This document shows positions 1 to 51,055 of a stretch of 51,055 bases of DNA, piece by piece (within the stretch, counting starts at the first letter, position 1; each line of letters begins with the position of its first letter). The DNA comes from a virus. Taxonomy: Duplodnaviria > Caudoviricetes. Below the pieces are notes generated by a model. The model made no database searches and was not told the origin of the DNA. It worked only from the letters and a program-made list of their open reading frames with translations. Made by a program: the position numbers and the translations under genes. The stretch spans positions 1 through 51,055 of the IMG/VR virus record IMGVR_UViG_3300024249_000008. One strand, 5' to 3'.

Positions 1-44
1 CTTCTCACTCTGAACAACGTGTAAAGCATCCAGATGAACGTAGC

Positions 45-1571
45 GTGTTTTACCGAATGCTCAACGGCAAAGATGTAAGAGGTGAAGGTGAGAAAGTAAC
101 CCATCTTTTACCAGAGACACAACAATCAAAGCAAGATGATACCTCATTCAGTTTTGATGCAGATGATGAAGAGACTGTCCTCCCTATCCAGAAGAATGAT
201 GGGATTTTTCGTTTCTCTGAACTATTAGCAAGTGGCTTTAGACCGACAATCAACAAGATATTCGTTGGTCGGACAATGGATGGCAAGGACATTTTTGTTA
301 CGGCTAGCGATTTATGCCATGTTGCTTTAGCAGGCAAAACCGGAGGTGGTAAAGGTTCACTAGAACGCTTAATCATGGTGCAACTGTGCTATATAGGCGC
401 TCGTACCCTGTTACTTAATCCACATTACATGAGGTGGGTTGTTGCTGACAATGGCCCTCAATTTGATGAGGATTGGACGCCATTTGAAGGGCTAAATCCT
501 CGTAAGAATAATAAGCCCTACCTAGAAGCGTCTCCTCTCGATTGCGCGGATTTTGAGCCAATTGGAAAGTATCTTGCGTGGTCTGTGGGAACTGAATTAC
601 AGAAACGTAAAAGAGAGGGCCGTGAAGGTGGCAAAAAGTTTAAACCCTTTTTCATTGTGATAGACGAATGGCCTTCAATTGTCGCTAAAATCAAAGAAGC
701 ACCAGGGCATTTAGGGGAACTCTTGAGGGAGGGACGTAAATTTGGCATTTTTGTTATTCTCACCTCTCAGGATTTTCAAGTAAAAACCTTGGGAATGGAG
801 GGTGGCAGCATACGCAACTGTTTCTTAACAGTGTTCTATACGGGTGGAGATAAGACAACGGCAAAGGAACTTCTGCACTATGAGAAGGTGGCAGATATAC
901 CAGAAAATAGTCTTGGGAAAGGTGTCATTCTTATACGTTGTAAAGGCACCAATAATGAGCCTATACTTGCGCGTGTTCCTTTTGTTGACAATGAAGCAGT
1001 CTATACACTCTTAGGCCCGTCAACCTTTAAGAAAGCTGCTACAACCTCAGAAAAACAATATAGAGAGGTTGAGACAGCAGAGCCTCAAATTGATTGGAAT
1101 GCAGAAGAGGATAATGAACCACATACGCAGGCACCTAAACGAGAGGTAACTCTTACCTTAGAACAGTTGTTGGCTATCCAGGGACAGCTACCAGTAAGAA
1201 ACACTGACGATCTGCCCGTGGAAGACACAAGGGTGTTACGATCTCCTTACTACGAGCAGACAACACAGTATTATCAATCACAGTATCGGACAGAGCCAGA
1301 TTTAGATGAGCGACGTGTTGATCAGATACCGACGATGGTACAGCGTAATGAACAGGCAATGGTATCACAGCAACCCGTACAAAAGTTGTCACCAGCAAAG
1401 ACAACGCTAGAACAAAGAGCTGCATTGAAAGTCGGTGAAGGTTATCGGTATTGGAGTGCTGGACATAATAGCGTTCGCAAACTTCAAAAAGCGTCTGGGT
1501 GGTCAGATGGATTTACAAGAGCAGTCATAAAAGCAATGGTCAATCAGGGACTTATTGAAAGGCAATGGTAG
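45..1571 (+). CDS. FtsK/SpoIIIE (TraB-like) P-loop DNA translocase, probably 5'-truncated
   Basis: Walker A GKTGGGKG, Walker B IVIDE, GRKFGIFVILTSQ motif. C-terminal SVRKLQKASGWSDGFTRAVIKAMVNQGLI resembles an FtsK-gamma winged helix. Frame is open back to position 3. Confidence 0.75.
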   Translation: MFYRMLNGKDVRGEGEKVTHLLPETQQSKQDDTSFSFDADDEETVLPIQKNDGIFRFSELLASGFRPTINKIFVGRTMDGKDIFVTASDLCHVALAGKTGGGKGSLERLIMVQLCYIGARTLLLNPHYMRWVVADNGPQFDEDWTPFEGLNPRKNNKPYLEASPLDCADFEPIGKYLAWSVGTELQKRKREGREGGKKFKPFFIVIDEWPSIVAKIKEAPGHLGELLREGRKFGIFVILTSQDFQVKTLGMEGGSIRNCFLTVFYTGGDKTTAKELLHYEKVADIPENSLGKGVILIRCKGTNNEPILARVPFVDNEAVYTLLGPSTFKKAATTSEKQYREVETAEPQIDWNAEEDNEPHTQAPKREVTLTLEQLLAIQGQLPVRNTDDLPVEDTRVLRSPYYEQTTQYYQSQYRTEPDLDERRVDQIPTMVQRNEQAMVSQQPVQKLSPAKTTLEQRAALKVGEGYRYWSAGHNSVRKLQKASGWSDGFTRAVIKAMVNQGLIERQW

Positions 1572-1726
1572 TGTGGTGGTTACTGTGTTGTGGTGTGTGG
1601 GTGGATCAAGGCAACTGCAATTTTTTGTAGTTTGAGCTTGAAAATGGCTTGAGAACAGCCCAAACACACCCACACACCACAAAAAGACACACCACACTAC
1701 CACACTAGCAACACAGTGAATCACAC
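1566..1726. repeat. GTGTGG/CCACAC-rich nested inverted-repeat locus
   Basis: Perfect IRs 1566-1578/1690-1702 (13 bp), 1588-1603/1667-1682 (16 bp) and 1582-1590/1709-1717 (9 bp). Confidence 0.85.
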
Positions 1727-1738
1727 AGGAGGTTAGTT

Positions 1739-1870
1739 ATGTGGCAAGGCATAATCGAGATCATAGAAGCGTCGTACCCCGTCCTGGGATTGTTACTTGT
1801 TGGATTAGTTGTATCGCCTCTATCCTGGCTATCACAGGTGGGCAGGCGTGAGAAGAAAAGGAGGTCGTAG
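1739..1870 (+). CDS. 43-aa single-TM membrane peptide (not in ORF track)
   Basis: AGGAGG RBS; MWQGIIEIIEASYPVLGLLLVGLVVSPLSWLSQVGRREKKRRS; ends next to the following start codon. Confidence 0.7.
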   Translation: MWQGIIEIIEASYPVLGLLLVGLVVSPLSWLSQVGRREKKRRS

Positions 1871-1871
1871 G

Positions 1872-3203
1872 ATGATTATTACACAGCAGCAAGGACAAGA
1901 AGAGAGTGCAGCCATGCAGTTCTGGCGTAAACTGATGGAGCAGCATCCAAATATTCATGGAATACTTGTTATTATTGGCTCAGTCATGGGCTTTTTCTTT
2001 AATGGTCACTTTCTGGTAAAGACAACTCAATGGGCGGTTCGCGTAAGTGGTTATGTGGCTGAGAGTGCCCTGCTCGTTGCTGTTTTGTGGATGAGTGCTA
2101 CTAGTGTAGCGCCGGGACTGGTGGAACTTTTTATGTCAGAGCAGGCTATGCAGTATTTTGTGTGGCTGTCTCTCGTTATCCTGGCGCTTATTCCAGAACT
2201 GATTCTTGCTAATGCGGTAGTTAGTGTTATCTGGCACTGGTATCGAGTGAGATTACAACCAAAAAACATTGTGGGTTGGGCATGGGCCCTTCTTTTCAGT
2301 GTGCCTACATGTTTTTTCTTTTATCTTACCTGGGTAACGATTGCTAATCTTGCTAACCATCATGGGAATTTTGTTCAGGCGACTACTGACATTGTGAACC
2401 TCCGATGTCTTGCGGGTTGGATCTACGGATTGCTTTCATTGGTCTATGCTGGCGTGGGTAAAAAATTGCAAAATCTCACACCAATTTTTTCTGTCAATTC
2501 TGTTGCTTCTGCAGAGGTAGATTACAACGTTCTTGCTGAAAAAGTTGGCGAATTGTTAGCACCTAAGATAGCTCAAATCCAGGCAAATTTTGCGGCTAAA
2601 ATTCCAGTGGTAGATTATCAAAAAATTACGTCTGATGTCCTTGCTAATTTGCCTCAAATTGCGCCAGTAAGTGAAGAAGAAATCGTTCAAAAAATAGCAA
2701 ATTCTTTGCAAGAAAATCAAGTTGTTTTGAACGCAGAAATAGATCAAAAATTGTCAAAAGTTCAGGAAGATTTTACTGCTAAAATTGGCGAGATTTCCGC
2801 AAAAAATCAGACAGTGCAATCTTCAATTTCCGAGCAAAAAACAAGTGAAAATTTGCTCTGGACACCTTCAAAAAATGTCTCAAAAACTGAGGGAATTTTT
2901 GATCAATTTGGGCAAGTTTTACAAGGAAAAACAAGTAAAAAAAATACCGATCCTGAGCTAAAAATTGTTCAAAAATCTCCTACAACACAACCGTTAAATT
3001 TATCGGAAAATGCAACAAAAAATTTGATAGGTTTGACTTATCAGGATGCAACAAGATTGCCAATTTGCCAGAAGAAAAACATCAAAGTTTCGGACATAAA
3101 AGTCGCTATAAAATCAGGCGATTTGAAAGCAAAAAGTGATGGATCAGTGGCAAAGTCAGCCATTGAAAATTGGGCAAGAAATTTTAGAGAAAAAGTTTCG
3201 TAG
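1872..3203 (+). CDS. Multi-pass membrane protein with coiled/low-complexity region and a possible C-terminal DNA-binding domain (Spd-like)
   Basis: AAGGAGG RBS before ATG 1872; about 5 hydrophobic segments in the N-terminal half; lies beside the FtsK-like gene. Confidence 0.65.
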   Translation: MIITQQQGQEESAAMQFWRKLMEQHPNIHGILVIIGSVMGFFFNGHFLVKTTQWAVRVSGYVAESALLVAVLWMSATSVAPGLVELFMSEQAMQYFVWLSLVILALIPELILANAVVSVIWHWYRVRLQPKNIVGWAWALLFSVPTCFFFYLTWVTIANLANHHGNFVQATTDIVNLRCLAGWIYGLLSLVYAGVGKKLQNLTPIFSVNSVASAEVDYNVLAEKVGELLAPKIAQIQANFAAKIPVVDYQKITSDVLANLPQIAPVSEEEIVQKIANSLQENQVVLNAEIDQKLSKVQEDFTAKIGEISAKNQTVQSSISEQKTSENLLWTPSKNVSKTEGIFDQFGQVLQGKTSKKNTDPELKIVQKSPTTQPLNLSENATKNLIGLTYQDATRLPICQKKNIKVSDIKVAIKSGDLKAKSDGSVAKSAIENWARNFREKVS

Positions 3204-3218
3204 AAAAGGAGGTAATAC

Positions 3219-3371
3219 ATGGCAACAGACGGCTACTATATTAGCACCATTCTTGACATAGCAACAACAGTTAGTGAATGGGTGTCAGACGTTATCAATG
3301 ATCTGACAAAGACAAAGGAACAGGAAACCGAAGAAGGACAACCGAAAGAGGAAAGAGATTGGAGGGAATAG
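3219..3371 (+). CDS. 50-aa hypothetical protein (not in ORF track)
   Basis: AAGGAGGT RBS; MATDGYYISTILDIATT...; fills the gap between neighbouring genes. Confidence 0.7.
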   Translation: MATDGYYISTILDIATTVSEWVSDVINDLTKTKEQETEEGQPKEERDWRE

Positions 3372-3372
3372 C

Positions 3373-3621
3373 ATGAGACTCGTTTATGATTTTCCGTGGT
3401 CAATGCCTGTTGATTGGCCCGACAATTACAAGCAACTTACTCAGGTTGTCGAGGATGGAGACGAGGAAACGCTTTACATCGATTATCAAGATAAGCATTT
3501 TTCACGCCCGATGACACAGTTAGAAGTGGAGGCAGCAACGACAAGGACTTTTAGACAACACATGGAAGTGAGCAGAGAATACGTTACTTTTGACGTATCG
3601 CATACAAAGCAAACATGCTAA
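3373..3621 (+). CDS. hypothetical protein
   Basis: GGAGG RBS, operon position. Confidence 0.7.
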   Translation: MRLVYDFPWSMPVDWPDNYKQLTQVVEDGDEETLYIDYQDKHFSRPMTQLEVEAATTRTFRQHMEVSREYVTFDVSHTKQTC

Positions 3622-3626
3622 ATTTA

Positions 3627-3662
3627 AGGAGGCAGGTTATCATACAACCTACCTCCTTTTTA
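3627..3662 (+). terminator. intrinsic terminator
   Basis: AAGGAGGCAGGTT...AACCTACCTCCTT followed by a T-run. Confidence 0.7.
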
Positions 3663-3714
3663 CATGGCAACAAAACTTTTATCCACAACTAGTATACACA
3701 ACAGGAGAGATGCA

Positions 3715-3996
3715 ATGGAGCAGGAAACGGAAGAAATTACGAGAGTAGCAACACGAGAAGAGGTTAATGAACGTTTAGAGATGTTGACGAAGGTACATGT
3801 CTTTGATGATCAGGCTAATTATGACTACAGGTGTATTGCCGCAAACAAAGATTCAACCCGTGACGAGATAACTGCAGCTCTTTATCACAGACAGGAAACA
3901 GAAGCTCAATATGTAAGACTAAGTAAATGGCTCTGGGCAAATACGCCAAACGGTATTCGTTACGATCACGATGCAAAGAAGTATGTCCTTCGCTGA
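3715..3996 (+). CDS. hypothetical protein
   Basis: AGGAG RBS before ATG 3715. Confidence 0.65.
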   Translation: MEQETEEITRVATREEVNERLEMLTKVHVFDDQANYDYRCIAANKDSTRDEITAALYHRQETEAQYVRLSKWLWANTPNGIRYDHDAKKYVLR

Positions 3997-4354
3997 TTTG
4001 GAGTCCTGGTTATACTCTAGTAAGATGTGCAGGTTTTTTACGGTTATTCTATGACGCGAAAAAGATTTCACCTGCACATCCACCCCAGACAATCTAATTT
4101 TCCACCACAGGGACAATATGTTATACTCTCATTAAGAGTCGATGCCCTAACTAAATCACGAAGACTAAACGAAAACAATTGTCCACAAAACAAAGAACCC
4201 CATTTTACATCGACTCTTTTCCTTTTCATCAATCACTTTCACTTTGAATTTCCATAACATGAAACCTGTGCTATACTTGTGTATGAGATGCCGTTGTGGG
4301 AGTATGGCAGGTGTGATGGTAGATGTATTACGGTATCTGATGATGTGATCTTAC

Positions 4355-4390
4355 AGAGCACGCTTGCTATACTGTCGGCGTGCTCTTTTT
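4355..4390 (+). terminator. intrinsic terminator with an extended -10 (TGCTATACT) in its loop
   Basis: AGAGCACGC...GCGTGCTCT followed by a T-run. Confidence 0.7.
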
Positions 4391-4407
4391 GTTTGTGGTG
4401 ATGATAG

Positions 4408-4674
4408 GTGGTCGTGGTGGTTCAACAACTGGAAAAGTTTGAGCAATTTCATAGAGAGCATCCAGACGTGTATAGGCAGTTTGCTACACTCTGCTATGAG
4501 TTGTGGCAAAGCGATATACGTCATTTTGCCGCTCACTCCATTCTTACGGTGATTCGATTTAACCACGCCCTTGCACATCACAACACTTCACTCAAGATAC
4601 CCGCCCCGTACTCATCGCGCTATGCTGAAATGCTGGTGAAAGAGGATGGACGGTTTTGTGGTTTTTTTAAGTGA
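4408..4674 (+). CDS. conserved phage hypothetical protein
   Basis: FxxFHxxxPxVY...IRF...RYA...GFF pattern recalled from small phage proteins. Confidence 0.6.
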   Translation: MVVVVQQLEKFEQFHREHPDVYRQFATLCYELWQSDIRHFAAHSILTVIRFNHALAHHNTSLKIPAPYSSRYAEMLVKEDGRFCGFFK

Positions 4675-4925
4675 GGAGAGACACGAGACATGACAAGCAG
4701 AAAAGACAATCTTCTAACTGTATTGCTGTGTTGTGTTCCGTTTGTTGTTTCTCCTTTCGTGTCCCTTTCCTTCTTTCTTGTGTGTGGAATGGCAGGTAGA
4801 CGTACAACTACCTGCTTTCCTCTCAGCTAATATCAATGATATGTAATAGATGAATCATGAATAGTCTGAAGCTAAAATATATACAACAGAATAATAAATC
4901 AAGTGGCTTGCAGAGCGGTTTTATA

Positions 4926-5033
4926 TGGACTAAAACACTACAATATGATATAATTGAGGTGTTAAAATTGTTGTGCCATCGCGGTACTGGAAATACCCGA
5001 TGGCGTGAGCGAAACCTTTCAAGGAGGTTTGCT
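4926..5033 (+). promoter_or_regulatory. sigma70-type promoter and structured 5' leader of the HNH gene
   Basis: TGGACT-17-TATAAT with TG extension (4926-4954); hairpin 4975-5004; second hairpin AAACCT/AGGTTT overlapping the AAGGAGG RBS. Confidence 0.75.
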
Positions 5034-6371
5034 ATGGATAATATACCACCTCATGCATTTTTTCAGCAAGAACTACCATTTGATACTTCTCCTCAATTAG
5101 AAAAACAGTGTACAGGACCGTGTAATAGAGTACTTCCAGCAACTAATGAGTTCTTTCATCGATGGGCAGCTAACAAAAAAGATGGATTAAAAAACATCTG
5201 TAAAGAATGTTTGAAGGCTTACTCACGCGAATATAGCAAACGCCCTGGATTCAGAGAGCATGTAAATGAGTATCGGAAAGAACGCTATCATCAGGACACA
5301 GAATTTCGTGAACGATCTCTTGCAACGCAGAAAGAACGCTATCAACGCCCTGAGGTAAAACAAAAAATCCTCGATCAGTGCAAAGAGTATCGCAATCGCC
5401 CTGATATATATGAAAAACGAAGATCATATCAGGAAACTTATCGCAATCGCCCCGAAAACAAAGAAAGAAAACGTGTCTTAAGTCGTCGCCCTGAGTATTT
5501 GGAAAGAAAGCGGGAAGCAGATAGAAAGTATCGCAATCGTCCCGAAGTTAAAGCTAGATTGGCTGCCCACTATAAGGACTATCGAAGTCAACCAGAAGTA
5601 CAAGAGCGCATACGTGCCTATCGTCAGCGTCCAGATGTTCTAGAAAGAGCGCGGGAAAGAAGCAAAAATTATTACCGTGATCCACAAAAACGTCAACAGA
5701 TTTTAGCACGCAATAAAGCCTATCGTGATCGTTTAGGGAGCCGAGAGAAGCGAAACTCTTACTATTATCGCCCGGAGGTCCATCAGCGGATACGTGCTCA
5801 ACAAAAATCTCGTTATCAGCGTCCTGAGGTAAGACAAAAAATCCAATCTCAACAAAAGGAATATCTTAGTAGACCGGAAGTCCGAGAGCGTAAGCATATA
5901 AACGACAAAGCTTATAGTGATGCCTATCGCCAACAGCCTAAAAATCGAGAAAGAAAACAGATTTGGACTCAATCTTATCTAGATCGCCCAGAAATCCAAG
6001 AACAAAGACGTTCTTATGGTAAGGTTTATCGTCAGCGTCCAGACGTTAGGGCAAGGAACAGGGTAAAAGCCTTAACTCGTGCAGCTCGCAAAAAATCTGT
6101 TAAGGGAACTTATACTGCTGCTCAAGTTCAAGAACAATTAAAACGTCAGCATTATCGATGTTATTACGCGGCTTGTGGACACGCCAAATTTAAGAGGGTT
6201 AAAGGTAAGTATGTCTATCATGTCGATCATACGTTTCCATTGAGTCGTGTTGCTGGTAGTGATATCCCTGCCAACGATATGAGTTATCTTGTACTTACAT
6301 GCCCTTACTGCAATACAAGTAAGGGTGATAAATTTCCCTGGGAATGGAACAAAGGTGGAAGATTATTATGA
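5034..6371 (+). CDS. HNH endonuclease with N-terminal Zn finger and about 17 helical repeats
   Basis: AAGGAGG RBS before ATG 5034; CTGPC...CKEC; YRxRPEV repeats; CYYAAC...HVDH...CPYCNTSK. Confidence 0.9.
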   Translation: MDNIPPHAFFQQELPFDTSPQLEKQCTGPCNRVLPATNEFFHRWAANKKDGLKNICKECLKAYSREYSKRPGFREHVNEYRKERYHQDTEFRERSLATQKERYQRPEVKQKILDQCKEYRNRPDIYEKRRSYQETYRNRPENKERKRVLSRRPEYLERKREADRKYRNRPEVKARLAAHYKDYRSQPEVQERIRAYRQRPDVLERARERSKNYYRDPQKRQQILARNKAYRDRLGSREKRNSYYYRPEVHQRIRAQQKSRYQRPEVRQKIQSQQKEYLSRPEVRERKHINDKAYSDAYRQQPKNRERKQIWTQSYLDRPEIQEQRRSYGKVYRQRPDVRARNRVKALTRAARKKSVKGTYTAAQVQEQLKRQHYRCYYAACGHAKFKRVKGKYVYHVDHTFPLSRVAGSDIPANDMSYLVLTCPYCNTSKGDKFPWEWNKGGRLL

Positions 6372-6423
6372 TTGCATATTCTGTCAACCATAGTAATCAA
6401 CTTCCATATTAATGAGGCTATAA

Positions 6424-6828
6424 ATGGGTCGAGGGACCAAACAGAAAGATATAAATAGTAGTGAAAGGGCAGCATTAGCCCTTTCACTACGGAAACAAGG
6501 ACTTACACTAGAGGAGATTGCCCTTAAATGTGGCTACCAAGATAAGTCAGGCGCTTATCGTGCAATTAAGCGATGTCTTGATGAACTGCCTGTGGAAGAC
6601 GCTGTTGAATTACGTAAGATGGAAGTGATGAGGTTGGATGCGCTTTTAGCAGAGTGTTGGGAATTAGCCATGAACAAAGAGTATCGTTCTCGACTATTTG
6701 CAATGGACAGAGTTCTTGCCATAAGTGAAAGACGCGCCCGGCTACTTGGAATCGAGGTTAGCCCTAATGACGCTCCTAGAGGAGCAACGATTGTACGTGA
6801 GTATGGCGCAAATATAGGTGACGTATGA
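6424..6828 (+). CDS. terS: terminase small subunit
   Basis: N-terminal HTH (LTLEEIALKCGY); ERRARLLG motif; ATGA overlap with terL. Confidence 0.8.
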   Translation: MGRGTKQKDINSSERAALALSLRKQGLTLEEIALKCGYQDKSGAYRAIKRCLDELPVEDAVELRKMEVMRLDALLAECWELAMNKEYRSRLFAMDRVLAISERRARLLGIEVSPNDAPRGATIVREYGANIGDV

Positions 6829-9362
6829 TAGACACCTCTGAAGTCATCATTCGCTATAATCCTCGTGGCTCTGCTCGTGATATCTTCAAAATGCGTGATC
6901 CTGAGCTAATTTTGTCAGGGCCAGCCGGGACGGGCAAGAGCAGATCAATTATTGAAAAGCTGCACTTAGCTGCATTAAAGTATCCCAACGCTCGTATTCT
7001 CATGCTTCGTAAGACACGACGCTCATTGACTGAAAGCGGTATGGTTACGTATTGGGAAAAGATACGTCCTGATCTTGATGGTGTCCAGTGGAAGCCTTCA
7101 ATGCAGCAATATCAATACCCTAATGGCGCTATTATTGCGGTTGGTGGACTCGACAAACCATCAAAAATTATGTCGTCAGAGTGGGATATCATCTACTGTC
7201 AAGAATGTACAGAGTTAAATGAAAATGACTGGGAAGCTTGTAAGATACGACTTAGAAACGGGATTTTGCCGTATCAACAATTGCTAGGTGATTGCAATCC
7301 TGATTCATCGCAACACTGGATATTACTGAGAGCCAATGCAGGCCGATTGGTGATGTTGGAGTCAAAACATGAAGACAATCCAGTGTTGTTTAATGAGCAA
7401 GGCAATAGAACGCTTGAAGGTGATCGCTATCTTAGTATACTTGAGTCTCTGACAGGCGTACGACTTGCACGTTATCGGTATGGGATCTGGGCAAGCTCAG
7501 AGGGAATGGTATACCAGAATGAATGGTCAAGGGCCAATAATCTCATAGACCGATTTACCATACCTCGTACATGGGCTAGGTATCTCAGTATCGACATGGG
7601 CTATACAAATCCATTCGTGTGTCAATGGTTCGCTCAGGATGAGGACGGGAGATTATACCGATACAGGGAAATATACAAAACCCAAACGCTTGTAGAAGAT
7701 CATGCAAAACAAATAGCTCTTTCATCTGGTTGGCTTCATCTCTTACCTAAAAATCACCCGAATCATAGAGATAGACCTGCAGAGAATGCTGACCCATTGC
7801 CACGCGCTATTATTGTAGATCACGACCCGGAAGATTATCGGACGCTTGAGCGGTATTTAGGTTTATATACAACGCCTGCAAAAAAATCAGTGAGTGATGG
7901 TATCCAGGCAGTTGCTACGCGCTTACGCCCTGCAGGTGATGGGAAACCTCGACTCTTTTTTTTACGTGACTCCCTAGTTGAACGTGATCAGAATCTAGCT
8001 GCAAGAAAAAAGCCTACTTGTTTTGAGGAAGAAATTGAAAGTTACGTCTTCAAACAGGGAAGTGATGGATCAAAAGAGGAACCTGTAAAAGAAAATGACC
8101 ACGCATGTCTTGTCTCTGGAACGCTTATAACAACCAATCATGGTGATGTGCCAATAGAACATATACGAGCAGGTGATTATGTCCTAACTCGTACTGGATA
8201 TAGAAGAGTCAAGGCTGCTGGAATGACTGCTAGAGATGCAGAAGTTTATACTATGCAACTATCTGATGGTAGAACATTAACAGGTACAGGAAACCATCCT
8301 ATATATCTAAATAAGTGTAAGTATATCCCATTGCATTCTGTAAGTTATGGTGATATAATAGAGGATATCAAACCGTACTTTGACCAGTACACAGAAAGGT
8401 ATCCTCTATTATGCCAAAGTTTACAACAAAAAGAGTTGAGACCGTTGTTTACAAAGGGATTACATTTAGACGCTATCCCCAATCACCTAATTGGTCAGAT
8501 CGAAACTATTATCGTCCAGGTTCTACGGACATTCTGCAAGGGGTTGGTGCACTCCATCAAGAAATCTGGAAAGATGCTTATGGACCTATTCCAGAAGGGT
8601 GCCATATTCACCACAGAGACGAAAATCCGTCAAATAATGACTTGGCAAATCTCGAATGTCTCACTTCTGAAGAGCATTCAAGATACCATGCAGCAAAACT
8701 ATCAGATGAGCAGAGGGAGTGGAAGAGGGCACACATTGAAGAGATACGCCCTCTTGCGTCTGCTTGGCATAAATCAGAAGAAGGTAAAGCATGGCATAAG
8801 GTCATTGGTGCAATGGCTTATGATAATGCAGAGTATAGAACATATACCTGTGAGTATTGCGGAAACGAATTTCAATCACGTGATTTCAGACCAGACCATG
8901 TACGATTTTGCTCAAGCAACTGCAAGGCTTATGCACGCAAGAAGTCGGGTGTGGATGACATTGCGTCCATCTGTGGGCAATGTGGACAGGAATTCATCCA
9001 CAATAAATATGTCAAGGCTAAATTTTGTTCACAGGAATGTTCTCGAAAATCGCGTTACCCTGCCCCAATCTATGAGACGCGGGTATGTCCAATTTGCAAT
9101 GGATCATTTACAGCAAGAGACTATAGCAAGCAGAAATATTGCTCAAGAACCTGCACAAGTCGTAGCCGTCTCTTCAATAAGCAAAAACAATAATCGTCAG
9201 GATGTTTACAATTTGACTGTGGAAGTTGATACCGTTAGTGAAGGTGAGTACTTTGCTAACGGTATCCTTGTGCATAATTGTGATACTACGAGGTACATGG
9301 TTGCACATCTGGATTTGCAACCAAATACAGTTTCGTATTTTCGGGGTGGGATTTGGAAATGA
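6825..9362 (+). CDS. terL: terminase large subunit (PBSX-like) containing an intein; 454 aa after splicing
   Basis: Walker A GPAGTGKS; DCNP; nuclease IDMGYTNP; splicing restores NDHA-CDTTRY (NDHxxDxxRY motif). Confidence 0.95.
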   Translation: MIDTSEVIIRYNPRGSARDIFKMRDPELILSGPAGTGKSRSIIEKLHLAALKYPNARILMLRKTRRSLTESGMVTYWEKIRPDLDGVQWKPSMQQYQYPNGAIIAVGGLDKPSKIMSSEWDIIYCQECTELNENDWEACKIRLRNGILPYQQLLGDCNPDSSQHWILLRANAGRLVMLESKHEDNPVLFNEQGNRTLEGDRYLSILESLTGVRLARYRYGIWASSEGMVYQNEWSRANNLIDRFTIPRTWARYLSIDMGYTNPFVCQWFAQDEDGRLYRYREIYKTQTLVEDHAKQIALSSGWLHLLPKNHPNHRDRPAENADPLPRAIIVDHDPEDYRTLERYLGLYTTPAKKSVSDGIQAVATRLRPAGDGKPRLFFLRDSLVERDQNLAARKKPTCFEEEIESYVFKQGSDGSKEEPVKENDHACLVSGTLITTNHGDVPIEHIRAGDYVLTRTGYRRVKAAGMTARDAEVYTMQLSDGRTLTGTGNHPIYLNKCKYIPLHSVSYGDIIEDIKPYFDQYTERYPLLCQSLQQKELRPLFTKGLHLDAIPNHLIGQIETIIVQVLRTFCKGLVHSIKKSGKMLMDLFQKGAIFTTETKIRQIMTWQISNVSLLKSIQDTMQQNYQMSRGSGRGHTLKRYALLRLLGINQKKVKHGIRSLVQWLMIMQSIEHIPVSIAETNFNHVISDQTMYDFAQATARLMHARSRVWMTLRPSVGNVDRNSSTINMSRLNFVHRNVLENRVTLPQSMRRGYVQFAMDHLQQETIASRNIAQEPAQVVAVSSISKNNNRQDVYNLTVEVDTVSEGEYFANGILVHNCDTTRYMVAHLDLQPNTVSYFRGGIWK
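8331..8412 (+). promoter_or_regulatory. internal promoter and start-masking hairpin for the nested HNH gene
   Basis: TTGCAT (8331-36)-17 bp-TATAAT (8354-59) with TG extension; perfect 13-bp IR ATAATAGAGGATA (8355-67)/TATCCTCTATTAT (8400-12) pairing the AT of the start codon; AGAAAGG RBS. Confidence 0.8.
8411..9193 (+). CDS. HNH homing endonuclease with C-terminal Zn-finger repeats, nested out of frame inside the intein
   Basis: LHQEIW...GPIPEGCHIHHRDENPSNNDLANLECL...EH (HNH_3-type); three CxxC...(F/Y)CSxxC modules; own RBS and promoter. Confidence 0.92.
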   Translation: MPKFTTKRVETVVYKGITFRRYPQSPNWSDRNYYRPGSTDILQGVGALHQEIWKDAYGPIPEGCHIHHRDENPSNNDLANLECLTSEEHSRYHAAKLSDEQREWKRAHIEEIRPLASAWHKSEEGKAWHKVIGAMAYDNAEYRTYTCEYCGNEFQSRDFRPDHVRFCSSNCKAYARKKSGVDDIASICGQCGQEFIHNKYVKAKFCSQECSRKSRYPAPIYETRVCPICNGSFTARDYSKQKYCSRTCTSRSRLFNKQKQ

Positions 9363-9374
9363 GGAGGTGGAACA

Positions 9375-9641
9375 ATGCGACTCTTTGGCATCAAATGTGA
9401 AGTATGCTGTCACAAACACATGCAATCTGGCGATATGTGGAAACACGATAGAAGAATCCCTAATGGTTGGCTGCTTGTCTTTAATGGCGACCCACAAGAG
9501 ACAGAACCATATCATTTTTGCTCGGTTGAATGCTTACATGCATGGACAGAACGATCTATGAAGAGCAATCCAGCGTCAAAGTCATTTGATCCTGACGTGA
9601 TACTTGCAGAACAAATCAAGGTGAAAACAGCACTACTTTAG
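9375..9641 (+). CDS. small Zn-binding hypothetical protein
   Basis: CEVC...FCSVEC; GAGGAGG RBS. Confidence 0.7.
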   Translation: MRLFGIKCEVCCHKHMQSGDMWKHDRRIPNGWLLVFNGDPQETEPYHFCSVECLHAWTERSMKSNPASKSFDPDVILAEQIKVKTALL

Positions 9642-9678
9642 AGCGAATAGAGATAGATAGTAGGGAGGTGGAAGAGGA

Positions 9679-11187
9679 ATGATAGCACCAACGCAGATCA
9701 ACAATAACACTAATCAGTTAACATCAATGACCATAGCATCGCTTGCGCAAGCACCAACACCACAAGTTGATGTTGAGCGTAAGCACAAGATGCATGAAGC
9801 AATGAAAGCCTACGAGGGTGACTTTCCCAAACCTCTCAAAATCTCCCCAAATCAGCCTGACGACAACGCTATTGTTAACAAAATGCGTACTATTGTCGAG
9901 AAGGGCGTAGCATTCTTATTTGGTCCTGAGCTTGGCATCGAAGCAACTGACGAAACAACATCATCAGCTAAAGACTCTCCGATACAAGACTTTGTTGAAG
10001 GTCTTTGGGGTGACAACGATCAGAAAATGACGCTACTTTCAAAGGTTGCGACGAATGGCGGCTTATTTGGTCAGACATTTGTAAAACTCATTCCAGCACA
10101 GTCAACGATGAAATATCCACGTTTGGTTAATCTGAATCCTTGTAACATTCGCATTGTTACCGATCCTGAAGACTGTGATCTTCATATTGCGTATGTGATT
10201 GAGTATCCAAGTGCCAATGACTGGCAAAAGAAGCAGATTATAGCCCGTGTTGATCCTGATGGATTAGCTGACACTACTGGACAGTATGATTTAGACGATA
10301 CCTGGACTATTGCTAATTATGTGCGTAAAGGTCAGGATAGCGCATGGATACAGGCGGGTACTCCTGTAGAGTGGCCTTATCCGTTTGCCCCTATTTTTAC
10401 CTGTCAGAATACCCCACGTCCTAATGATAACTGGGGTGATCCTGATCTTACAGAAAATCTTATCCATCAAAATAAAGTGCTTAACTTTCTGCTGTCTAAT
10501 CTTATTCGTATTGCAAAATATCATGCCCATCCTATCACCTACGCCACAGGTCTTAGCGCCTCACAGATACAGCTTGCTATAGATGATCTTATTTGCCTCC
10601 CATCACCAGAAAGCAAGATCGAAAAGCTAGCAGCAATGGATAACTTTGGCGGAGTGCTCCAAATCATTGCTAATGTGATGAGTAACATAGATGAGTCGTC
10701 ACATGTGCCGGGAGTCGCATTAGGACGACTAACAGACCTTCCTAAAGGTACAATCTCAGGTGTAGCATTACAACTGCTCTTTCAGCCTCTCATAGAGCGT
10801 ACAACGCAGAAGAGGCGATTATATGGCAGCATGATTAGAGACATTACACGAGCTGCTATGGTTGTGTCTAACATCATCCCTGTTGAACAATATGAAGACT
10901 ATCAAATTGATCTCCGGTGGGCTAACTTGCTCCCCATTGACGATTTAGCAGCCGCCCAAACCGCTCAACTGTTGCAAGCAATCGGTGTTTCACAATCAAC
11001 GTTAATGCAGCAATTAGGCTACGATCCTGATAGCGAGTCAGATAAGACAGACCAGGAAAATGCAAAGAAGGCAACAGCGTTTTCTCGTGGGCAAGGGATG
11101 CCTCCATCATTGCCTAACATGCAGCAACCATCACAAGCAATGCAGCAAGATAAGCAAATGGCTCATGAATCAGGGGAGGGACAGTAG
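9679..11187 (+). CDS. portal protein (SPP1 gp6-like)
   Basis: Size and position after terL; SGVALQLLF motif. Confidence 0.88.
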   Translation: MIAPTQINNNTNQLTSMTIASLAQAPTPQVDVERKHKMHEAMKAYEGDFPKPLKISPNQPDDNAIVNKMRTIVEKGVAFLFGPELGIEATDETTSSAKDSPIQDFVEGLWGDNDQKMTLLSKVATNGGLFGQTFVKLIPAQSTMKYPRLVNLNPCNIRIVTDPEDCDLHIAYVIEYPSANDWQKKQIIARVDPDGLADTTGQYDLDDTWTIANYVRKGQDSAWIQAGTPVEWPYPFAPIFTCQNTPRPNDNWGDPDLTENLIHQNKVLNFLLSNLIRIAKYHAHPITYATGLSASQIQLAIDDLICLPSPESKIEKLAAMDNFGGVLQIIANVMSNIDESSHVPGVALGRLTDLPKGTISGVALQLLFQPLIERTTQKRRLYGSMIRDITRAAMVVSNIIPVEQYEDYQIDLRWANLLPIDDLAAAQTAQLLQAIGVSQSTLMQQLGYDPDSESDKTDQENAKKATAFSRGQGMPPSLPNMQQPSQAMQQDKQMAHESGEGQ

Positions 11188-11388
11188 ATGATTATTGAGT
11201 ATCATTGCCCCGTCTGCGAAAACAAACCAACAACTTGCATCCCTATCCTATTCCCACGTAGACCGATCATTGTGCAATGCCCTTTCTGTTGGACAGAGGT
11301 TGAGATTGTTGCACGTCAACAACTAGCTGAGTTGAATGTGAAGGATGTCATGAAAGAAGTTGAAATGATTCTCTCAGGCAACAAGTAA
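11188..11388 (+). CDS. Zn-ribbon hypothetical protein
   Basis: CPVC...CPFC. Confidence 0.65.
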   Translation: MIIEYHCPVCENKPTTCIPILFPRRPIIVQCPFCWTEVEIVARQQLAELNVKDVMKEVEMILSGNK

Positions 11389-11463
11389 CTATAACAATTG
11401 TCAATATAGCATCAAAAATACCGGGTTGAGACAAAATAAACTTCGATGTAATGAGGTAGCGGA

Positions 11464-11937
11464 GTGGAAGAAGAGAAGAAACGTTATTACGGATATGCAC
11501 GCAACTTATTTCAATATGTTCCTCATTGGCATAAGCCAGTTGATGTAAACGCAGCTCATCTACAGAGCTTTACTAGTTTTAATGACAAGATAGCTCTGAC
11601 AGTAACAAGGTGGCTTGGTTCCATGTGGGCGGCGTATTTGTTCCTCTTACTTGCCATACTAGGCTTTCCTGGCTTACATGCTACTTTACCTGTCTATGTC
11701 CAGTGGACTAGTCAAACACTCGTGCAATTGGTTGCATTGGCTGTACTTGGCAATGGACAACAGATCGCAGATAGGCATACTCAACTACGATCTGAGGAAC
11801 AATTCAATTTTATCCAGAAGTCATATGATGACACTGAGCAAATGAAACAGCATCTTTTGAGGATAGAAGCAAAGTTGGGAGGAAGAGACAATGAAGGGCA
11901 AGATCACACCACAAGACCACTACCACCAGCAGCCTAA
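11464..11937 (+). CDS. DUF1003-like membrane protein
   Basis: FNDKIALTVTRWLGSMW, two TM segments, coiled-coil tail. Confidence 0.65.
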   Translation: MEEEKKRYYGYARNLFQYVPHWHKPVDVNAAHLQSFTSFNDKIALTVTRWLGSMWAAYLFLLLAILGFPGLHATLPVYVQWTSQTLVQLVALAVLGNGQQIADRHTQLRSEEQFNFIQKSYDDTEQMKQHLLRIEAKLGGRDNEGQDHTTRPLPPAA

Positions 11938-12352
11938 ACCGATCCTGCATCATGCTATGAGACTCATTCTCGTTTCTTACAACAATCGCAAGAAACACGG
12001 TGCAAAGCCTTTAATCAATAAGAAGGTAGAAGGCGCTATATCATCCAAAGGTGAAGTGGTTCTATTCTCTGAGGAACTACCACAGAAGGGCTATAGAAGC
12101 CTGATCGAGATGAATAATGTTCTGGGAGAATATGGGGATGTTGTAGTTGACTACATCGATAAAGGTACTCAAGACGCAATACCTAATCTCTCATTGCTTA
12201 CTAAGATTGTGTTACGTGATCTTATTCAGGGTGGATTACACGAGCATAAAGTACATGACTTGATTTGGTATTACGCTTCTAAGTATAGAGACGGTGACAC
12301 AGAGCAAGAACTAAAAAATCTGATGGCATGGCTAGAGAGTGAGGAAGCATGA
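11891..12352 (+). CDS. hypothetical protein
   Basis: ORF with RBS in the operon. Confidence 0.6.
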   Translation: MKGKITPQDHYHQQPKPILHHAMRLILVSYNNRKKHGAKPLINKKVEGAISSKGEVVLFSEELPQKGYRSLIEMNNVLGEYGDVVVDYIDKGTQDAIPNLSLLTKIVLRDLIQGGLHEHKVHDLIWYYASKYRDGDTEQELKNLMAWLESEEA

Positions 12353-12540
12353 GCAATTATTTGGATGCAATTATACCTGATGGTACTATGATTTTTCTTG
12401 CTCAACTTTCACCTGAGAACATGCAAGAACTAGAGGCAATGATACGACGTGTTGTGGCTGAAGAGTTGGCAAAAGTGTTGCCAGAGGAAGACCAGGAAGA
12501 AGAGATAGAACCTGAATCGCCATATATTGGGAGAGATTAG
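12349..12540 (+). CDS. hypothetical acidic protein
   Basis: ATGA overlap, GAGG RBS. Confidence 0.6.
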   Translation: MSNYLDAIIPDGTMIFLAQLSPENMQELEAMIRRVVAEELAKVLPEEDQEEEIEPESPYIGRD

Positions 12541-13121
12541 TGAACACACTTTTTGAGCAGTACGACAACATAGAGAAACCAATGAAGAGTAACGAATGGT
12601 ACTCCCCTACTAAGTATGTTGATGCTGCAAGGGAAGTGATGGGGGCAATTGATCTTGATCCAGCTAGTTGTGAGATGGCTAACAGGACAGTTAAGGCTAC
12701 GCGATACTATACACAGGTTGATAATGGATTAATACAGCCTTGGTATGGTCGTGTATGGTGTAATCCTCCATATGGAAAGATATATGGTACTGAAGGAACT
12801 ACTTCATTTGTTTCAAAGCTTATACAAGAATACAAACAAGGAAACATACAACAAGCAATCATTTTAACGATGATGGGTATGTATGCTAATTGGTTTTTCA
12901 GACTATTAGAGTATCACGTTTGTTTCCTAGAAGAGAAACCTATTTTTTATCGTCCAGATGGAACAAATGGAAAACTAGGTTTTGCTGCATGTTGTACCTA
13001 TCTTGGTTCTAATGAGACCAAATTCATCGAAGTCTTCAGCCAATTTGGGCGCATTGCTAAAGCCATAGACATCCCCAAGCCAAAGATAACGCCTCTCAGC
13101 TTATGGGAGGTGTCAGCATGA
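12540..13121 (+). CDS. phage DNA N6-adenine methyltransferase
   Basis: EWYSP, IDLDPAS, VWCNPPYG motifs. Confidence 0.88.
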   Translation: MNTLFEQYDNIEKPMKSNEWYSPTKYVDAAREVMGAIDLDPASCEMANRTVKATRYYTQVDNGLIQPWYGRVWCNPPYGKIYGTEGTTSFVSKLIQEYKQGNIQQAIILTMMGMYANWFFRLLEYHVCFLEEKPIFYRPDGTNGKLGFAACCTYLGSNETKFIEVFSQFGRIAKAIDIPKPKITPLSLWEVSA

Positions 13122-14155
13122 GTCGTATTCAAGCAATCACCCAACAGTACAGAAAACAACTACTAGCACGTGAGGCTCAAGCAGTCAAAACGCTAGAGGC
13201 TTCGTACGCTCACACACTGGCAACCATTCAACCACAACTAGACAAGTTGTACAAAGAGATTGCAGACAAACAAGCCAATGGTGAGACTGTACCGCTATCT
13301 TATCTCTATGAGCAGCGAAGGCTTCAAGCACTCAAGGCATTTATCACAAAACAAATCAATCAATATGCAATGCTAGGTTTGACGCAGACAGGACAACTAC
13401 AACACGTAGGAGCAATGCTAGGGCAGCAATCAGCACAAGCCATGTTACAAGCATCCAAACCACCTTCTATTAAATATTCTTTCGGTGTACCTAGTCCAGA
13501 GGCAATTACTAACATGGTTGGTGTAACTCAGTCTGGAAGTCCATTATCTGATCTGTTCAATGGATTTGGTGAAGAAGCTGCTAATGGTGCTAGCAAGGCA
13601 CTGATAACAGGGGTATCACTTGGCTGGAATCCACGTAGGATAGCGCCACAGATAGAGCAGGCGCTAGGAGTGTCACGCAATAGAGCATTAGTGATTTCGA
13701 GGACTGAATGCTTACGAGCATACAGATCAATGCAATTCGCTAATTATCAAGCAAACAGTGATGTACTCGATGGATGGGTTTGGGTTTGTGCATTGACAAA
13801 GAATTCATGTGCTGCATGTGTGGCAATGCATGGAAGCCAGCATCCATTATCGGAGGAACTTCAAGATCATCCCTGTGGACGCTGTGCTGCTGTTCCATTG
13901 ACTAAATCATGGTCAGATATCCTCGGTCCATTAGGAGTCAACACTGATAGCATACCAGATACTAGTATCAATATACCTAGTGGATCTGATTGGTTTGATA
14001 ACCAGGATGAGGATACACAAAAGGCGATATTAGGGAACAAGTATCAGGCATTCAAAAATGGTGATTTTGATTTATCCGATGTGATCCATGTTCACAATGA
14101 TCCCGATTGGGGTAAATCTATAAGTGAAAAGCCACTCAAGGCATTAGTAAAATAA
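13118..14155 (+). CDS. MuF/SPP1 gp7-like minor head protein
   Basis: RALVISRTE, CAACVAMHG, HPCGRC motifs. Confidence 0.88.
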   Translation: MSRIQAITQQYRKQLLAREAQAVKTLEASYAHTLATIQPQLDKLYKEIADKQANGETVPLSYLYEQRRLQALKAFITKQINQYAMLGLTQTGQLQHVGAMLGQQSAQAMLQASKPPSIKYSFGVPSPEAITNMVGVTQSGSPLSDLFNGFGEEAANGASKALITGVSLGWNPRRIAPQIEQALGVSRNRALVISRTECLRAYRSMQFANYQANSDVLDGWVWVCALTKNSCAACVAMHGSQHPLSEELQDHPCGRCAAVPLTKSWSDILGPLGVNTDSIPDTSINIPSGSDWFDNQDEDTQKAILGNKYQAFKNGDFDLSDVIHVHNDPDWGKSISEKPLKALVK

Positions 14156-14163
14156 GGAGATTC

Positions 14164-14403
14164 ATGCAAAAACCACCTGAGCAACCTCAATTTCCAATGA
14201 CGAACGCAAACGTTACCCCAGACGGTGTAGTACTCAGCATACTACTTGCACCAAATTTTCAGTTTACAACGATTCTCAACAATGAAATGATTGATGAGAT
14301 TTACCATAAATCGAAAGAGACGCGCAAGCAAGCCAAGGCTAATCTTGAAATTGTTCGCAACACGGATATTGTCAGAAACATCAACAGTAAACGAGGAGGC
14401 TGA
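14164..14403 (+). CDS. hypothetical protein
   Basis: AAGGAG RBS. Confidence 0.6.
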   Translation: MQKPPEQPQFPMTNANVTPDGVVLSILLAPNFQFTTILNNEMIDEIYHKSKETRKQAKANLEIVRNTDIVRNINSKRGG

Positions 14404-14404
14404 A

Positions 14405-14593
14405 ATGATCAAATCACTAGTAGTTGCTAGTATCGCTATGTTGTCGCTTATCTTATTTGCAGGTGGACCACCTTCTAAGGGTACTCCACCTGCAAATAAG
14501 ACTGAAAGAAAACAAACCAGGGGCAAGCAAGCCAAAGACTATCAAGCCTGTGGTAACACAACCACCAAAGAAAGGATAGCCCATGACAAATAA
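14405..14593 (+). CDS. small protein with an N-terminal hydrophobic/signal segment
   Basis: GAGGAGG RBS; MIKSLVVASIAMLSLILFAGG. Confidence 0.5.
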   Translation: MIKSLVVASIAMLSLILFAGGPPSKGTPPANKTERKQTRGKQAKDYQACGNTTTKERIAHDK

Positions 14594-14768
14594 ACCATCG
14601 AAACCTAGCCGTGATGCCGACATGCGCAAAACGGCAAGCAGAAAGCAATATGGAACCGTAGACAATCGAAATAAGGTTGTACCATCTCATCTGCCTCATC
14701 CTAAGAGTATGCAATCAAAGGAGGAAGCTAAAGTTGACAACACTCAAAATGACAACACTCAAAAATAG
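14583..14768 (+). CDS. small basic hypothetical protein
   Basis: AAAGGA RBS. Confidence 0.5.
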   Translation: MTNKPSKPSRDADMRKTASRKQYGTVDNRNKVVPSHLPHPKSMQSKEEAKVDNTQNDNTQK

Positions 14769-14961
14769 GCCAACTATGGTCATCTCACATATCGAAAACA
14801 TGGCAACTAGCGATCTGTATGTCCAATGCCGTTTAGCCAATGGCGAAGATGGCTATGTGTCACTTAGCGAGATTGTAGCGATCGTAGGGCGTGAGTTAGC
14901 ACATGAGGTACGTGTTGCAACTGGCATAAGACAGGAGGCTAACAATGGCATCGACAAGTAA
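14734..14961 (+). CDS. hypothetical protein
   Basis: AAGGAGG before TTG 14734; 15-bp tandem repeat at the start. Confidence 0.55.
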   Translation: MTTLKMTTLKNRPTMVISHIENMATSDLYVQCRLANGEDGYVSLSEIVAIVGRELAHEVRVATGIRQEANNGIDK

Positions 14962-15268
14962 ACCTTGGGATGGGTCGGCTTCTCGCTGGCCTGATACTGC
15001 TAGTTTCTGTGATAGTTGTGCGTACAATGGCAATACTGGCGATAGGGCCGATTGGGTACAGGCACAATGTAAGCTACCATTCAAGGAACCTAACGGTGAT
15101 ATCAATACCAATGCATTAGGTGCTGCAAGTGCAGCTTTAGCAGGGGCAAGAGGCGGATTAGTTGGCATGAGTTCCGCAGACAAAAAGAAAGCGGCAAAGA
15201 AACTTATAAGCGCTTATTCCTCCTGTCAGATGGACCCACCTGATTCGCTCAAGAAGATAGCAGGCTAA
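14945..15268 (+). CDS. conserved head-module protein
   Basis: WDGSASRW...CKLPFKEPNG...GARGG pattern; lies just before the scaffold gene. Confidence 0.7.
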   Translation: MASTSKPWDGSASRWPDTASFCDSCAYNGNTGDRADWVQAQCKLPFKEPNGDINTNALGAASAALAGARGGLVGMSSADKKKAAKKLISAYSSCQMDPPDSLKKIAG

Positions 15269-15334
15269 TAGAAATACAGATGTATCAATGTAAAGTCAAC
15301 CTATTGTAAATATTAGAATTTAGGATTATACTTA

Positions 15335-16087
15335 ATGGAAAGTACAACAACAACTGAAGCAACCAATGATGAGACATCAACTACTTCAGTTCCTCAACAG
15401 TCCGAGACGGACATAACAACTACGCAAGATTCTACTCAAGTCACATCTGACGAGACGACAGATAATCAGCAACAACAACCATCACTTGATACGCTGCAAG
15501 CTCAGATTAAGCGCATGGAAACGGCGCTTAAAAAGGCTAACACTGAAGCTAAGAACTATCGGCTGGAGGCTACTGAACTCAAAAAGTTCAAAGAGCAGGT
15601 TGAAGCCGAAAAGTTGACAGAACAGGAAAAGCAAGAAATTGCCAGGAAAACACTAGAACAGAAGCTTGCTGAATCGCAAAAACTCTACAATGATACAGTC
15701 CTTGAGAAACAGGAGATCAGAGTGAGGCACGCGCTACAACTACAAGCTGCAAAACTAGGTGTTGAGCCTGATGTAGCTGAAAAATTGATTGATCGTGCTG
15801 AAATTGAACATGATGAGGACGGCAACCCTACCAACATACAGACGTTGCTAGCTGATCTAATCAAATCGAAGCCGTATCTAGTCAAGTCAAATGGTAGGCA
15901 AGCATCTACAAGTGGTGGGGCTACCAATCCTCCCAGGTCGACAACAAGCGCAGCAAGTACGGCGTCTGAGTATATCAAGCGGATGGAACAAGGCAAACTG
16001 AGCGATAGTGAGTATAGTATTCTGCCAGCCTCTATGAAACATGAGATTCAGGCAGAGTTGATCAAGACTCGCTCTCGACACAGATAA
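15335..16087 (+). CDS. capsid scaffolding protein
   Basis: T/acidic N-terminus, coiled coil, KPYL motif; immediately upstream of the capsid gene. Confidence 0.8.
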   Translation: MESTTTTEATNDETSTTSVPQQSETDITTTQDSTQVTSDETTDNQQQQPSLDTLQAQIKRMETALKKANTEAKNYRLEATELKKFKEQVEAEKLTEQEKQEIARKTLEQKLAESQKLYNDTVLEKQEIRVRHALQLQAAKLGVEPDVAEKLIDRAEIEHDEDGNPTNIQTLLADLIKSKPYLVKSNGRQASTSGGATNPPRSTTSAASTASEYIKRMEQGKLSDSEYSILPASMKHEIQAELIKTRSRHR

Positions 16088-16175
16088 ACATAAATTAAAC
16101 ATAATCTTTTGTATCTCATGCTCAGGACACACTATAAAGTGCATCTTGTGCTTGGGATGATAGGAGACTACTCAA

Positions 16176-17096
16176 TTGAGCCTGTCTAATTTTATTCCAA
16201 CATTATGGGCTGATACGATCTTAGCGGCATTGCAAAAAAATCTCGTATTTGGTGCATTATTTAACACCGACTACGAGGGAGAAATAAAAGCTTACGGCGA
16301 TTCAGTTAAGATCAATGCCATTGGTGATATCACAATTAGCTCATACACCAAAGATACAGATATTAATGCTCCTCAGTCATTAACAGATGCGCAAACGATG
16401 TTGACTATATCTCAAGCGAAATATTACAATTTTGCGATTGACGATGTAGATCAGATGCAAGCGCATCCACAAGTCATGAGCGAAGCTTTGCGGTGGGCTG
16501 GCTATCGCATGGCTGATACGATGGATCAGTATTATGCTGGCTTCTATGTTGATTGCCCTTCTGTTAACGCCATTGGCACTAGCGGTTCTCCTGTAGTCGT
16601 GTCTGCTGGTACTGCTGCAAACGCAGGTGCAGGTACAACAGCATTTGACTATATCGTCGCTCTTAACCAGTTGTTGACTCAATCCCTGGTTCCCAAGACT
16701 GGTAGGTGGGGTGTGGTTCCTCCGTGGATTGCGGCTCTGCTCACTCAGGACGTACGCTATACCGGATTTGGCACACAGCAATCTCGTGCAACAATGATGG
16801 ATGGTGATCTTGGTACAGCCGGACAGAATGAAGCCTATATTGGTCGTATCCAAGGAATGGACCTCTACGAGTCAGTCAATGCTCCTCACATCGGTGGTAC
16901 TCTAGGCGCTAGTGGTTCTCAAGACGTAATTTATGCAGGTCATAGCATGGCAATCACGAAGGCAGAGGGACTTGTCAAAACCGAAGCCTACCGACCTCCA
17001 ACCCGTTTTAGCGACGCTGTGAAGGGCCTTTGCTTGTATGGTGCAAAAACTGTAAGACCATATGCTGTGGCAGTGGCCTATGTACAACATCCATAA
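16176..17096 (+). CDS. major capsid protein
   Basis: FIPTLWA..., DYEGEI..GDSVKI, C-terminal GLCLYGAKTVRP; TTG start with AGGAG RBS. Confidence 0.92.
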   Translation: MSLSNFIPTLWADTILAALQKNLVFGALFNTDYEGEIKAYGDSVKINAIGDITISSYTKDTDINAPQSLTDAQTMLTISQAKYYNFAIDDVDQMQAHPQVMSEALRWAGYRMADTMDQYYAGFYVDCPSVNAIGTSGSPVVVSAGTAANAGAGTTAFDYIVALNQLLTQSLVPKTGRWGVVPPWIAALLTQDVRYTGFGTQQSRATMMDGDLGTAGQNEAYIGRIQGMDLYESVNAPHIGGTLGASGSQDVIYAGHSMAITKAEGLVKTEAYRPPTRFSDAVKGLCLYGAKTVRPYAVAVAYVQHP

Positions 17097-17120
17097 GCGG
17101 ATAGAAGGGAGATATAAGCT

Positions 17121-17582
17121 ATGGCAAGAACTACTCTAACCCCAAAGACTTTATCATTCAATGGTGCAATTGTTAATATGTTGAATGATGGCACAAATTT
17201 CACCGCTATTGACAATACTAACGGTATGAGCATTCCTATTACCTCTACAGGTATCCCCGCAAACAGCAATATCGATCGTATGATCCTGTTGGTTTTGAAC
17301 ACCAACAGTACAGGCAGAACTGTAACAGTACGCTGTGCAACTAGCGATGGTGGAGCAGCGAAGACTGGAGCTGGCACTGGCAATGGTCCTGCATACACAT
17401 ATCCAGGCTTTGAAGGTGGGCGTGGCGATCTGACAACCTCTGCTATGACAGGAACTACGGGTATTGGTATCATTGGCCCTTTTCCCGTTGCCAGATATAT
17501 GCAGCCTGATGGGTCGGTTTCGGTGGATTTTTCGGGGGCAACGGGCTTTATTGCAGCTCTCATCTTACCTAGAACATATTAG
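17121..17582 (+). CDS. probable capsid decoration protein
   Basis: MARTTLTP start, beta-rich, follows the capsid gene. Confidence 0.6.
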   Translation: MARTTLTPKTLSFNGAIVNMLNDGTNFTAIDNTNGMSIPITSTGIPANSNIDRMILLVLNTNSTGRTVTVRCATSDGGAAKTGAGTGNGPAYTYPGFEGGRGDLTTSAMTGTTGIGIIGPFPVARYMQPDGSVSVDFSGATGFIAALILPRTY

Positions 17583-17602
17583 CATAATAAAGGTATTACG
17601 CT

Positions 17603-17851
17603 ATGTCTAGTACATGGATGAGACTTGCGAGTGGTCGTGAGGAATTAATTGTACATCCCGACCACATTGCAAGATTGCTTGATGAAGGTGGGGTAATTAT
17701 CCCTGATCCTAGAGTCCCTGTCAGTGAACAGGTTGAGATAGATAATCCAGTGGTAGAGGCAACTGAAGCCGTAGAACCTGCTCAAGAAGGCGATACTATG
17801 GCTTCAGAGACGCCAGTTCGTAAGCGTGGTAGACAAGCTAGACAGCAATAG
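17603..17851 (+). CDS. hypothetical head-associated protein
   Basis: Position; basic C-terminus. Confidence 0.6.
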   Translation: MSSTWMRLASGREELIVHPDHIARLLDEGGVIIPDPRVPVSEQVEIDNPVVEATEAVEPAQEGDTMASETPVRKRGRQARQQ

Positions 17852-17863
17852 TTAAGAGGTAGT

Positions 17864-18532
17864 ATGGCAGTACGTTCGTCAATGTCAGCGTTGATTTCAA
17901 AAGTAAGACTGATGATTGCTGATCCTTTAAGTGATAGCCCGTATTTTCAGGATCAGGACATTCAGGATTACTTAGATGCAAACAGAGACGACATACGCTA
18001 TGAAGGCTTAACTATTGCTCCTAGCATTGTTAGCAACTCTCATACCAACAATACGCCACAAACTATCTTTGCAGACTATTACAGCAAATATGGTTGGTGG
18101 TCGAGTGATGTTGTACTTCAAGGTACAAACTCAAGTGGTAATCCCTGGAAGGTGCTTACGCCTGTTGCATCAGAGCTTCTACTAGATATGGCTCATTGGC
18201 AATTTGAACTTGATGTGTACAACACGGGTACATCAGTACCGGGACAATTGCCACCAATCTTTGCAACTGGTTTCACGTTTGATGTATATGCCGCTTCTGC
18301 TGATTTACTAGAGATTTGGGGCGCTTCTCTTGCGTGTGCGTATGACATTACGGTAGATGGGCAAAGTTTAAGACGTTCGCAACTCATGACCGCAAAACTT
18401 GCACTTGCTGAAAAGTACCGAATGAAGGCAAAACCGAAGCTATCCAAGATAGTCAGAGAAGATGTACGAGCACCTATCTCTAGTAAGAAAATACGCTTAC
18501 TTGATGATGAAGATATCTATCGTGGTTTCTAA
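17864..18532 (+). CDS. head-tail adaptor
   Basis: VRLMIAD...FQDQDIQDYL...VYAASADLL pattern; synteny. Confidence 0.7.
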   Translation: MAVRSSMSALISKVRLMIADPLSDSPYFQDQDIQDYLDANRDDIRYEGLTIAPSIVSNSHTNNTPQTIFADYYSKYGWWSSDVVLQGTNSSGNPWKVLTPVASELLLDMAHWQFELDVYNTGTSVPGQLPPIFATGFTFDVYAASADLLEIWGASLACAYDITVDGQSLRRSQLMTAKLALAEKYRMKAKPKLSKIVREDVRAPISSKKIRLLDDEDIYRGF

Positions 18533-18549
18533 ATGGAGGATGATGGAAG

Positions 18550-18672
18550 ATGACAGCAACTCATAAGCATCACCATACAGCACATAAGGCACATCATCAC
18601 CCAAAACACCATACTCATCCGAAACATCACAAACATCCTGCTCATCATCACCATCATGCAAAGAAGAAATAG
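18550..18672 (+). CDS. 40-aa His/Lys-rich micropeptide (not in ORF track)
   Basis: GGAGG RBS; MTATHKHHHTAHKAHHHPKHHTHPKHHKHPAHHHHHAKKK; fills the intergenic gap. Confidence 0.75.
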   Translation: MTATHKHHHTAHKAHHHPKHHTHPKHHKHPAHHHHHAKKK

Positions 18673-18684
18673 CGAGGTAGAAAG

Positions 18685-19053
18685 TTGTCTTGTGGTCCTA
18701 CGGCTGCTGAATTGGCACAAATACAAGCCGATGTAACTAGCCTTGTCTGTGATAAGACATGTTCTATCTATCGCAAATCTCGTGTGTCTGATGGTATGGG
18801 TAGTGCTACGGAGACATGGGGACTTGTCGAAACAACAGTTGTTGGTATGGTGCAACCTAGCTCTGGACTCTTGAGCAACTATGACTATTTAATAGGTAGC
18901 CTGTCAGCTTGGCAGCTTCATTTCCCAGTAGGCATAGATGTGCAATATCAGGATCATGTAGTCGTAGAAGGTAACACGCTTGAGGTCCACGTTGTCCTTG
19001 AACCTCGTAGTTATCAGGCTATGTTAGTTGTGTTGGCTGCGGAGATTAAATGA
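18685..19053 (+). CDS. head closure/stopper protein
   Basis: DGMG...W motif; synteny. Confidence 0.7.
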   Translation: MSCGPTAAELAQIQADVTSLVCDKTCSIYRKSRVSDGMGSATETWGLVETTVVGMVQPSSGLLSNYDYLIGSLSAWQLHFPVGIDVQYQDHVVVEGNTLEVHVVLEPRSYQAMLVVLAAEIK

Positions 19054-19451
19054 TGTCTGAAGACTTTAACCACTTTCCACAAATAGCCAAGCAGTTAGAT
19101 AAGGCTCTTAGTCAGGTGGTAAAGACAACAGCATTCAAAGCTCAGGCTAACATTCAATCTCAGATACAAGCAAACGGACAAGTAGACACAGGTTTCATGC
19201 TGAATTCAGTGTACACAGTGACTAGTGATGGTAGTACGTATAGTGGTGGTGAGCACGCATTGCCAGAGGTTGAAGCGCCTCCTGACGATAAGACAGCTTA
19301 TGTAGCAGTAGGTGCTTCGTATGCCATTTTTCAAGATATGGGTACTAGGTTTATACCTGCTAGGCCGTTTTTTGAACCTGGAATAGATGCAACACGATCA
19401 GACTTTGAGGCTGCTTTGTCTGCGGTTGAATCACAGTTAGGCGGTAGTTAA
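19050..19451 (+). CDS. HK97 gp10-like tail-completion protein
   Basis: VDTGFMLNS...YAIFQDMGTRFIPARPFFEP. Confidence 0.85.
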   Translation: MMSEDFNHFPQIAKQLDKALSQVVKTTAFKAQANIQSQIQANGQVDTGFMLNSVYTVTSDGSTYSGGEHALPEVEAPPDDKTAYVAVGASYAIFQDMGTRFIPARPFFEPGIDATRSDFEAALSAVESQLGGS

Positions 19452-19882
19452 TGTCCACAGAAGCGGCTATTGGTTTCACTTGGCTCTATTCGACGCTTTC
19501 AAGTGATCTCCAATTGACAGCATTAGCACCTGGGGGAGTATGGAGAGGGCTAGCACCTCCCGAAAGTCAAACACCATTTATTGTTATGAGCCTGCAGAGT
19601 GGACTTGACGTAACAAGCATGAATGCATTCAGAATCCTAGTTGAATGTACCTATCTTGTTAAGGTGGTAGGGCCAGCTTCAGAGACAACAACCATTATGA
19701 GTGCTGCTGATAGGCTTGATGCATTGATAGGCAGTCCTCCTACATCGGGTACAACAAGTGATGGCGCGGTGTTGGCATCATACAGAGAATCGCCAATATC
19801 AATACAAGAACTGGTAAACGGTGAATTATTTGAAAACGCAGGTGGCTTGTATCGGCTACAAATAGAAAAGAAAACAAGCTAA
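19451..19882 (+). CDS. tail terminator (DUF3168-like)
   Basis: APPESQTPFIV; synteny. Confidence 0.75.
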   Translation: MSTEAAIGFTWLYSTLSSDLQLTALAPGGVWRGLAPPESQTPFIVMSLQSGLDVTSMNAFRILVECTYLVKVVGPASETTTIMSAADRLDALIGSPPTSGTTSDGAVLASYRESPISIQELVNGELFENAGGLYRLQIEKKTS

Positions 19883-19924
19883 TAGCTTTAATATAGATGT
19901 GTAAGTGTTGAGGAGGTGGTTTAG

Positions 19925-20929
19925 ATGACATGGACGGCTGAAAGAAGCTCGGTTTCACAGAAAGTACAAGTGGGTGCTGAAGCAACAAGTGCTTTGGGAA
20001 CTCCAGTAGCAGCAAATAAGCTATTAGAAAATTACACGTTCCAATTCGGTGTGGAAGCTGATGTACTGTTTTACACGCCAACAGGTCGCAAGTATCCAGC
20101 CGTTCAAGAGGAGAATAAAGAGTGGACTGCTGGTACAATGTCAGGCACACTTGACTACAACTCTGTCATCTATCCTTTAGCGAGTGCAATGGGGTCTGTT
20201 GCTCCTGTGGCACATGGCGCATCCTCCACGGCTAAAGACTGGATATTTACACCGCCATTGACTGGAAGTGTTGTACCTCAGACTTACACGTTTCAACAGG
20301 GAGACAGTGTCAGAGCACATCAGATAGCCTATGGTTTGTTTCAACAGTTCGGATATAAAGGCGATAGAAGCAAATTTGAGGTGTCAGGGAAAATCATAGG
20401 ACAACTGTTATCTGATGGTATCACAATGACAAGCAGCCCTACGGTGGTTGCTCTTGCCCCTGTGGTTGCGAAGCAAGTAAACGTGTTCCTTGATCCTACC
20501 TTTGGCGCTTTAGGTACAACTAAGCTTACTCGTGTCCTCTCGATTGATTACACAATGGATAGCATCTATGAACCGTTATGGGTGCTTAATAGATCTACTC
20601 CGAGTTGGACAGCACACGTTGACATGGCCCCAAAGTGTACAGCCAAACTAAAGGTAGAAGCTGACGCTAACGGTATGGCATTGTTAGGCTATCTCCAAAC
20701 AGGTGCTACATATTTTATGCAAGTCGATGCTCAAGGCTTAACGATTGACTCGCCAAACAGCATTGTGAATGAATTCAAACATCAAATGGCAGTTAAGGTA
20801 GGCAAGCCTAGCACTTTTGCAGATGACCAGGGGGTGTTTGCGATTGAGTGGGAACTAACGATTGTCGAAGATGCAGGATGGACCAACAGCCAGATTTTCA
20901 CTGTAACCAATCTCATCACTGCACTTTAA
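19925..20929 (+). CDS. major tail tube protein
   Basis: Size, beta-rich composition and synteny. Confidence 0.82.
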   Translation: MTWTAERSSVSQKVQVGAEATSALGTPVAANKLLENYTFQFGVEADVLFYTPTGRKYPAVQEENKEWTAGTMSGTLDYNSVIYPLASAMGSVAPVAHGASSTAKDWIFTPPLTGSVVPQTYTFQQGDSVRAHQIAYGLFQQFGYKGDRSKFEVSGKIIGQLLSDGITMTSSPTVVALAPVVAKQVNVFLDPTFGALGTTKLTRVLSIDYTMDSIYEPLWVLNRSTPSWTAHVDMAPKCTAKLKVEADANGMALLGYLQTGATYFMQVDAQGLTIDSPNSIVNEFKHQMAVKVGKPSTFADDQGVFAIEWELTIVEDAGWTNSQIFTVTNLITAL

Positions 20930-20941
20930 GAAAGATCATGT

Positions 20942-21304
20942 ATGCCAATATCATTTAATCAAATTGCCAATAATATTGCTAAAACTACGTTTCAATACGG
21001 TGAAGATACGATCACCATTGAATATTATCCAGGTCGCATTACAGAGAAGACATTTGCACAACTTAATATGTTTACAAACATTGACGAGAACTCACTAGCA
21101 TCTTCGTTTGAAGCGTTCAATGAGGTGCTATCGAGTCTGATTAAGTCGTGGGATGTCTACGATGATGATGCTCAGACCGTCATGTTTCCTACAACTCCTG
21201 ATCGTCTCTCAGAACTGCCTATCCCGTTCCGTTCGCAAGTGCTGCAGGCTATTCTAGGAGATGTAAAGCCTGAAAATTTTCAGACGGCACCAACGTTGAA
21301 CTAA
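20942..21304 (+). CDS. tail assembly chaperone (G-like)
   Basis: Follows the tail tube gene; IKSWDV motif; slippery heptamer near the 3' end. Confidence 0.8.
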   Translation: MPISFNQIANNIAKTTFQYGEDTITIEYYPGRITEKTFAQLNMFTNIDENSLASSFEAFNEVLSSLIKSWDVYDDDAQTVMFPTTPDRLSELPIPFRSQVLQAILGDVKPENFQTAPTLN

Positions 21305-21507
21305 TAGCGTTACGACGTTACTTGGTGCTAGAGCAGGAAACAGAGACGGCATGGTGTCCAGACTGGTATGCACATATACAAGCAGCAAAGTATTTAGGCA
21401 TCGATCCTGGAAAACTTTTAGAGTTGCCAATCTGGTGGAAACAAAAAGCGTTTGTAGCGATGACAGCCGAAAATGAGGCCCGCAGGATCTTAGAGAAACA
21501 TCAGTAG
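21274..21507 (+). CDS. -1 frameshift extension of the tail chaperone (GT-like)
   Basis: A AAT TTT heptamer at 21274-21280; -1 frame open (FSDGTNVELIALRRYLV...) to 21507. Confidence 0.78.
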   Translation, partial: KFSDGTNVELIALRRYLVLEQETETAWCPDWYAHIQAAKYLGIDPGKLLELPIWWKQKAFVAMTAENEARRILEKHQ

Positions 21508-21528
21508 TGAGAGTGTAGAGGTGGTGGA

Positions 21529-22800
21529 ATGACAGTACCAGCAGGTACAGGGGCATTAGAAGCGACACAGCAATCAGTGCTATCTCAGTTGCAATCAGGC
21601 ATCAATGTAAGCGTAACAGGAAACACGGTTGCTGATACGGTTGCTACAGGCACTATCACGGCTGCACAACCAACAGCAGGAACCGTAGTAGCAGGCGGTA
21701 CAGTTTCCATCACGCTAGGAACTGGTCAAGGAACCTGGGAGGCTCAACTCACAGGGACATTCTCATCAGGTACTACGATTGTCTTTGAAGGGACCGACGA
21801 TACAGGCACTACGACTAACTGGTTTGCAACGGTAGGCTACAATACTACTCTTACCAACCCGCCAAATATTACCTCTGTAGGTGGTCCTGGTCCGTTCGTG
21901 GTTCGTGGTTCTGCATCAGGCTATCAGCAAATCAGGATGAGGGCTAGTGCTCTTACTGTCTCGGATAGTATAGCAGTACGCTTGATTGGAAGTAATGCAC
22001 CTCTGGGATTGGGCGGGCTTTCAACGAATGATGGAAGTTTTGCTAAGGAAACGGGCGGCAATCTTGCCTCTATCAAGTCCGATGCTGATAGTATTGTTAC
22101 TAACACAACAGGACTAGCTACTCAGAGTACTCTAAGTGCAGCTAAAACCGACCTCGATAGCATTCTCACTCATGAAGCAAACATTGATACAGCGACAGCG
22201 GCATCAAAGACCGATCTTGACACGATTGTTACGCAAACTGCCACACCAAATATATCAGACCGTTGGGCGCGTCAGGTTGGGCAAGTGGACATTGCCCGTG
22301 TACTTGGATCGGCTCTTTCATACAGCAATCCCCTTCTTATACAGGATTTTTTGCGGGCCGCCATTATCGCGGGTATAGGATTTGGGGCGTCATTTGCACA
22401 GCAAACTTCAGCTAGTTCCATATCGGTTGGATATTCTATCTGGAATGCAGGAACAAACACAAAAACAATTTATCTTTACTCCCTGCGTGTTGGGCAACAA
22501 TCGAGTAGTTACACATCTATCTATCTTACAACGGCTAATCCAGCACTTACTACTAGCGTTACGCCTGCTAGTACAAAGGCAGGAAGCGGAAATGCAAGTA
22601 TTGCAACCGTTACGTATCAAAATACAACCACATCATCAAGTGGAACATTTCTTTCTATTGGCCTTGCTCCTGGTAGTGCTCTTACTGAATTGCTGTCTAA
22701 TGGAGATATTATCACTCTTCCTCCCGGCAACGGATTGTTATTACTTATTCCTACAAGTTCGAGTACATGGTCAGTGTACGGGAAATGGGTGGAAATCTAA
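21529..22800 (+). CDS. Thr/Ser/Gly-rich virion structural or adhesin-like protein
   Basis: Beta-rich domains separated by short KTDLD coiled repeats. Confidence 0.65.
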   Translation: MTVPAGTGALEATQQSVLSQLQSGINVSVTGNTVADTVATGTITAAQPTAGTVVAGGTVSITLGTGQGTWEAQLTGTFSSGTTIVFEGTDDTGTTTNWFATVGYNTTLTNPPNITSVGGPGPFVVRGSASGYQQIRMRASALTVSDSIAVRLIGSNAPLGLGGLSTNDGSFAKETGGNLASIKSDADSIVTNTTGLATQSTLSAAKTDLDSILTHEANIDTATAASKTDLDTIVTQTATPNISDRWARQVGQVDIARVLGSALSYSNPLLIQDFLRAAIIAGIGFGASFAQQTSASSISVGYSIWNAGTNTKTIYLYSLRVGQQSSSYTSIYLTTANPALTTSVTPASTKAGSGNASIATVTYQNTTTSSSGTFLSIGLAPGSALTELLSNGDIITLPPGNGLLLLIPTSSSTWSVYGKWVEI

Positions 22801-23711
22801 TGACCCTTAATTTTCCAACGGATGGACATGCTGCCTATGAAACAATCCATACAACCGATCCTACAGCTCATTCTCGATTGGATCAAATAGCATCGGCAGG
22901 TTTTCAATATGTCCTCAACTACACGCTGATTTATGATCATGCTAGTGATATGATCTCTTACATTAACTATGCTTACAGTATAGGCTTAAAGGTGATTGTA
23001 GCCTTAAACAGTACGGTTATTTGGCGAGACTCGGTAACAAATTCTAATGCTATTCAAACAACATTCCCACGAATGTATGCTGACTCTGGCAATCAAAATA
23101 CTGACACAGGTTTTACTACGTATATCGTAAATCAAGTTAAGAATTTGCCCGGCCTATGGGGGTATTACCTTGCTGATGAAGTGGTTAGTGCAGATCATGC
23201 CAATGTACTTACTCATGCCAACGCAGTAAAGGCGGCTGATCCTAATCATCCACGCCTCATCATCGAAGCGGCTTCTGCGTTTACAACAAGTGCCTGTTTT
23301 AACAATACATCCTTGATGTATGATTGCTGTGATGTTATTGGAGACGACTTTTACCCTGTTGGTGATCCTAGTGGATACGGAACGTTGACGACAGCACAGA
23401 TAGCATCAGGCATTCAAAACTATTGCAATCTTCACTCTCTTGATTCAGCAATTGCCATACAAACATTTAGCTGGTCAGCATATGGGCGGCCTGGACAACC
23501 CTGGCCTACACAGGCGCAAATGATGCAATTCCGCAATGATGCCATGTCTAATATGTTTCCTCGTCTCATTCTTTGGTATTCCTATTTTGACATAGCTAAT
23601 CCTGCAAACAATGCTCCAGCCCTTGAGTGGACTTATGTTCGTCAGGCACTACAAGGACATAGTGAGATTGTTATGTTCCCCAGTGCAGTGAGGAGAGGGT
23701 TGCGTAGATGA
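22800..23711 (+). CDS. glycoside hydrolase-like TIM-barrel protein
   Basis: LWGYYLADE, AADPNHP, DVIGDDFYP; TAATG overlap. Confidence 0.75.
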   Translation: MTLNFPTDGHAAYETIHTTDPTAHSRLDQIASAGFQYVLNYTLIYDHASDMISYINYAYSIGLKVIVALNSTVIWRDSVTNSNAIQTTFPRMYADSGNQNTDTGFTTYIVNQVKNLPGLWGYYLADEVVSADHANVLTHANAVKAADPNHPRLIIEAASAFTTSACFNNTSLMYDCCDVIGDDFYPVGDPSGYGTLTTAQIASGIQNYCNLHSLDSAIAIQTFSWSAYGRPGQPWPTQAQMMQFRNDAMSNMFPRLILWYSYFDIANPANNAPALEWTYVRQALQGHSEIVMFPSAVRRGLRR

Positions 23712-24496
23712 GTACATATTCCTCTTTGATCCTTGCAGAAACTTCTCTCATTGCTTACTATCGCCTAAATGAAGCAATGGGAAAACTTGCACATGATCAA
23801 TCAGCAAATAAATATCATGGAACAATCAACAATAATAATGGTCAGCTTGTGGGAGTTACACTACAGCAACAAAATGCCATTATCTCAGATCCACTTGACT
23901 ATGCCATGCTTTTTAATGGAACCAACGGCTACATCACTCTTCCATCAGGTTTGAAAACAGACGGGCTATCAGCATTAAGTGTGGAATTCTGGGTGAATCG
24001 TTCAAGTAATTCATCTTCTTTTATGTTCGTGCTGTCAAATGATAACAATCCAACAAGCTCTCACCTTGGTTTTCGTGTTATATTGTCTCTTCCATCCGAT
24101 GCTAGTATTGGATATTTTGAAATGGGGAACGGTACAATAGGGGCATCAAGACGCATAGGCTCATCAAATCTTAGTGTTTTCTATGGGAACGTTGTTATTG
24201 GTTCCTGGTATCATATCGTCTGCGTTTATGATGGTACACAACTACTAGCCTATGTAAATGGAATCCTTGATCAAAATAGCAATCCAGCACTTACAGGTAC
24301 TATTGGAACAGCCACCCATCCTCTTTACATTGGAGCTAGCCCTAGTTTAGCAAGTAATTTCCCTGGTTTAATCGATGAAGTAGCTATTTATAATGCGGCT
24401 TTATCTGCCTCAGATGTACTTGCGCACTACCAAGCAGGAACATATGGACAAAGCGGTATGGCACTTTTCCCCTCTACTTCAAGGAGGCAATCATAA
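23708..24496 (+). CDS. LamG/concanavalin A-like lectin
   Basis: IAYYRLNE...WYHIVCVYDG...YVNG...IDEVAIYNAALS. Confidence 0.9.
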   Translation: MSTYSSLILAETSLIAYYRLNEAMGKLAHDQSANKYHGTINNNNGQLVGVTLQQQNAIISDPLDYAMLFNGTNGYITLPSGLKTDGLSALSVEFWVNRSSNSSSFMFVLSNDNNPTSSHLGFRVILSLPSDASIGYFEMGNGTIGASRRIGSSNLSVFYGNVVIGSWYHIVCVYDGTQLLAYVNGILDQNSNPALTGTIGTATHPLYIGASPSLASNFPGLIDEVAIYNAALSASDVLAHYQAGTYGQSGMALFPSTSRRQS

Positions 24497-24825
24497 TGGC
24501 ATATCAGCCCTGGTATGTTGGGCAAAATTACCCAACCTGGGATATTCCTTTGATGACAGATTTGGGACCGGATGATCTCACTAGCGTCAATGTCAACACT
24601 TTCCAAATGATCTTCCGAGATGCACGAGGAAATGACACGATAGGAACAGGGACATTCACAATAAAGATTGTCTATCCTGCAGAGATCCTATACAAGCCAT
24701 CTATAACAGATGTATCTCAAACCTTCAATGGCACTCTTATTATCAAAGCATGGTTTCCACCATCGGGAACCTCAAGCGATACCGTTGTGTGGGACCCTAT
24801 CCCTTTTCAAATTTCACCAGCATAA
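24496..24825 (+). CDS. BppU N-terminal-like adaptor, paralog 1
   Basis: GQNYPTWDIPLMTD...EILYKPS; paralog of 30208-30552. Confidence 0.6.
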   Translation: MAYQPWYVGQNYPTWDIPLMTDLGPDDLTSVNVNTFQMIFRDARGNDTIGTGTFTIKIVYPAEILYKPSITDVSQTFNGTLIIKAWFPPSGTSSDTVVWDPIPFQISPA

Positions 24826-24839
24826 GGGAGACAATGTAG

Positions 24840-27836
24840 ATGCCTGTAACGGCTGCAAGTTTAGTTGCAAAAGTAAGTGTTGATGGAGCAGACAAAGCTA
24901 AATCAGACCTTGTGAGTGTTGGCGGAACCGTCAATAAGGTTGGAAGCTCTTTAGGTACAGTCCTTGCAGGGGCGGCTGTGGCGGGTGGTGCTGCCCTTAT
25001 TGGTATTGGTGTAGCATCGGTAAAAGCGGCTGGCAACTTTCAAGAGGGCATGACCTCTTTAATTACAGGAGCAGGGGAAAGCCAGAAAAACCTCAAGGCC
25101 GTATCTGATGGTATTCTCAACATTGCAACTCAGACGGGCGCTAATACTAAACAACTAACTGATGGTATGTATATGATCGAGTCTGCTGGTTTTCATGGTG
25201 CTGCAGGCTTATCGGTCCTACAAGCGGCTGCTGAAGGTGCAAAAGTTGGCAATGCTGATCTAGGAACAGTTGCAGGTGCCGTTACTACGGTAATGCATGA
25301 CTATGCCGCTAGTCATATTTCAGCGACACAGGCTACCAATGCTCTCATTACAACCGTAGCATCAGGTAAGACCCATATGGAAGATTTATCTAGTTCGCTT
25401 GCTGCTATTCTTCCTCTTGCCTCTTCTCTCCATATTCCCTTTGAGCAGGTAGCAGGTGCGGTGGCTACTATGACAAATGCTGGTATGCCTGCACAACAGG
25501 CCACACAAAATTTAGCTTTTGCTGTACGTGCTCTTAATGTAGAAACTCCGAAGGGGGCCGATGCACTCAAGCAGTTTGGACTTTCGGCAGAGGAAGTACA
25601 CAATACGCTTGTATCTAAGGGTTTGCCAACTACCTTACAAATGATTGAGGACCACATAGGAAAACAATTTCCACTGAGTTCTATGCAAGGTCAGCAAGCA
25701 CTGAAAGATATTATGGGTGGTGCTGTAGGTTTGAATGTTGCTCTTATGGTGGGTGGAGACCACATGAAGGAGTATACATCTGATATTGACTCTATTGGCT
25801 CTGCATTGAAGTCAGGTAGCAAAGATGTACAGGGATGGGCTGATGTACAAAAAGATTTCAACTTCAAGATAAGTCAGGCTAAAGAAGTAATAGAAACACT
25901 TTCTATTAAAATAGGTACTGCTTTATTACCAATAGCAAGCCAAGCAGTAGGTATATTTACAACAATGGCAACAGTACTCTCGGATAGGCTAGGAGCTGCA
26001 TTTAATTATGTCTCAAATGCTATAAAAACGATCCACATAGACTCTTTAGCAAATGCATTTCTTATCATGCATAATGCCGTGTCATTCGTTGCACTTGGAT
26101 TAAAAGACCTTTTCAATGCAAATGTTGCTCCATTTTCTAATGCTATATCTTTTCTTAAAGATGAACTGGGCGCTCTTTTCAACATAGTTGGTAAAGTTAT
26201 CGGGATTGTTGTTAATCAATTTGCCTCATCATTTTCAGATGCTTCAAGTTCAGTCTTATCATTTGCTAGAGGTATGACAGACGTTCTTTACAATGCCTTA
26301 GTTAATATCACACAAGGCATGATGCATCTTAATCAATATTTAAATGGCCTGGATTTAAGCAAGATTTCTGGTGATATCAGTCAACTCGCTGGTTTGCTAG
26401 GAGGACAATTTAGACAAGCATTGCAATTTGTTAGTGATGAAGCTAGACAAATTGGGCAATGGTTCCAATCAAGTGTTGTGCCAGCTCTCAAACAAGCTGA
26501 ACCTGGATTCGCAAATTTAGCACAAGTCATTTTAGGAACCGTCCTACCTGCATTGATACAGATACGCGGCGTAGTTATGGACGTAGCAGAACACGCATTC
26601 AAGGCACTACTCCCAATTATTGAGATGCTTATACCTCCTCTCATTGTGCTTGCTGGCAATATAGCTAATGGTTTAGCTGTAGCATTGCGTGTCATAGCTC
26701 CTATCGTTGTTGGGGTCGTCAAGGGAATAGGCGATCTAGCTAATTTCCTCATAGGCATCCTAGCACCTGTCATCAAGCAAATTGTCGTAACATTTAACAC
26801 GCAATTGTTACCAGCCATTATGGGATTGATGCCTGCATTTAGAGCATTACAACCACTACTGACAGGAGTAGCCGTTGTCATCGGGGGAGTGCTAGCAATT
26901 GCGCTAGGCTTACTTGTTGGGTTGTTTGTGGGGGTTGTCAAAGGGGCGGCTGCTCTCCTCACAGGACTAATACAAGCATTTGGCGGTATCGTTCAGATGA
27001 TCAGTGGTGCGGTACAAATCATATCAGGAATAATTGGGTTGTTAGTTGACATATTTACAGGCAATTTCAGTCACATCAAGGCTGATCTCCAATCATTTGT
27101 TAGTGGTGTACTTTCGCTATTTACTGGTTTCGGCAACGTATTTATGGGTATCTTTGGTGGGCTATTCCTCGGTATCTGGGGACTCGTATCTGGCTTCGTG
27201 CAAGGGGTAATTGGCTTCTTCATGCATCTTTACGATACGCTTGTTGGACATTCTATCATTCCCGACATGGTTAACGGTATCATTTCATGGTTCCAACAAC
27301 TACCGGGCCGGGCCCTAGCTGCCATCTCCTCACTTGCTAGTTCCATAGGTGGCTTCTTTTCCAATTTGGCAGGACAGGCTCTAGCGTGGGGGTCTGATCT
27401 TGTCAACGGGATAGCTTCAGGCATCACTTCATCGATTGGATCTGTTATATCGGCTGCATCAAACGTCGCATCGGCAATCTCAAGCATCCTGCATCATACA
27501 AAACCTGAAATCGGGCCATTAGCTCACGACGATGAATGGATGCCTGATTTCATGGAATCTCTAGCAAGTGGCATGAATAGCAATTTAGGCAAGGTAAAAA
27601 ATGCATCTCTGAATGTGGCAACTACTATAGCAGGATCACAATCAAGTTTTGCATCTCCAACAGGAGGATTAGGAGGCTTGTCAGTTGTGCCAAGGAATGT
27701 GCAGGCAGGTTCAGGAAATGTACAAATTACAGTACAACCTGCTCCAATTTACTTAGATGGTCGTGTGTTGGCTAGCTCATTGCTTCCACATACTGTCAAT
27801 GCTATCAGGTCTGCGACAGGAACGCGTAATTTTTAG
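24840..27836 (+). CDS. tape measure protein (TP901-like)
   Basis: 998 aa, Ala/Gly-rich amphipathic repeats; GHSIIPDMV; C-terminal IYLDGR. Confidence 0.92.
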   Translation: MPVTAASLVAKVSVDGADKAKSDLVSVGGTVNKVGSSLGTVLAGAAVAGGAALIGIGVASVKAAGNFQEGMTSLITGAGESQKNLKAVSDGILNIATQTGANTKQLTDGMYMIESAGFHGAAGLSVLQAAAEGAKVGNADLGTVAGAVTTVMHDYAASHISATQATNALITTVASGKTHMEDLSSSLAAILPLASSLHIPFEQVAGAVATMTNAGMPAQQATQNLAFAVRALNVETPKGADALKQFGLSAEEVHNTLVSKGLPTTLQMIEDHIGKQFPLSSMQGQQALKDIMGGAVGLNVALMVGGDHMKEYTSDIDSIGSALKSGSKDVQGWADVQKDFNFKISQAKEVIETLSIKIGTALLPIASQAVGIFTTMATVLSDRLGAAFNYVSNAIKTIHIDSLANAFLIMHNAVSFVALGLKDLFNANVAPFSNAISFLKDELGALFNIVGKVIGIVVNQFASSFSDASSSVLSFARGMTDVLYNALVNITQGMMHLNQYLNGLDLSKISGDISQLAGLLGGQFRQALQFVSDEARQIGQWFQSSVVPALKQAEPGFANLAQVILGTVLPALIQIRGVVMDVAEHAFKALLPIIEMLIPPLIVLAGNIANGLAVALRVIAPIVVGVVKGIGDLANFLIGILAPVIKQIVVTFNTQLLPAIMGLMPAFRALQPLLTGVAVVIGGVLAIALGLLVGLFVGVVKGAAALLTGLIQAFGGIVQMISGAVQIISGIIGLLVDIFTGNFSHIKADLQSFVSGVLSLFTGFGNVFMGIFGGLFLGIWGLVSGFVQGVIGFFMHLYDTLVGHSIIPDMVNGIISWFQQLPGRALAAISSLASSIGGFFSNLAGQALAWGSDLVNGIASGITSSIGSVISAASNVASAISSILHHTKPEIGPLAHDDEWMPDFMESLASGMNSNLGKVKNASLNVATTIAGSQSSFASPTGGLGGLSVVPRNVQAGSGNVQITVQPAPIYLDGRVLASSLLPHTVNAIRSATGTRNF

Positions 27837-27880
27837 CCTACGAGTCTTTAGCGAGATGAGTAGAGGAGAGGAAAACTACA

Positions 27881-28675
27881 ACGACAGATTTTTCATTAAT
27901 TAAGATAGAGGGGAATACCAATGCCTCTACACCGTTTGGCGAGGGTGGCGGTTCCACTACCTGGACCTCGCTCCAATTCTCAGGATCAAGTGGGGCAAAT
28001 GAATTGCGTTTCTGTTCAGCAGGGGCAGTATCAGGAACATCAAGTAGCACACCATCAGCTTCATGGCCTTTTACGACGGTTCCAAGCAGCACAGGTGTTA
28101 TTGCTGATGCATGGCTGTTCACTACGGATACTTCTGGATTAGCTATTAGCACATATGACGGAACAGGTGCGCATTACTTACAATTTCGTTTTAGCTGGAC
28201 TAGCGACGGGCAATTTGCTAGCGCTCCAAGTTATACCATGTATGGCTCTGGGGTCACACACGCATCGGCTGTACCAGGGTCAACAACCATTGTTGGTGCT
28301 GGCGATCCGATAGTAAATGGCAATAATACTGATACAGGAACAGGTTCATCAGGAACAGGAACATGTTACTGTAAATCAACGGTATATGGCTATGGCATCG
28401 ATGCCAGTGGTGTCCAGCAAACACCATCGTCAACCGCAGGAAATACCGGGTTATCAGTAACAACGGGGTCAAATGGTGCTGTAACAAGCGCATCGGGTGC
28501 ATGGTCAAGCTGGCAATCTCTCCAGGCCGATCGACAATTTATCGTCAACGGAATCACACCGCCCACGGGACACGCTGGATTATGGTACTTTTTGCTTTCC
28601 TTATACTCTGGCCCTGGTATGCTTACATCTTCCGCAATAACACCTGTTTTAACGTTTAGTTACACATGGGTTTAG
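27881..28675 (+). CDS. tail structural protein; probable non-canonical ACG start
   Basis: Frame is open from 27860; GAGGAGAGG RBS lies 9 nt before ACG 27881; first canonical start is TTG 28004. Confidence 0.6.
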   Translation, partial: TTDFSLIKIEGNTNASTPFGEGGGSTTWTSLQFSGSSGANELRFCSAGAVSGTSSSTPSASWPFTTVPSSTGVIADAWLFTTDTSGLAISTYDGTGAHYLQFRFSWTSDGQFASAPSYTMYGSGVTHASAVPGSTTIVGAGDPIVNGNNTDTGTGSSGTGTCYCKSTVYGYGIDASGVQQTPSSTAGNTGLSVTTGSNGAVTSASGAWSSWQSLQADRQFIVNGITPPTGHAGLWYFLLSLYSGPGMLTSSAITPVLTFSYTWV

Positions 28676-28687
28676 AAGTGGTGGTAT

Positions 28688-29218
28688 GTGGGAGTAGCTT
28701 CATCCTTGAATGCAATACAATCGGTCATCAATCCAAATAAAAGCTTGTGGTCAGTTGTACTTACTACAGGCAAGATTATTACAGAAGATCAACTAGTCCT
28801 TGATTTTTGTAGAGGTGGCTATCGTCAAATTGATTGGGCGCTTGATCTCAATAGTACTGGTGACTTGCTCAAAATTAAAGAATTATGGCTTGTAACTCCA
28901 GGTGGACATAGGACGGTGTATCAAAACGGCGTAGAAAGGCCGATTGTGCTACAAATTACCGAACCGGGTACAGCATTTCAATTTAAATATGGTTGCCGTG
29001 ATTTTCTTGGTGGAGTAGGGCAAAGCGTAGAAGCTCAGTGTATCGGCAAGATAACAGATAAAGACACAGGTAATTGCGAATGTTGGATCTGGGATCGAGT
29101 GCAAGGCTTGATCGAATACAAGTCTAATATCAATAACTTTGGCATGTGGCGTAAAAACTCAGGATTAATGCCATTGACAAAGTTAAGTCATGATGTGACA
29201 GGGTTAAGATTAGGATAA
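28688..29218 (+). CDS. hypothetical protein
   Basis: ORF in the tail operon. Confidence 0.65.
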   Translation: MGVASSLNAIQSVINPNKSLWSVVLTTGKIITEDQLVLDFCRGGYRQIDWALDLNSTGDLLKIKELWLVTPGGHRTVYQNGVERPIVLQITEPGTAFQFKYGCRDFLGGVGQSVEAQCIGKITDKDTGNCECWIWDRVQGLIEYKSNINNFGMWRKNSGLMPLTKLSHDVTGLRLG

Positions 29219-29251
29219 TCGTAAGAGGTCTTTAAAGGGGGTGGTGGTGGT

Positions 29252-30211
29252 TTGCCAAGTTTAACAACATATCTTACTAATACATCAGATACATTAGTAA
29301 CCACAGCAAATACAATGGTTACAACAAGTGGAGCAGGCAATACCAACAAAAATACACAGGTGGGTAAAGCTACAGGCTATGGGGAACTTTACTCCCACGG
29401 TACTACTGCGGCATGGCCCGCTTCAGGTTCCATAATTGCTCCTGATGGAAACGGCTGGCTCTGGGATGATACAACCCTGGCAGACAACAATGCATCATTT
29501 AGTCCTGGTACATGGACTGCTACCGTTCGCTTAAATCTAAATGCAAACTCTATCACCGCAAACATCCATGTAAGAGTATATCGACGCTCAAGCACAGGAG
29601 TATACAATACAATCGTGTTAATGGTGCTAAATTCGCAAACAATCACAAGTACCCTGACCAACTACACGCTAACAAATACCACTACCTCCACAAGTGCTCA
29701 GTTCCAACCGGGCGATCTTTTATATGCTGATGTGCAACTGCAAATTACAACAAATACCACAAACAGCACTACAACGGTATGTAAGATCAATATTGCTAAC
29801 TCCTCAACTCTGGGGAGTACAGATGCTCAAATTGTTTCACCTGGATATACCACCATTACACCTGTTCAACTAGATGCATCTACACGATTCAAGCTCTCAT
29901 CACAGAAAATATTCAAAAATGCTCCATTAAGACTTCGCCTGTCTTCAGCAGCCAATTTTGTCTTGAAAGATGCTCAAATGAGGCTCAATTTGATTGGCAG
30001 AGCACAAAAAGACGCTGTTTTTAGATTGCGAACTCAGGCATCAGGAGGCATCAAGCTCAATGCTCCTTTCCGTTTACGTGCAAAAAAAGCAACACAACTA
30101 GATGCGGCTATGAGATTTAGGCTGTCTATCTATGCACATTCGGCATTGTTTCCATCTGCTGTAAGACGAACAGGAAGATTTACCCCTGCAATTAGGAGGC
30201 AAACGGTATGA
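29252..30211 (+). CDS. virion appendage protein with six DAxxRxxL-type repeats and an FPSAVRR tail
   Basis: Thr-rich beta domain followed by C-terminal repeats. Confidence 0.7.
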   Translation: MPSLTTYLTNTSDTLVTTANTMVTTSGAGNTNKNTQVGKATGYGELYSHGTTAAWPASGSIIAPDGNGWLWDDTTLADNNASFSPGTWTATVRLNLNANSITANIHVRVYRRSSTGVYNTIVLMVLNSQTITSTLTNYTLTNTTTSTSAQFQPGDLLYADVQLQITTNTTNSTTTVCKINIANSSTLGSTDAQIVSPGYTTITPVQLDASTRFKLSSQKIFKNAPLRLRLSSAANFVLKDAQMRLNLIGRAQKDAVFRLRTQASGGIKLNAPFRLRAKKATQLDAAMRFRLSIYAHSALFPSAVRRTGRFTPAIRRQTV

Positions 30212-30552
30212 GCAATATTTCATATCAGAAGTGGCATCAACATCAAACATACCCAGTTTGGGATATTCCTTTGATGACTGACGAAGGGCCGGATAATATC
30301 ACAGGATTGTCTACTAGCAATATTTCACTTTATTTTCGTGACACATCTACAGTACCACCAACAGATACCATAGGTACAGGCACAATCACAATTCTAAGCA
30401 CAAATCCAGCAGAGATATATTACAAACCATCTACAACAGATGTTGCGTCGATATTTAGCGGTGCAATTGTAATAAAAGCGTATTTTCCATCTGCATTTGA
30501 TACAACAACAGAAGCTGTATATGATGAGATAGCTTTTTCTATAAGCTATTAG
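30208..30552 (+). CDS. BppU N-terminal-like adaptor, paralog 2
   Basis: YPVWDIPLMTDEGPD...EIYYKPS. Confidence 0.6.
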   Translation: MSNISYQKWHQHQTYPVWDIPLMTDEGPDNITGLSTSNISLYFRDTSTVPPTDTIGTGTITILSTNPAEIYYKPSTTDVASIFSGAIVIKAYFPSAFDTTTEAVYDEIAFSISY

Positions 30553-30580
30553 GTAGGTGGGATAGAAGGGGAAAATATCG

Positions 30581-31219
30581 ATGTCATTTAGCAATCAGCC
30601 GTTAGACTCAAATGGAGTCCCGATAGCAAACCTCTATGTACAAGATAGTGGTTTCATTGCAACTGAGGGCAGTACTACAACAGAAACGGACGGGCTAGGA
30701 AATACGTCAACCTGTGTTAATGTCAATATTCATCAGGTCAATGATGCTCTTATCACTACTTACATTGGAACTGACGATATCTTAGGTAATGGAATACTTA
30801 AAGTTATTGCAGCAATGAAAAATGGTGATGGTGGATATGATGAGCCACGGAATAATCAAGATGGCATTACGCTCATCAATGCTAGCAGTGTCACTACGAC
30901 GCAGACAAGCACACAACAAACCAATTACAACGGACGTGGAGCAATCATCATTTTCACAATGATTGATGCTTCAGCAAGTCCAAGTGTTACACTCTCAATT
31001 ACTGGTGTTGAGCCTGTCACCGGGTCAACGTGGACAATTCTCACAGGTTCAGCTATCACAGCTAATGGTGTTCACGTCTATCGAGTCTATCCAAGCCTGA
31101 CAGCCGTAGCCAACACAACGGCAAGCGATATTATACCCCGCACCTGGGAGGTAACGGCAACAGCAAACAATAGCAATAGTGGTACGTACAAAGTAAATGC
31201 AATTATTATGGCAAATTAG
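30581..31219 (+). CDS. beta-rich structural protein
   Basis: Thr-rich; tail operon position. Confidence 0.65.
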   Translation: MSFSNQPLDSNGVPIANLYVQDSGFIATEGSTTTETDGLGNTSTCVNVNIHQVNDALITTYIGTDDILGNGILKVIAAMKNGDGGYDEPRNNQDGITLINASSVTTTQTSTQQTNYNGRGAIIIFTMIDASASPSVTLSITGVEPVTGSTWTILTGSAITANGVHVYRVYPSLTAVANTTASDIIPRTWEVTATANNSNSGTYKVNAIIMAN

Positions 31220-31226
31220 GTGATTT

Positions 31227-31460
31227 ATGATTTATGAATACACAATAGCATGTTTAAAATGTGGGCATAAGTTGGCTAGTGGCAATTTCTCGACACAGGT
31301 GGGCTTGTCTAATGCAGATGTCATGAATAAAGCAGAGCATAATCCGGGCTGTCTTGTACCAGCAAATCGAGATGCAGGCAAAATTAGGATAACAAGTTCT
31401 CTCAGCGAACATGATCACGCAATTGTAACTGAATATTCCATTGAATACAGAAATCAATAG
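31227..31460 (+). CDS. hypothetical protein
   Basis: AGGTG RBS; CLKC. Confidence 0.55.
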   Translation: MIYEYTIACLKCGHKLASGNFSTQVGLSNADVMNKAEHNPGCLVPANRDAGKIRITSSLSEHDHAIVTEYSIEYRNQ

Positions 31461-31463
31461 CTT

Positions 31464-34163
31464 ATGACAAGATACGTAGTTAGGACTCTTGGCGGAACAC
31501 TTCTTGATTATCCAGAGACGTTAGGACTTGTCAATTACAAAGTGCTTATCTCTGGCAGTGAAGTTTTTTCTATCGCTGGACAGCTAAAAATCGATTTAAA
31601 CATTGGTAGACGCTCACAAGCATCTTTCATGGTACACAGTGATGCAAATACGCACTTTCAGCAATATGAGCGCGTTACCATCTTCAATCAAGATGGCACT
31701 CTTGTATTTAGCGGATATCTAACCAACCCTCAAGAACAACAAATAGGCTTCCAATCATCGCTTATTCATACCTTGACTGCAATAGATCAACACTTTCTGG
31801 CTGATAAGAGGATTGTTGCAGGAATTTATCAAAACAAAACGTGTGGGGCAATTGTTGTTGATATTTACAGGAAAATTCTGGCACAAGAAGGCGTACATAT
31901 CGGCGCGATCTATGATGGCTTACTGCCTAGTCCTACACTTTATCCTAGTTCCACACTCTATCCTAATGGCAATATTGGCGCTATTAGCTCAATAACATTC
32001 GCATTTTGCACTGTAGCAGAAGCATTAGATCAGTTAGTCACATTAGCAAGTAGTGCAGGTATTCCGTATTATTGGATGATTGACGAACAAAAAAATCTTT
32101 TCTTTGTTCCATACACGTATTTCACGAATAATATACCTGTTGATGGTACGAACGTTGACCAAGAACACAATCCTTGCAAAGTGCAAAGACAGAATCCGAA
32201 ATACAGAAATCGTGAATGGCTTACGGGTGGAGTCTCCCAGACACCCGTCCAAACACAGGTATTTATTGGTGATGGCAACTCTACTAACTGGACACTTAAA
32301 TATGCGGTTGCGAGTGCTCCACTTATTTTACTCTCTACATCAGGAGCAGGCCAGAACCTCTCACAAATTGTTGGATTAAAAGGCACAAATGGAAGTGAGT
32401 ACTACTGGACGCCTGGAGATGCCACTATCTCACAAGATAGCGGATTGCCAACGCTTGAGCCAACACAAAAGCTCACGGTTATCTACACTGGACAATTCCC
32501 AACTGTTATTAGCACACAAAACAATCCTCAGATAGCAGCTCAGGCACTATTAGACGGTACATCGGGTATCATTGAGGTTGTGGATGATGACAAGAATTTA
32601 ACTGATGCTAATAGCGCCATATTGGAAGCCTCACAACTCCTTACAAGATATTCCGTTCCTGGTACGCAATGCCAATTTACGACGCTAGAAGATACTTATC
32701 GTCCTGGTCAACTCATCACCGTTGATCTACCAAATCACAATCTCAACAATGCTCAAATGCTTATAGAATCTGTGAGCATTATAGATAGCGTGGACAATCT
32801 CAACATCTGGTATCAAGTTACAGCAATTCAGGGGCCATACGATAACAATTGGGTGTCTTTTTTCTCTGATCTGCTCAGAGTGTCACATCCTGCAACAAAT
32901 ATCACGGTTGGCTCTGCCTCAACACCACCAACAGCACCAACACTACTCCTCAAGGATGCAGCAATCAGATTTAGGCTACAAACTTCAGGTGGAGGCGTAA
33001 ATACGCAGGTACTTCAGGATGCAGCAATCAGATTTAGGCTACAGGCACAAAACACAACATCTGTTTCAGCACAATTCACAACTAGTATTCCACTTACAAT
33101 TACAATGACACCAACAGTCTCGACAGGTGGCACATATCCAGTCTTTAGTGGTCCTAGTTCCGGTTGTCCTAGTGGCACAAATGGTATTACGAAATACGCA
33201 ACAACATCAAATCAAGCAATACGTGTCATTGTGTTTAGCGATAATTACAATCAAGGTTTACAAAACACAACTGCAGGTGTTTATGGTGGCAATGTTCTTT
33301 TGTATTGGAGTGACCTTGAAACAAGCAAAGGTGTGTATGACTGGACACAATTAGAAACGGCTATCAAAAAATGGTCCGATCATGGCAAAAAGGCGATTGT
33401 TCGTATTTCAACTTGTGGGCAAAAAGGATGGACATCAAGCCCTCCATCTGGTTTCTATGCACCTAAAGCAGCACAAGGTACGCCTCAATATGTGTTTGAT
33501 GCAGGCGTTTCAAAATATGTTGTCAAGAATTCAACTGTTCCTCAATACTGGAATTCGACATTCGTTTCTAATTTCCAAAAATTTGTTAAGGCATTTGCTG
33601 CACAATATGATGGTGACTCTCGAATTGAATTTATTCAAACGGCGGTTGGTATGGGCGGAGAGTGCAAGCCAGACACGACAGGTAAATCAGGAAGTGAACC
33701 ACTTACAAGCAATCTTAAGAGTATTGGCTTCTCTAATGATATTTGGTTCCAATTCATACAAAATGTAGCCGATACCTATCATTCAGCGTTCACAAGAACT
33801 AAACTTTGTATGATACCGGGTGCATTCTTTGATAGCACGAATTTTTCAGGCAAGCATTCAACGGCTGATGTTGTTAATTATGTGAAGCCTTTAGGATTCG
33901 GTTTGCAAAACGATGGTATTGGTGGTGGTAGCGGTTCTGGTACGACTGTTGCTTACACCCCACCTGATTCAAATTGGGCAGGCGCAGCATTCATTTCGGC
34001 TGAACAGCGTGACCCAACAAGCCAAACAGGAGACAATTTTGAATGCGATATGGAAGCCATGATTTCCTACTGCCAAACAAGTAAGCCGATATATGCACTC
34101 TGCTTTGCTACAGATATTGCATCTAATCCAACAATCATACAGAAATACGGTTCAACGAATTGA
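31464..34163 (+). CDS. tail hub/baseplate protein fused to a C-terminal glycoside hydrolase-like domain
   Basis: N-terminal siphovirus hub-like region (YRPGQLITV); C-terminal WSDLETSKGVYDW...PQYWN...YDGD...GGE resembles a clan GH-A barrel. Confidence 0.75.
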   Translation: MTRYVVRTLGGTLLDYPETLGLVNYKVLISGSEVFSIAGQLKIDLNIGRRSQASFMVHSDANTHFQQYERVTIFNQDGTLVFSGYLTNPQEQQIGFQSSLIHTLTAIDQHFLADKRIVAGIYQNKTCGAIVVDIYRKILAQEGVHIGAIYDGLLPSPTLYPSSTLYPNGNIGAISSITFAFCTVAEALDQLVTLASSAGIPYYWMIDEQKNLFFVPYTYFTNNIPVDGTNVDQEHNPCKVQRQNPKYRNREWLTGGVSQTPVQTQVFIGDGNSTNWTLKYAVASAPLILLSTSGAGQNLSQIVGLKGTNGSEYYWTPGDATISQDSGLPTLEPTQKLTVIYTGQFPTVISTQNNPQIAAQALLDGTSGIIEVVDDDKNLTDANSAILEASQLLTRYSVPGTQCQFTTLEDTYRPGQLITVDLPNHNLNNAQMLIESVSIIDSVDNLNIWYQVTAIQGPYDNNWVSFFSDLLRVSHPATNITVGSASTPPTAPTLLLKDAAIRFRLQTSGGGVNTQVLQDAAIRFRLQAQNTTSVSAQFTTSIPLTITMTPTVSTGGTYPVFSGPSSGCPSGTNGITKYATTSNQAIRVIVFSDNYNQGLQNTTAGVYGGNVLLYWSDLETSKGVYDWTQLETAIKKWSDHGKKAIVRISTCGQKGWTSSPPSGFYAPKAAQGTPQYVFDAGVSKYVVKNSTVPQYWNSTFVSNFQKFVKAFAAQYDGDSRIEFIQTAVGMGGECKPDTTGKSGSEPLTSNLKSIGFSNDIWFQFIQNVADTYHSAFTRTKLCMIPGAFFDSTNFSGKHSTADVVNYVKPLGFGLQNDGIGGGSGSGTTVAYTPPDSNWAGAAFISAEQRDPTSQTGDNFECDMEAMISYCQTSKPIYALCFATDIASNPTIIQKYGSTN
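32953..33043 (+). repeat. 28-bp direct repeat encoding DAAIRFRLQ twice
   Basis: AGGATGCAGCAATCAGATTTAGGCTACA at 32953 and 33016. Confidence 0.85.
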
Positions 34164-34187
34164 TGGTAGGTAGAAGGAAGGTAGAGT

Positions 34188-34586
34188 ATGGCAACGGTAA
34201 CCATGACAAAGACAACCGTAGGGTTAAACTTGCTCAGGGATTCTTTATGGGGGCAAAATGGTGCTACATCTAGAATTCTTTACTTTGCAGTAGGAACAGG
34301 AACCACGACACCATCAACAGGCGATACAAAGCTAGTTTCTGAGGTTTATCGTGCTATATTCCAAACTCTTACAAGTGGAGCAACTGGCGAAGGACACATG
34401 CAGGGGTTTATTGATTTAGCAAATGCTAATGGTTTGACATTGACAGAGGCAGGGCTATGGGGAGGCACATCTGCAACAAGCTCAGCTAATACAGGCATAC
34501 TCATAGCAAGAGGGTTATTTAACCCTACGATACCTAAGAATAGCGGGAGCACAATCACCATAGATTTTGACCTGACCTTTAGCTAA
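34188..34586 (+). CDS. tail fibre/baseplate-associated protein
   Basis: GLNLLRD...AVGTGTT...DTKL..E...LTEAGL pattern. Confidence 0.75.
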   Translation: MATVTMTKTTVGLNLLRDSLWGQNGATSRILYFAVGTGTTTPSTGDTKLVSEVYRAIFQTLTSGATGEGHMQGFIDLANANGLTLTEAGLWGGTSATSSANTGILIARGLFNPTIPKNSGSTITIDFDLTFS

Positions 34587-34604
34587 TAGATTAAAAAAGA
34601 GTAC

Positions 34605-34637
34605 AATAAAAGGTAGGTATTGCTCTAATACCTACCT
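34605..34637 (-). terminator. terminator of the minus-strand HNH gene
   Basis: 11-bp IR AGGTAGGTATT/AATACCTACCT with a T-run on the minus strand. Confidence 0.75.
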
Positions 34638-34658
34638 AGTAGTGGGGAGGATTGGTGG

Positions 34659-35411
34659 TTAGAGAAGACGTCCACCTTTGGTCCATTCATGGGGTAACTT
34701 ATTGTGCTTTTCCTGATTACAGGCAGGACAAGCGAGCACAACATAATTTACATCGTTCTGAGGGTTTTCTTCAGTACGACTTAAGGGAATTGTATGTTCA
34801 AGATGATAGACATATCTACCCTTTAATTTCTCGAATTTTTTCTGACAATAATAGCATTTATGCCGTTGTGCCTTTAGTTTTGTTTGGACTTGTAGAGAAG
34901 TTAAAGTACCACCTATCGCTTTTTCTTGTGCTCTACGTTTATGTCTACTGGCACGTGCAACTGATTTACCTTTTTCAGTTACATGATATGCTCGTTGGTG
35001 TTCAAGTCTCTCTTGGCGATGTGCAAGATAATTCTGCTTACAACGTGCCTTTTCCTCCTCCAGATGATTTAGGCGGTACAGACGTTTATGTTCACGTTCC
35101 TGATCTAGATGGTCTTGGCGATACTGCCTACGGCGTGCATTGTCTTCATCTTTGTGTTTTTCATAATATTGTTTCTTACTTTCTGCTACACGATCAGGAT
35201 AAGTTTCCCTGTAAAGTTTTTGCCATGCTTTTCTTTCTTCTTTTTTCTCCTGATAAATTCGTTTTTGATTTTCACGTCTACAATTTCTACAGTCAGATGC
35301 AAGACCTAATTTTCTTCTTTTATCCCCAGGGAAAAAGTCTAGAGTGGCAGGATAAGAATTTGGGCATTTGGAACATTGCTTTTGCGGGATGTCTTGGGGT
35401 ATATTACTCAT
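34659..35411 (-). CDS. free-standing HNH endonuclease, paralog of 5034-6371
   Basis: CSKC...CRNC; about 15-aa repeats; CYYC...HLEH...CPACN; same terminal W-x-KGGRLL. Confidence 0.9.
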   Translation of the reverse strand: MSNIPQDIPQKQCSKCPNSYPATLDFFPGDKRRKLGLASDCRNCRRENQKRIYQEKKEERKAWQKLYRETYPDRVAESKKQYYEKHKDEDNARRRQYRQDHLDQEREHKRLYRLNHLEEEKARCKQNYLAHRQERLEHQRAYHVTEKGKSVARASRHKRRAQEKAIGGTLTSLQVQTKLKAQRHKCYYCQKKFEKLKGRYVYHLEHTIPLSRTEENPQNDVNYVVLACPACNQEKHNKLPHEWTKGGRLL

Positions 35412-35517
35412 ACAGCAGAACCTCCAATTCTGTTGTCACGCCGGAGGATGTTAGCGCATCGCTTCGGCAAAACGTTATTTACCCCATCATTATATCATGA
35501 ATTAGCCTGTAGTACAA
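35412..35517 (-). promoter_or_regulatory. promoter and structured leader of the HNH gene
   Basis: TTGTAC-17-TATAAT with TG extension; GCCG...CGGC hairpin; CAGAA/TTCTG hairpin around GGAGG. Confidence 0.75.
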
Positions 35518-35533
35518 GTCTACAGGCTTTTTG
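35504..35533 (+). terminator. intrinsic terminator
   Basis: AGCCTGTAG...CTACAGGCT followed by a T-run. Confidence 0.75.
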
Positions 35534-35560
35534 TGTGTCTTAAAGGAGATATATAGTTAT

Positions 35561-36097
35561 ATGGGATATACTCAATATGGGCCATTCACAGACGCAAGTG
35601 CCCCAGGTTTGGACTCAAGCTTCTTAAATGGTGTCGAGTCAGCTCTTTTGTCTATCAACCCTGGTGCATATTCCACACCACTACCACCTATTATCACTCC
35701 TGGTACATCAGGTGGTCATGTGTATATCTGGCAATTCAACGGTCCTACAGTTGGACCATCTGCAAACTGTTACAAACTTATTCTCATGTACTTTCAAACA
35801 TATGAGAATAGTACTGGAGTACGTCAAAACTTTCCATTTCCATCTCCACTCTCAAATGGTGGTATCGTTCAGGTTGGGAGTGTACATGTCCCAACGTCAG
35901 GCTTTGGTATATTCGCGGTAGATAGCACTCGCACAGGTCGTAACATCAACGTTTTTACCGGATTTAACACCGTCTCAAATACTGCAAGATGTCCTTGCTA
36001 TGCTGTTGGTGAATTCACAACACAGACATCATCTATTGACGTGGATGGAAGTACTACAGGCCCGGCTAATGGGTGGATACGAATAGAAGGTGTTTAG
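35561..36097 (+). CDS. tail fibre tip / receptor-binding-like protein
   Basis: AAGGAG RBS; N-terminal LNGVE anchor-like motif; beta-rich. Confidence 0.6.
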   Translation: MGYTQYGPFTDASAPGLDSSFLNGVESALLSINPGAYSTPLPPIITPGTSGGHVYIWQFNGPTVGPSANCYKLILMYFQTYENSTGVRQNFPFPSPLSNGGIVQVGSVHVPTSGFGIFAVDSTRTGRNINVFTGFNTVSNTARCPCYAVGEFTTQTSSIDVDGSTTGPANGWIRIEGV

Positions 36098-36201
36098 TCC
36101 TCTTGTGTAATTATCATTGGTAGCTTGTTAGTGGGGTTGTGGAAGGGAGGAATAAGCCTCATATCATCTTCTTTTTCTTAAAAAATAGAAAGCTATTCTT
36201 T

Positions 36202-36543
36202 ATGCCTGAGAAGGAGTTAATGTTACTCATTGAAACGCTTGTCAAGCAAATTCAAGCGGTATCAGATGGGCAGGAAAATCTTAGAAAATATGTAATTGAA
36301 CAATTTGTCTCTATGCAAGGTGAGTTACACCATTATGTACTGAAGGAAGATATGAATGATATGGAGGATAAAGTAGTCAGAATCGAAAAGAAATTAGACG
36401 ACATGCAACAGAAAATTATTGAAAATCAGGAGCAGAAGTTTAAGCAAACCATTCAAGTACAAGCAACGATCTTACTCTTGATCATTGGTGGTTTTATCAC
36501 TTCTTATTTCATACCGCAATTATTACATCTTTTTGGACATTAG
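36202..36543 (+). CDS. coiled-coil protein with a C-terminal TM (holin/XhlA-like)
   Basis: Coiled coil plus a single C-terminal TM, at the start of the lysis region. Confidence 0.55.
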   Translation: MPEKELMLLIETLVKQIQAVSDGQENLRKYVIEQFVSMQGELHHYVLKEDMNDMEDKVVRIEKKLDDMQQKIIENQEQKFKQTIQVQATILLLIIGGFITSYFIPQLLHLFGH

Positions 36544-36562
36544 TTAGAAAGAATTATCATGT

Positions 36563-37264
36563 ATGCCACAACGAATGCTTTTTAAGCGTCTCAAGTTTGC
36601 ATATGGGTCGGCTGCAACCATAATCGGGGTTCTCATATTCCTGGCTCAATTCGTCATTCAGTCGGCATTATATCAGGAAATAGTTACACGCAATCTAGCC
36701 TCTACTATGTCACTACAAGAGTTGCATTCTCAGCATCTCTTGCGTAACTCTTTGATGACATTTGATCCTGGCAACAAAACAATTAACCCTCTCAAGATTA
36801 ATCCATCTCAACAGATCGAGGGTGATCTTGTTTTTATGGAGAAAACAAATAAACGCTTGCTTGATATCTCCGTTACACCACTACCAATCGTGCAGCAGAT
36901 TAACAAGATCCAGCCTGAATTTCTAGCTACAGATAATGCAAGTCATCAGTTACTTATTGACGTTCAAAAGCACAACAAGACTGATCAGTCGAAGCAAGTA
37001 ACTCTGATCTTCATCCATGAGCAGAGCTATTTGAGTGGCGTTTATATGGCGTTTATTATGCTTACACAACAGGCTGATACATATGTTTCTATGATACAAA
37101 CATTAGAGGTTGTTATCTGCCTTGTGTCTCTGGCTACAATCACGTTTGAAGCATTTGCTGTGGTGATTCCTGCGTTTCACGATTATCAACGTGCGCTTGA
37201 CCAGATCAATCAGATTGCAATAGAAAAAAGACAGATACAACAATCAGAAAATGCATCAAGTTGA
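36563..37264 (+). CDS. two-TM protein resembling a PilJ/NarX-type sensor ectodomain without an output domain
   Basis: TM - helical ectodomain - TM; QELHSQHL and LEVVICLVSLATITFEAFAVVIP patterns. Confidence 0.5.
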   Translation: MPQRMLFKRLKFAYGSAATIIGVLIFLAQFVIQSALYQEIVTRNLASTMSLQELHSQHLLRNSLMTFDPGNKTINPLKINPSQQIEGDLVFMEKTNKRLLDISVTPLPIVQQINKIQPEFLATDNASHQLLIDVQKHNKTDQSKQVTLIFIHEQSYLSGVYMAFIMLTQQADTYVSMIQTLEVVICLVSLATITFEAFAVVIPAFHDYQRALDQINQIAIEKRQIQQSENASS

Positions 37265-37272
37265 TAAAGCAA

Positions 37273-37310
37273 GAGGGACCACTCAAGTATCTGGGTGGTC
37301 CCTTGTTGTT
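37273..37310 (+). terminator. intrinsic terminator
   Basis: AGGGACCACTCA...TGGGTGGTCCCT followed by TGTTGTT. Confidence 0.65.
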
Positions 37311-37486
37311 ACTCCCTCTCAAAATCGTTCGTAATCGTTCGTATCAAACTCATCATCTATGTGTCGATCTGCCTTCTGACATTCAGGACATGGCTTGTCT
37401 TTAAAGTGCCTAATCTGAGGGTAGCGCCTCAGAACGGCTTATCATCGTAAGTCCCTGATTGGCAGATGATAAGCCGTTTGATTTTA

Positions 37487-37660
37487 TGTTATACTTTTCT
37501 TGCGATAGTGGTAGCCCGCTAAAGGGTCCGAGAAGCAATCTGATCAACTGCCCACTCAAGTACATACCCTGGAAATCTGACAGAATCCATAACTTAGCGT
37601 GTACGCGGGGGAAACGAGATGTACACAAAATGGCACTGGTGTAGCTAGCCAGTGCTTTTT
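37487..37660 (+). ncRNA. candidate structured small RNA
   Basis: TGTTATACT extended -10, multi-stem body, GCACTGG/CCAGTGC terminator with T-run. Confidence 0.45.
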
Positions 37661-37853
37661 GTTGTTCAAAGCATCATATAAAGGAGCACATTGCATCACT
37701 ACAATTCGATGTTCCTTGAGGTGTCCAATCTGCTATACTAGCCATGAGAATTTCCTTTCCACGAATGAATGAGCAACGTGGAGCAGCCTGAGCCAGTCTG
37801 TTAAAACCTGGCTTTTCTTTATGATGTGAAGAGGTAGAAGGGATGGATACCAC

Positions 37854-38081
37854 ATGAGCGTACCAATGCGTACACGTATTGAACAGATAGAGCATAATTT
37901 CGCATGGCACGAATTGAAAACGGGACAACCTGAGCGGATATTGCAGATACGACAAAAAGCCAAAGAGCTAGCATATTTAATTGTTTCGTTAACACCAAAT
38001 TCTAGTGAGCAATCTATTGCTGTTTCGGAGGTGGATTCAGCAGTCTCATGGGCTGAGAAGGCAATTATGAGGAATGAATAG
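37854..38081 (+). CDS. Acb2/Tad1-like helical-hairpin protein (candidate cyclic-nucleotide sponge)
   Basis: NFAWH...GQPER...IRQKAKELAYLI...P.S.EQSIA...AVSWA..AI.RNE matches the family pattern as recalled. Confidence 0.65.
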   Translation: MSVPMRTRIEQIEHNFAWHELKTGQPERILQIRQKAKELAYLIVSLTPNSSEQSIAVSEVDSAVSWAEKAIMRNE

Positions 38082-38086
38082 CTATT

Positions 38087-39025
38087 ATGACAATATTGCA
38101 AAACTTTCCAATGCTTAGTCAACTAGATAATGATATTAACGCTCAACAGGATTGTGTTGCTACCTGTGTAGCTTCAGCTCTTAAGTATCTCACTCATAAT
38201 GAGTTTACAGGTGGACAAGTAAAAGATGCTGTCTATGGAGCCAACTATGTAGGTCCAACTAATCCACTAAGCTATGTGAAATACTGCTCTGATTACGGCG
38301 TACAGATGACAGCCATCAATGGAAGTCCAAACTATCTTGTTGAAGTGATACACAATCATCTTGTAGTAGGGGAACCATGCATTGTAACGGTGCCTGACAG
38401 ATATGCACCTGCTAGCCTTGGGTGGACACACGTGCTTGTAGCATTCGGGTGTAATGGTTCATCTATCGGTACAGGCTCTATAACGCTGCTTGATCCATAT
38501 ATAGCAAAGCCTGTTACCTATGGCAATGCAGAACTGGCGGGTTTATTGCGCTTCGATCAAATGTGGGTGTTGAGTGGAGGTGAAATGGTGTTATCAATCA
38601 ATCAAGCTAGTCAATTCTTCGAGGAAGTACAACCTAATGAGGTATGGAAGTGTAAGCAAACAGGCTTTACCATATCTCACGGCAATTTAGCATATTATCG
38701 ATCTTGCACAAAGGAAGGCTTGAATGGCATTAGTATGTTTGGCCTGCCTTTATCCAACGAAACAGCCATACCAGGATACACAGGTTGCACCATTCAGCGT
38801 TATGAGCGTTCTTGTGTAATTTATGATCCTGAACATAAAATTGATCGTGTTCCAGGCATTGACGGTCCTTGCTATCCAGCTCATATCGATAAAGGGGCGG
38901 GTCGTGATCCTGTCATCGCTCAACTCCTCTCGGAGAACTCACAACTGGTTAATGAGGTAGCACAACTCAAGCAGCAATTAGCGGAGGCTAAACTACCTCC
39001 TACCATCTCGACAGAAAAACAATGA
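38087..39025 (+). CDS. endolysin: C39-like peptidase plus cell-wall-binding domain
   Basis: QQDCVATC, HVLVAFG, LLDPY; C-terminal QTGF...FGLPLSNE...IQRYERS repeat. Confidence 0.78.
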   Translation: MTILQNFPMLSQLDNDINAQQDCVATCVASALKYLTHNEFTGGQVKDAVYGANYVGPTNPLSYVKYCSDYGVQMTAINGSPNYLVEVIHNHLVVGEPCIVTVPDRYAPASLGWTHVLVAFGCNGSSIGTGSITLLDPYIAKPVTYGNAELAGLLRFDQMWVLSGGEMVLSINQASQFFEEVQPNEVWKCKQTGFTISHGNLAYYRSCTKEGLNGISMFGLPLSNETAIPGYTGCTIQRYERSCVIYDPEHKIDRVPGIDGPCYPAHIDKGAGRDPVIAQLLSENSQLVNEVAQLKQQLAEAKLPPTISTEKQ

Positions 39026-39037
39026 TAACAATTTAGG

Positions 39038-39262
39038 TTGTGTAACATGATTATCGAAATAATAAAAAGACCTGACACCATCAATCATAATGATCTATGC
39101 TTCTCGCAAATTAGACAGCGTATACTTTACAACAATGGCTCAATTTGGCTCTGTAGCTCATGTGGAAAGGTATTTGAGGATGATGCCTTTCTAGACACAG
39201 GGGTGTTACAAAAAGCCCACAGAAAGCCATCCTATCGCCTAAATTTGGACAATCTGAATTAA
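39038..39262 (+). CDS. hypothetical Zn-binding protein
   Basis: CSSCG motif. Confidence 0.45.
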   Translation: MCNMIIEIIKRPDTINHNDLCFSQIRQRILYNNGSIWLCSSCGKVFEDDAFLDTGVLQKAHRKPSYRLNLDNLN

Positions 39263-39320
39263 TCTGTATACTTATTAGTGGAAATGAACATCCGCTTATA
39301 CTTCTTCGGTTTAATTCACT

Positions 39321-39362
39321 AAAAAGCAGGTAGCAACACTCATCCTCTGCTACCTGCTTTTC
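39321..39362 (+). terminator. intrinsic terminator
   Basis: AAAAGCAGGTAGC/GCTACCTGCTTTT. Confidence 0.8.
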
Positions 39363-39402
39363 GCCGTTAGATCACAATTTATTTATGTGATGTTCCATGA
39401 TA

Positions 39403-39570
39403 TGGACAATCTCACTATATTGATATATAATAAATATATCAACTGTAAAGTTTCGAGACTCCTACAGTTGATGAGTTCTACTCTGTTACCAAGTTTGAAC
39501 GAACCCCTTACTTGATAGCAAGGTAAATAAGGCTGTCGGGTCTGGGGAGACATACGACAGCCTTATTTTA
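39403..39570 (+). ncRNA. candidate small RNA
   Basis: TGGACA-17-TATAAT; 10-bp stem 39438-47/39463-72; 14-bp terminator stem 39525-38/39555-68, probably bidirectional. Confidence 0.45.
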
Positions 39571-39604
39571 TCTGGAAAATGTTAAATTTTGGATTAAGAA
39601 GAGA

Positions 39605-40534
39605 TTAAAGTATCATCTTTTCTTTGGCTCTGTTCGCCAATGCCCTCATAACTCCCAACGTATTATTCACGTCTCCCAATGCGCGATGATAGCCGCTAGC
39701 CTCCACGCCTAAATCCTGACAGGCAGATGCTAATTGTTGCCATTTATAGCTTTCGTGGTACTCACTCCAATCTCCATAATACTCAGCATACGCCTCCATC
39801 ATGCATTGCCATTTTGTAAGTGTCCATTTTTTACCTTTGGGTAACTCAATACCGGATTTATGAGCACTTGATATAATAGCGTCTAAATCGAATCTGACAT
39901 TGTAGCAATAGATGGTGTATTGCTGAAATATCTCCTCTAGTTTAGGCCAAATCTCGCTAAACGTAGGGGCATTGGCAACCATCTCATCTGTGATACCATG
40001 CACTGCTGTAGCCGTTGCAGGAATAGGGCAATCTGGCTTAATGAGGCTATCAAATAGCACGTTGCCCAATTTATCAACAATGCTAATTTCAACAACCTGG
40101 AAGTGGTCATGACTAGGTAAGCCTGTCGTCTCTGTATCGAGAATGGCAATTTTCTCATCACTCTCTAGCAACTCTTTCATGTGCATCTCTAATATAGATC
40201 GTTGTCTTTCCCACTCGATATTCTCAATGCAGTCCTGACAATACAACTTTTTCTCTCCGTTGATATCAACAGATCGAAGGCGTGTGTACTTGCTTTGCCC
40301 ATGCGATCTATCGTAGTAGTGGCACTTCTCACAACTATGATTAGCCTTCAGCGTTTCTTGTGCTTTCTGTAGTGCAGCTTCTTGCTTTTTCGTCATCTCT
40401 GGAATAGGAATAGCTTCATCAATCTTATAGAGATAAATGTAGGTGTTACCCTTTGCTTTGTAGTAGCAACCATCAGGCTTTTTCTTGTTTTTCGGCTTCA
40501 GTCTCTTTTCTCGGAGTTGGGTAACGGTTGTCAT
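39605..40534 (-). CDS. DEDDh 3'-5' exonuclease (DnaQ-like) with an N-terminal Zn-binding region
   Basis: ILDTETTGL, YNVRFD, HRALGD; ATG at 40534 overlaps the stop of the upstream fragment. Confidence 0.88.
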   Translation of the reverse strand: MTTVTQLREKRLKPKNKKKPDGCYYKAKGNTYIYLYKIDEAIPIPEMTKKQEAALQKAQETLKANHSCEKCHYYDRSHGQSKYTRLRSVDINGEKKLYCQDCIENIEWERQRSILEMHMKELLESDEKIAILDTETTGLPSHDHFQVVEISIVDKLGNVLFDSLIKPDCPIPATATAVHGITDEMVANAPTFSEIWPKLEEIFQQYTIYCYNVRFDLDAIISSAHKSGIELPKGKKWTLTKWQCMMEAYAEYYGDWSEYHESYKWQQLASACQDLGVEASGYHRALGDVNNTLGVMRALANRAKEKMIL

Positions 40535-40680
40535 TGTCTCCCACGCCACGGTATCTTTTCATATCCATACATCTTGCAGCCTGGACACTCGCTAACTGGT
40601 TCCTTTTTCCAACTAACACCACAAACAGAGCATCTACAAGTTAAAACGGTATCTTGTGTTATTTCGATAAGGTGTTGCAT
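40531..40680 (-). CDS. 49-aa Cys-rich ORF; probable frameshifted N-terminus of the exonuclease
   Basis: GAGGAG RBS; CSVC...CPGC; fuses in frame with the exonuclease if one copy of CCACG (40541-50) is removed. Confidence 0.65.
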   Translation of the reverse strand: MQHLIEITQDTVLTCRCSVCGVSWKKEPVSECPGCKMYGYEKIPWRGRQ

Positions 40681-40814
40681 ATTGTGTATCTCCTCTCAAA
40701 AAGTTTAATTGTTAAGAGGATAAGTACCATATGATTTTTAGTTTGTCAAGAGGCAGAGGCAAAAGAAAACCACCTGTATTGCAAGGTGGTTGAGGTGTAC
40801 TAATTATTAAATTG

Positions 40815-41186
40815 TTAGTTATGTGTACTTTGTTCACTCTCCATTCTCAACTGCTTCCTCACTAAAGCTCTTCCTTGTGTTGTCATACGTACCCATACAG
40901 CACCGTGATACTTGATCAGGATAAGCCCTCGATCTCGCAACGCTTCAAAAGTGCTCCCTGTTCCCTGATCAACTAGGCCCTCATCAATCAATCTTTTCTT
41001 GAAGGGTGTATACCCAATATATATATCAGCATATTCTATCCATCTCCATCTGTCGGCAGGAATAGAACGCATTTCTAGACGCATGAGGCTTTTAGCGTTG
41101 CGTTCTTGTATCTGGTCTGTCAGGTAGATGATACGCATGTATTGCTGTTGGCGATTGTTGAGAGAGTCCCAAGTAAGCTTGTTCAT
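40815..41186 (-). CDS. winged-helix-like hypothetical protein
   Basis: TFEALRDRGLI...VRMTTQGRALV. Confidence 0.65.
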   Translation of the reverse strand: MNKLTWDSLNNRQQQYMRIIYLTDQIQERNAKSLMRLEMRSIPADRWRWIEYADIYIGYTPFKKRLIDEGLVDQGTGSTFEALRDRGLILIKYHGAVWVRMTTQGRALVRKQLRMESEQSTHN

Positions 41187-41770
41187 TTATTTTCTTGCTG
41201 TTCCCTCATGTACCGATAGAACGTAGACCGTGAAACACCTAACGTCTCGCATATGTCATCAATAGAATGCTGATTGTCTGCCCAGAGACTCTTTGCTAGA
41301 TTTGCTTTACCATTCTTAATCTTGCGTGGTCTTCCGCCTAAGTGTCCTCTAGCACGTGCAGCCTTTAGTCCTGCGTTAGTACGCTCTCGGATAAGGTCAC
41401 GCTCAAACTCTGCCAACGCACCCATCACATGAAAGATCAGCTTACCGCTTGGTGTGGTAGTATCAATGTTTTCTGTTAGGCTCTTAAACTCGATATGTTG
41501 GCTCTGTAGTGTGGTTAGTATTTCAATAAGATGTTTCAACGATCTACCAGCACGATCTAATTTCCAAACCACAAACACATCACCAGGACGTAGATAAGCC
41601 AGTGCTTCATTTAGTCCTTTCCGTTCTGTCTTTGCACCACTGATCTTATCAATAAAAATCTTCTCGCAGCCTGCGGTTTTCAATGCATCAACCTGCAGTG
41701 CTTCATGTTGCTCAGTCTTTGAGACACGAGCATATCCTATGTTTGCTATAACTTCCTCCATTTGTGTCAC
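41183..41770 (-). CDS. serine recombinase (resolvase/invertase family)
   Basis: IGYARVS, VWKLDR.GRS, AEFERDLIRERT, GGRP, C-terminal HTH. Confidence 0.95.
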   Translation of the reverse strand: MTQMEEVIANIGYARVSKTEQHEALQVDALKTAGCEKIFIDKISGAKTERKGLNEALAYLRPGDVFVVWKLDRAGRSLKHLIEILTTLQSQHIEFKSLTENIDTTTPSGKLIFHVMGALAEFERDLIRERTNAGLKAARARGHLGGRPRKIKNGKANLAKSLWADNQHSIDDICETLGVSRSTFYRYMREQQENK

Positions 41771-41900
41771 TATCTCGTTAAATGTACATTCAATTGAGAC
41801 TTTGATTATAACATAAGTTTTGATACACGATAATAGAGGGTTTATGAGGTTTTCAAGAGAGTGCTAAAACTTATCAACATTTGACCGTTTTTGACACTGC
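41765..41900. promoter_or_regulatory. probable res site and resolvase promoter
   Basis: AT-rich noncoding stretch of about 130 bp directly upstream of the resolvase with TGTCA/TGACA, TGAGAC and TGATAC half-site-like motifs. Confidence 0.5.
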
Positions 41901-41911
41901 TAGCTTGAGAC

Positions 41912-41952
41912 AAAAAGAAGAGGCTGGATAATCACTATCCAGCCTCTTTTCT
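41912..41952 (-). terminator. intrinsic terminator
   Basis: AAGAGGCTGGATA/TATCCAGCCTCTT. Confidence 0.8.
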
Positions 41953-42128
41953 TAAGCCGTTCGTTCTTCTCTTTGGCGTTTCTCTTTGACCGCTTCGAGA
42001 ATCCACTGTGTACGGTTCTCAGTTACGCCAGAGATGTAGTTAAGATCATCAACAGGTAACTCAACATGTATCTCTTGGCGCTCACCATGTTTCGGCTTTG
42101 GTCCTGGTTTAGTTTTTGTCTTTGCCAA
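41952..42128 (-). CDS. ribbon-helix-helix-like regulator
   Basis: PGPKP arm, IHVELP beta strand, RTQWILEAV helix; TTG start after GAGG. Confidence 0.65.
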   Translation of the reverse strand: MAKTKTKPGPKPKHGERQEIHVELPVDDLNYISGVTENRTQWILEAVKEKRQREERTA

Positions 42129-42792
42129 ATTGCACCTCTTCACCAGTTAACTCATTGAGGACATTTGAGGCTGCTCTCTGTCGGATGTACTCTTTTGTAT
42201 ATCCAGGCACGTACACAAACACACCATCCTCGTTTCTCATCCTCAGAGCGAACTTATCATTAACCTTGACCACAGCAACACCATTGATCTCTTCAACTAT
42301 GTCATATACTGGTGTTTCTTCCTCGACAACCTGCCCAATCATCTCTGCTGTAGGCTCAACATACTTATACGCAGGTTGTTTTACTCCGTCAGCAGTGCCA
42401 GTGTAGCTTTTGCCGCTAAGGAATCCCTCCATGTCCAGTTCTTGAACAGCGCGTTTGACATATAGAGTTTTACCATCAATTAAGCGAGTCACCGTTACCG
42501 ATTGGTTGTAGACATCCCATCCTTTATACTGTAAGCGAATCCACTTAAACCGCACCACCTGATAAAGTACACAACTTATTGAAATGATGTCACCTACCTT
42601 AGCCTTGTTAATATCGTATGCTGTGGTTGGGATTTTCTTCTGTCCTGTGGGAGCACAGGGAACTTTGCCCGAACCCCCACAACCAAAGCACTTCGTACCA
42701 AATCGCTCACAGTAACTATAGTGGCCTGTCCCTCCACAACGGCCACAGTCACGTGTTGCAATGATCGGTGTTTTTGTTACTGCCTCTGCCAT
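42109..42792 (-). CDS. hypothetical protein with a CxxCxGxG Zn finger
   Basis: CGRCGGTG...CFGCGGSG; AGGAGG RBS. Confidence 0.75.
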   Translation of the reverse strand: MAEAVTKTPIIATRDCGRCGGTGHYSYCERFGTKCFGCGGSGKVPCAPTGQKKIPTTAYDINKAKVGDIISISCVLYQVVRFKWIRLQYKGWDVYNQSVTVTRLIDGKTLYVKRAVQELDMEGFLSGKSYTGTADGVKQPAYKYVEPTAEMIGQVVEEETPVYDIVEEINGVAVVKVNDKFALRMRNEDGVFVYVPGYTKEYIRQRAASNVLNELTGEEVQFGKDKN

Positions 42793-42803
42793 CATCACAC
42801 CTC

Positions 42804-43265
42804 CTAAGCTGCAATAGCTTTCCATTCACGTATACGTCTTTCCATCGTTACTAAATCCGACTTAGCTGCTTTAATCGTTCGCTCATATTCATATTTTTTA
42901 TTGTCATATGCGTTCTCATACGTGTACATTCGTACATAATATCTATCTTTGTTAAACATCTCCGGCTTTTCGTATACAACCTCTTTCCCAGGTTTCCAGG
43001 CAGAAAGACGCTCAAGAAAGGTTATTGTTTGGGGCGAATTTGCAAGAAATTCGGACTGCTCCTTTTCCTGAGTAGCGATGAAGTTTCTTACCATTTCCGT
43101 AACTTCGCGGAGACGATCACAAGATACCTCATAAGGTTCATATCTTGCACCTTCACATGATGCCGTTTGCCATCCTTCATATGGGCGCTTATAACCATGA
43201 TGGGCAATAAACCCGGTAGAGGCTTTGATCGCACGCCCGCAAACTTGACAAGTAGCTTTTTCCAT
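42804..43265 (-). CDS. hypothetical phage early protein
   Basis: CQVC...HHGY.RP...C; AAGGAG RBS; follows a strong promoter. Confidence 0.75.
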   Translation of the reverse strand: MEKATCQVCGRAIKASTGFIAHHGYKRPYEGWQTASCEGARYEPYEVSCDRLREVTEMVRNFIATQEKEQSEFLANSPQTITFLERLSAWKPGKEVVYEKPEMFNKDRYYVRMYTYENAYDNKKYEYERTIKAAKSDLVTMERRIREWKAIAA

Positions 43266-43296
43266 TTCTGTATCTCTCCTTGTTTGTATTTCGTAA

Positions 43297-43467
43297 TCTC
43301 TCATCTACAAACAATTATAATCCAGTGGATGTTAATTGTCAACACATAAACATCAATCTAGACATCAATTTCTCAGTTACACAATAATTCACAAAAATAA
43401 AGCACTGGCAGATCGATCATACCAGTGTTGTTGAGTGATTCTTATTGCTACGATGAAAAGTGGTTAT
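43297..43467 (-). repeat. terminator-promoter cassette, copy 1 (about 170 bp)
   Basis: Near-identical to 45045-45213; TTGACA-17-TATAAT (43342-43314). Confidence 0.9.
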
Positions 43468-43557
43468 TCCTCACTACAAAGAGCCACCTGTGTAGTTACT
43501 CAAAAGTGAAGTAACTACACAGGAAGTAGGGAACCATTCAGGCGACTCCGTTAGCAA

Positions 43558-43827
43558 TCATATTAGCTCAGTGAATGAAGCGTTCTGCTGTTCTTTGACT
43601 GGAATCAGATCAGATTTCAAACCAAATGACTTTTTAACCGCAAGCAACTTATCTATCGCATCTGTTATTTGTTGCTCTTGTCCCTCTGTGTGTGCAGTGC
43701 GTTTCATGAGCCACCAGGCCGTAAGAAGCGCAGACTCTACATCGTCTAGTTGTTGCTGGATAATCGTCAGATCTATAGTTGTTTTTGTAACTATCTTAAC
43801 ACTACAATCGTCTTTTTGCTCGCTCAT
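43558..43827 (-). CDS. hypothetical protein
   Basis: ORF with GGAG RBS in the minus-strand operon. Confidence 0.6.
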   Translation of the reverse strand: MSEQKDDCSVKIVTKTTIDLTIIQQQLDDVESALLTAWWLMKRTAHTEGQEQQITDAIDKLLAVKKSFGLKSDLIPVKEQQNASFTELI

Positions 43828-43830
43828 AAT

Positions 43831-44151
43831 TCACTCCATTGATTCGCTATTTTCCTCTATCCACTTTTCAAGATCAATCGGACGTAACGTTAACTCCATA
43901 TTTTCACAGACATCCGTTTCGCAGAGAAGCAACCCGTTTTCTAGCCTCCGTCCTGTCTGCGAGATCTCCAGATACATTTGAGGTTTTAGCCATGAACTAT
44001 CAGGCAAGTCAAAGGTTTTACATGCTCTCATCAATGTACCAAGTACGGTGTATTCTCCTTTTACCTCAATTTGCGCTCGTCTGCCTGACCGTTCAATAGT
44101 CGCATTTTGAATGGTAATCCAAATTGGATGATACTGACCGTCTAATTGCAT
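43831..44151 (-). CDS. hypothetical protein
   Basis: Operon position. Confidence 0.6.
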   Translation of the reverse strand: MQLDGQYHPIWITIQNATIERSGRRAQIEVKGEYTVLGTLMRACKTFDLPDSSWLKPQMYLEISQTGRRLENGLLLCETDVCENMELTLRPIDLEKWIEENSESME

Positions 44152-44169
44152 TACTTTAATTTCCTGATA

Positions 44170-44364
44170 TTAATTAATATTTAGGCGTTCTTTGAGCAAC
44201 CTTACAATACAATCTTTACGGGATTCACCCTTTTTCCTTTCAGCATCGAGAGCGTTTACAACGCTCTCAGGAATATTCAGGTGAGTATCAATAGTTGGCT
44301 CTTTTGCCTTACGTTGTTCTTCCGTCATAGGAGGACGCCCAACATTACGCTTCATCTGAGACAC
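44170..44364 (-). CDS. ribbon-helix-helix-like regulator
   Basis: GRPP arm, THLNIP strand, SRKDCIVRLL helix. Confidence 0.65.
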   Translation of the reverse strand: MSQMKRNVGRPPMTEEQRKAKEPTIDTHLNIPESVVNALDAERKKGESRKDCIVRLLKERLNIN

Positions 44365-44597
44365 TACAATACCTCTTTCTGCTCAGTATTCCGCCATCGA
44401 GCATGTACCATATCAGCTAATTGCTTTCGCCAGTTTCGCTCTGTGCCGAGATTCAAACACTCTCGGCAGTAGATATATTGTCCAGCAAATGTTGTTTTGA
44501 GAGGGATGCAGTCCTCGCATATAGATCGCCTACATAGAGCACAACAGTGTCGCATCTCAACTTTCATCTGATTACAAAATGCACATTGCCATTCCAT
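44364..44597 (-). CDS. Cys-rich Zn-finger protein
   Basis: Four CxxC pairs; AAGGAG RBS. Confidence 0.7.
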   Translation of the reverse strand: MEWQCAFCNQMKVEMRHCCALCRRSICEDCIPLKTTFAGQYIYCRECLNLGTERNWRKQLADMVHARWRNTEQKEVL

Positions 44598-44619
44598 GAT
44601 AAATCTCCTTTGGTAGAGG

Positions 44620-45030
44620 CTAGCCTTTGCTAGCCTCTAGTTCGGAACGCTGGAGGAGAAGTTTTTGACGGTCCTCCTCTGGGAAGTAAGGGTTATCGAT
44701 AAGCCTTGTTAATGAAGCAATTTTTTCACGTGTTGAGAGGTCTGTAAAACTGTAAACCCCAGGAGCCAGAGGTGACTGTTCCTCTTTTTGGGGTTGTGCC
44801 TCTACATACTCAATAGAGGCTTGCCCGTAGAAAAGGCGATCTGCCTTACGTTGGATGAATTTTTCTGCATTGCTGCGGTTGGCACGTGTTACCATTGTGC
44901 CAAGTTCGGTAAAAGACTCCCAAGTAGAGCCGTTTTTGAAGAGGGGGACGAATCGCCCACCACGATTTTTATAAACACGAAATTTTGTTGTGGTGTAAAG
45001 TTTAAATGCTGTCATTGTTTTGTTCTCCAT
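44620..45030 (-). CDS. hypothetical early protein
   Basis: First gene after promoter copy 2. Confidence 0.65.
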   Translation of the reverse strand: MENKTMTAFKLYTTTKFRVYKNRGGRFVPLFKNGSTWESFTELGTMVTRANRSNAEKFIQRKADRLFYGQASIEYVEAQPQKEEQSPLAPGVYSFTDLSTREKIASLTRLIDNPYFPEEDRQKLLLQRSELEASKG

Positions 45031-45044
45031 TTCTTTGTTTGTGT

Positions 45045-45213
45045 TCTCTCATCTACAAGTATTATAATGGATATCCAAATTAATGTCAACAGATAAACAT
45101 CAATCTAGACACCAATTTCTCAGCAACACAATAATTCGCAAAAAGAAAGCACTGGCAATCGATCATACCAGTGCTGTTAAGTGATTCTTGTTGCTACGAT
45201 GGAAAACGGTTAT
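45045..45213 (-). repeat. terminator-promoter cassette, copy 2
   Basis: TTGACA-17-TATAAT (45089-45061); GCACTGG/CCAGTGC hairpin. Confidence 0.9.
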
Positions 45214-45386
45214 CTGAACAAGGTGTTCTTTGTGATTTGCTCTGCCACCAAATCATGGCTAGGAACCTCGTAATATTCAGAAGCTTTCTGCAGAGCCTCC
45301 ATCATCGTATCGGCTTGCATATCTCCCAGATACTTACGTAGTTCATCAGTGTCAGCGTTTTCGTAGTAAATCTTGAATGTGTGCAT
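45210..45386 (-). CDS. 58-aa hypothetical protein (not in ORF track)
   Basis: AAGGGG RBS; MHTFKIYYENADTDELRKYLG... Confidence 0.6.
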   Translation of the reverse strand: MHTFKIYYENADTDELRKYLGDMQADTMMEALQKASEYYEVPSHDLVAEQITKNTLFR

Positions 45387-45537
45387 TGATTTCCCCTTTC
45401 ACTGTGTTATACATCGCTCATATGAGTTTTTCACATCGCTACGATTGGCAAGAGACGGCTTGTCTTTACTCTGCTGTGTCATTCACCCACTAGAACTTAC
45501 GAACCTCTCAGCCTCATTCTACGCGCAAATCGTTAAT

Positions 45538-46422
45538 TTACGCTCTCATTTCCTGTTCTACAAGAGACGCAGGTACAAAGAACAGCTTAAAAGCTCCAGG
45601 CACTTTCACAAATGGTAGTGGTTCTATGTTAGCCAATTGCAAACCGTATTGCCCCCATACCTTCCAATCGTCCTCTATACCCCCATGCCAATCCAGTACA
45701 CCAGTCAGATCACACTGTCCTACAATGCCCCCAGATGGATATTCCACCTTGAATTTCGGCATAATGTCATAGAGACGACGCGCTAGATCAGGACCAATGA
45801 GCCGTTCAAAGAGGTATCGTGAGTACTCTGATAACCTCTTGCCTTCAAAGAAATCAGTGTCATAGTTGCCGGATCTGAGTAATAGCTTTCCTTTGTACTC
45901 AGTTGTCCAGCTTCTATTCTCGACTAGCTTACGTGGTATATCGTTAGCTTCAAGCAGATTACCATTCATGATAACCCATGCCCACGGCTGCATAATGCTG
46001 ATACACGGCATCATACCTGCAGGAATATAGAAGCCAGGTTGTATCACCTCAACATCTGGCATGTACTTGAGTAGTTCATCAATCACTACTTTTCGATGAC
46101 ATGTCTCGTACAAAGGGCATGTACACAAGAGAATGAGCGTATAACCTCGTTTCAATCCATTTATCAGACGAGCTAAACCTACCTTCAGATCGTCTATCTC
46201 GATAGGTGTACCATGCGCAAAGTAGTTACGGTTGCCCAATGCCCTGATGTGAATATATTGCTTGTCGTATCGTCCTCGTAGGCTGTCGCCACTCCATTCG
46301 GGCTTCTTCTTGGAGACATTGCTATATCTGATGTCAACAAGCATTGTGCTCTCATCTTGTAGCAGGCTATCTAGATGCTCCATTGCACCCGGTACAGAGT
46401 AACCAAATGGTATCACCTTCAT
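45538..46422 (-). CDS. DUF488-like domain fused to an ASCH domain
   Basis: LVDIR...LGN...LLC...CHR (DUF488); ISIMQPWAW...KLVENRSW (ASCH). Confidence 0.78.
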   Translation of the reverse strand: MKVIPFGYSVPGAMEHLDSLLQDESTMLVDIRYSNVSKKKPEWSGDSLRGRYDKQYIHIRALGNRNYFAHGTPIEIDDLKVGLARLINGLKRGYTLILLCTCPLYETCHRKVVIDELLKYMPDVEVIQPGFYIPAGMMPCISIMQPWAWVIMNGNLLEANDIPRKLVENRSWTTEYKGKLLLRSGNYDTDFFEGKRLSEYSRYLFERLIGPDLARRLYDIMPKFKVEYPSGGIVGQCDLTGVLDWHGGIEDDWKVWGQYGLQLANIEPLPFVKVPGAFKLFFVPASLVEQEMRA

Positions 46423-46462
46423 CTCTCTTCCCTTTCCTGTGTAACTTTTAGCAACCTAGCAC

Positions 46463-46651
46463 TCATGCTGTCACCTTCCCTTTCTTTCTATTTTGCAACT
46501 CACGCTTTACCCTATCCGCCCACTCATCCATAGAAACTTTTTGAGCCTCATCATACATCGCCCCAAACACCCAATCACGGGCCTTCAATGATGAATGTAT
46601 TCGGGATAGTCGTACTACATCTAAGCTTGCCAACTTCTCAGTGATACTCAT
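46463..46651 (-). CDS. hypothetical protein
   Basis: GGGAG RBS before MSITEK. Confidence 0.6.
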   Translation of the reverse strand: MSITEKLASLDVVRLSRIHSSLKARDWVFGAMYDEAQKVSMDEWADRVKRELQNRKKGKVTA

Positions 46652-46706
46652 GTTCTCTTCTCCCTCGGAGCGGGGTAGTACCGAAGCACTACCCCGCAAA
46701 CTACAA

Positions 46707-47453
46707 CTACGATGCTTTACTTAATGGCTCTGCCTCATCAATTGCACCATCTAACTGTATGCGTTGATCAGGTGAGAGTAACGTGTTTTTATCAACAGAC
46801 ACTTTCAACTCTTTAGAAGCAAAAGCGAAGAATCCTTGTTGATCCAACCAAACGCCTTTTTGTTTGCCCTTATTGTAAATCTCTATGGCCTTTGGAGATG
46901 CATCCACCTGTATCCTTCCATCTCCGTATAAGCCGTTGCCAAACTGATCGCCAAACGTACGCAGAGCACGCTTTAGGGCATCGGTAACTGCTCCTTTCTC
47001 TGCCATCTCATGGGCATCTACGATGACAGCACGAGCATTCATCTTTTCCTGTTGAGTAAATTCAGAATCGTTAACAGGTTTGTTGTTGTATTTGGCATCG
47101 CTCAAGCGACGTTTCATGATCTGGTCTTCAACGTTCCACGAAGCTACAGGCTGAGAACCAACTTCAACGATAGGAGCAACACAGCCACGTACAATTAATT
47201 CAACTTGTGCTTTGTAGCTGATGCCGACAGCCTCACCAGTTATCGCATCACGCAGTACACATTGCTCGCAGGAGAGTGGACGATATGACCAATTTCCGTA
47301 TCCGAATATTCTATTGGCCTGGTCTATGGCGTCGTGACCCTCAATATATTTAAGATTGGTATTGCCCCCACCCTTGCGCGTGCTCACAAAACGAGGGTCT
47401 AGAGGTGCATCTAATAGTTTGATTGTCTTTTCATCGAATACTTGCTCTGTCAT
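46707..47453 (-). CDS. sak: Rad52/Rad22-family (Sak) single-strand annealing protein
   Basis: YIEGH..I..AN.IFGY.NWS; KGAVTDALKRALRTFG..FGN.LY. Confidence 0.9.
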   Translation of the reverse strand: MTEQVFDEKTIKLLDAPLDPRFVSTRKGGGNTNLKYIEGHDAIDQANRIFGYGNWSYRPLSCEQCVLRDAITGEAVGISYKAQVELIVRGCVAPIVEVGSQPVASWNVEDQIMKRRLSDAKYNNKPVNDSEFTQQEKMNARAVIVDAHEMAEKGAVTDALKRALRTFGDQFGNGLYGDGRIQVDASPKAIEIYNKGKQKGVWLDQQGFFAFASKELKVSVDKNTLLSPDQRIQLDGAIDEAEPLSKAS

Positions 47454-47471
47454 TGTCTTATTCCCTTTCAA

Positions 47472-47795
47472 CTAATCAGCACAATTCAAATTACGCTCTA
47501 CTGCCATCTTCTCCAGGTTGCTTAGCATCTCAGAATAGCGTGTGTGATACATCTGCTCATACGCACTTGTATACATCGCTTCTAGTACCTTCATGTCGTC
47601 AGTCAGGTTGTCCACTTCCTGACTCTCACAGAAGGCTCTAAACGCAGTTACAGCGTGATTGTGAACTTGTTCATCTGTCAGAACTATATCGCTAAACAAA
47701 TCACAGATTGCATTGCATCGGGCCATAGCTTTAGCAATACCACAGACAAGCGGGCGCGTGTGCCTAGCTTTAACCGGATATAAAGTCACTTCCAT
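47472..47795 (-). CDS. hypothetical protein
   Basis: GAGGAGG RBS. Confidence 0.6.
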   Translation of the reverse strand: MEVTLYPVKARHTRPLVCGIAKAMARCNAICDLFSDIVLTDEQVHNHAVTAFRAFCESQEVDNLTDDMKVLEAMYTSAYEQMYHTRYSEMLSNLEKMAVERNLNCAD

Positions 47796-47808
47796 CTTGC
47801 CACCTCCT

Positions 47809-47994
47809 CTACTTTTGCAGTAGCCACGTCCTAAGTGCATCAGCTCCGAGACATGTAGCACAAATCGCTATAATGCTAACCAGTCCTTCTACAATGGCTA
47901 TGTACCAAATGACATGAACCAGGATAAACATCAACGTGACACAGGCACCAAACACGACAAGAGAGCCAACAAACAGGGAAATCTTATTCATCAT
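47809..47994 (-). CDS. small two-TM membrane protein
   Basis: GGAGG RBS; hydrophobic sequence. Confidence 0.6.
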   Translation of the reverse strand: MMNKISLFVGSLVVFGACVTLMFILVHVIWYIAIVEGLVSIIAICATCLGADALRTWLLQK

Positions 47995-48039
47995 CCACCT
48001 CCCATGTGGGACAGCCGAAACCATCCCACTACACTATTA

Positions 48040-48396
48040 CTAAGCCATTACAATTTCATATGCAGCGACAAGTCTATGATGCATTTCTCCTGTATAAGTA
48101 CTTTGTAGTTGATAATAGGCTACGCTATAGAGCACGCCATCTTCATACTCTGGACGAAATTCTTTTCCAATGATCGTATAAACAGGCTTATCTGGCTCGT
48201 GGGCATAAGTTGGACGTACGCGTGCTCCTATCGGCTCAGGATCAAGAACAATAGCCTTTTGCTGTTCCATTGCTGTAGCTTTAGCTTCGATGCTCTGTAA
48301 CAACCTATCAATCTTTTTCATCTCTCTACCTCTCAGTTCTTCGAGAAGGGAGGATGTAGAAACCTCCCCATCTCCTATTCTCAACACATCATTCAC
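48040..48396 (-). CDS. hypothetical protein
   Basis: Operon position. Confidence 0.55.
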   Translation of the reverse strand: MNDVLRIGDGEVSTSSLLEELRGREMKKIDRLLQSIEAKATAMEQQKAIVLDPEPIGARVRPTYAHEPDKPVYTIIGKEFRPEYEDGVLYSVAYYQLQSTYTGEMHHRLVAAYEIVMA

Positions 48397-49154
48397 TATG
48401 CTGCAATCGCTTCTTGAGGTTGTAGCATTTGCTTGATAACCTCATTGCTTAGATGAAACTGTTTAGTGTAGGCTTGTTTTGCCTTCTCATCTCGTTTTTG
48501 TACGGATTTCCAGTACTCACGAGTACCATGTGCTTCATTAATGGGCAGTCTCATCACTTCCCTATATGCCTCATTGCACTTTACTAACTCACAAGCAATC
48601 GCATCCCGTACGGCTCCCTTCTCAGCATCAGAGAGGCTAGACTGCTGTAGCATTTGCTCAACACGTGTATTTGCTCTGTAGTCCTGCTCTGCTGTTGTGG
48701 CTACTTCCATGTGGCTACACGGTACTGCAGGATGATACACACGATGTAAGCAGGTAGCACCAACCTGATCGATGCAATTGGACGCTCTACCATTCACCAT
48801 CTGTACCGTGTGGTAGTGCTTCTTGCAGCTACCAAGAACGCTGTACTCTACTCTGTTGTTCTGACTAGCGATAACGTTTCTGACTGTCTGTGGCTTCTCT
48901 TCGCTGTCCTCTTTGGCGAAGATAGCAGCAATTTTCTGATAATAGTAATTGGTTGCCTGCATTGCATCACAACAACCCGGCTGAAACTCATGATTGTTGC
49001 AGATAATAGCGCGTGGTGGTTTCTGTGTCTCATCTATGACAACCATTGAGCCATCAGCGTAAAACGCACAGGCGTAACCGTTCTCGTTAAGATCAATGAT
49101 CATATCCTTGAGAAGCCCCTCGTATTTCTCGACTTGTTCCTTAGTGATACACAT
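48396..49154 (-). CDS. Cys/His-rich hypothetical protein (SWIM-like)
   Basis: C..C...CSH pattern; AAGGAG RBS. Confidence 0.65.
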   Translation of the reverse strand: MCITKEQVEKYEGLLKDMIIDLNENGYACAFYADGSMVVIDETQKPPRAIICNNHEFQPGCCDAMQATNYYYQKIAAIFAKEDSEEKPQTVRNVIASQNNRVEYSVLGSCKKHYHTVQMVNGRASNCIDQVGATCLHRVYHPAVPCSHMEVATTAEQDYRANTRVEQMLQQSSLSDAEKGAVRDAIACELVKCNEAYREVMRLPINEAHGTREYWKSVQKRDEKAKQAYTKQFHLSNEVIKQMLQPQEAIAA

Positions 49155-49250
49155 GGTAGAATCTCCTTACTAATTGCGCTTGCTCTCCGACTTGTTGACA
49201 CTGCGGAAGAGGCGCTTTTTTGTTGTCTCGTAAGTTTTCTTACACTTCTT

Positions 49251-49286
49251 ATTATAATCATGTGTCGCTACTTTGTCAATACTTTA
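49251..49286 (-). promoter_or_regulatory. leftward promoter/operator
   Basis: TTGACA-17-TATAAT; shares 25 bp with 49681-49705 in inverted orientation. Confidence 0.85.
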
Positions 49287-49387
49287 TACGCCAAACAATG
49301 GCAAGTTTACATCACATTGAAATATTTGCTATTACGTGTTACTATAGTATTGACATCGCAACTTAAAATACGCAAAAAGGAGGAAAA

Positions 49388-49678
49388 ATGCCTAGATTAT
49401 ACACAAAGAAACAAATCAATGAGGCACTAAAAGAGTTGCACATTAGACCGTTGGAAAACAGGGTAACTAGTAAAGAGGCTGCTAGTATACTCACGTGGAG
49501 AGCAAAACAGGAACACCAAGTAGACTACGAATACACTGATTCTACAGTTCGTAGACATGTTACACTTGGCAACCTAAGAGATATCAAACGTATAAGCACA
49601 CGGCAAAGTCTTTATAGTATAGACGAATTGTTAGATATACCACTAAAGCCACGACGTAAAAGATTAAATGGTGTCTAA
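49388..49678 (+). CDS. HTH (MerR/Xis-like) transcriptional regulator
   Basis: VTSKEAASIL...STVRRHV..G.L; AAGGAGG RBS. Confidence 0.7.
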   Translation: MPRLYTKKQINEALKELHIRPLENRVTSKEAASILTWRAKQEHQVDYEYTDSTVRRHVTLGNLRDIKRISTRQSLYSIDELLDIPLKPRRKRLNGV

Positions 49679-49680
49679 TT

Positions 49681-49716
49681 TAAAGTATTGACAAAGTAGC
49701 GACACTATGTTACTAT
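49681..49716 (+). promoter_or_regulatory. rightward promoter/operator
   Basis: TTGACA-17-TACTAT with TG extension. Confidence 0.8.
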
Positions 49717-49751
49717 CTTCTATAGAAATTTGTAACATGTGAGGTCACTAT

Positions 49752-50114
49752 ATGGCGTGGGGCAATTGCTATATCTACAAAATTGTCAACGTAGTAAACA
49801 CAAAAATATATGTTGGTAAGGCTGCAGATATAAGAATTCGTTGGCAACAACACCAAAGAGAAGCTAGAGCTAACAAAAAACGTCATCTTCCCTTATATCG
49901 GGATATGCATGACTACGGCATCGACAAGTTCTCTATTGAACAAATCGATGTGTGCGTTTATGACCATACCCATCTTGTTAAAGAGCTGTACTGGATAGAG
50001 TATTACGATTGTGCTTACCCTAATGGATACAACATAGAAGTTACAGGTAGGCGAAAAGCGTACAAACAATATCCCGAATATAGATGTCAAGATGAACAAT
50101 GGAACACTTTGTAG
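49752..50114 (+). CDS. GIY-YIG endonuclease (catalytic domain only)
   Basis: YIYKI...IYVGK...RW..H...E..WI...GYN. Confidence 0.88.
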   Translation: MAWGNCYIYKIVNVVNTKIYVGKAADIRIRWQQHQREARANKKRHLPLYRDMHDYGIDKFSIEQIDVCVYDHTHLVKELYWIEYYDCAYPNGYNIEVTGRRKAYKQYPEYRCQDEQWNTL

Positions 50115-50129
50115 AAGGGGAAAACAACC

Positions 50130-50498
50130 ATGAGCATACACGATATGGACAATCAATCATTCTGGACACCTGGAAGTATTGTCAAACTACAATCGCCATA
50201 CAAGCCTAGTGAGCCACCTAACGCGCTACTCAAGGCTATAGCGGGTGCGGGTTCAACGTATCATCAGATGATTGCATATGACAAGTGGCATGGCTTTACA
50301 CATGGCATCATTGCTCAAGTCTATGCTCACGATCATCAAGGTAAAGTAAGCCATTTCTCACTACACTTGTACGATCCTGATCTACACATGATTTACATTG
50401 ATAATGCAATAGGTATCCCTACGTACGTAGACTACCATGTAAGCGAGTTGACGCCGTATAAAAATGGTTCTCTCGTGGGCTATGAGGTAATACGGTAA
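50130..50498 (+). CDS. hypothetical protein
   Basis: RBS; operon position. Confidence 0.65.
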   Translation: MSIHDMDNQSFWTPGSIVKLQSPYKPSEPPNALLKAIAGAGSTYHQMIAYDKWHGFTHGIIAQVYAHDHQGKVSHFSLHLYDPDLHMIYIDNAIGIPTYVDYHVSELTPYKNGSLVGYEVIR

Positions 50499-50551
50499 GA
50501 CAATCGAGGATGAGGGCCAATCTCATCCTCACAAGTCGAAAGGGAATAACA

Positions 50552-50854
50552 ATGCAGCAAACGTTACCAGAACGCTTAACACTAGTTGAGGATGGTGAAT
50601 GGGCGATGCCCTATACAGGCATGACTACAATGAATGTCAATCATGATGATATGGAATGGACAAGTTACGGATGGAAGGCAGTTACCTACGATGGACATAT
50701 CCACTTCAGACACAAAGAGAAGTCTATTGTTGAGCAATGGCTAGTAGATCACAATTTCTATGATACAGGCGATGGAGCACATTACCAGCAACATGCATTT
50801 CCACTTGATGAAGTACCAGACACGCTATTGTTTAACTTCAAACAATTTGATTAA
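50552..50854 (+). CDS. hypothetical protein
   Basis: AAGGGA RBS; followed by a terminator. Confidence 0.65.
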   Translation: MQQTLPERLTLVEDGEWAMPYTGMTTMNVNHDDMEWTSYGWKAVTYDGHIHFRHKEKSIVEQWLVDHNFYDTGDGAHYQQHAFPLDEVPDTLLFNFKQFD

Positions 50855-50861
50855 CCCCTAT

Positions 50862-50891
50862 AGCCACTCTTAACCGGGTGGCTTCTTCTTG
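50862..50891 (+). terminator. intrinsic terminator
   Basis: AGCCACTC/GGGTGGCT followed by TCTTCTT. Confidence 0.6.
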
Positions 50892-50980
50892 TCCATCCCC
50901 ATTCAAGAATATGATTTTCCTCTTCGTGTAAGATGATATTAACACATCAACAGTTTTGAATCATTCGGGGAGGTTGGAAG

Positions 50981-51055
50981 ATGGATACCATACTTTGGCT
51001 TATCATCCTGCTATCACTCATTTCATTACCGTTACTCGTTGCCTCATTGCGACAT
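50981..51055 (+). CDS. 5' fragment of a membrane protein
   Basis: GGGAGG RBS; MDTILWLIILLSLISLPLLV; runs off the window end. Confidence 0.6.
   Translation, partial: MDTILWLIILLSLISLPLLVASLRH

What the first reader, a model, noticed from the sequence alone, without database searches (positions are those of the whole stretch)
8106..9278. Dual-coding intein: homing endonuclease gene nested in another reading frame inside the terminase intein
Seen: TerL has a 391-aa intein with complete splicing blocks (C1, TxxH, HN/C+1) inside the nuclease motif NDHA/CDTTRY. Its middle ~260 aa look like non-protein filler. The same DNA read in another frame (8411-9193) is a clean HNH endonuclease with three Zn-finger modules and its own start and stop. 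The intein frame has no stop across these 261 codons; a rough (61/64)^260 estimate is about 4e-6, which suggests selection. Known: intein endonucleases (LAGLIDADG, occasionally HNH) are normally in-frame domains of the excised protein. Inference: protein splicing discards the off-frame translation of a separately expressed nuclease gene, so the intein shelters a free-standing nuclease and the nuclease may home the intein. The overlap is cheap in this frame relationship because intein stops arise only from HNH codons NTA+A/G or NTG+A, which synonymous changes can mostly avoid. I do not know of this architecture being described, but cannot check the literature.
Basis: partly seen in the sequence, partly recalled or inferred. 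Interest (0 to 1): 0.97.

Follow-up and report, generated by a model that had tools for sequence, protein, structure and literature searches.

The report
Terminase intein hiding an out-of-frame HNH gene
A phage packaging gene carries a self-removing protein insert (intein) whose middle is really a separate DNA-cutting enzyme gene read in another frame; the arrangement is real and widespread, but this kind of architecture was first reported in 2025.

Summary
TerL (6825..9362, 845 aa) carries a 391-aa class-1 intein (8106..9278). A 260-aa HNH_3 endonuclease gene (8411..9193) lies in its central ~250 codons, offset by 2 nt on the same strand, and the intein frame stays open.

Given the HNH protein, P(open) is 0.001-0.009.

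Comparative evidence settles it:
- 66 of 86 non-redundant homologues sit the same way in Hint/terminase ORFs, always with host frame = HNH frame +1 and no stops. 16 free-standing homologues have 3-25 stops in that frame.
- Changes silent in the HNH frame but altering the filler are about 9 times more frequent than the reverse, and none create stops.
- AF2 folds the HNH frame (pLDDT 89.8) but not the filler (29-58).
- Close TerL relatives are intein-less or carry a homologous 137-aa mini-intein.
- No intron match.

The architecture is in print: out-of-frame EndoVII-like endonucleases in actinophage inteins (bioRxiv 10.1101/2025.01.02.630785), a hidden HNH in a methylase (PMC11855218), and the dnaX intein (10.64898/2026.09.14.751524). 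So this is a new variant of a known kind. It uses another nuclease family and is far commoner than the literature's "rare". Splicing, HNH translation and homing remain inferred.

The parts
6825..8105 (+). terL N-extein (427 aa): ATPase domain and most of the nuclease domain, ending ...PVKENDHA
   Evidence: ORF. Terminase_3 and Terminase_6N hits; phrog_2 TerL 6.1e-33. The junction is defined. Intein-less relatives read straight through this site.
8106..9278 (+). Class-1 intein, 391 aa (Cys1 ... His-Asn, followed by Cys+1)
   Evidence: Hint_2, Intein_splicing and PT-HINT hits. Invariant C1, T61, H64 and N391 in alignment A1. The AF2 model matches gp41-1, DnaB and RecA mini-inteins: 30 PDB hits at E<=1e-3, best 6qaz at 5.9e-7.
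8106..8375 (+). N-terminal splicing (Hint) domain, intein residues 1-90, blocks A and B (CLVSGTLITT ... TGTGNHPIY)
   Evidence: pLDDT 80-95 with beta strands. Aligns at DNA and protein level with the 137-aa mini-intein of L032-L034.
8391..9152 (+). Filler: intein residues 96-349, the +1-frame read-through of the HNH gene, with no stop codon
   Evidence: No Pfam or PHROG family hit other than the Hint models at E<=0.1. pLDDT 29-58. Pairwise identity is 0.22 against 0.36 for the HNH frame. Substitutions that change it are tolerated about 9 times more often than those that change the HNH.
8362..9191 (+). Approximate window-specific insert relative to the homologous mini-intein. It holds the translation-initiation region plus the whole HNH ORF. 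Borders are uncertain by some tens of bases.
   Evidence: DNA alignment A3 of the window intein against the L032 mini-intein. Homology runs over intein nt 1 to about 256 and about 1087 to 1173.
8396..8399 (+). Weak Shine-Dalgarno-like AAGG, 11 nt before the HNH start codon
   Evidence: Stronger SD motifs (AGGAG, AAGGAGG, AGGTG) lie 7-10 nt before the HNH start in L001, L002, L003, L012, L018, L026 and L027. Other homologues have AT-rich leaders instead.
8411..9193 (+). HNH homing-endonuclease gene (260 aa plus TAA): N-terminal beta hairpins, HNH_3 catalytic core, WHKSEEGKAWH helix, three CxxC...CSxxC zinc-ribbon modules
   Evidence: HNH_3 2.5e-16; phrog_15471 1.4e-39. AF2 mean pLDDT 89.8. Invariant H67, H68, N76, N80, H89, W119-H129 and four Cys in 18 homologues. 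The profile hits I-HmuI 1u3e at E 0.0013.
9156..9278 (+). C-terminal splicing domain, intein residues 351-391, blocks F and G (VYNLTVEV...EYFANGILVHN)
   Evidence: pLDDT 77-93 with beta strands. V367, Y368, Y382, A384, N385, L388, V389 and N391 are invariant.
9279..9362 (+). terL C-extein (27 aa plus stop), starting with Cys+1: CDTTRYMVAHLDLQPNTVSYFRGGIWK
   Evidence: The same tail is contiguous with ..DH(A/G)x in the intein-less relatives L028-L031, L035 and L036.

Best explanation
This is a dual-coding ('non-canonical') intein in the phage large-terminase gene.

How it works:
- Ribosomes starting at the terL ATG (6825) translate one 845-aa precursor.
- The first ~90 and last ~40 residues of the 391-aa insert form a Hint splicing domain. 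This domain removes the whole insert and rejoins ..NDHA to CDTTRY.., restoring the nuclease-site motif of a 454-aa TerL.
- The ~250 residues between the two halves have no function as protein. They are the read-through, one base out of register, of an independent 260-aa HNH_3 endonuclease gene. That gene has its own start (ATG 8411) and stop (TAA 9191-9193) and is translated by internal initiation on the terL message.
- The only demand the intein frame places on this stretch is that it contains no stop. In this register that is cheap, because stops arise only from NTA+A/G or NTG+A across HNH codon borders.
- The HNH is most likely a homing endonuclease that cuts intein-less terL alleles of co-infecting relatives, so that repair copies intein plus nuclease gene. 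The intein in turn makes the insertion harmless to an essential gene.

The arrangement most likely arose when a free-standing HNH gene entered the loop of a mini-intein.

Shown: the anatomy, the conservation of the arrangement, selection on the HNH frame, stop avoidance, and the patchy distribution.
Inferred: splicing, separate translation, the cleavage target and homing.
For: Anatomy.

Recurrence:
- In the first scan, 16 of 23 loci with an HNH homologue have it inside a 450-840-aa ORF that is always in frame HNH+1. One more (L002) is partial, 2 are in frame and 4 are free-standing.
- In the wider sample, 124 rows collapse to 86 clusters at 90% identity. 66 are nested out of frame, 16 free-standing, 1 in frame and 3 odd.
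- Host-frame sequences upstream of the HNH match Hint_2 in 56 of 65 representatives, Terminase_3 in 43 and Terminase_6N in 42.
- The same frame offset of 2 is seen inside the annotated terL of Tetrasphaera phage TJE1, Acinetobacter phage Highwayman and Clostridium phage phiCDHM19. These are named phage records, which I take to be viable isolates.

Stop avoidance: 0 stops in the +1 frame in all 21 rows tested. Free-standing homologues have 3, 11, 13 and 4, and 3-25 in 16 loci.

Selection, from 17 nested pairs at 70-98.5% identity:
- silent in HNH, non-silent in intein: 161 of 1717 opportunities (0.094)
- non-silent in HNH, silent in intein: 20 of 1860 (0.011)
- creating an intein-frame stop: 0 of 419

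Codon-position identity is 0.51/0.53/0.39. The filler-to-HNH identity ratio is 0.63 in nested pairs and 0.58 in free pairs.

Folding: HNH frame pLDDT 89.8. Filler 29-58 against 80-95 for the Hint parts. Hint parts match solved mini-inteins.

Own initiation signals: SD-like motifs 7-10 nt before the start in 7 homologues.

Origin and mobility: of 9 TerL relatives at 46-67% identity, 6 are intein-less. 3 (near-identical L032-L034) carry a homologous 137-aa mini-intein at the same site without an HNH. Mean pairwise identity is HNH 0.41, intein N-domain 0.35 and extein 0.21.

No RNA-family match at E<=1 in 7800-9600.
Against: - There is no expression, proteomic or biochemical evidence for this locus or any homologue examined.
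- The window's own ribosome-binding motif is weak (AAGG at -11) compared with the GGAGG-type sites visible before neighbouring genes.
- No internal promoter-like site exceeds chance: 4 found against 8.6 expected. The HNH would therefore have to be initiated inside a message that is being translated in another frame.
- For the single window locus the open frame is only P = 0.001-0.009.
- The whole-chain Foldseek search of the HNH model found no significant PDB match. The best hit had E 0.043, and I-HmuI ranked 17 at E 0.79.
- Free-standing homologues often lie beside terminase genes, for example directly upstream of terS-terL in Acinetobacter phage BP10. That also fits a packaging-accessory role.
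- HNH identity correlates no better with the intein N-domain (Spearman 0.33) than with the extein (0.46). Movement of intein plus HNH as one unit is therefore not demonstrated.
- The census is biased. The 80 viral loci kept are the best tblastn matches to a nested query, out of 493.
Confidence: 0.85

Rival explanations
1. The nested HNH is not a homing enzyme but a packaging-accessory nuclease of the kind that works with terminases. It has been captured inside terL so that it is co-expressed with it.
For: Free-standing homologues lie next to terminase genes: directly upstream of terS-terL in Acinetobacter phage BP10, and near the genome start in Lactobacillus phage CL2, Pseudomonas phage PAE1 and Salmonella phage Shemara (positions listed). 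HNH proteins beside terminase genes are a known theme (abstract of PMC3592412 in the listing).
Against: - The Pfam family is HNH_3, and the nearest solved relative by profile is the homing endonuclease I-HmuI.
- Close TerL relatives lack both intein and HNH, so the enzyme is dispensable for packaging in this lineage.
- The location inside an intein at a conserved active-site motif, with sporadic presence, is the signature of a selfish element.
- tblastn also links the core to T4-type intron endonucleases (I-TevIII rows).
Confidence: 0.08
2. The HNH frame is a decaying relic. An endonuclease gene once invaded a mini-intein but is no longer translated, and only the intein frame matters.
For: The initiation signal in the window is weak. 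There is no internal promoter signal and no expression data. Mini-inteins without an HNH exist at the same site.
Against: - Purifying selection acts on the HNH frame, not on the filler: 0.011 against 0.094 substitutions per opportunity.
- Catalytic and zinc-binding residues are invariant in 18 homologues that share 29-51% identity with the window's HNH.
- The ORF is intact in all 66 nested clusters.
- The AF2 model is confident.
Confidence: 0.04
3. The HNH is made not from its own start but by -1 ribosomal frameshifting from the intein frame. This would give a TerL(N)-intein(N)-HNH fusion.
For: The HNH frame is the -1 frame of the intein frame. In the GC-rich Tetrasphaera phage TJE1 the HNH frame is open for about 90 codons upstream of the conserved core.
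Against: - In the window the HNH frame opens only 9 codons before ATG 8411. I see no X XXY YYZ heptamer in 8384-8413 (read by eye).
- Every nested homologue examined has an ATG, GTG or TTG 10-20 codons before the conserved Gly, several of them with SD motifs.
- Free-standing homologues start at the equivalent place.
Confidence: 0.02
4. Artefact or intron. Either two compensating assembly indels hide an ordinary in-frame HNH intein, or the stretch is a self-splicing intron carrying an ORF.
For: In-frame versions of the same HNH do exist in an intein at the same terL site (L016/L017). HNH genes are common in group I introns (general knowledge).
Against: - The same out-of-frame arrangement recurs in 66 clusters from many samples and in GenBank phage records.
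- Independent contigs are identical across the 5' junction.
- Indels would not leave the other frame open.
- There is no Rfam match at E<=1.
- An intron would not need an open host frame.
Confidence: 0.01

Closest known systems
[quoted passage not shown]
   Same: - Same-strand endonuclease ORF between the splicing blocks, 'in reading frame 3 relative to the intein', which is the offset seen here.
- Hosts include the terminase large subunit.
- The in-frame translation is unstructured while the alternate frame folds.
- The authors propose invasion of an intein by a free-standing endonuclease gene, with split inteins and later in-frame fusion as possible outcomes.
   Different: - Their nuclease is EndoVII-like (IPR004211; it matches PDB 1E7D over residues 1-67). 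Here it is HNH_3 with a WHKSEEGK helix and 1-3 zinc ribbons, and no Endonuclease_7 hit appears at E<=0.1.
- Their survey is limited to PhagesDB and calls the architecture rare. Here it is the majority state of the family: 66 of 86 clusters, in contigs attributed to many phyla.
ShiLan domain: hidden out-of-frame HNH in a mycobacteriophage DNA methylase (Arsenault et al., Genes 2025, PMC11855218; I read the abstract, section 19 and found passages)
   Same: [quoted passage not shown] The host frame stays free of stops. The element has its own start and a TAA stop at the end of the insert, a sporadic distribution, and the same open question of how it is translated.
   Different: ShiLan has no splicing domains and is thought to remain in the methylase as a loop. 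Here the insert is flanked by a complete intein and sits in an essential gene. I did not test sequence relatedness of the two HNHs.
Cyanobacterial dnaX intein with an out-of-frame LAGLIDADG endonuclease (Phillips et al., bioRxiv 10.64898/2026.09.14.751524; I read the abstract and found passages). The non-canonical intein goes back to Gorbalenya 1998, as cited there; I did not read that paper.
   Same: Overlapping frames for splicing and homing. A disordered in-frame region against a confident alternate-frame fold. Purifying selection on the endonuclease frame. Secondary invasion of a mini-intein is proposed.
   Different: A cellular gene and a LAGLIDADG enzyme.
'Fractured genes': split inteins with a free-standing endonuclease gene between the halves (Dassa et al. 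2009, PMC2677866; I saw the abstract only, in the listing)
   Same: An endonuclease gene occupies the position of the intein's homing domain as an independent ORF. A relative of the window's HNH shows exactly this in Vibrio phage 1.238.A: 14 stops in the terL frame, then a separate IntC-extein ORF.
   Different: In the window the host frame is continuous, so splicing would be in cis and no second start is needed. Their endonuclease family is also different (VSR-like, as cited).
[quoted passage not shown]
   Same: The same catalytic family. L016/L017 carry a homologue of this very HNH in frame, in an intein at the same terL site. The profile of the family hits I-HmuI at E 0.0013.
   Different: In the window the nuclease is not part of the excised polypeptide.

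Membership tests
Class-1 intein (Hint fold) | N-terminal nucleophile (Cys1) and block B TxxH | tested here: met
   CLVSG... at residue 1. T61 and H64 are invariant in 14 aligned inteins.
Class-1 intein (Hint fold) | C-terminal His-Asn followed by a Cys/Ser/Thr +1 residue | tested here: met
   ...ILVHN|CDTTRY. N391 is invariant. The penultimate His is replaced by Ser or Lys in some homologues.
Class-1 intein (Hint fold) | Hint fold of the splicing domain | tested here: met
   AF2 pLDDT is 80-95 for residues 1-90 and 77-93 for 351-391. Foldseek gives 30 PDB hits at E<=1e-3, all inteins, BIL or hedgehog domains. The Pfam Intein_splicing score of 27.8-30.7 bits is below its 35.8 cut-off, while Hint_2 is above its own.
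Class-1 intein (Hint fold) | In-frame insertion at a conserved host site, with intein-free alleles in relatives | tested here: met
   6 of 9 TerL relatives read ..DH(A/G)xD..RY without an insert. 3 carry a mini-intein at the same site.
Class-1 intein (Hint fold) | Protein splicing actually occurs | not testable with these tools
   Inferred from conserved blocks and from carriers that are named phage isolates.
HNH_3 / His-Me finger endonuclease | Profile match above the curated threshold | tested here: met
   PF13392 at 59.5 bits against a cut-off of 24.8. phrog_15471 at 1.4e-39.
HNH_3 / His-Me finger endonuclease | Conserved catalytic His / Asn / His | tested here: met
   H67, H68, N76, N80 and H89 are invariant in 18 homologues. 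Which of them is the general base is assigned from recall, not tested.
HNH_3 / His-Me finger endonuclease | Structural match to a solved HNH enzyme | tested here: inconclusive
   Whole-chain Foldseek: best E 0.043, with I-HmuI at rank 17 and E 0.79. The sequence profile hits I-HmuI at E 0.0013.
Non-canonical intein with out-of-frame same-strand homing endonuclease (Gosselin et al. 2025) | Endonuclease ORF between the splicing blocks in another frame of the same strand, with the host frame open through it | tested here: met
   The offset of 2 matches their 'frame 3'.
Non-canonical intein with out-of-frame same-strand homing endonuclease (Gosselin et al. 2025) | Selection on the endonuclease frame, not on the in-frame filler | tested here: met
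   Rates of 0.094 against 0.011 per opportunity, and 0 of 419 stop-creating changes.
Non-canonical intein with out-of-frame same-strand homing endonuclease (Gosselin et al. 2025) | Endonuclease VII-like nuclease (IPR004211) | tested here: not met
   No Endonuclease_7 hit at E<=0.1, whereas HNH_3 is strong. It is therefore a variant of the kind, not a member of their described group.
Group I intron carrying an HNH ORF | Ribozyme core, with the host frame interrupted | tested here: not met
   No Rfam match at E<=1 in 7800-9600. The host frame is open.
Fractured gene / split intein with a free-standing endonuclease (Dassa 2009) | Host gene broken into two ORFs around the endonuclease gene | tested here: not met
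   There is a single 845-aa ORF in the window. The feature is met in the relative from Vibrio phage 1.238.A.
ShiLan-type hidden HNH insertion | No splicing domains; the insert is retained in the host protein | tested here: not met
   Complete Hint blocks flank the insert.

The most novel reading that the evidence does not exclude
Out-of-frame residence in terminase inteins is not a rare accident. It is the main, long-lived lifestyle of a whole HNH family, marked by the WHKSEEGKxWH helix plus zinc ribbons. This family occurs in viruses attributed to many bacterial phyla and possibly archaea. The fixed 'host frame = nuclease frame +1' register would be a general safe-harbour rule for homing-endonuclease genes entering protein-coding DNA. 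The same register is reported independently for the EndoVII-like intein tenants and the ShiLan HNH. Free-standing copies beside terminase genes, split-intein ('fractured') forms and in-frame forms would all be repeated derivatives of this state.
Probability: 0.45. Interest if true: 0.6.

Novelty: new variant of a known kind. Interest (0 to 1): 0.45.

Why it matters
- **Annotation.** Gene callers report one long terL and miss the nuclease. In TJE1, Highwayman and phiCDHM19 the HNH is unannotated. None of the 9 papers in the library that name these phages contains the word 'intein'. Hundreds of homing endonucleases are probably invisible in phage and metagenome annotation.
- **Evolution.** One nuclease family shows every stage of the model proposed for how inteins acquire endonucleases. 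These are free-standing, nested out of frame, split and in frame, together with the empty mini-intein and the empty site among close relatives.
- **Overlapping genes.** This is a natural, replicated example in which one frame is selected only for the absence of stops. That makes it useful for calibrating methods that detect dual coding.
- **Prevalence.** It tempers the published view that the architecture is rare.

Tried and rejected
- blastn of the whole terL against GenBank phages found no match.
- The whole-chain Foldseek search of the HNH model gave no significant PDB hit. I rely on Pfam, PHROGs and the profile hit to I-HmuI instead.
- No RNA holder was listed among the sequencing runs, so nothing can be said about expression. 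Runs X2-X4 gave only 151-nt pieces, and the 3' junction (around 9190) is covered only by X1, the possible source.
- Identity correlations (Spearman HNH~intein 0.33, HNH~extein 0.46, intein~extein 0.25) did not show that intein and HNH travel as a unit. I make no such claim.
- The HNH tree is a 'quick' tree. Only 13 of 79 inner branches are starred and there is no root, so I do not infer the direction of change between nested and free states. Five rows under 140 aa were dropped before the tree.
- My regular expression mis-placed the intein start of L026 (Highwayman). That row's 127-aa length is wrong, and I use only the frame offset.
- In one search the motif filter left 16 rows as 'open +1 frame, no motifs'. 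I reclassified 11 of their 14 clusters as nested by reading the junctions printed. This is a judgement by eye.
- Pfam on host sequences reports per-family counts only. I do not know how many of the 65 have at least one terminase family.
- The promoter scan found fewer sites than chance.
- Supplements of the three papers were closed. They may list cases that overlap mine.
- I did not test whether the window's HNH is related to the ShiLan HNH, and I did not examine 413 of the 493 IMG/VR matches.

Full report
**What is there.** The window is a whole IMG/VR virus record of 51 kb.
- ORF 6825..9362 (+) encodes 845 aa. A second ORF, 8411..9193 (+), encodes 260 aa and lies entirely inside it, offset by 2 nt.
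- The long ORF matches Terminase_3, Terminase_6N and phrog_2 (terminase large subunit). From residue 428 it matches Hint-type models.
- The nested ORF matches HNH_3 well above the curated threshold (59.5 against 24.8 bits) and phrog_15471 'HNH endonuclease' at 1.4e-39.
- The intein runs 8106..9278 (391 aa), with junctions ..NDHA|CLVSG...ILVHN|CDTTRY.., leaving 454 aa of extein.

In this register a stop can arise only where an HNH codon ending in TA or TG is followed by A or G.
- Keeping the HNH protein fixed, 2.9-5.3 stops are expected. The chance of none is 0.0087 (permuting its own synonymous codons), 0.0013 (resampling with the window's codon usage) or 0.0074 (shuffling codons).
- The other same-strand frame has 23 stops.
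- Alone, the locus is suggestive rather than overwhelming.

**Comparative evidence.**
- A scan of viral contigs with the HNH protein gave 23 loci. In 16 the homologue lies inside a 450-840-aa ORF that is always in frame HNH+1. One (L002) is partial, two near-identical loci have it in frame, and four are free-standing.
- A wider scan with the family alignment found 493 relatives in viral contigs, of which the best 80 were kept, and 21 in genome contigs.
- All 124 rows collapse to 86 clusters at 90% identity: 66 nested out of frame, 16 free-standing, 1 in frame and 3 odd. Eleven of the 66 were assigned by reading the junctions printed.
- The host-frame sequence upstream matches Hint_2 in 56 of 65 representatives, Terminase_3 in 43 and Terminase_6N in 42.
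- The same arrangement, with the same offset, lies unannotated inside the terL CDS of Tetrasphaera phage TJE1, Acinetobacter phage Highwayman and Clostridium phage phiCDHM19.
- All 21 rows tested have 0 stops in the host frame. Free-standing homologues have 3-25.
- The sample is biased towards relatives of a nested query, so 66 of 86 is not a population frequency.

**Which frame is under selection?**
- Across 136 nested pairs, amino-acid identity is 0.36 in the HNH frame and 0.22 in the filler frame. Identity by HNH codon position is 0.51/0.53/0.39. The filler-to-HNH ratio (0.63) is close to that of free-standing pairs (0.58, 6 pairs), so the filler has little conservation of its own.
- In 17 closer nested pairs (70-98.5% identity), changes silent for the HNH but altering the filler occur at 161 of 1717 opportunities. 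The reverse occurs at 20 of 1860. Changes that would create a stop in the intein frame occur at 0 of 419. The pairs are not phylogenetically independent.
- AF2 gives mean pLDDT 89.8 for the HNH frame. For the intein frame it gives 80-95 for residues 1-90, 77-93 for residues 351-391, and 29-58 for residues 96-349.
- The confident parts match solved mini-inteins: 6qaz at E 5.9e-7, and 30 hits at E<=1e-3.
- C1, T61/H64 and N391 are invariant in 14 inteins. The HNH catalytic His/Asn/His and four Cys are invariant in 18 homologues.

**Origin and mobility.**
- Nine TerL relatives at 46-67% identity were found with the N-extein. Six are intein-less and read ..DH(A/G)xD..RY straight through.
- Three near-identical loci (L032-L034) carry a 137-aa mini-intein at the same site. 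It aligns with the window's splicing domains (56% identity) and lacks the HNH.
- At DNA level the window differs from it by an insert of about 830 nt (roughly 8362-9191). That insert is the initiation region plus the HNH ORF.
- The same HNH family also occurs in frame in an intein at the same site (L016/L017).
- It occurs free-standing directly upstream of terS-terL in Acinetobacter phage BP10.
- It occurs between the halves of a split terL in Vibrio phage 1.238.A, where the terL frame has 14 stops across it.
- It occurs as a remnant cassette behind an intact intein-less terL (L002).
- On an unrooted, weakly supported tree the free forms are scattered among nested ones: 10 state changes against 17.8 in shuffles. 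The direction of change cannot be told.

**How the HNH would be made.**
- In the window the HNH frame opens 9 codons before ATG 8411, which is preceded by a weak AAGG at -11.
- Seven homologues have clear SD motifs 7-10 nt before an ATG or GTG at the equivalent position. Others have AT-rich leaders.
- No promoter-like site exceeds chance, and no known RNA family, intron included, matches.
- Internal initiation on the terL message is therefore the most likely route. It is not shown.

**Sequence quality.** A contig of run X1, the possible source, is identical over 6800-9700. Three other soil studies give identical 151-nt pieces within 7865-8841, two of them across the 5' frame junction. No indels were seen.

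**What is known.**
- Gosselin, Arsenault and Gogarten (bioRxiv 10.1101/2025.01.02.630785) report actinophage inteins, including ones in the terminase large subunit. Their homing endonuclease is encoded on the opposite strand or, for an EndoVII-like enzyme, 'in reading frame 3 relative to the intein'. They propose invasion by free-standing endonuclease genes.
- Arsenault et al. (PMC11855218) describe a hidden third-frame HNH with zinc fingers in a methylase insertion that has no splicing domains.
- Phillips et al. (bioRxiv 10.64898/2026.09.14.751524) describe the out-of-frame LAGLIDADG of the cyanobacterial dnaX intein, with selection analyses like mine.
- Searches for intein + out-of-frame + homing endonuclease, for intein/alternative reading frame/terminase, and for the carrier phages' names with 'intein' found no report of an HNH_3-type out-of-frame tenant of terL inteins.
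- The supplements were closed and the library lacks most subscription journals.

**Verdict.** It is a new variant of a recently described kind, not a new kind.

- a different nuclease family in the same architecture;
- the same frame register as the two published same-strand cases that use the 'frame 3' wording;
- evidence that the arrangement is common and is the majority context in the sample examined;
- a full set of evolutionary states within one family.

Splicing, separate translation, target site and homing remain to be shown experimentally.

Noticed in passing
L002:1592-3734 (the same contig appears again as L042): A complete intein-less terL (447 aa) is followed at once by a cassette. 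The cassette holds a tail of an intein N-domain, an HNH gene with AAGGAGG plus ATG whose +1 frame is still open, no block F/G, and a duplicated terL C-terminal tail (..DTDRYGVASFDLTPNAVTYYKNIWR). It looks like a dual-coding intein fragment recombined downstream of an intact terL. L092 has a similar 274-aa remnant.
   Followed up: partly
L037:3-3374 (Vibrio phage 1.238.A, NC_055735.1): A split ('fractured') version of the arrangement. terL plus the intein N-domain ends at 2522. The HNH gene is at 2384-3118 in the same offset-2 register, but the terL frame has 14 stops across it. A separate 'hint domain protein' ORF (3030-3374) then carries ..VVVHN|CDT.. and the C-extein. The HNH itself is unannotated. 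By eye, the upstream terL part also holds LAGLIDADG-like motifs, possibly a second intein.
   Followed up: partly
L038:2495-4954 (Acinetobacter phage BP10) versus L026:996-3278 (Acinetobacter phage Highwayman): Two Acinetobacter phages of about 45 kb carry homologues of the same HNH in different contexts. One is free-standing directly upstream of terS-terL, the other nested out of frame inside terL. This pair would be good for testing homing against a packaging role.
   Followed up: no
L133, L137 (genome contigs): Nested copies occur on contigs binned as an archaeon and as a Candidatus Woesearchaeota MAG. The L133 host ORF is 1138 aa. The contigs are short (4.5 and 14 kb), so binning could be wrong.
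   Followed up: no
L094:2915-4273: The HNH is nested in a host-frame segment that has the C-terminal ..ILVHN|CSDTLRY junction but starts only 28 codons before the HNH. The N-terminal part of the intein is missing or lies in another frame. This may be another split form or a frameshift.
   Followed up: no
window:9375-9641: An 88-aa Cys/His-rich ORF (..CEVCCHKH...CSVEC..) with a strong GGAGGTGG ribosome-binding site lies between terL and the portal gene (9679..11187). I did not search its function.
   Followed up: no
L016:1573-3612 and L017:2789-4828: A 680-aa TerL with a 348-aa intein at the same site, in which a homologue of this HNH (..AWHKSEEGKKWH.., two zinc ribbons) is in frame. This is the fused state predicted in the 2025 preprint.
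   Followed up: partly

Follow-up and report, generated by a model that had tools for sequence, protein, structure and literature searches.

A putative promoter and start-masking hairpin for an HNH_3 nuclease gene overprinted on a phage terminase intein

Introduction

How can a homing endonuclease gene be expressed when it lies, in another reading frame, inside an intein that itself interrupts an essential phage gene? The question is raised by a 51,055-nt stretch of Caudoviricetes DNA (hereafter the window; IMG/VR record IMGVR_UViG_3300024249_000008, positions 1 to 51,055), in which the gene for the terminase large subunit (terL) carries an intein and, overprinted upon it, an open reading frame (ORF) resembling HNH_3 homing endonucleases (Table 1). 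Out-of-frame and antisense intein homing endonucleases have been described only in 2025-2026. In the available portions of these reports, such non-canonical inteins hold an endonuclease ORF between the splicing blocks in another frame, count the terminase large subunit among their hosts and are proposed to originate from a free-standing endonuclease invading an intein (Gosselin et al., 10.1101/2025.01.02.630785; cyanobacterial dnaX, 10.64898/2026.09.14.751524). On expression, this literature offers a remark on Shine-Dalgarno motifs, and the words 'promoter' and 'hairpin' are absent from both texts (10.1101/2025.01.02.630785; 10.64898/2026.09.14.751524).

Here, we propose that a mobile HNH_3 homing-endonuclease gene probably has its expression module at this locus, with a promoter and a start-masking structure overprinted on the terL intein. 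Promoter activity, the transcription start point and the effect on translation are deduced from sequence elements, in silico thermodynamics and recurrence among relatives. The locus and its relatives suggest a concrete and testable expression mechanism for hidden intein endonucleases.

Table 1. Positions of features at the terL intein locus, in window coordinates.
Feature	Position	Strand	Remarks
terL ORF	6825..9362	+	845 aa, carries intein; Terminase_3, Terminase_6N and Hint_2 matches
Intein in terL frame	8106..9278	+	Cys428 to Asn818; Cys+1 at 9279-9281
-35-like hexamer	8331..8336	+	TTGCAT, Leu-His codons; 3/6 to TTGACA (the TTG)
Entire predicted structure on read-through RNA	8340..8424	+	-29.7 kcal/mol, z -5.34
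Extended -10	8351..8359	+	TGATATAAT, G-D-I-I codons; 6/6 TATAAT plus TG
5' arm of main 15-bp stem	8355..8369	+	Overlaps -10 and discriminator
Predicted transcription start	8365..8368	+	6-9 nt past -10, by the sigma-70 rule of thumb
Inner 5-bp stem-loop	8375..8390	+	GTACT 8375-79 / AGTAC 8386-90, in main-stem loop
Shine-Dalgarno-like GAAAGG	8394..8399	+	Last two G paired with 5' arm
3' arm of main stem	8398..8412	+	Covers spacer and AU of AUG
HNH_3 homing-endonuclease-like ORF	8411..9193	+	260 aa, -1 frame relative to terL
Nuclease start ATG	8411-8413	+	

A nuclease gene nested within the terL intein

Matches to phage TerL proteins were restricted to residues 1-427 of the terL ORF, and the intein comprises an N-terminal Hint part with a TGNH block, a long linker and a C-terminal ...GILVHN, with the splicing blocks CLVSG..., TGNH and ...VHN followed by Cys all present in the terL frame. 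In a profile search of the terL ORF, Hint_2 scored above its cut-off and Intein_splicing below its own. From the essential role of TerL we infer both protein splicing and homing activity. A second strong hairpin, at 9228-9266, lies just past the nuclease stop within codons of the C-terminal intein part.

The nuclease ORF sits wholly within terL 6825-9362, between the N- and C-terminal splicing regions. Its residues 48-91 match HNH_3 (PF13392) at 59.5 bits against a cut-off of 24.8 (E 2.5e-16), and the terL frame across it contains no stops, compared with a mean of 2.9 in synonymous shuffles, only 0.96% of 5000 of which gave none. Both the profile match and the frame kept open across the nuclease uphold the proposal in the initial annotation that the nested ORF is real. 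A PDB sequence search with the HNH protein returned no matches, and scans of genome collections with the HNH protein and the TerL N-extein found no relative. The spacing of 11 nt between GAAAGG and the ATG is rather long. Entry into the nuclease frame by a -1 frameshift from terL was rejected: a TGA at 8381-83 stands in the nuclease frame between the 5' arm and the ATG, an X XXY YYZ heptamer was not seen by eye in 8384-8410, and relatives possess Shine-Dalgarno sequences and start codons of their own.

A promoter motif written in intein codons

A promoter had been read in the intein residues L-H-S-V-S-Y-G-D-I-I, and the terL-frame codons for these residues do spell TTGCAT-17-TATAAT over 8331-8359, exactly where it had been placed, with the TATAAT hexamer proper at 8354-8359 and 17 nt separating it from TTGCAT. 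The strong feature of this promoter is its perfect extended -10 and not its -35, and a consensus promoter scan did not list the site because TTGCAT agrees with TTGACA at only 3/6 positions. Across the window, TGNTATAAT was observed six times against 2.9 expected, and TTGNNN-16..18-TGNTATAAT twice against 0.21 in 300 shuffles; by itself, within a single genome, the motif is only suggestive, and its weight comes from the relatives considered below. As a rule of thumb, transcription from sigma-70 promoters starts 6-9 nt after the -10. An identical TGATATAAT at 4946, accompanied by a TGGACT -35 (4926-4954), heads the packaging operon, and the internal promoter is therefore of no visibly different temporal class. 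A search of the + strand between 4000 and 14000 found no terminator-like site.

A hairpin over the nuclease start

A repeat search of the window recovered arms at 8355-8367 and 8400-8412 that are perfectly complementary over 13 nt, and the main stem grows to 15 bp through U8368-G8399 and C8369-G8398, reaching into the GG of GAAAGG. The inverted repeat, its extension by G-U and C-G pairs and the inner GTACT/AGTAC stem are thus all present as originally described, and outer helices (8340-46/8418-24 and 8348-51/8413-16) make the structure larger than first described. None of 200 shuffles folded as stably as the 8340-8424 segment. By a uniform-base approximation, chance alone would supply about 0.06 perfect inverted repeats of 13 nt within 80 nt per 51 kb; perfect repeats of at least 13 nt number seven in the window. 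As modelled, the structure would bury the Shine-Dalgarno tail and the ATG of the HNH_3 ORF. A role as terminator was rejected, as a U-tract is absent after the stem and the terminator scan did not list the site. A search of Rfam yielded nothing relevant, the sole match being SNORD22 (E 0.89), far below its gathering score.

The two putative elements are interlocked. Because the hairpin sits within the terL ORF, every TerL-coding mRNA spans it completely, whereas a transcript starting at the predicted distance of 6-9 nt past the -10 would retain at most 5 nt of the 5' arm, in keeping with the earlier claim that this arm overlaps the -10 and is largely lost from internal transcripts. We expressed the consequence for initiation as an opening cost, the predicted energy required to open positions -15..+6 around the start. 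In the window this amounts to 18.3 kcal/mol on read-through RNA versus 4.1 kcal/mol from the predicted start, where the start of the short RNA stays covered by a weak 5-bp stem (GGUAU/AUGCC). The background, given by 171 other ORF starts from the same loci, had a median of 5.7 and a 99th percentile of 12.6 kcal/mol.

Recurrence among related HNH loci

The comparison set consisted of 50 unique homologous HNH loci. In 18 of them TGNTATAAT lies 10-75 nt upstream of the start, where about 0.1 would be expected, and the first 33 loci contain 11 such sites against 0.12 expected from the rate in the same DNA; the loci share kinship, and these enrichments, like the rank test below, overstate independence. 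The pattern is not universal, the motif being missing in 32/50. An out-of-frame nested layout with the host frame open occurs at 28 of the 50 loci. Ten of the 18 motif-bearing loci are not nested in a contiguous intein: by our own reading, five lie past the terL stop, three past the stop of an N-intein ORF and two beside an intein remnant. Since there is no contiguous intein at these ten, the constraint of the intein protein fails to explain the motif there. Upstream, TTGNNN at a spacing of 16-17 nt can be read by eye in relatives, whose -35 elements vary from TTGCAT to TAGACA and TTGACC, and cultured Clostridium phage phiCDHM19 carries a perfect TTGACA-17-TATAAT at the equivalent place in its terL intein, with a stem joining the -10 to a GTG start. 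Neither hexamer is present in an HNH-less mini-intein occupying this terL site, where the corresponding positions read CTGATA...GATCTT; this control represents one lineage, a further scan having returned only the same three near-identical contigs.

These comparisons bear on the simplest alternative, namely that the motif is a by-product of G-D-I-I codons in DNA of 43% GC and that the repeat is functionless. Such a coincidence would fit the only about twofold enrichment of TGNTATAAT in the window, the weak -35 and the frequency with which GD precedes two hydrophobic residues in Hint domains (GDLL in L029, for example). We nevertheless hold it to be highly improbable, given a fold z of -5.3 and the rarity of a perfect 13-nt repeat (about 0.06 per window). 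Moreover, the spelling GGT GAT ATA ATA for G-D-I-I has a probability of about 0.017 under the codon usage of the phage, and this low value, together with recurrence of the 9-mer where no contiguous intein exists and its absence from the mini-intein, argues that the putative promoter is not a mere by-product of the GDII codons.

The hairpin recurs in geometry. Stems in the window and at L034, L003, L008, L082 and L083 are unrelated in sequence, and they begin in or right after the -10 and end on the start codon, so that the 3' arm lies on the start codon and the 5' arm falls in the zone from -10 to +10. Of the two lines of support anticipated for the structure, RNA folding delivered (z -5.34) but covariation across homologues did not: MAFFT alignments of the -10-to-ATG segments gave 0 RNAalifold pairs, because the position of the stems with respect to the -10 and the ATG shifts among at least three registers, and per-sequence fold statistics are reported in place of covariation. 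At five loci (L039, L041, L042, L068 and L085) the ATG lies 4-6 nt past the -10, a leaderless-type layout that would make sense only with the -10 in use.

Loci with TGNTATAAT also carry the costlier starts, with a median opening cost of 10.8 kcal/mol versus 6.9 kcal/mol for loci without it (Mann-Whitney p 0.0035, among related loci); at the motif loci this read-through median drops to 2.3 kcal/mol when the RNA begins at the predicted internal start. The background 95th percentile is exceeded at 8/18 loci with the motif versus 5/32 without, leaving 10/18 motif loci at or below it. Opening costs were ordinary at L055 (2.3 kcal/mol), L041 (5.5 kcal/mol) and L013 (6.5 kcal/mol).

A promoter may be real and the repeat still serve some purpose other than masking. 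One such account gives the hairpin a role on the long transcript in RNA processing, in message stability or in pausing for co-translational folding of the intein N-domain, and the second strong hairpin would be in line with a region that holds several RNA structures. We consider this distinctly unlikely: cleavage inside terL mRNA would destroy the message of an essential protein, and the feature that stays constant across relatives is the pairing of the start codon itself. Another account sees the inverted repeat as a DNA operator over the -10, bound by a repressor or by the nuclease itself. The repeat does overlap the -10, and in T4, as the available text of PMC2988022 describes, I-TevI occupies an operator that overlies its late promoter. 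Against this, arm sequence, length, register and loop (4 to 28 nt) vary among close relatives, unlike a protein-binding site, the invariable end of the 3' arm on the start codon is a property of the RNA level, and random 40-mers resemble the extein junction flanks as closely as the promoter region does, which speaks against an I-TevI-like operator. Operator binding in place of start masking thus appears very unlikely, and it could coexist with masking at the RNA level.

Proposed mode of expression

We propose the following sequence of events for the masked expression module. A host-type (sigma-70/sigma-A) extended -10 promoter, TTGCAT-17-TGATATAAT, spelled by the intein codons L-H-x5-G-D-I-I, would start transcription at about 8366. 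Within the long terL mRNA, nucleotides 8355-8369 would pair with the nuclease spacer and AUG (8398-8412), the outer helices clamping the stem, and with roughly 18 kcal/mol needed to open the initiation region, internal initiation would be strongly disfavoured. RNA from the internal promoter, lacking the 5' arm except for at most 5 nt, would need about 4 kcal/mol and would expose GAAAGG-N11-AUG. Most of the nuclease would then come from its own transcript, an arrangement that would spare terL translation from out-of-frame ribosome starts. The initial annotation went further, with a nuclease silent on terL mRNA; we infer that masking can only be partial, because terL ribosomes would melt the hairpin at each passage, its 5' arm lying in the translated frame.

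That same passage could be the whole explanation. Hairpin gates opened by elongating ribosomes are familiar from the coat and replicase arrangement of RNA phages of the MS2 type, and here, too, terL ribosomes might open the gate and yield low-level nuclease from terL mRNA by translational coupling, with the promoter motif left unused. The 5' arm at 8355-8369 lies in the translated terL frame 28 nt before the 3' arm, so that a ribosome positioned there would free the start. At the free-standing loci L034, L003, L008 and L080-L083, however, the stop codon of terL or of the N-intein comes before both promoter and hairpin, leaving no ribosome to cross them, and the loops measure 4-10 nt. Coupling also leaves the conserved TGNTATAAT and the leaderless-type layouts unexplained, and we consider it an unlikely substitute for an internal promoter with start masking.

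The arrangements among relatives invite a wider reading of the masked module, for and against which we see evenly matched odds: the HNH_3 gene may be a self-contained cassette, composed of a host-type promoter, a masking stem drawn from the -10/discriminator sequence or a near-leaderless ATG, and the ORF, with all stages of a proposed pathway found at one terL site. It would stand free after terL, lie between the halves of a split intein (the split-intein or fractured-terL arrangement of L083-85, L044 and L089) or be overprinted in a contiguous intein, and in this last stage one DNA stretch would serve as intein residues, promoter, RNA switch and nuclease. One nuclease at one terL site in three arrangements (free-standing, fractured gene and nested) matches the steps proposed for inteins acquiring endonucleases. 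If the cassette reading is true, it would explain in general how 'hidden' intein endonucleases come to be expressed, and the extant arrangements would form a series of living intermediates in the origin of bifunctional inteins.

Comparison with known systems

The T4 precedent of a promoter within a hairpin is as had been claimed. In the available portion of PMC2988022, I-TevI, I-TevII, I-TevIII and segB each have a late promoter inside a hairpin that sequesters the ribosome-binding site (RBS) and that the short RNA cannot form, and experiments in T4 and Aeh1 have borne this masking logic out. The likeness to T4, so far as that account extends, lies in an endonuclease gene embedded in a host gene, with its start hidden on the long transcript and a promoter just upstream; in silico, the window has its nuclease gene on the host transcript, a sequestered start and a promoter transcript that, from its predicted start, lacks the 5' arm. 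The differences, on the same portion of the account, are that the host element in T4 is a group I intron and here an intein whose masked region is translated in the other frame, and that T4 uses the late TATAAATA whereas the motif in the window is an extended -10 of sigma-70 type. Nothing marks the internal promoter as later in temporal class than the one upstream, and a temporal switch in the style of T4 is not evident. From T4, Aeh1 mobE and the fractured genes alike, the window would differ, judging from the sequence, in a promoter of sigma-70 type and in overprinting on the codons of a contiguous intein.

Phage Aeh1 mobE is an HNH gene that splits nrdA, is co-transcribed with it and bears a regulatory hairpin over its RBS, according to the available text of PMC2988022 and PMC2677866. 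It shares with the window an HNH-type endonuclease within a host gene and a hairpin over the RBS, but on this description mobE divides its host gene into two ORFs, whereas the window has an open host frame, with the intein restoring the protein. More broadly, the accessible part of the survey of 'fractured genes', in which a free-standing endonuclease separates the halves of a split intein (Dassa et al. 2009, PMC2677866), reports 5' UTR hairpins for 15/16 endonucleases and a late-promoter element for 10, the endonucleases being GIY-YIG and Vsr-like and the promoter element TATAAATA. A fractured-gene arrangement in terL is shared by the HNH relatives L083-85, L044 and L089. In the window, unlike fractured genes, an unsplit host gene with a continuous terL frame holds a contiguous intein, on which the nuclease is overprinted in another frame, and the promoter element is TGATATAAT.

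The window resembles the non-canonical inteins in having its endonuclease between the splicing blocks in a different frame. It differs in the kind of endonuclease: in the portions available of those reports, the out-of-frame type is endonuclease VII-like, or LAGLIDADG in dnaX, and the HNH cases are in frame, whereas that of the window is HNH_3. A further out-of-frame HNH case is the 'hidden' nuclease of ShiLan, inside a mycobacteriophage methylase ORF that likewise stays open; its authors raise the question of its translation, and the available text suggests leaderless initiation (PMC11855218). In that text 'promoter' occurs 0 times and no RNA structure is proposed. Unlike ShiLan, the window has an intein, a concrete candidate promoter and a masked leader, and some relatives place the ATG 4-6 nt past the -10.

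For annotation, the predicted internal promoter would mean that transcription of the terL region need not depend on the late operon. Gene callers, moreover, overlook the nuclease inside terL, which is unannotated in the records of TJE1, Highwayman and phiCDHM19.

The predicted promoter and hairpin of the nested nuclease

The window (51,055 bases, 42.7% GC, estimated completeness 91%) carries an HNH_3 nuclease ORF overprinted on its terL intein. The terL frame contains zero stops over this ORF, against an average of 2.9 in synonymous-codon shuffles of the nuclease, and the zero-stop outcome arose in 0.96% of 5000 such shuffles. Compared over the same DNA with L002, a locus with a related nuclease, identity is ~50% in the nuclease frame and ~27% in the intein-frame reading, identifying the nuclease frame as the constrained one. 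A strong hairpin follows the nuclease, and L002 and L039, another such locus, have similar inverted repeats of other sequence in the same place.

Features of the window and of related loci (positions on the window unless a locus is named)
Feature	Position	Details
terL ORF	6825-9362	845 aa; phage large-terminase matches confined to residues 1-427
Intein in terL	8106-9278	Cys1, TGNH block, terminal VHN then Cys
Nuclease ORF	8411-9193	260 aa, -1 frame, between N- and C-terminal splicing parts; Pfam HNH_3 E 2.5e-16
Nuclease ATG	8411	
-35-like TTGCAT	8331-36	17-nt spacer to -10
TATAAT	8354-59	preceded by TGA
13-nt arms	8355-67 / 8400-12	perfect complementarity
Inner stem GTACT/AGTAC		within main stem's loop region
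Outer helices	8340-46/8418-24 and 8348-51/8413-16	
Hairpin past HNH stop	9228-9266	16-nt arms 88% complementary, 7-nt loop, 35 nt past stop; in C-terminal intein codons (..TVSEGEYFANGI..)
TGGACT-17-TGATATAAT	4926-4954	ahead of packaging genes
ORF with repeats	4857-6371	many YR-x-RPEV-like repeats; weak HNH match at C terminus (E 8.5e-4, sub-threshold)
Small-terminase-like ORF	6424-6828	
Inverted repeat	6458-6490	perfect, 13 bp, 7-nt loop, at 5' end of small-terminase-like ORF; listed by scan as terminator-like site, minus strand
Remnant, L003	2858-3732	same contig as L035-37, L072
Remnant, L034	about 1-1133	
In-frame HNH ORF, L017	~1573-3613	

The initial annotation had named a promoter and a start-masking hairpin here, and all of its elements (TTGCAT, TATAAT, arms, inner stem and ATG) were found where it had placed them. 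With added G-U and C-G pairs the main stem is 15 bp long, reaching the GG of GAAAGG. The hairpin is present as described, but the predicted fold is larger, with two outer helices (-29.7 kcal/mol, z -5.34; 0 of 200 shuffles equally stable). The -35 matches just three of six consensus positions, which is why the site escaped a scan for consensus promoters. The extended -10, TGNTATAAT (hereafter the motif), occurs six times in the window against 2.9 expected, and TTG stands 16-18 nt ahead of it twice against 0.21 expected, so that within this one genome alone the promoter motif is only suggestive. The same 9-mer with a TGGACT -35 precedes the packaging genes, and the phage therefore plausibly uses promoters of this type. 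If the ORF at 4857-6371 is read at its longest, that second site falls within its 5' end; however, a downstream ATG (MDNIPP...) after AAGGAG is the likelier start, and the site would then be a packaging-operon promoter.

Relatives and their genomic contexts

Loci with relatives of the nuclease were gathered from viral and metagenome contigs, and those identical over 116 nt around the start were merged before counting. Left out were one-base variants of L012 and L045 (L014, L046), loci whose 5' end was lost at a contig end (L038, L057, L067), contigs fetched again (L072, L073, L078, L090), and L017/18 (= L092/93), where the HNH homologue lies in frame in an ORF of 2 kb and has an ambiguous start, yielding a final set of 50 unique loci, window included. 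The L017/L018 ORF has a terminase-like beginning and may represent either a fusion or an HNH intein of the canonical, in-frame kind.

The nuclease is nested in 28 of the 50 loci, that is, it is read in the -1 frame relative to a host frame open from >200 nt before the nuclease start to past its stop, and N- and C-intein matches flank it in most of them. The 22 loci in which it is not nested fall mainly into three contexts. First, the nuclease directly follows the terL stop codon (L006, L008, L009, L043, L068, L079-82). The distance between these nucleases and the codons for the conserved DH-x-ID-x-x-RY motif, the intein insertion site in the window, is ~80-100 nt, which suggests that the family targets this site of terL. 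Second, it stands between the split-intein halves of a fractured terL (L083-85, L044, L089), where an N-extein plus N-intein ORF ending in a stop is followed by the nuclease and a small Met-initiated ORF encoding a C-intein (~35 aa, with HN|C or HN|S at its end) and the C-extein; Dassa 2009 described this layout as a 'fractured gene', and the nuclease here is an HNH_3. Third, in L003 and L034 it lies in a remnant after an intein-less terL, comprising the last N-domain codons (read LRAMRYCDIM), promoter, hairpin, HNH gene, degenerate C-intein and duplicate C-extein, with the former intein frame still open for 822 nt (L003) and 864 nt (L034). The remnant looks like a partial duplication or a recombination between intein-plus and intein-minus alleles. 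Among TerL relatives, L025, L027, L028 and L032 have no intein at the window's insertion site, and L029-31 have a mini-intein of 137 aa there but no nuclease.

The promoter motif across relatives

In 18 of the 50 loci (eight nested, ten not) the motif lies 10-75 nt before the nuclease start. The first 33 loci gave 11 sites, where the rate in the rest of their DNA predicts 0.12 (Poisson 1.5e-18, a value that overstates independence because the loci are related). Nested loci spell the 9-mer through G/S/C-D-I-I, with ATA ATA as both isoleucine codons; the probability of the G-D-I-I spelling under this phage's codon usage is 0.017. Ten of the 18 motif loci have no contiguous intein around the nuclease: by our own reading of context, the nuclease stands past the terL stop in five, past the stop of an N-intein ORF in three and beside the remnant in two. 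Several non-nested loci have a better -35 than the window (TAGACA-17 in L080/81; TTGACC-17 in L083), and L034, as read from its printed sequence, has the identical TTGCAT-17. In the nuclease-free mini-intein (a single lineage, three near-identical contigs), neither hexamer is present at equivalent positions (CTGATA...GGTGATCTTCTG).

Twenty of the 28 nested loci lack TGNTATAAT upstream of the nuclease start (e.g. L005, L010, L012, L016, L020, L021); by eye, L010, L012, L016, L020 and L021 have a TAnnTT hexamer (TATATT, TAACTT or TAGCTT) ~46 nt before the ATG. In L039, L041, L042, L068 and L085 the ATG follows TATAAT by 4-6 nt, leaving no space for a Shine-Dalgarno; this is the layout expected of a leaderless mRNA and implies that these phages translate the nuclease from such a message. 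For three of the five, the folded read-through RNA shows strong pairing between the ATG and sequence upstream of it.

Predicted pairing of the start site

The cost of opening the start site (free energy to unpair -15 to +6 around the start) was computed for a read-through RNA (-80 to +25) and for an RNA starting 7 nt after the -10. Across all 18 motif loci the medians were 10.8 and 2.3 kcal/mol, respectively, and 171 other ORF starts in the same loci gave a background median of 5.7, with 95th and 99th percentiles of 11.1 and 12.6. Eight of the 18 motif loci exceeded the background 95th percentile compared with five of 32 motif-less loci, and costs were higher in loci with the motif than in those without it (Mann-Whitney p 0.0035). 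A costly start site is not universal among motif loci, with L055 (2.3), L041 (5.5), L079 (5.8), L013 (6.5) and L068 (7.3) showing ordinary costs despite the motif.

Opening costs (kcal/mol) and stem arms at nuclease starts of the window and related loci
Locus	Read-through	Predicted start	5' arm	3' arm
Window	18.3	4.1	AGAGGATATC	GGTATCCTCT
L034	18.5	3.7	ACAGACAACT	AGTTGTCTGT
L083	15.1	3.7	ATATGGATATC	GATATCCATAT
L004	14.4	2.5		
L008	12.1	2.1		
L042	11.9	0.3		
L003	11.4	3.4	GCAGATA-C	G-TATCTGC
L082	11.1	1.7	ATAATATCA	TGATATTAT

Arm sequences of the strong stems are unrelated between loci. In all five stems with tabulated arms, the 5' arm begins in or just past the -10 and ends no more than ~10 nt from it, and the 3' arm terminates on the start codon's AU, with the Shine-Dalgarno in the loop or, in the window, partly in the stem. 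L002 and L004 have the 5' arm ahead of the -10, and their promoter is enclosed by the stem. MAFFT and RNAalifold gave no consensus pairs because the pairing register varies between lineages. As a less likely reading, the inverted repeat may act as a DNA operator, as in I-TevI autorepression; this fits poorly with arm sequences, register and loop lengths that are all variable, and the promoter region shows no resemblance to the extein junction flanks.

The analysis shows the sequence elements, the energies calculated for them and their recurrence in relatives; from these we infer promoter activity, its start point and an effect on translation. In terL mRNA, sequence that serves in DNA as the -10/discriminator would pair with the nuclease's initiation region and lock it. 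RNA from the internal promoter cannot contain the 5' arm, and would thus expose the Shine-Dalgarno and AUG; the nuclease would be made from its own transcript, with out-of-frame initiation on terL mRNA suppressed. Comparative and thermodynamic evidence supports this interpretation, already offered in the initial annotation, and we judge the mechanism as a whole to be moderately probable. A rival reading is translational coupling, in which terL ribosomes open the stem: the 5' arm of the nested case sits in the translated terL frame, so passing ribosomes would open the stem and masking there would be at most partial. As a general function, coupling is argued against by the free-standing relatives, whose hairpins lie past the stop codon of the upstream ORF.

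Relation to known systems

Masking with escape through an internal promoter follows the same logic as the hairpin/promoter control of T4 I-TevI, I-TevII, I-TevIII and segB and of Aeh1 mobE, as described in PMC2988022. The distinct late-class promoter, one of the features that define the T4 family, has no counterpart at this locus, and we therefore say that the locus 'works like' that family, not that it 'belongs to' it. For fractured genes with split inteins, Dassa et al. 2009 (PMC2677866) report hairpins in 15 of 16 endonuclease leaders and the T4-type late element TATAAATA in ten of them. Reports of out-of-frame endonucleases inside contiguous inteins date from 2025-2026 (10.1101/2025.01.02.630785; 10.64898/2026.09.14.751524; PMC11855218); the texts of these three sources nowhere use the word 'promoter', and 'hairpin' is absent from the two preprints and appears a single time, for a protein feature, in PMC11855218. 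A full-text literature search on intein endonucleases with hairpin and promoter returned no description of the window's arrangement. The regulatory logic is known; what is new is its host-type promoter, its overprinting on contiguous intein codons and the out-of-frame HNH_3 nuclease that it serves.

Cultured phages

Nuclease matches also lie unannotated inside terL of the cultured Tetrasphaera phage TJE1, Acinetobacter phage Highwayman and Clostridium phage phiCDHM19; the TJE1, Highwayman, BP10 and phiCDHM19 loci stand outside the 50-locus statistic. TJE1 (58% GC) has no clear promoter or stem at the nuclease start. In Highwayman, TATAAT lies within a stem that pairs the Shine-Dalgarno, at an opening cost of 15.0 kcal/mol. 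In phiCDHM19, a perfect TTGACA-17-TATAAT runs through ...S-I-I... codons of the terL intein, and a stem (z -3.3) links the -10 to the GTG start, with opening costs of 10.2 kcal/mol on read-through RNA vs 6.3 kcal/mol from the predicted start. The published records of TJE1 (L095), Highwayman (L096) and phiCDHM19 (L098) annotate terL straight across the nested nuclease; that of phi CD119 (L099) splits terL into ter1/ter2, with the nuclease region as ORF3, a hypothetical protein.
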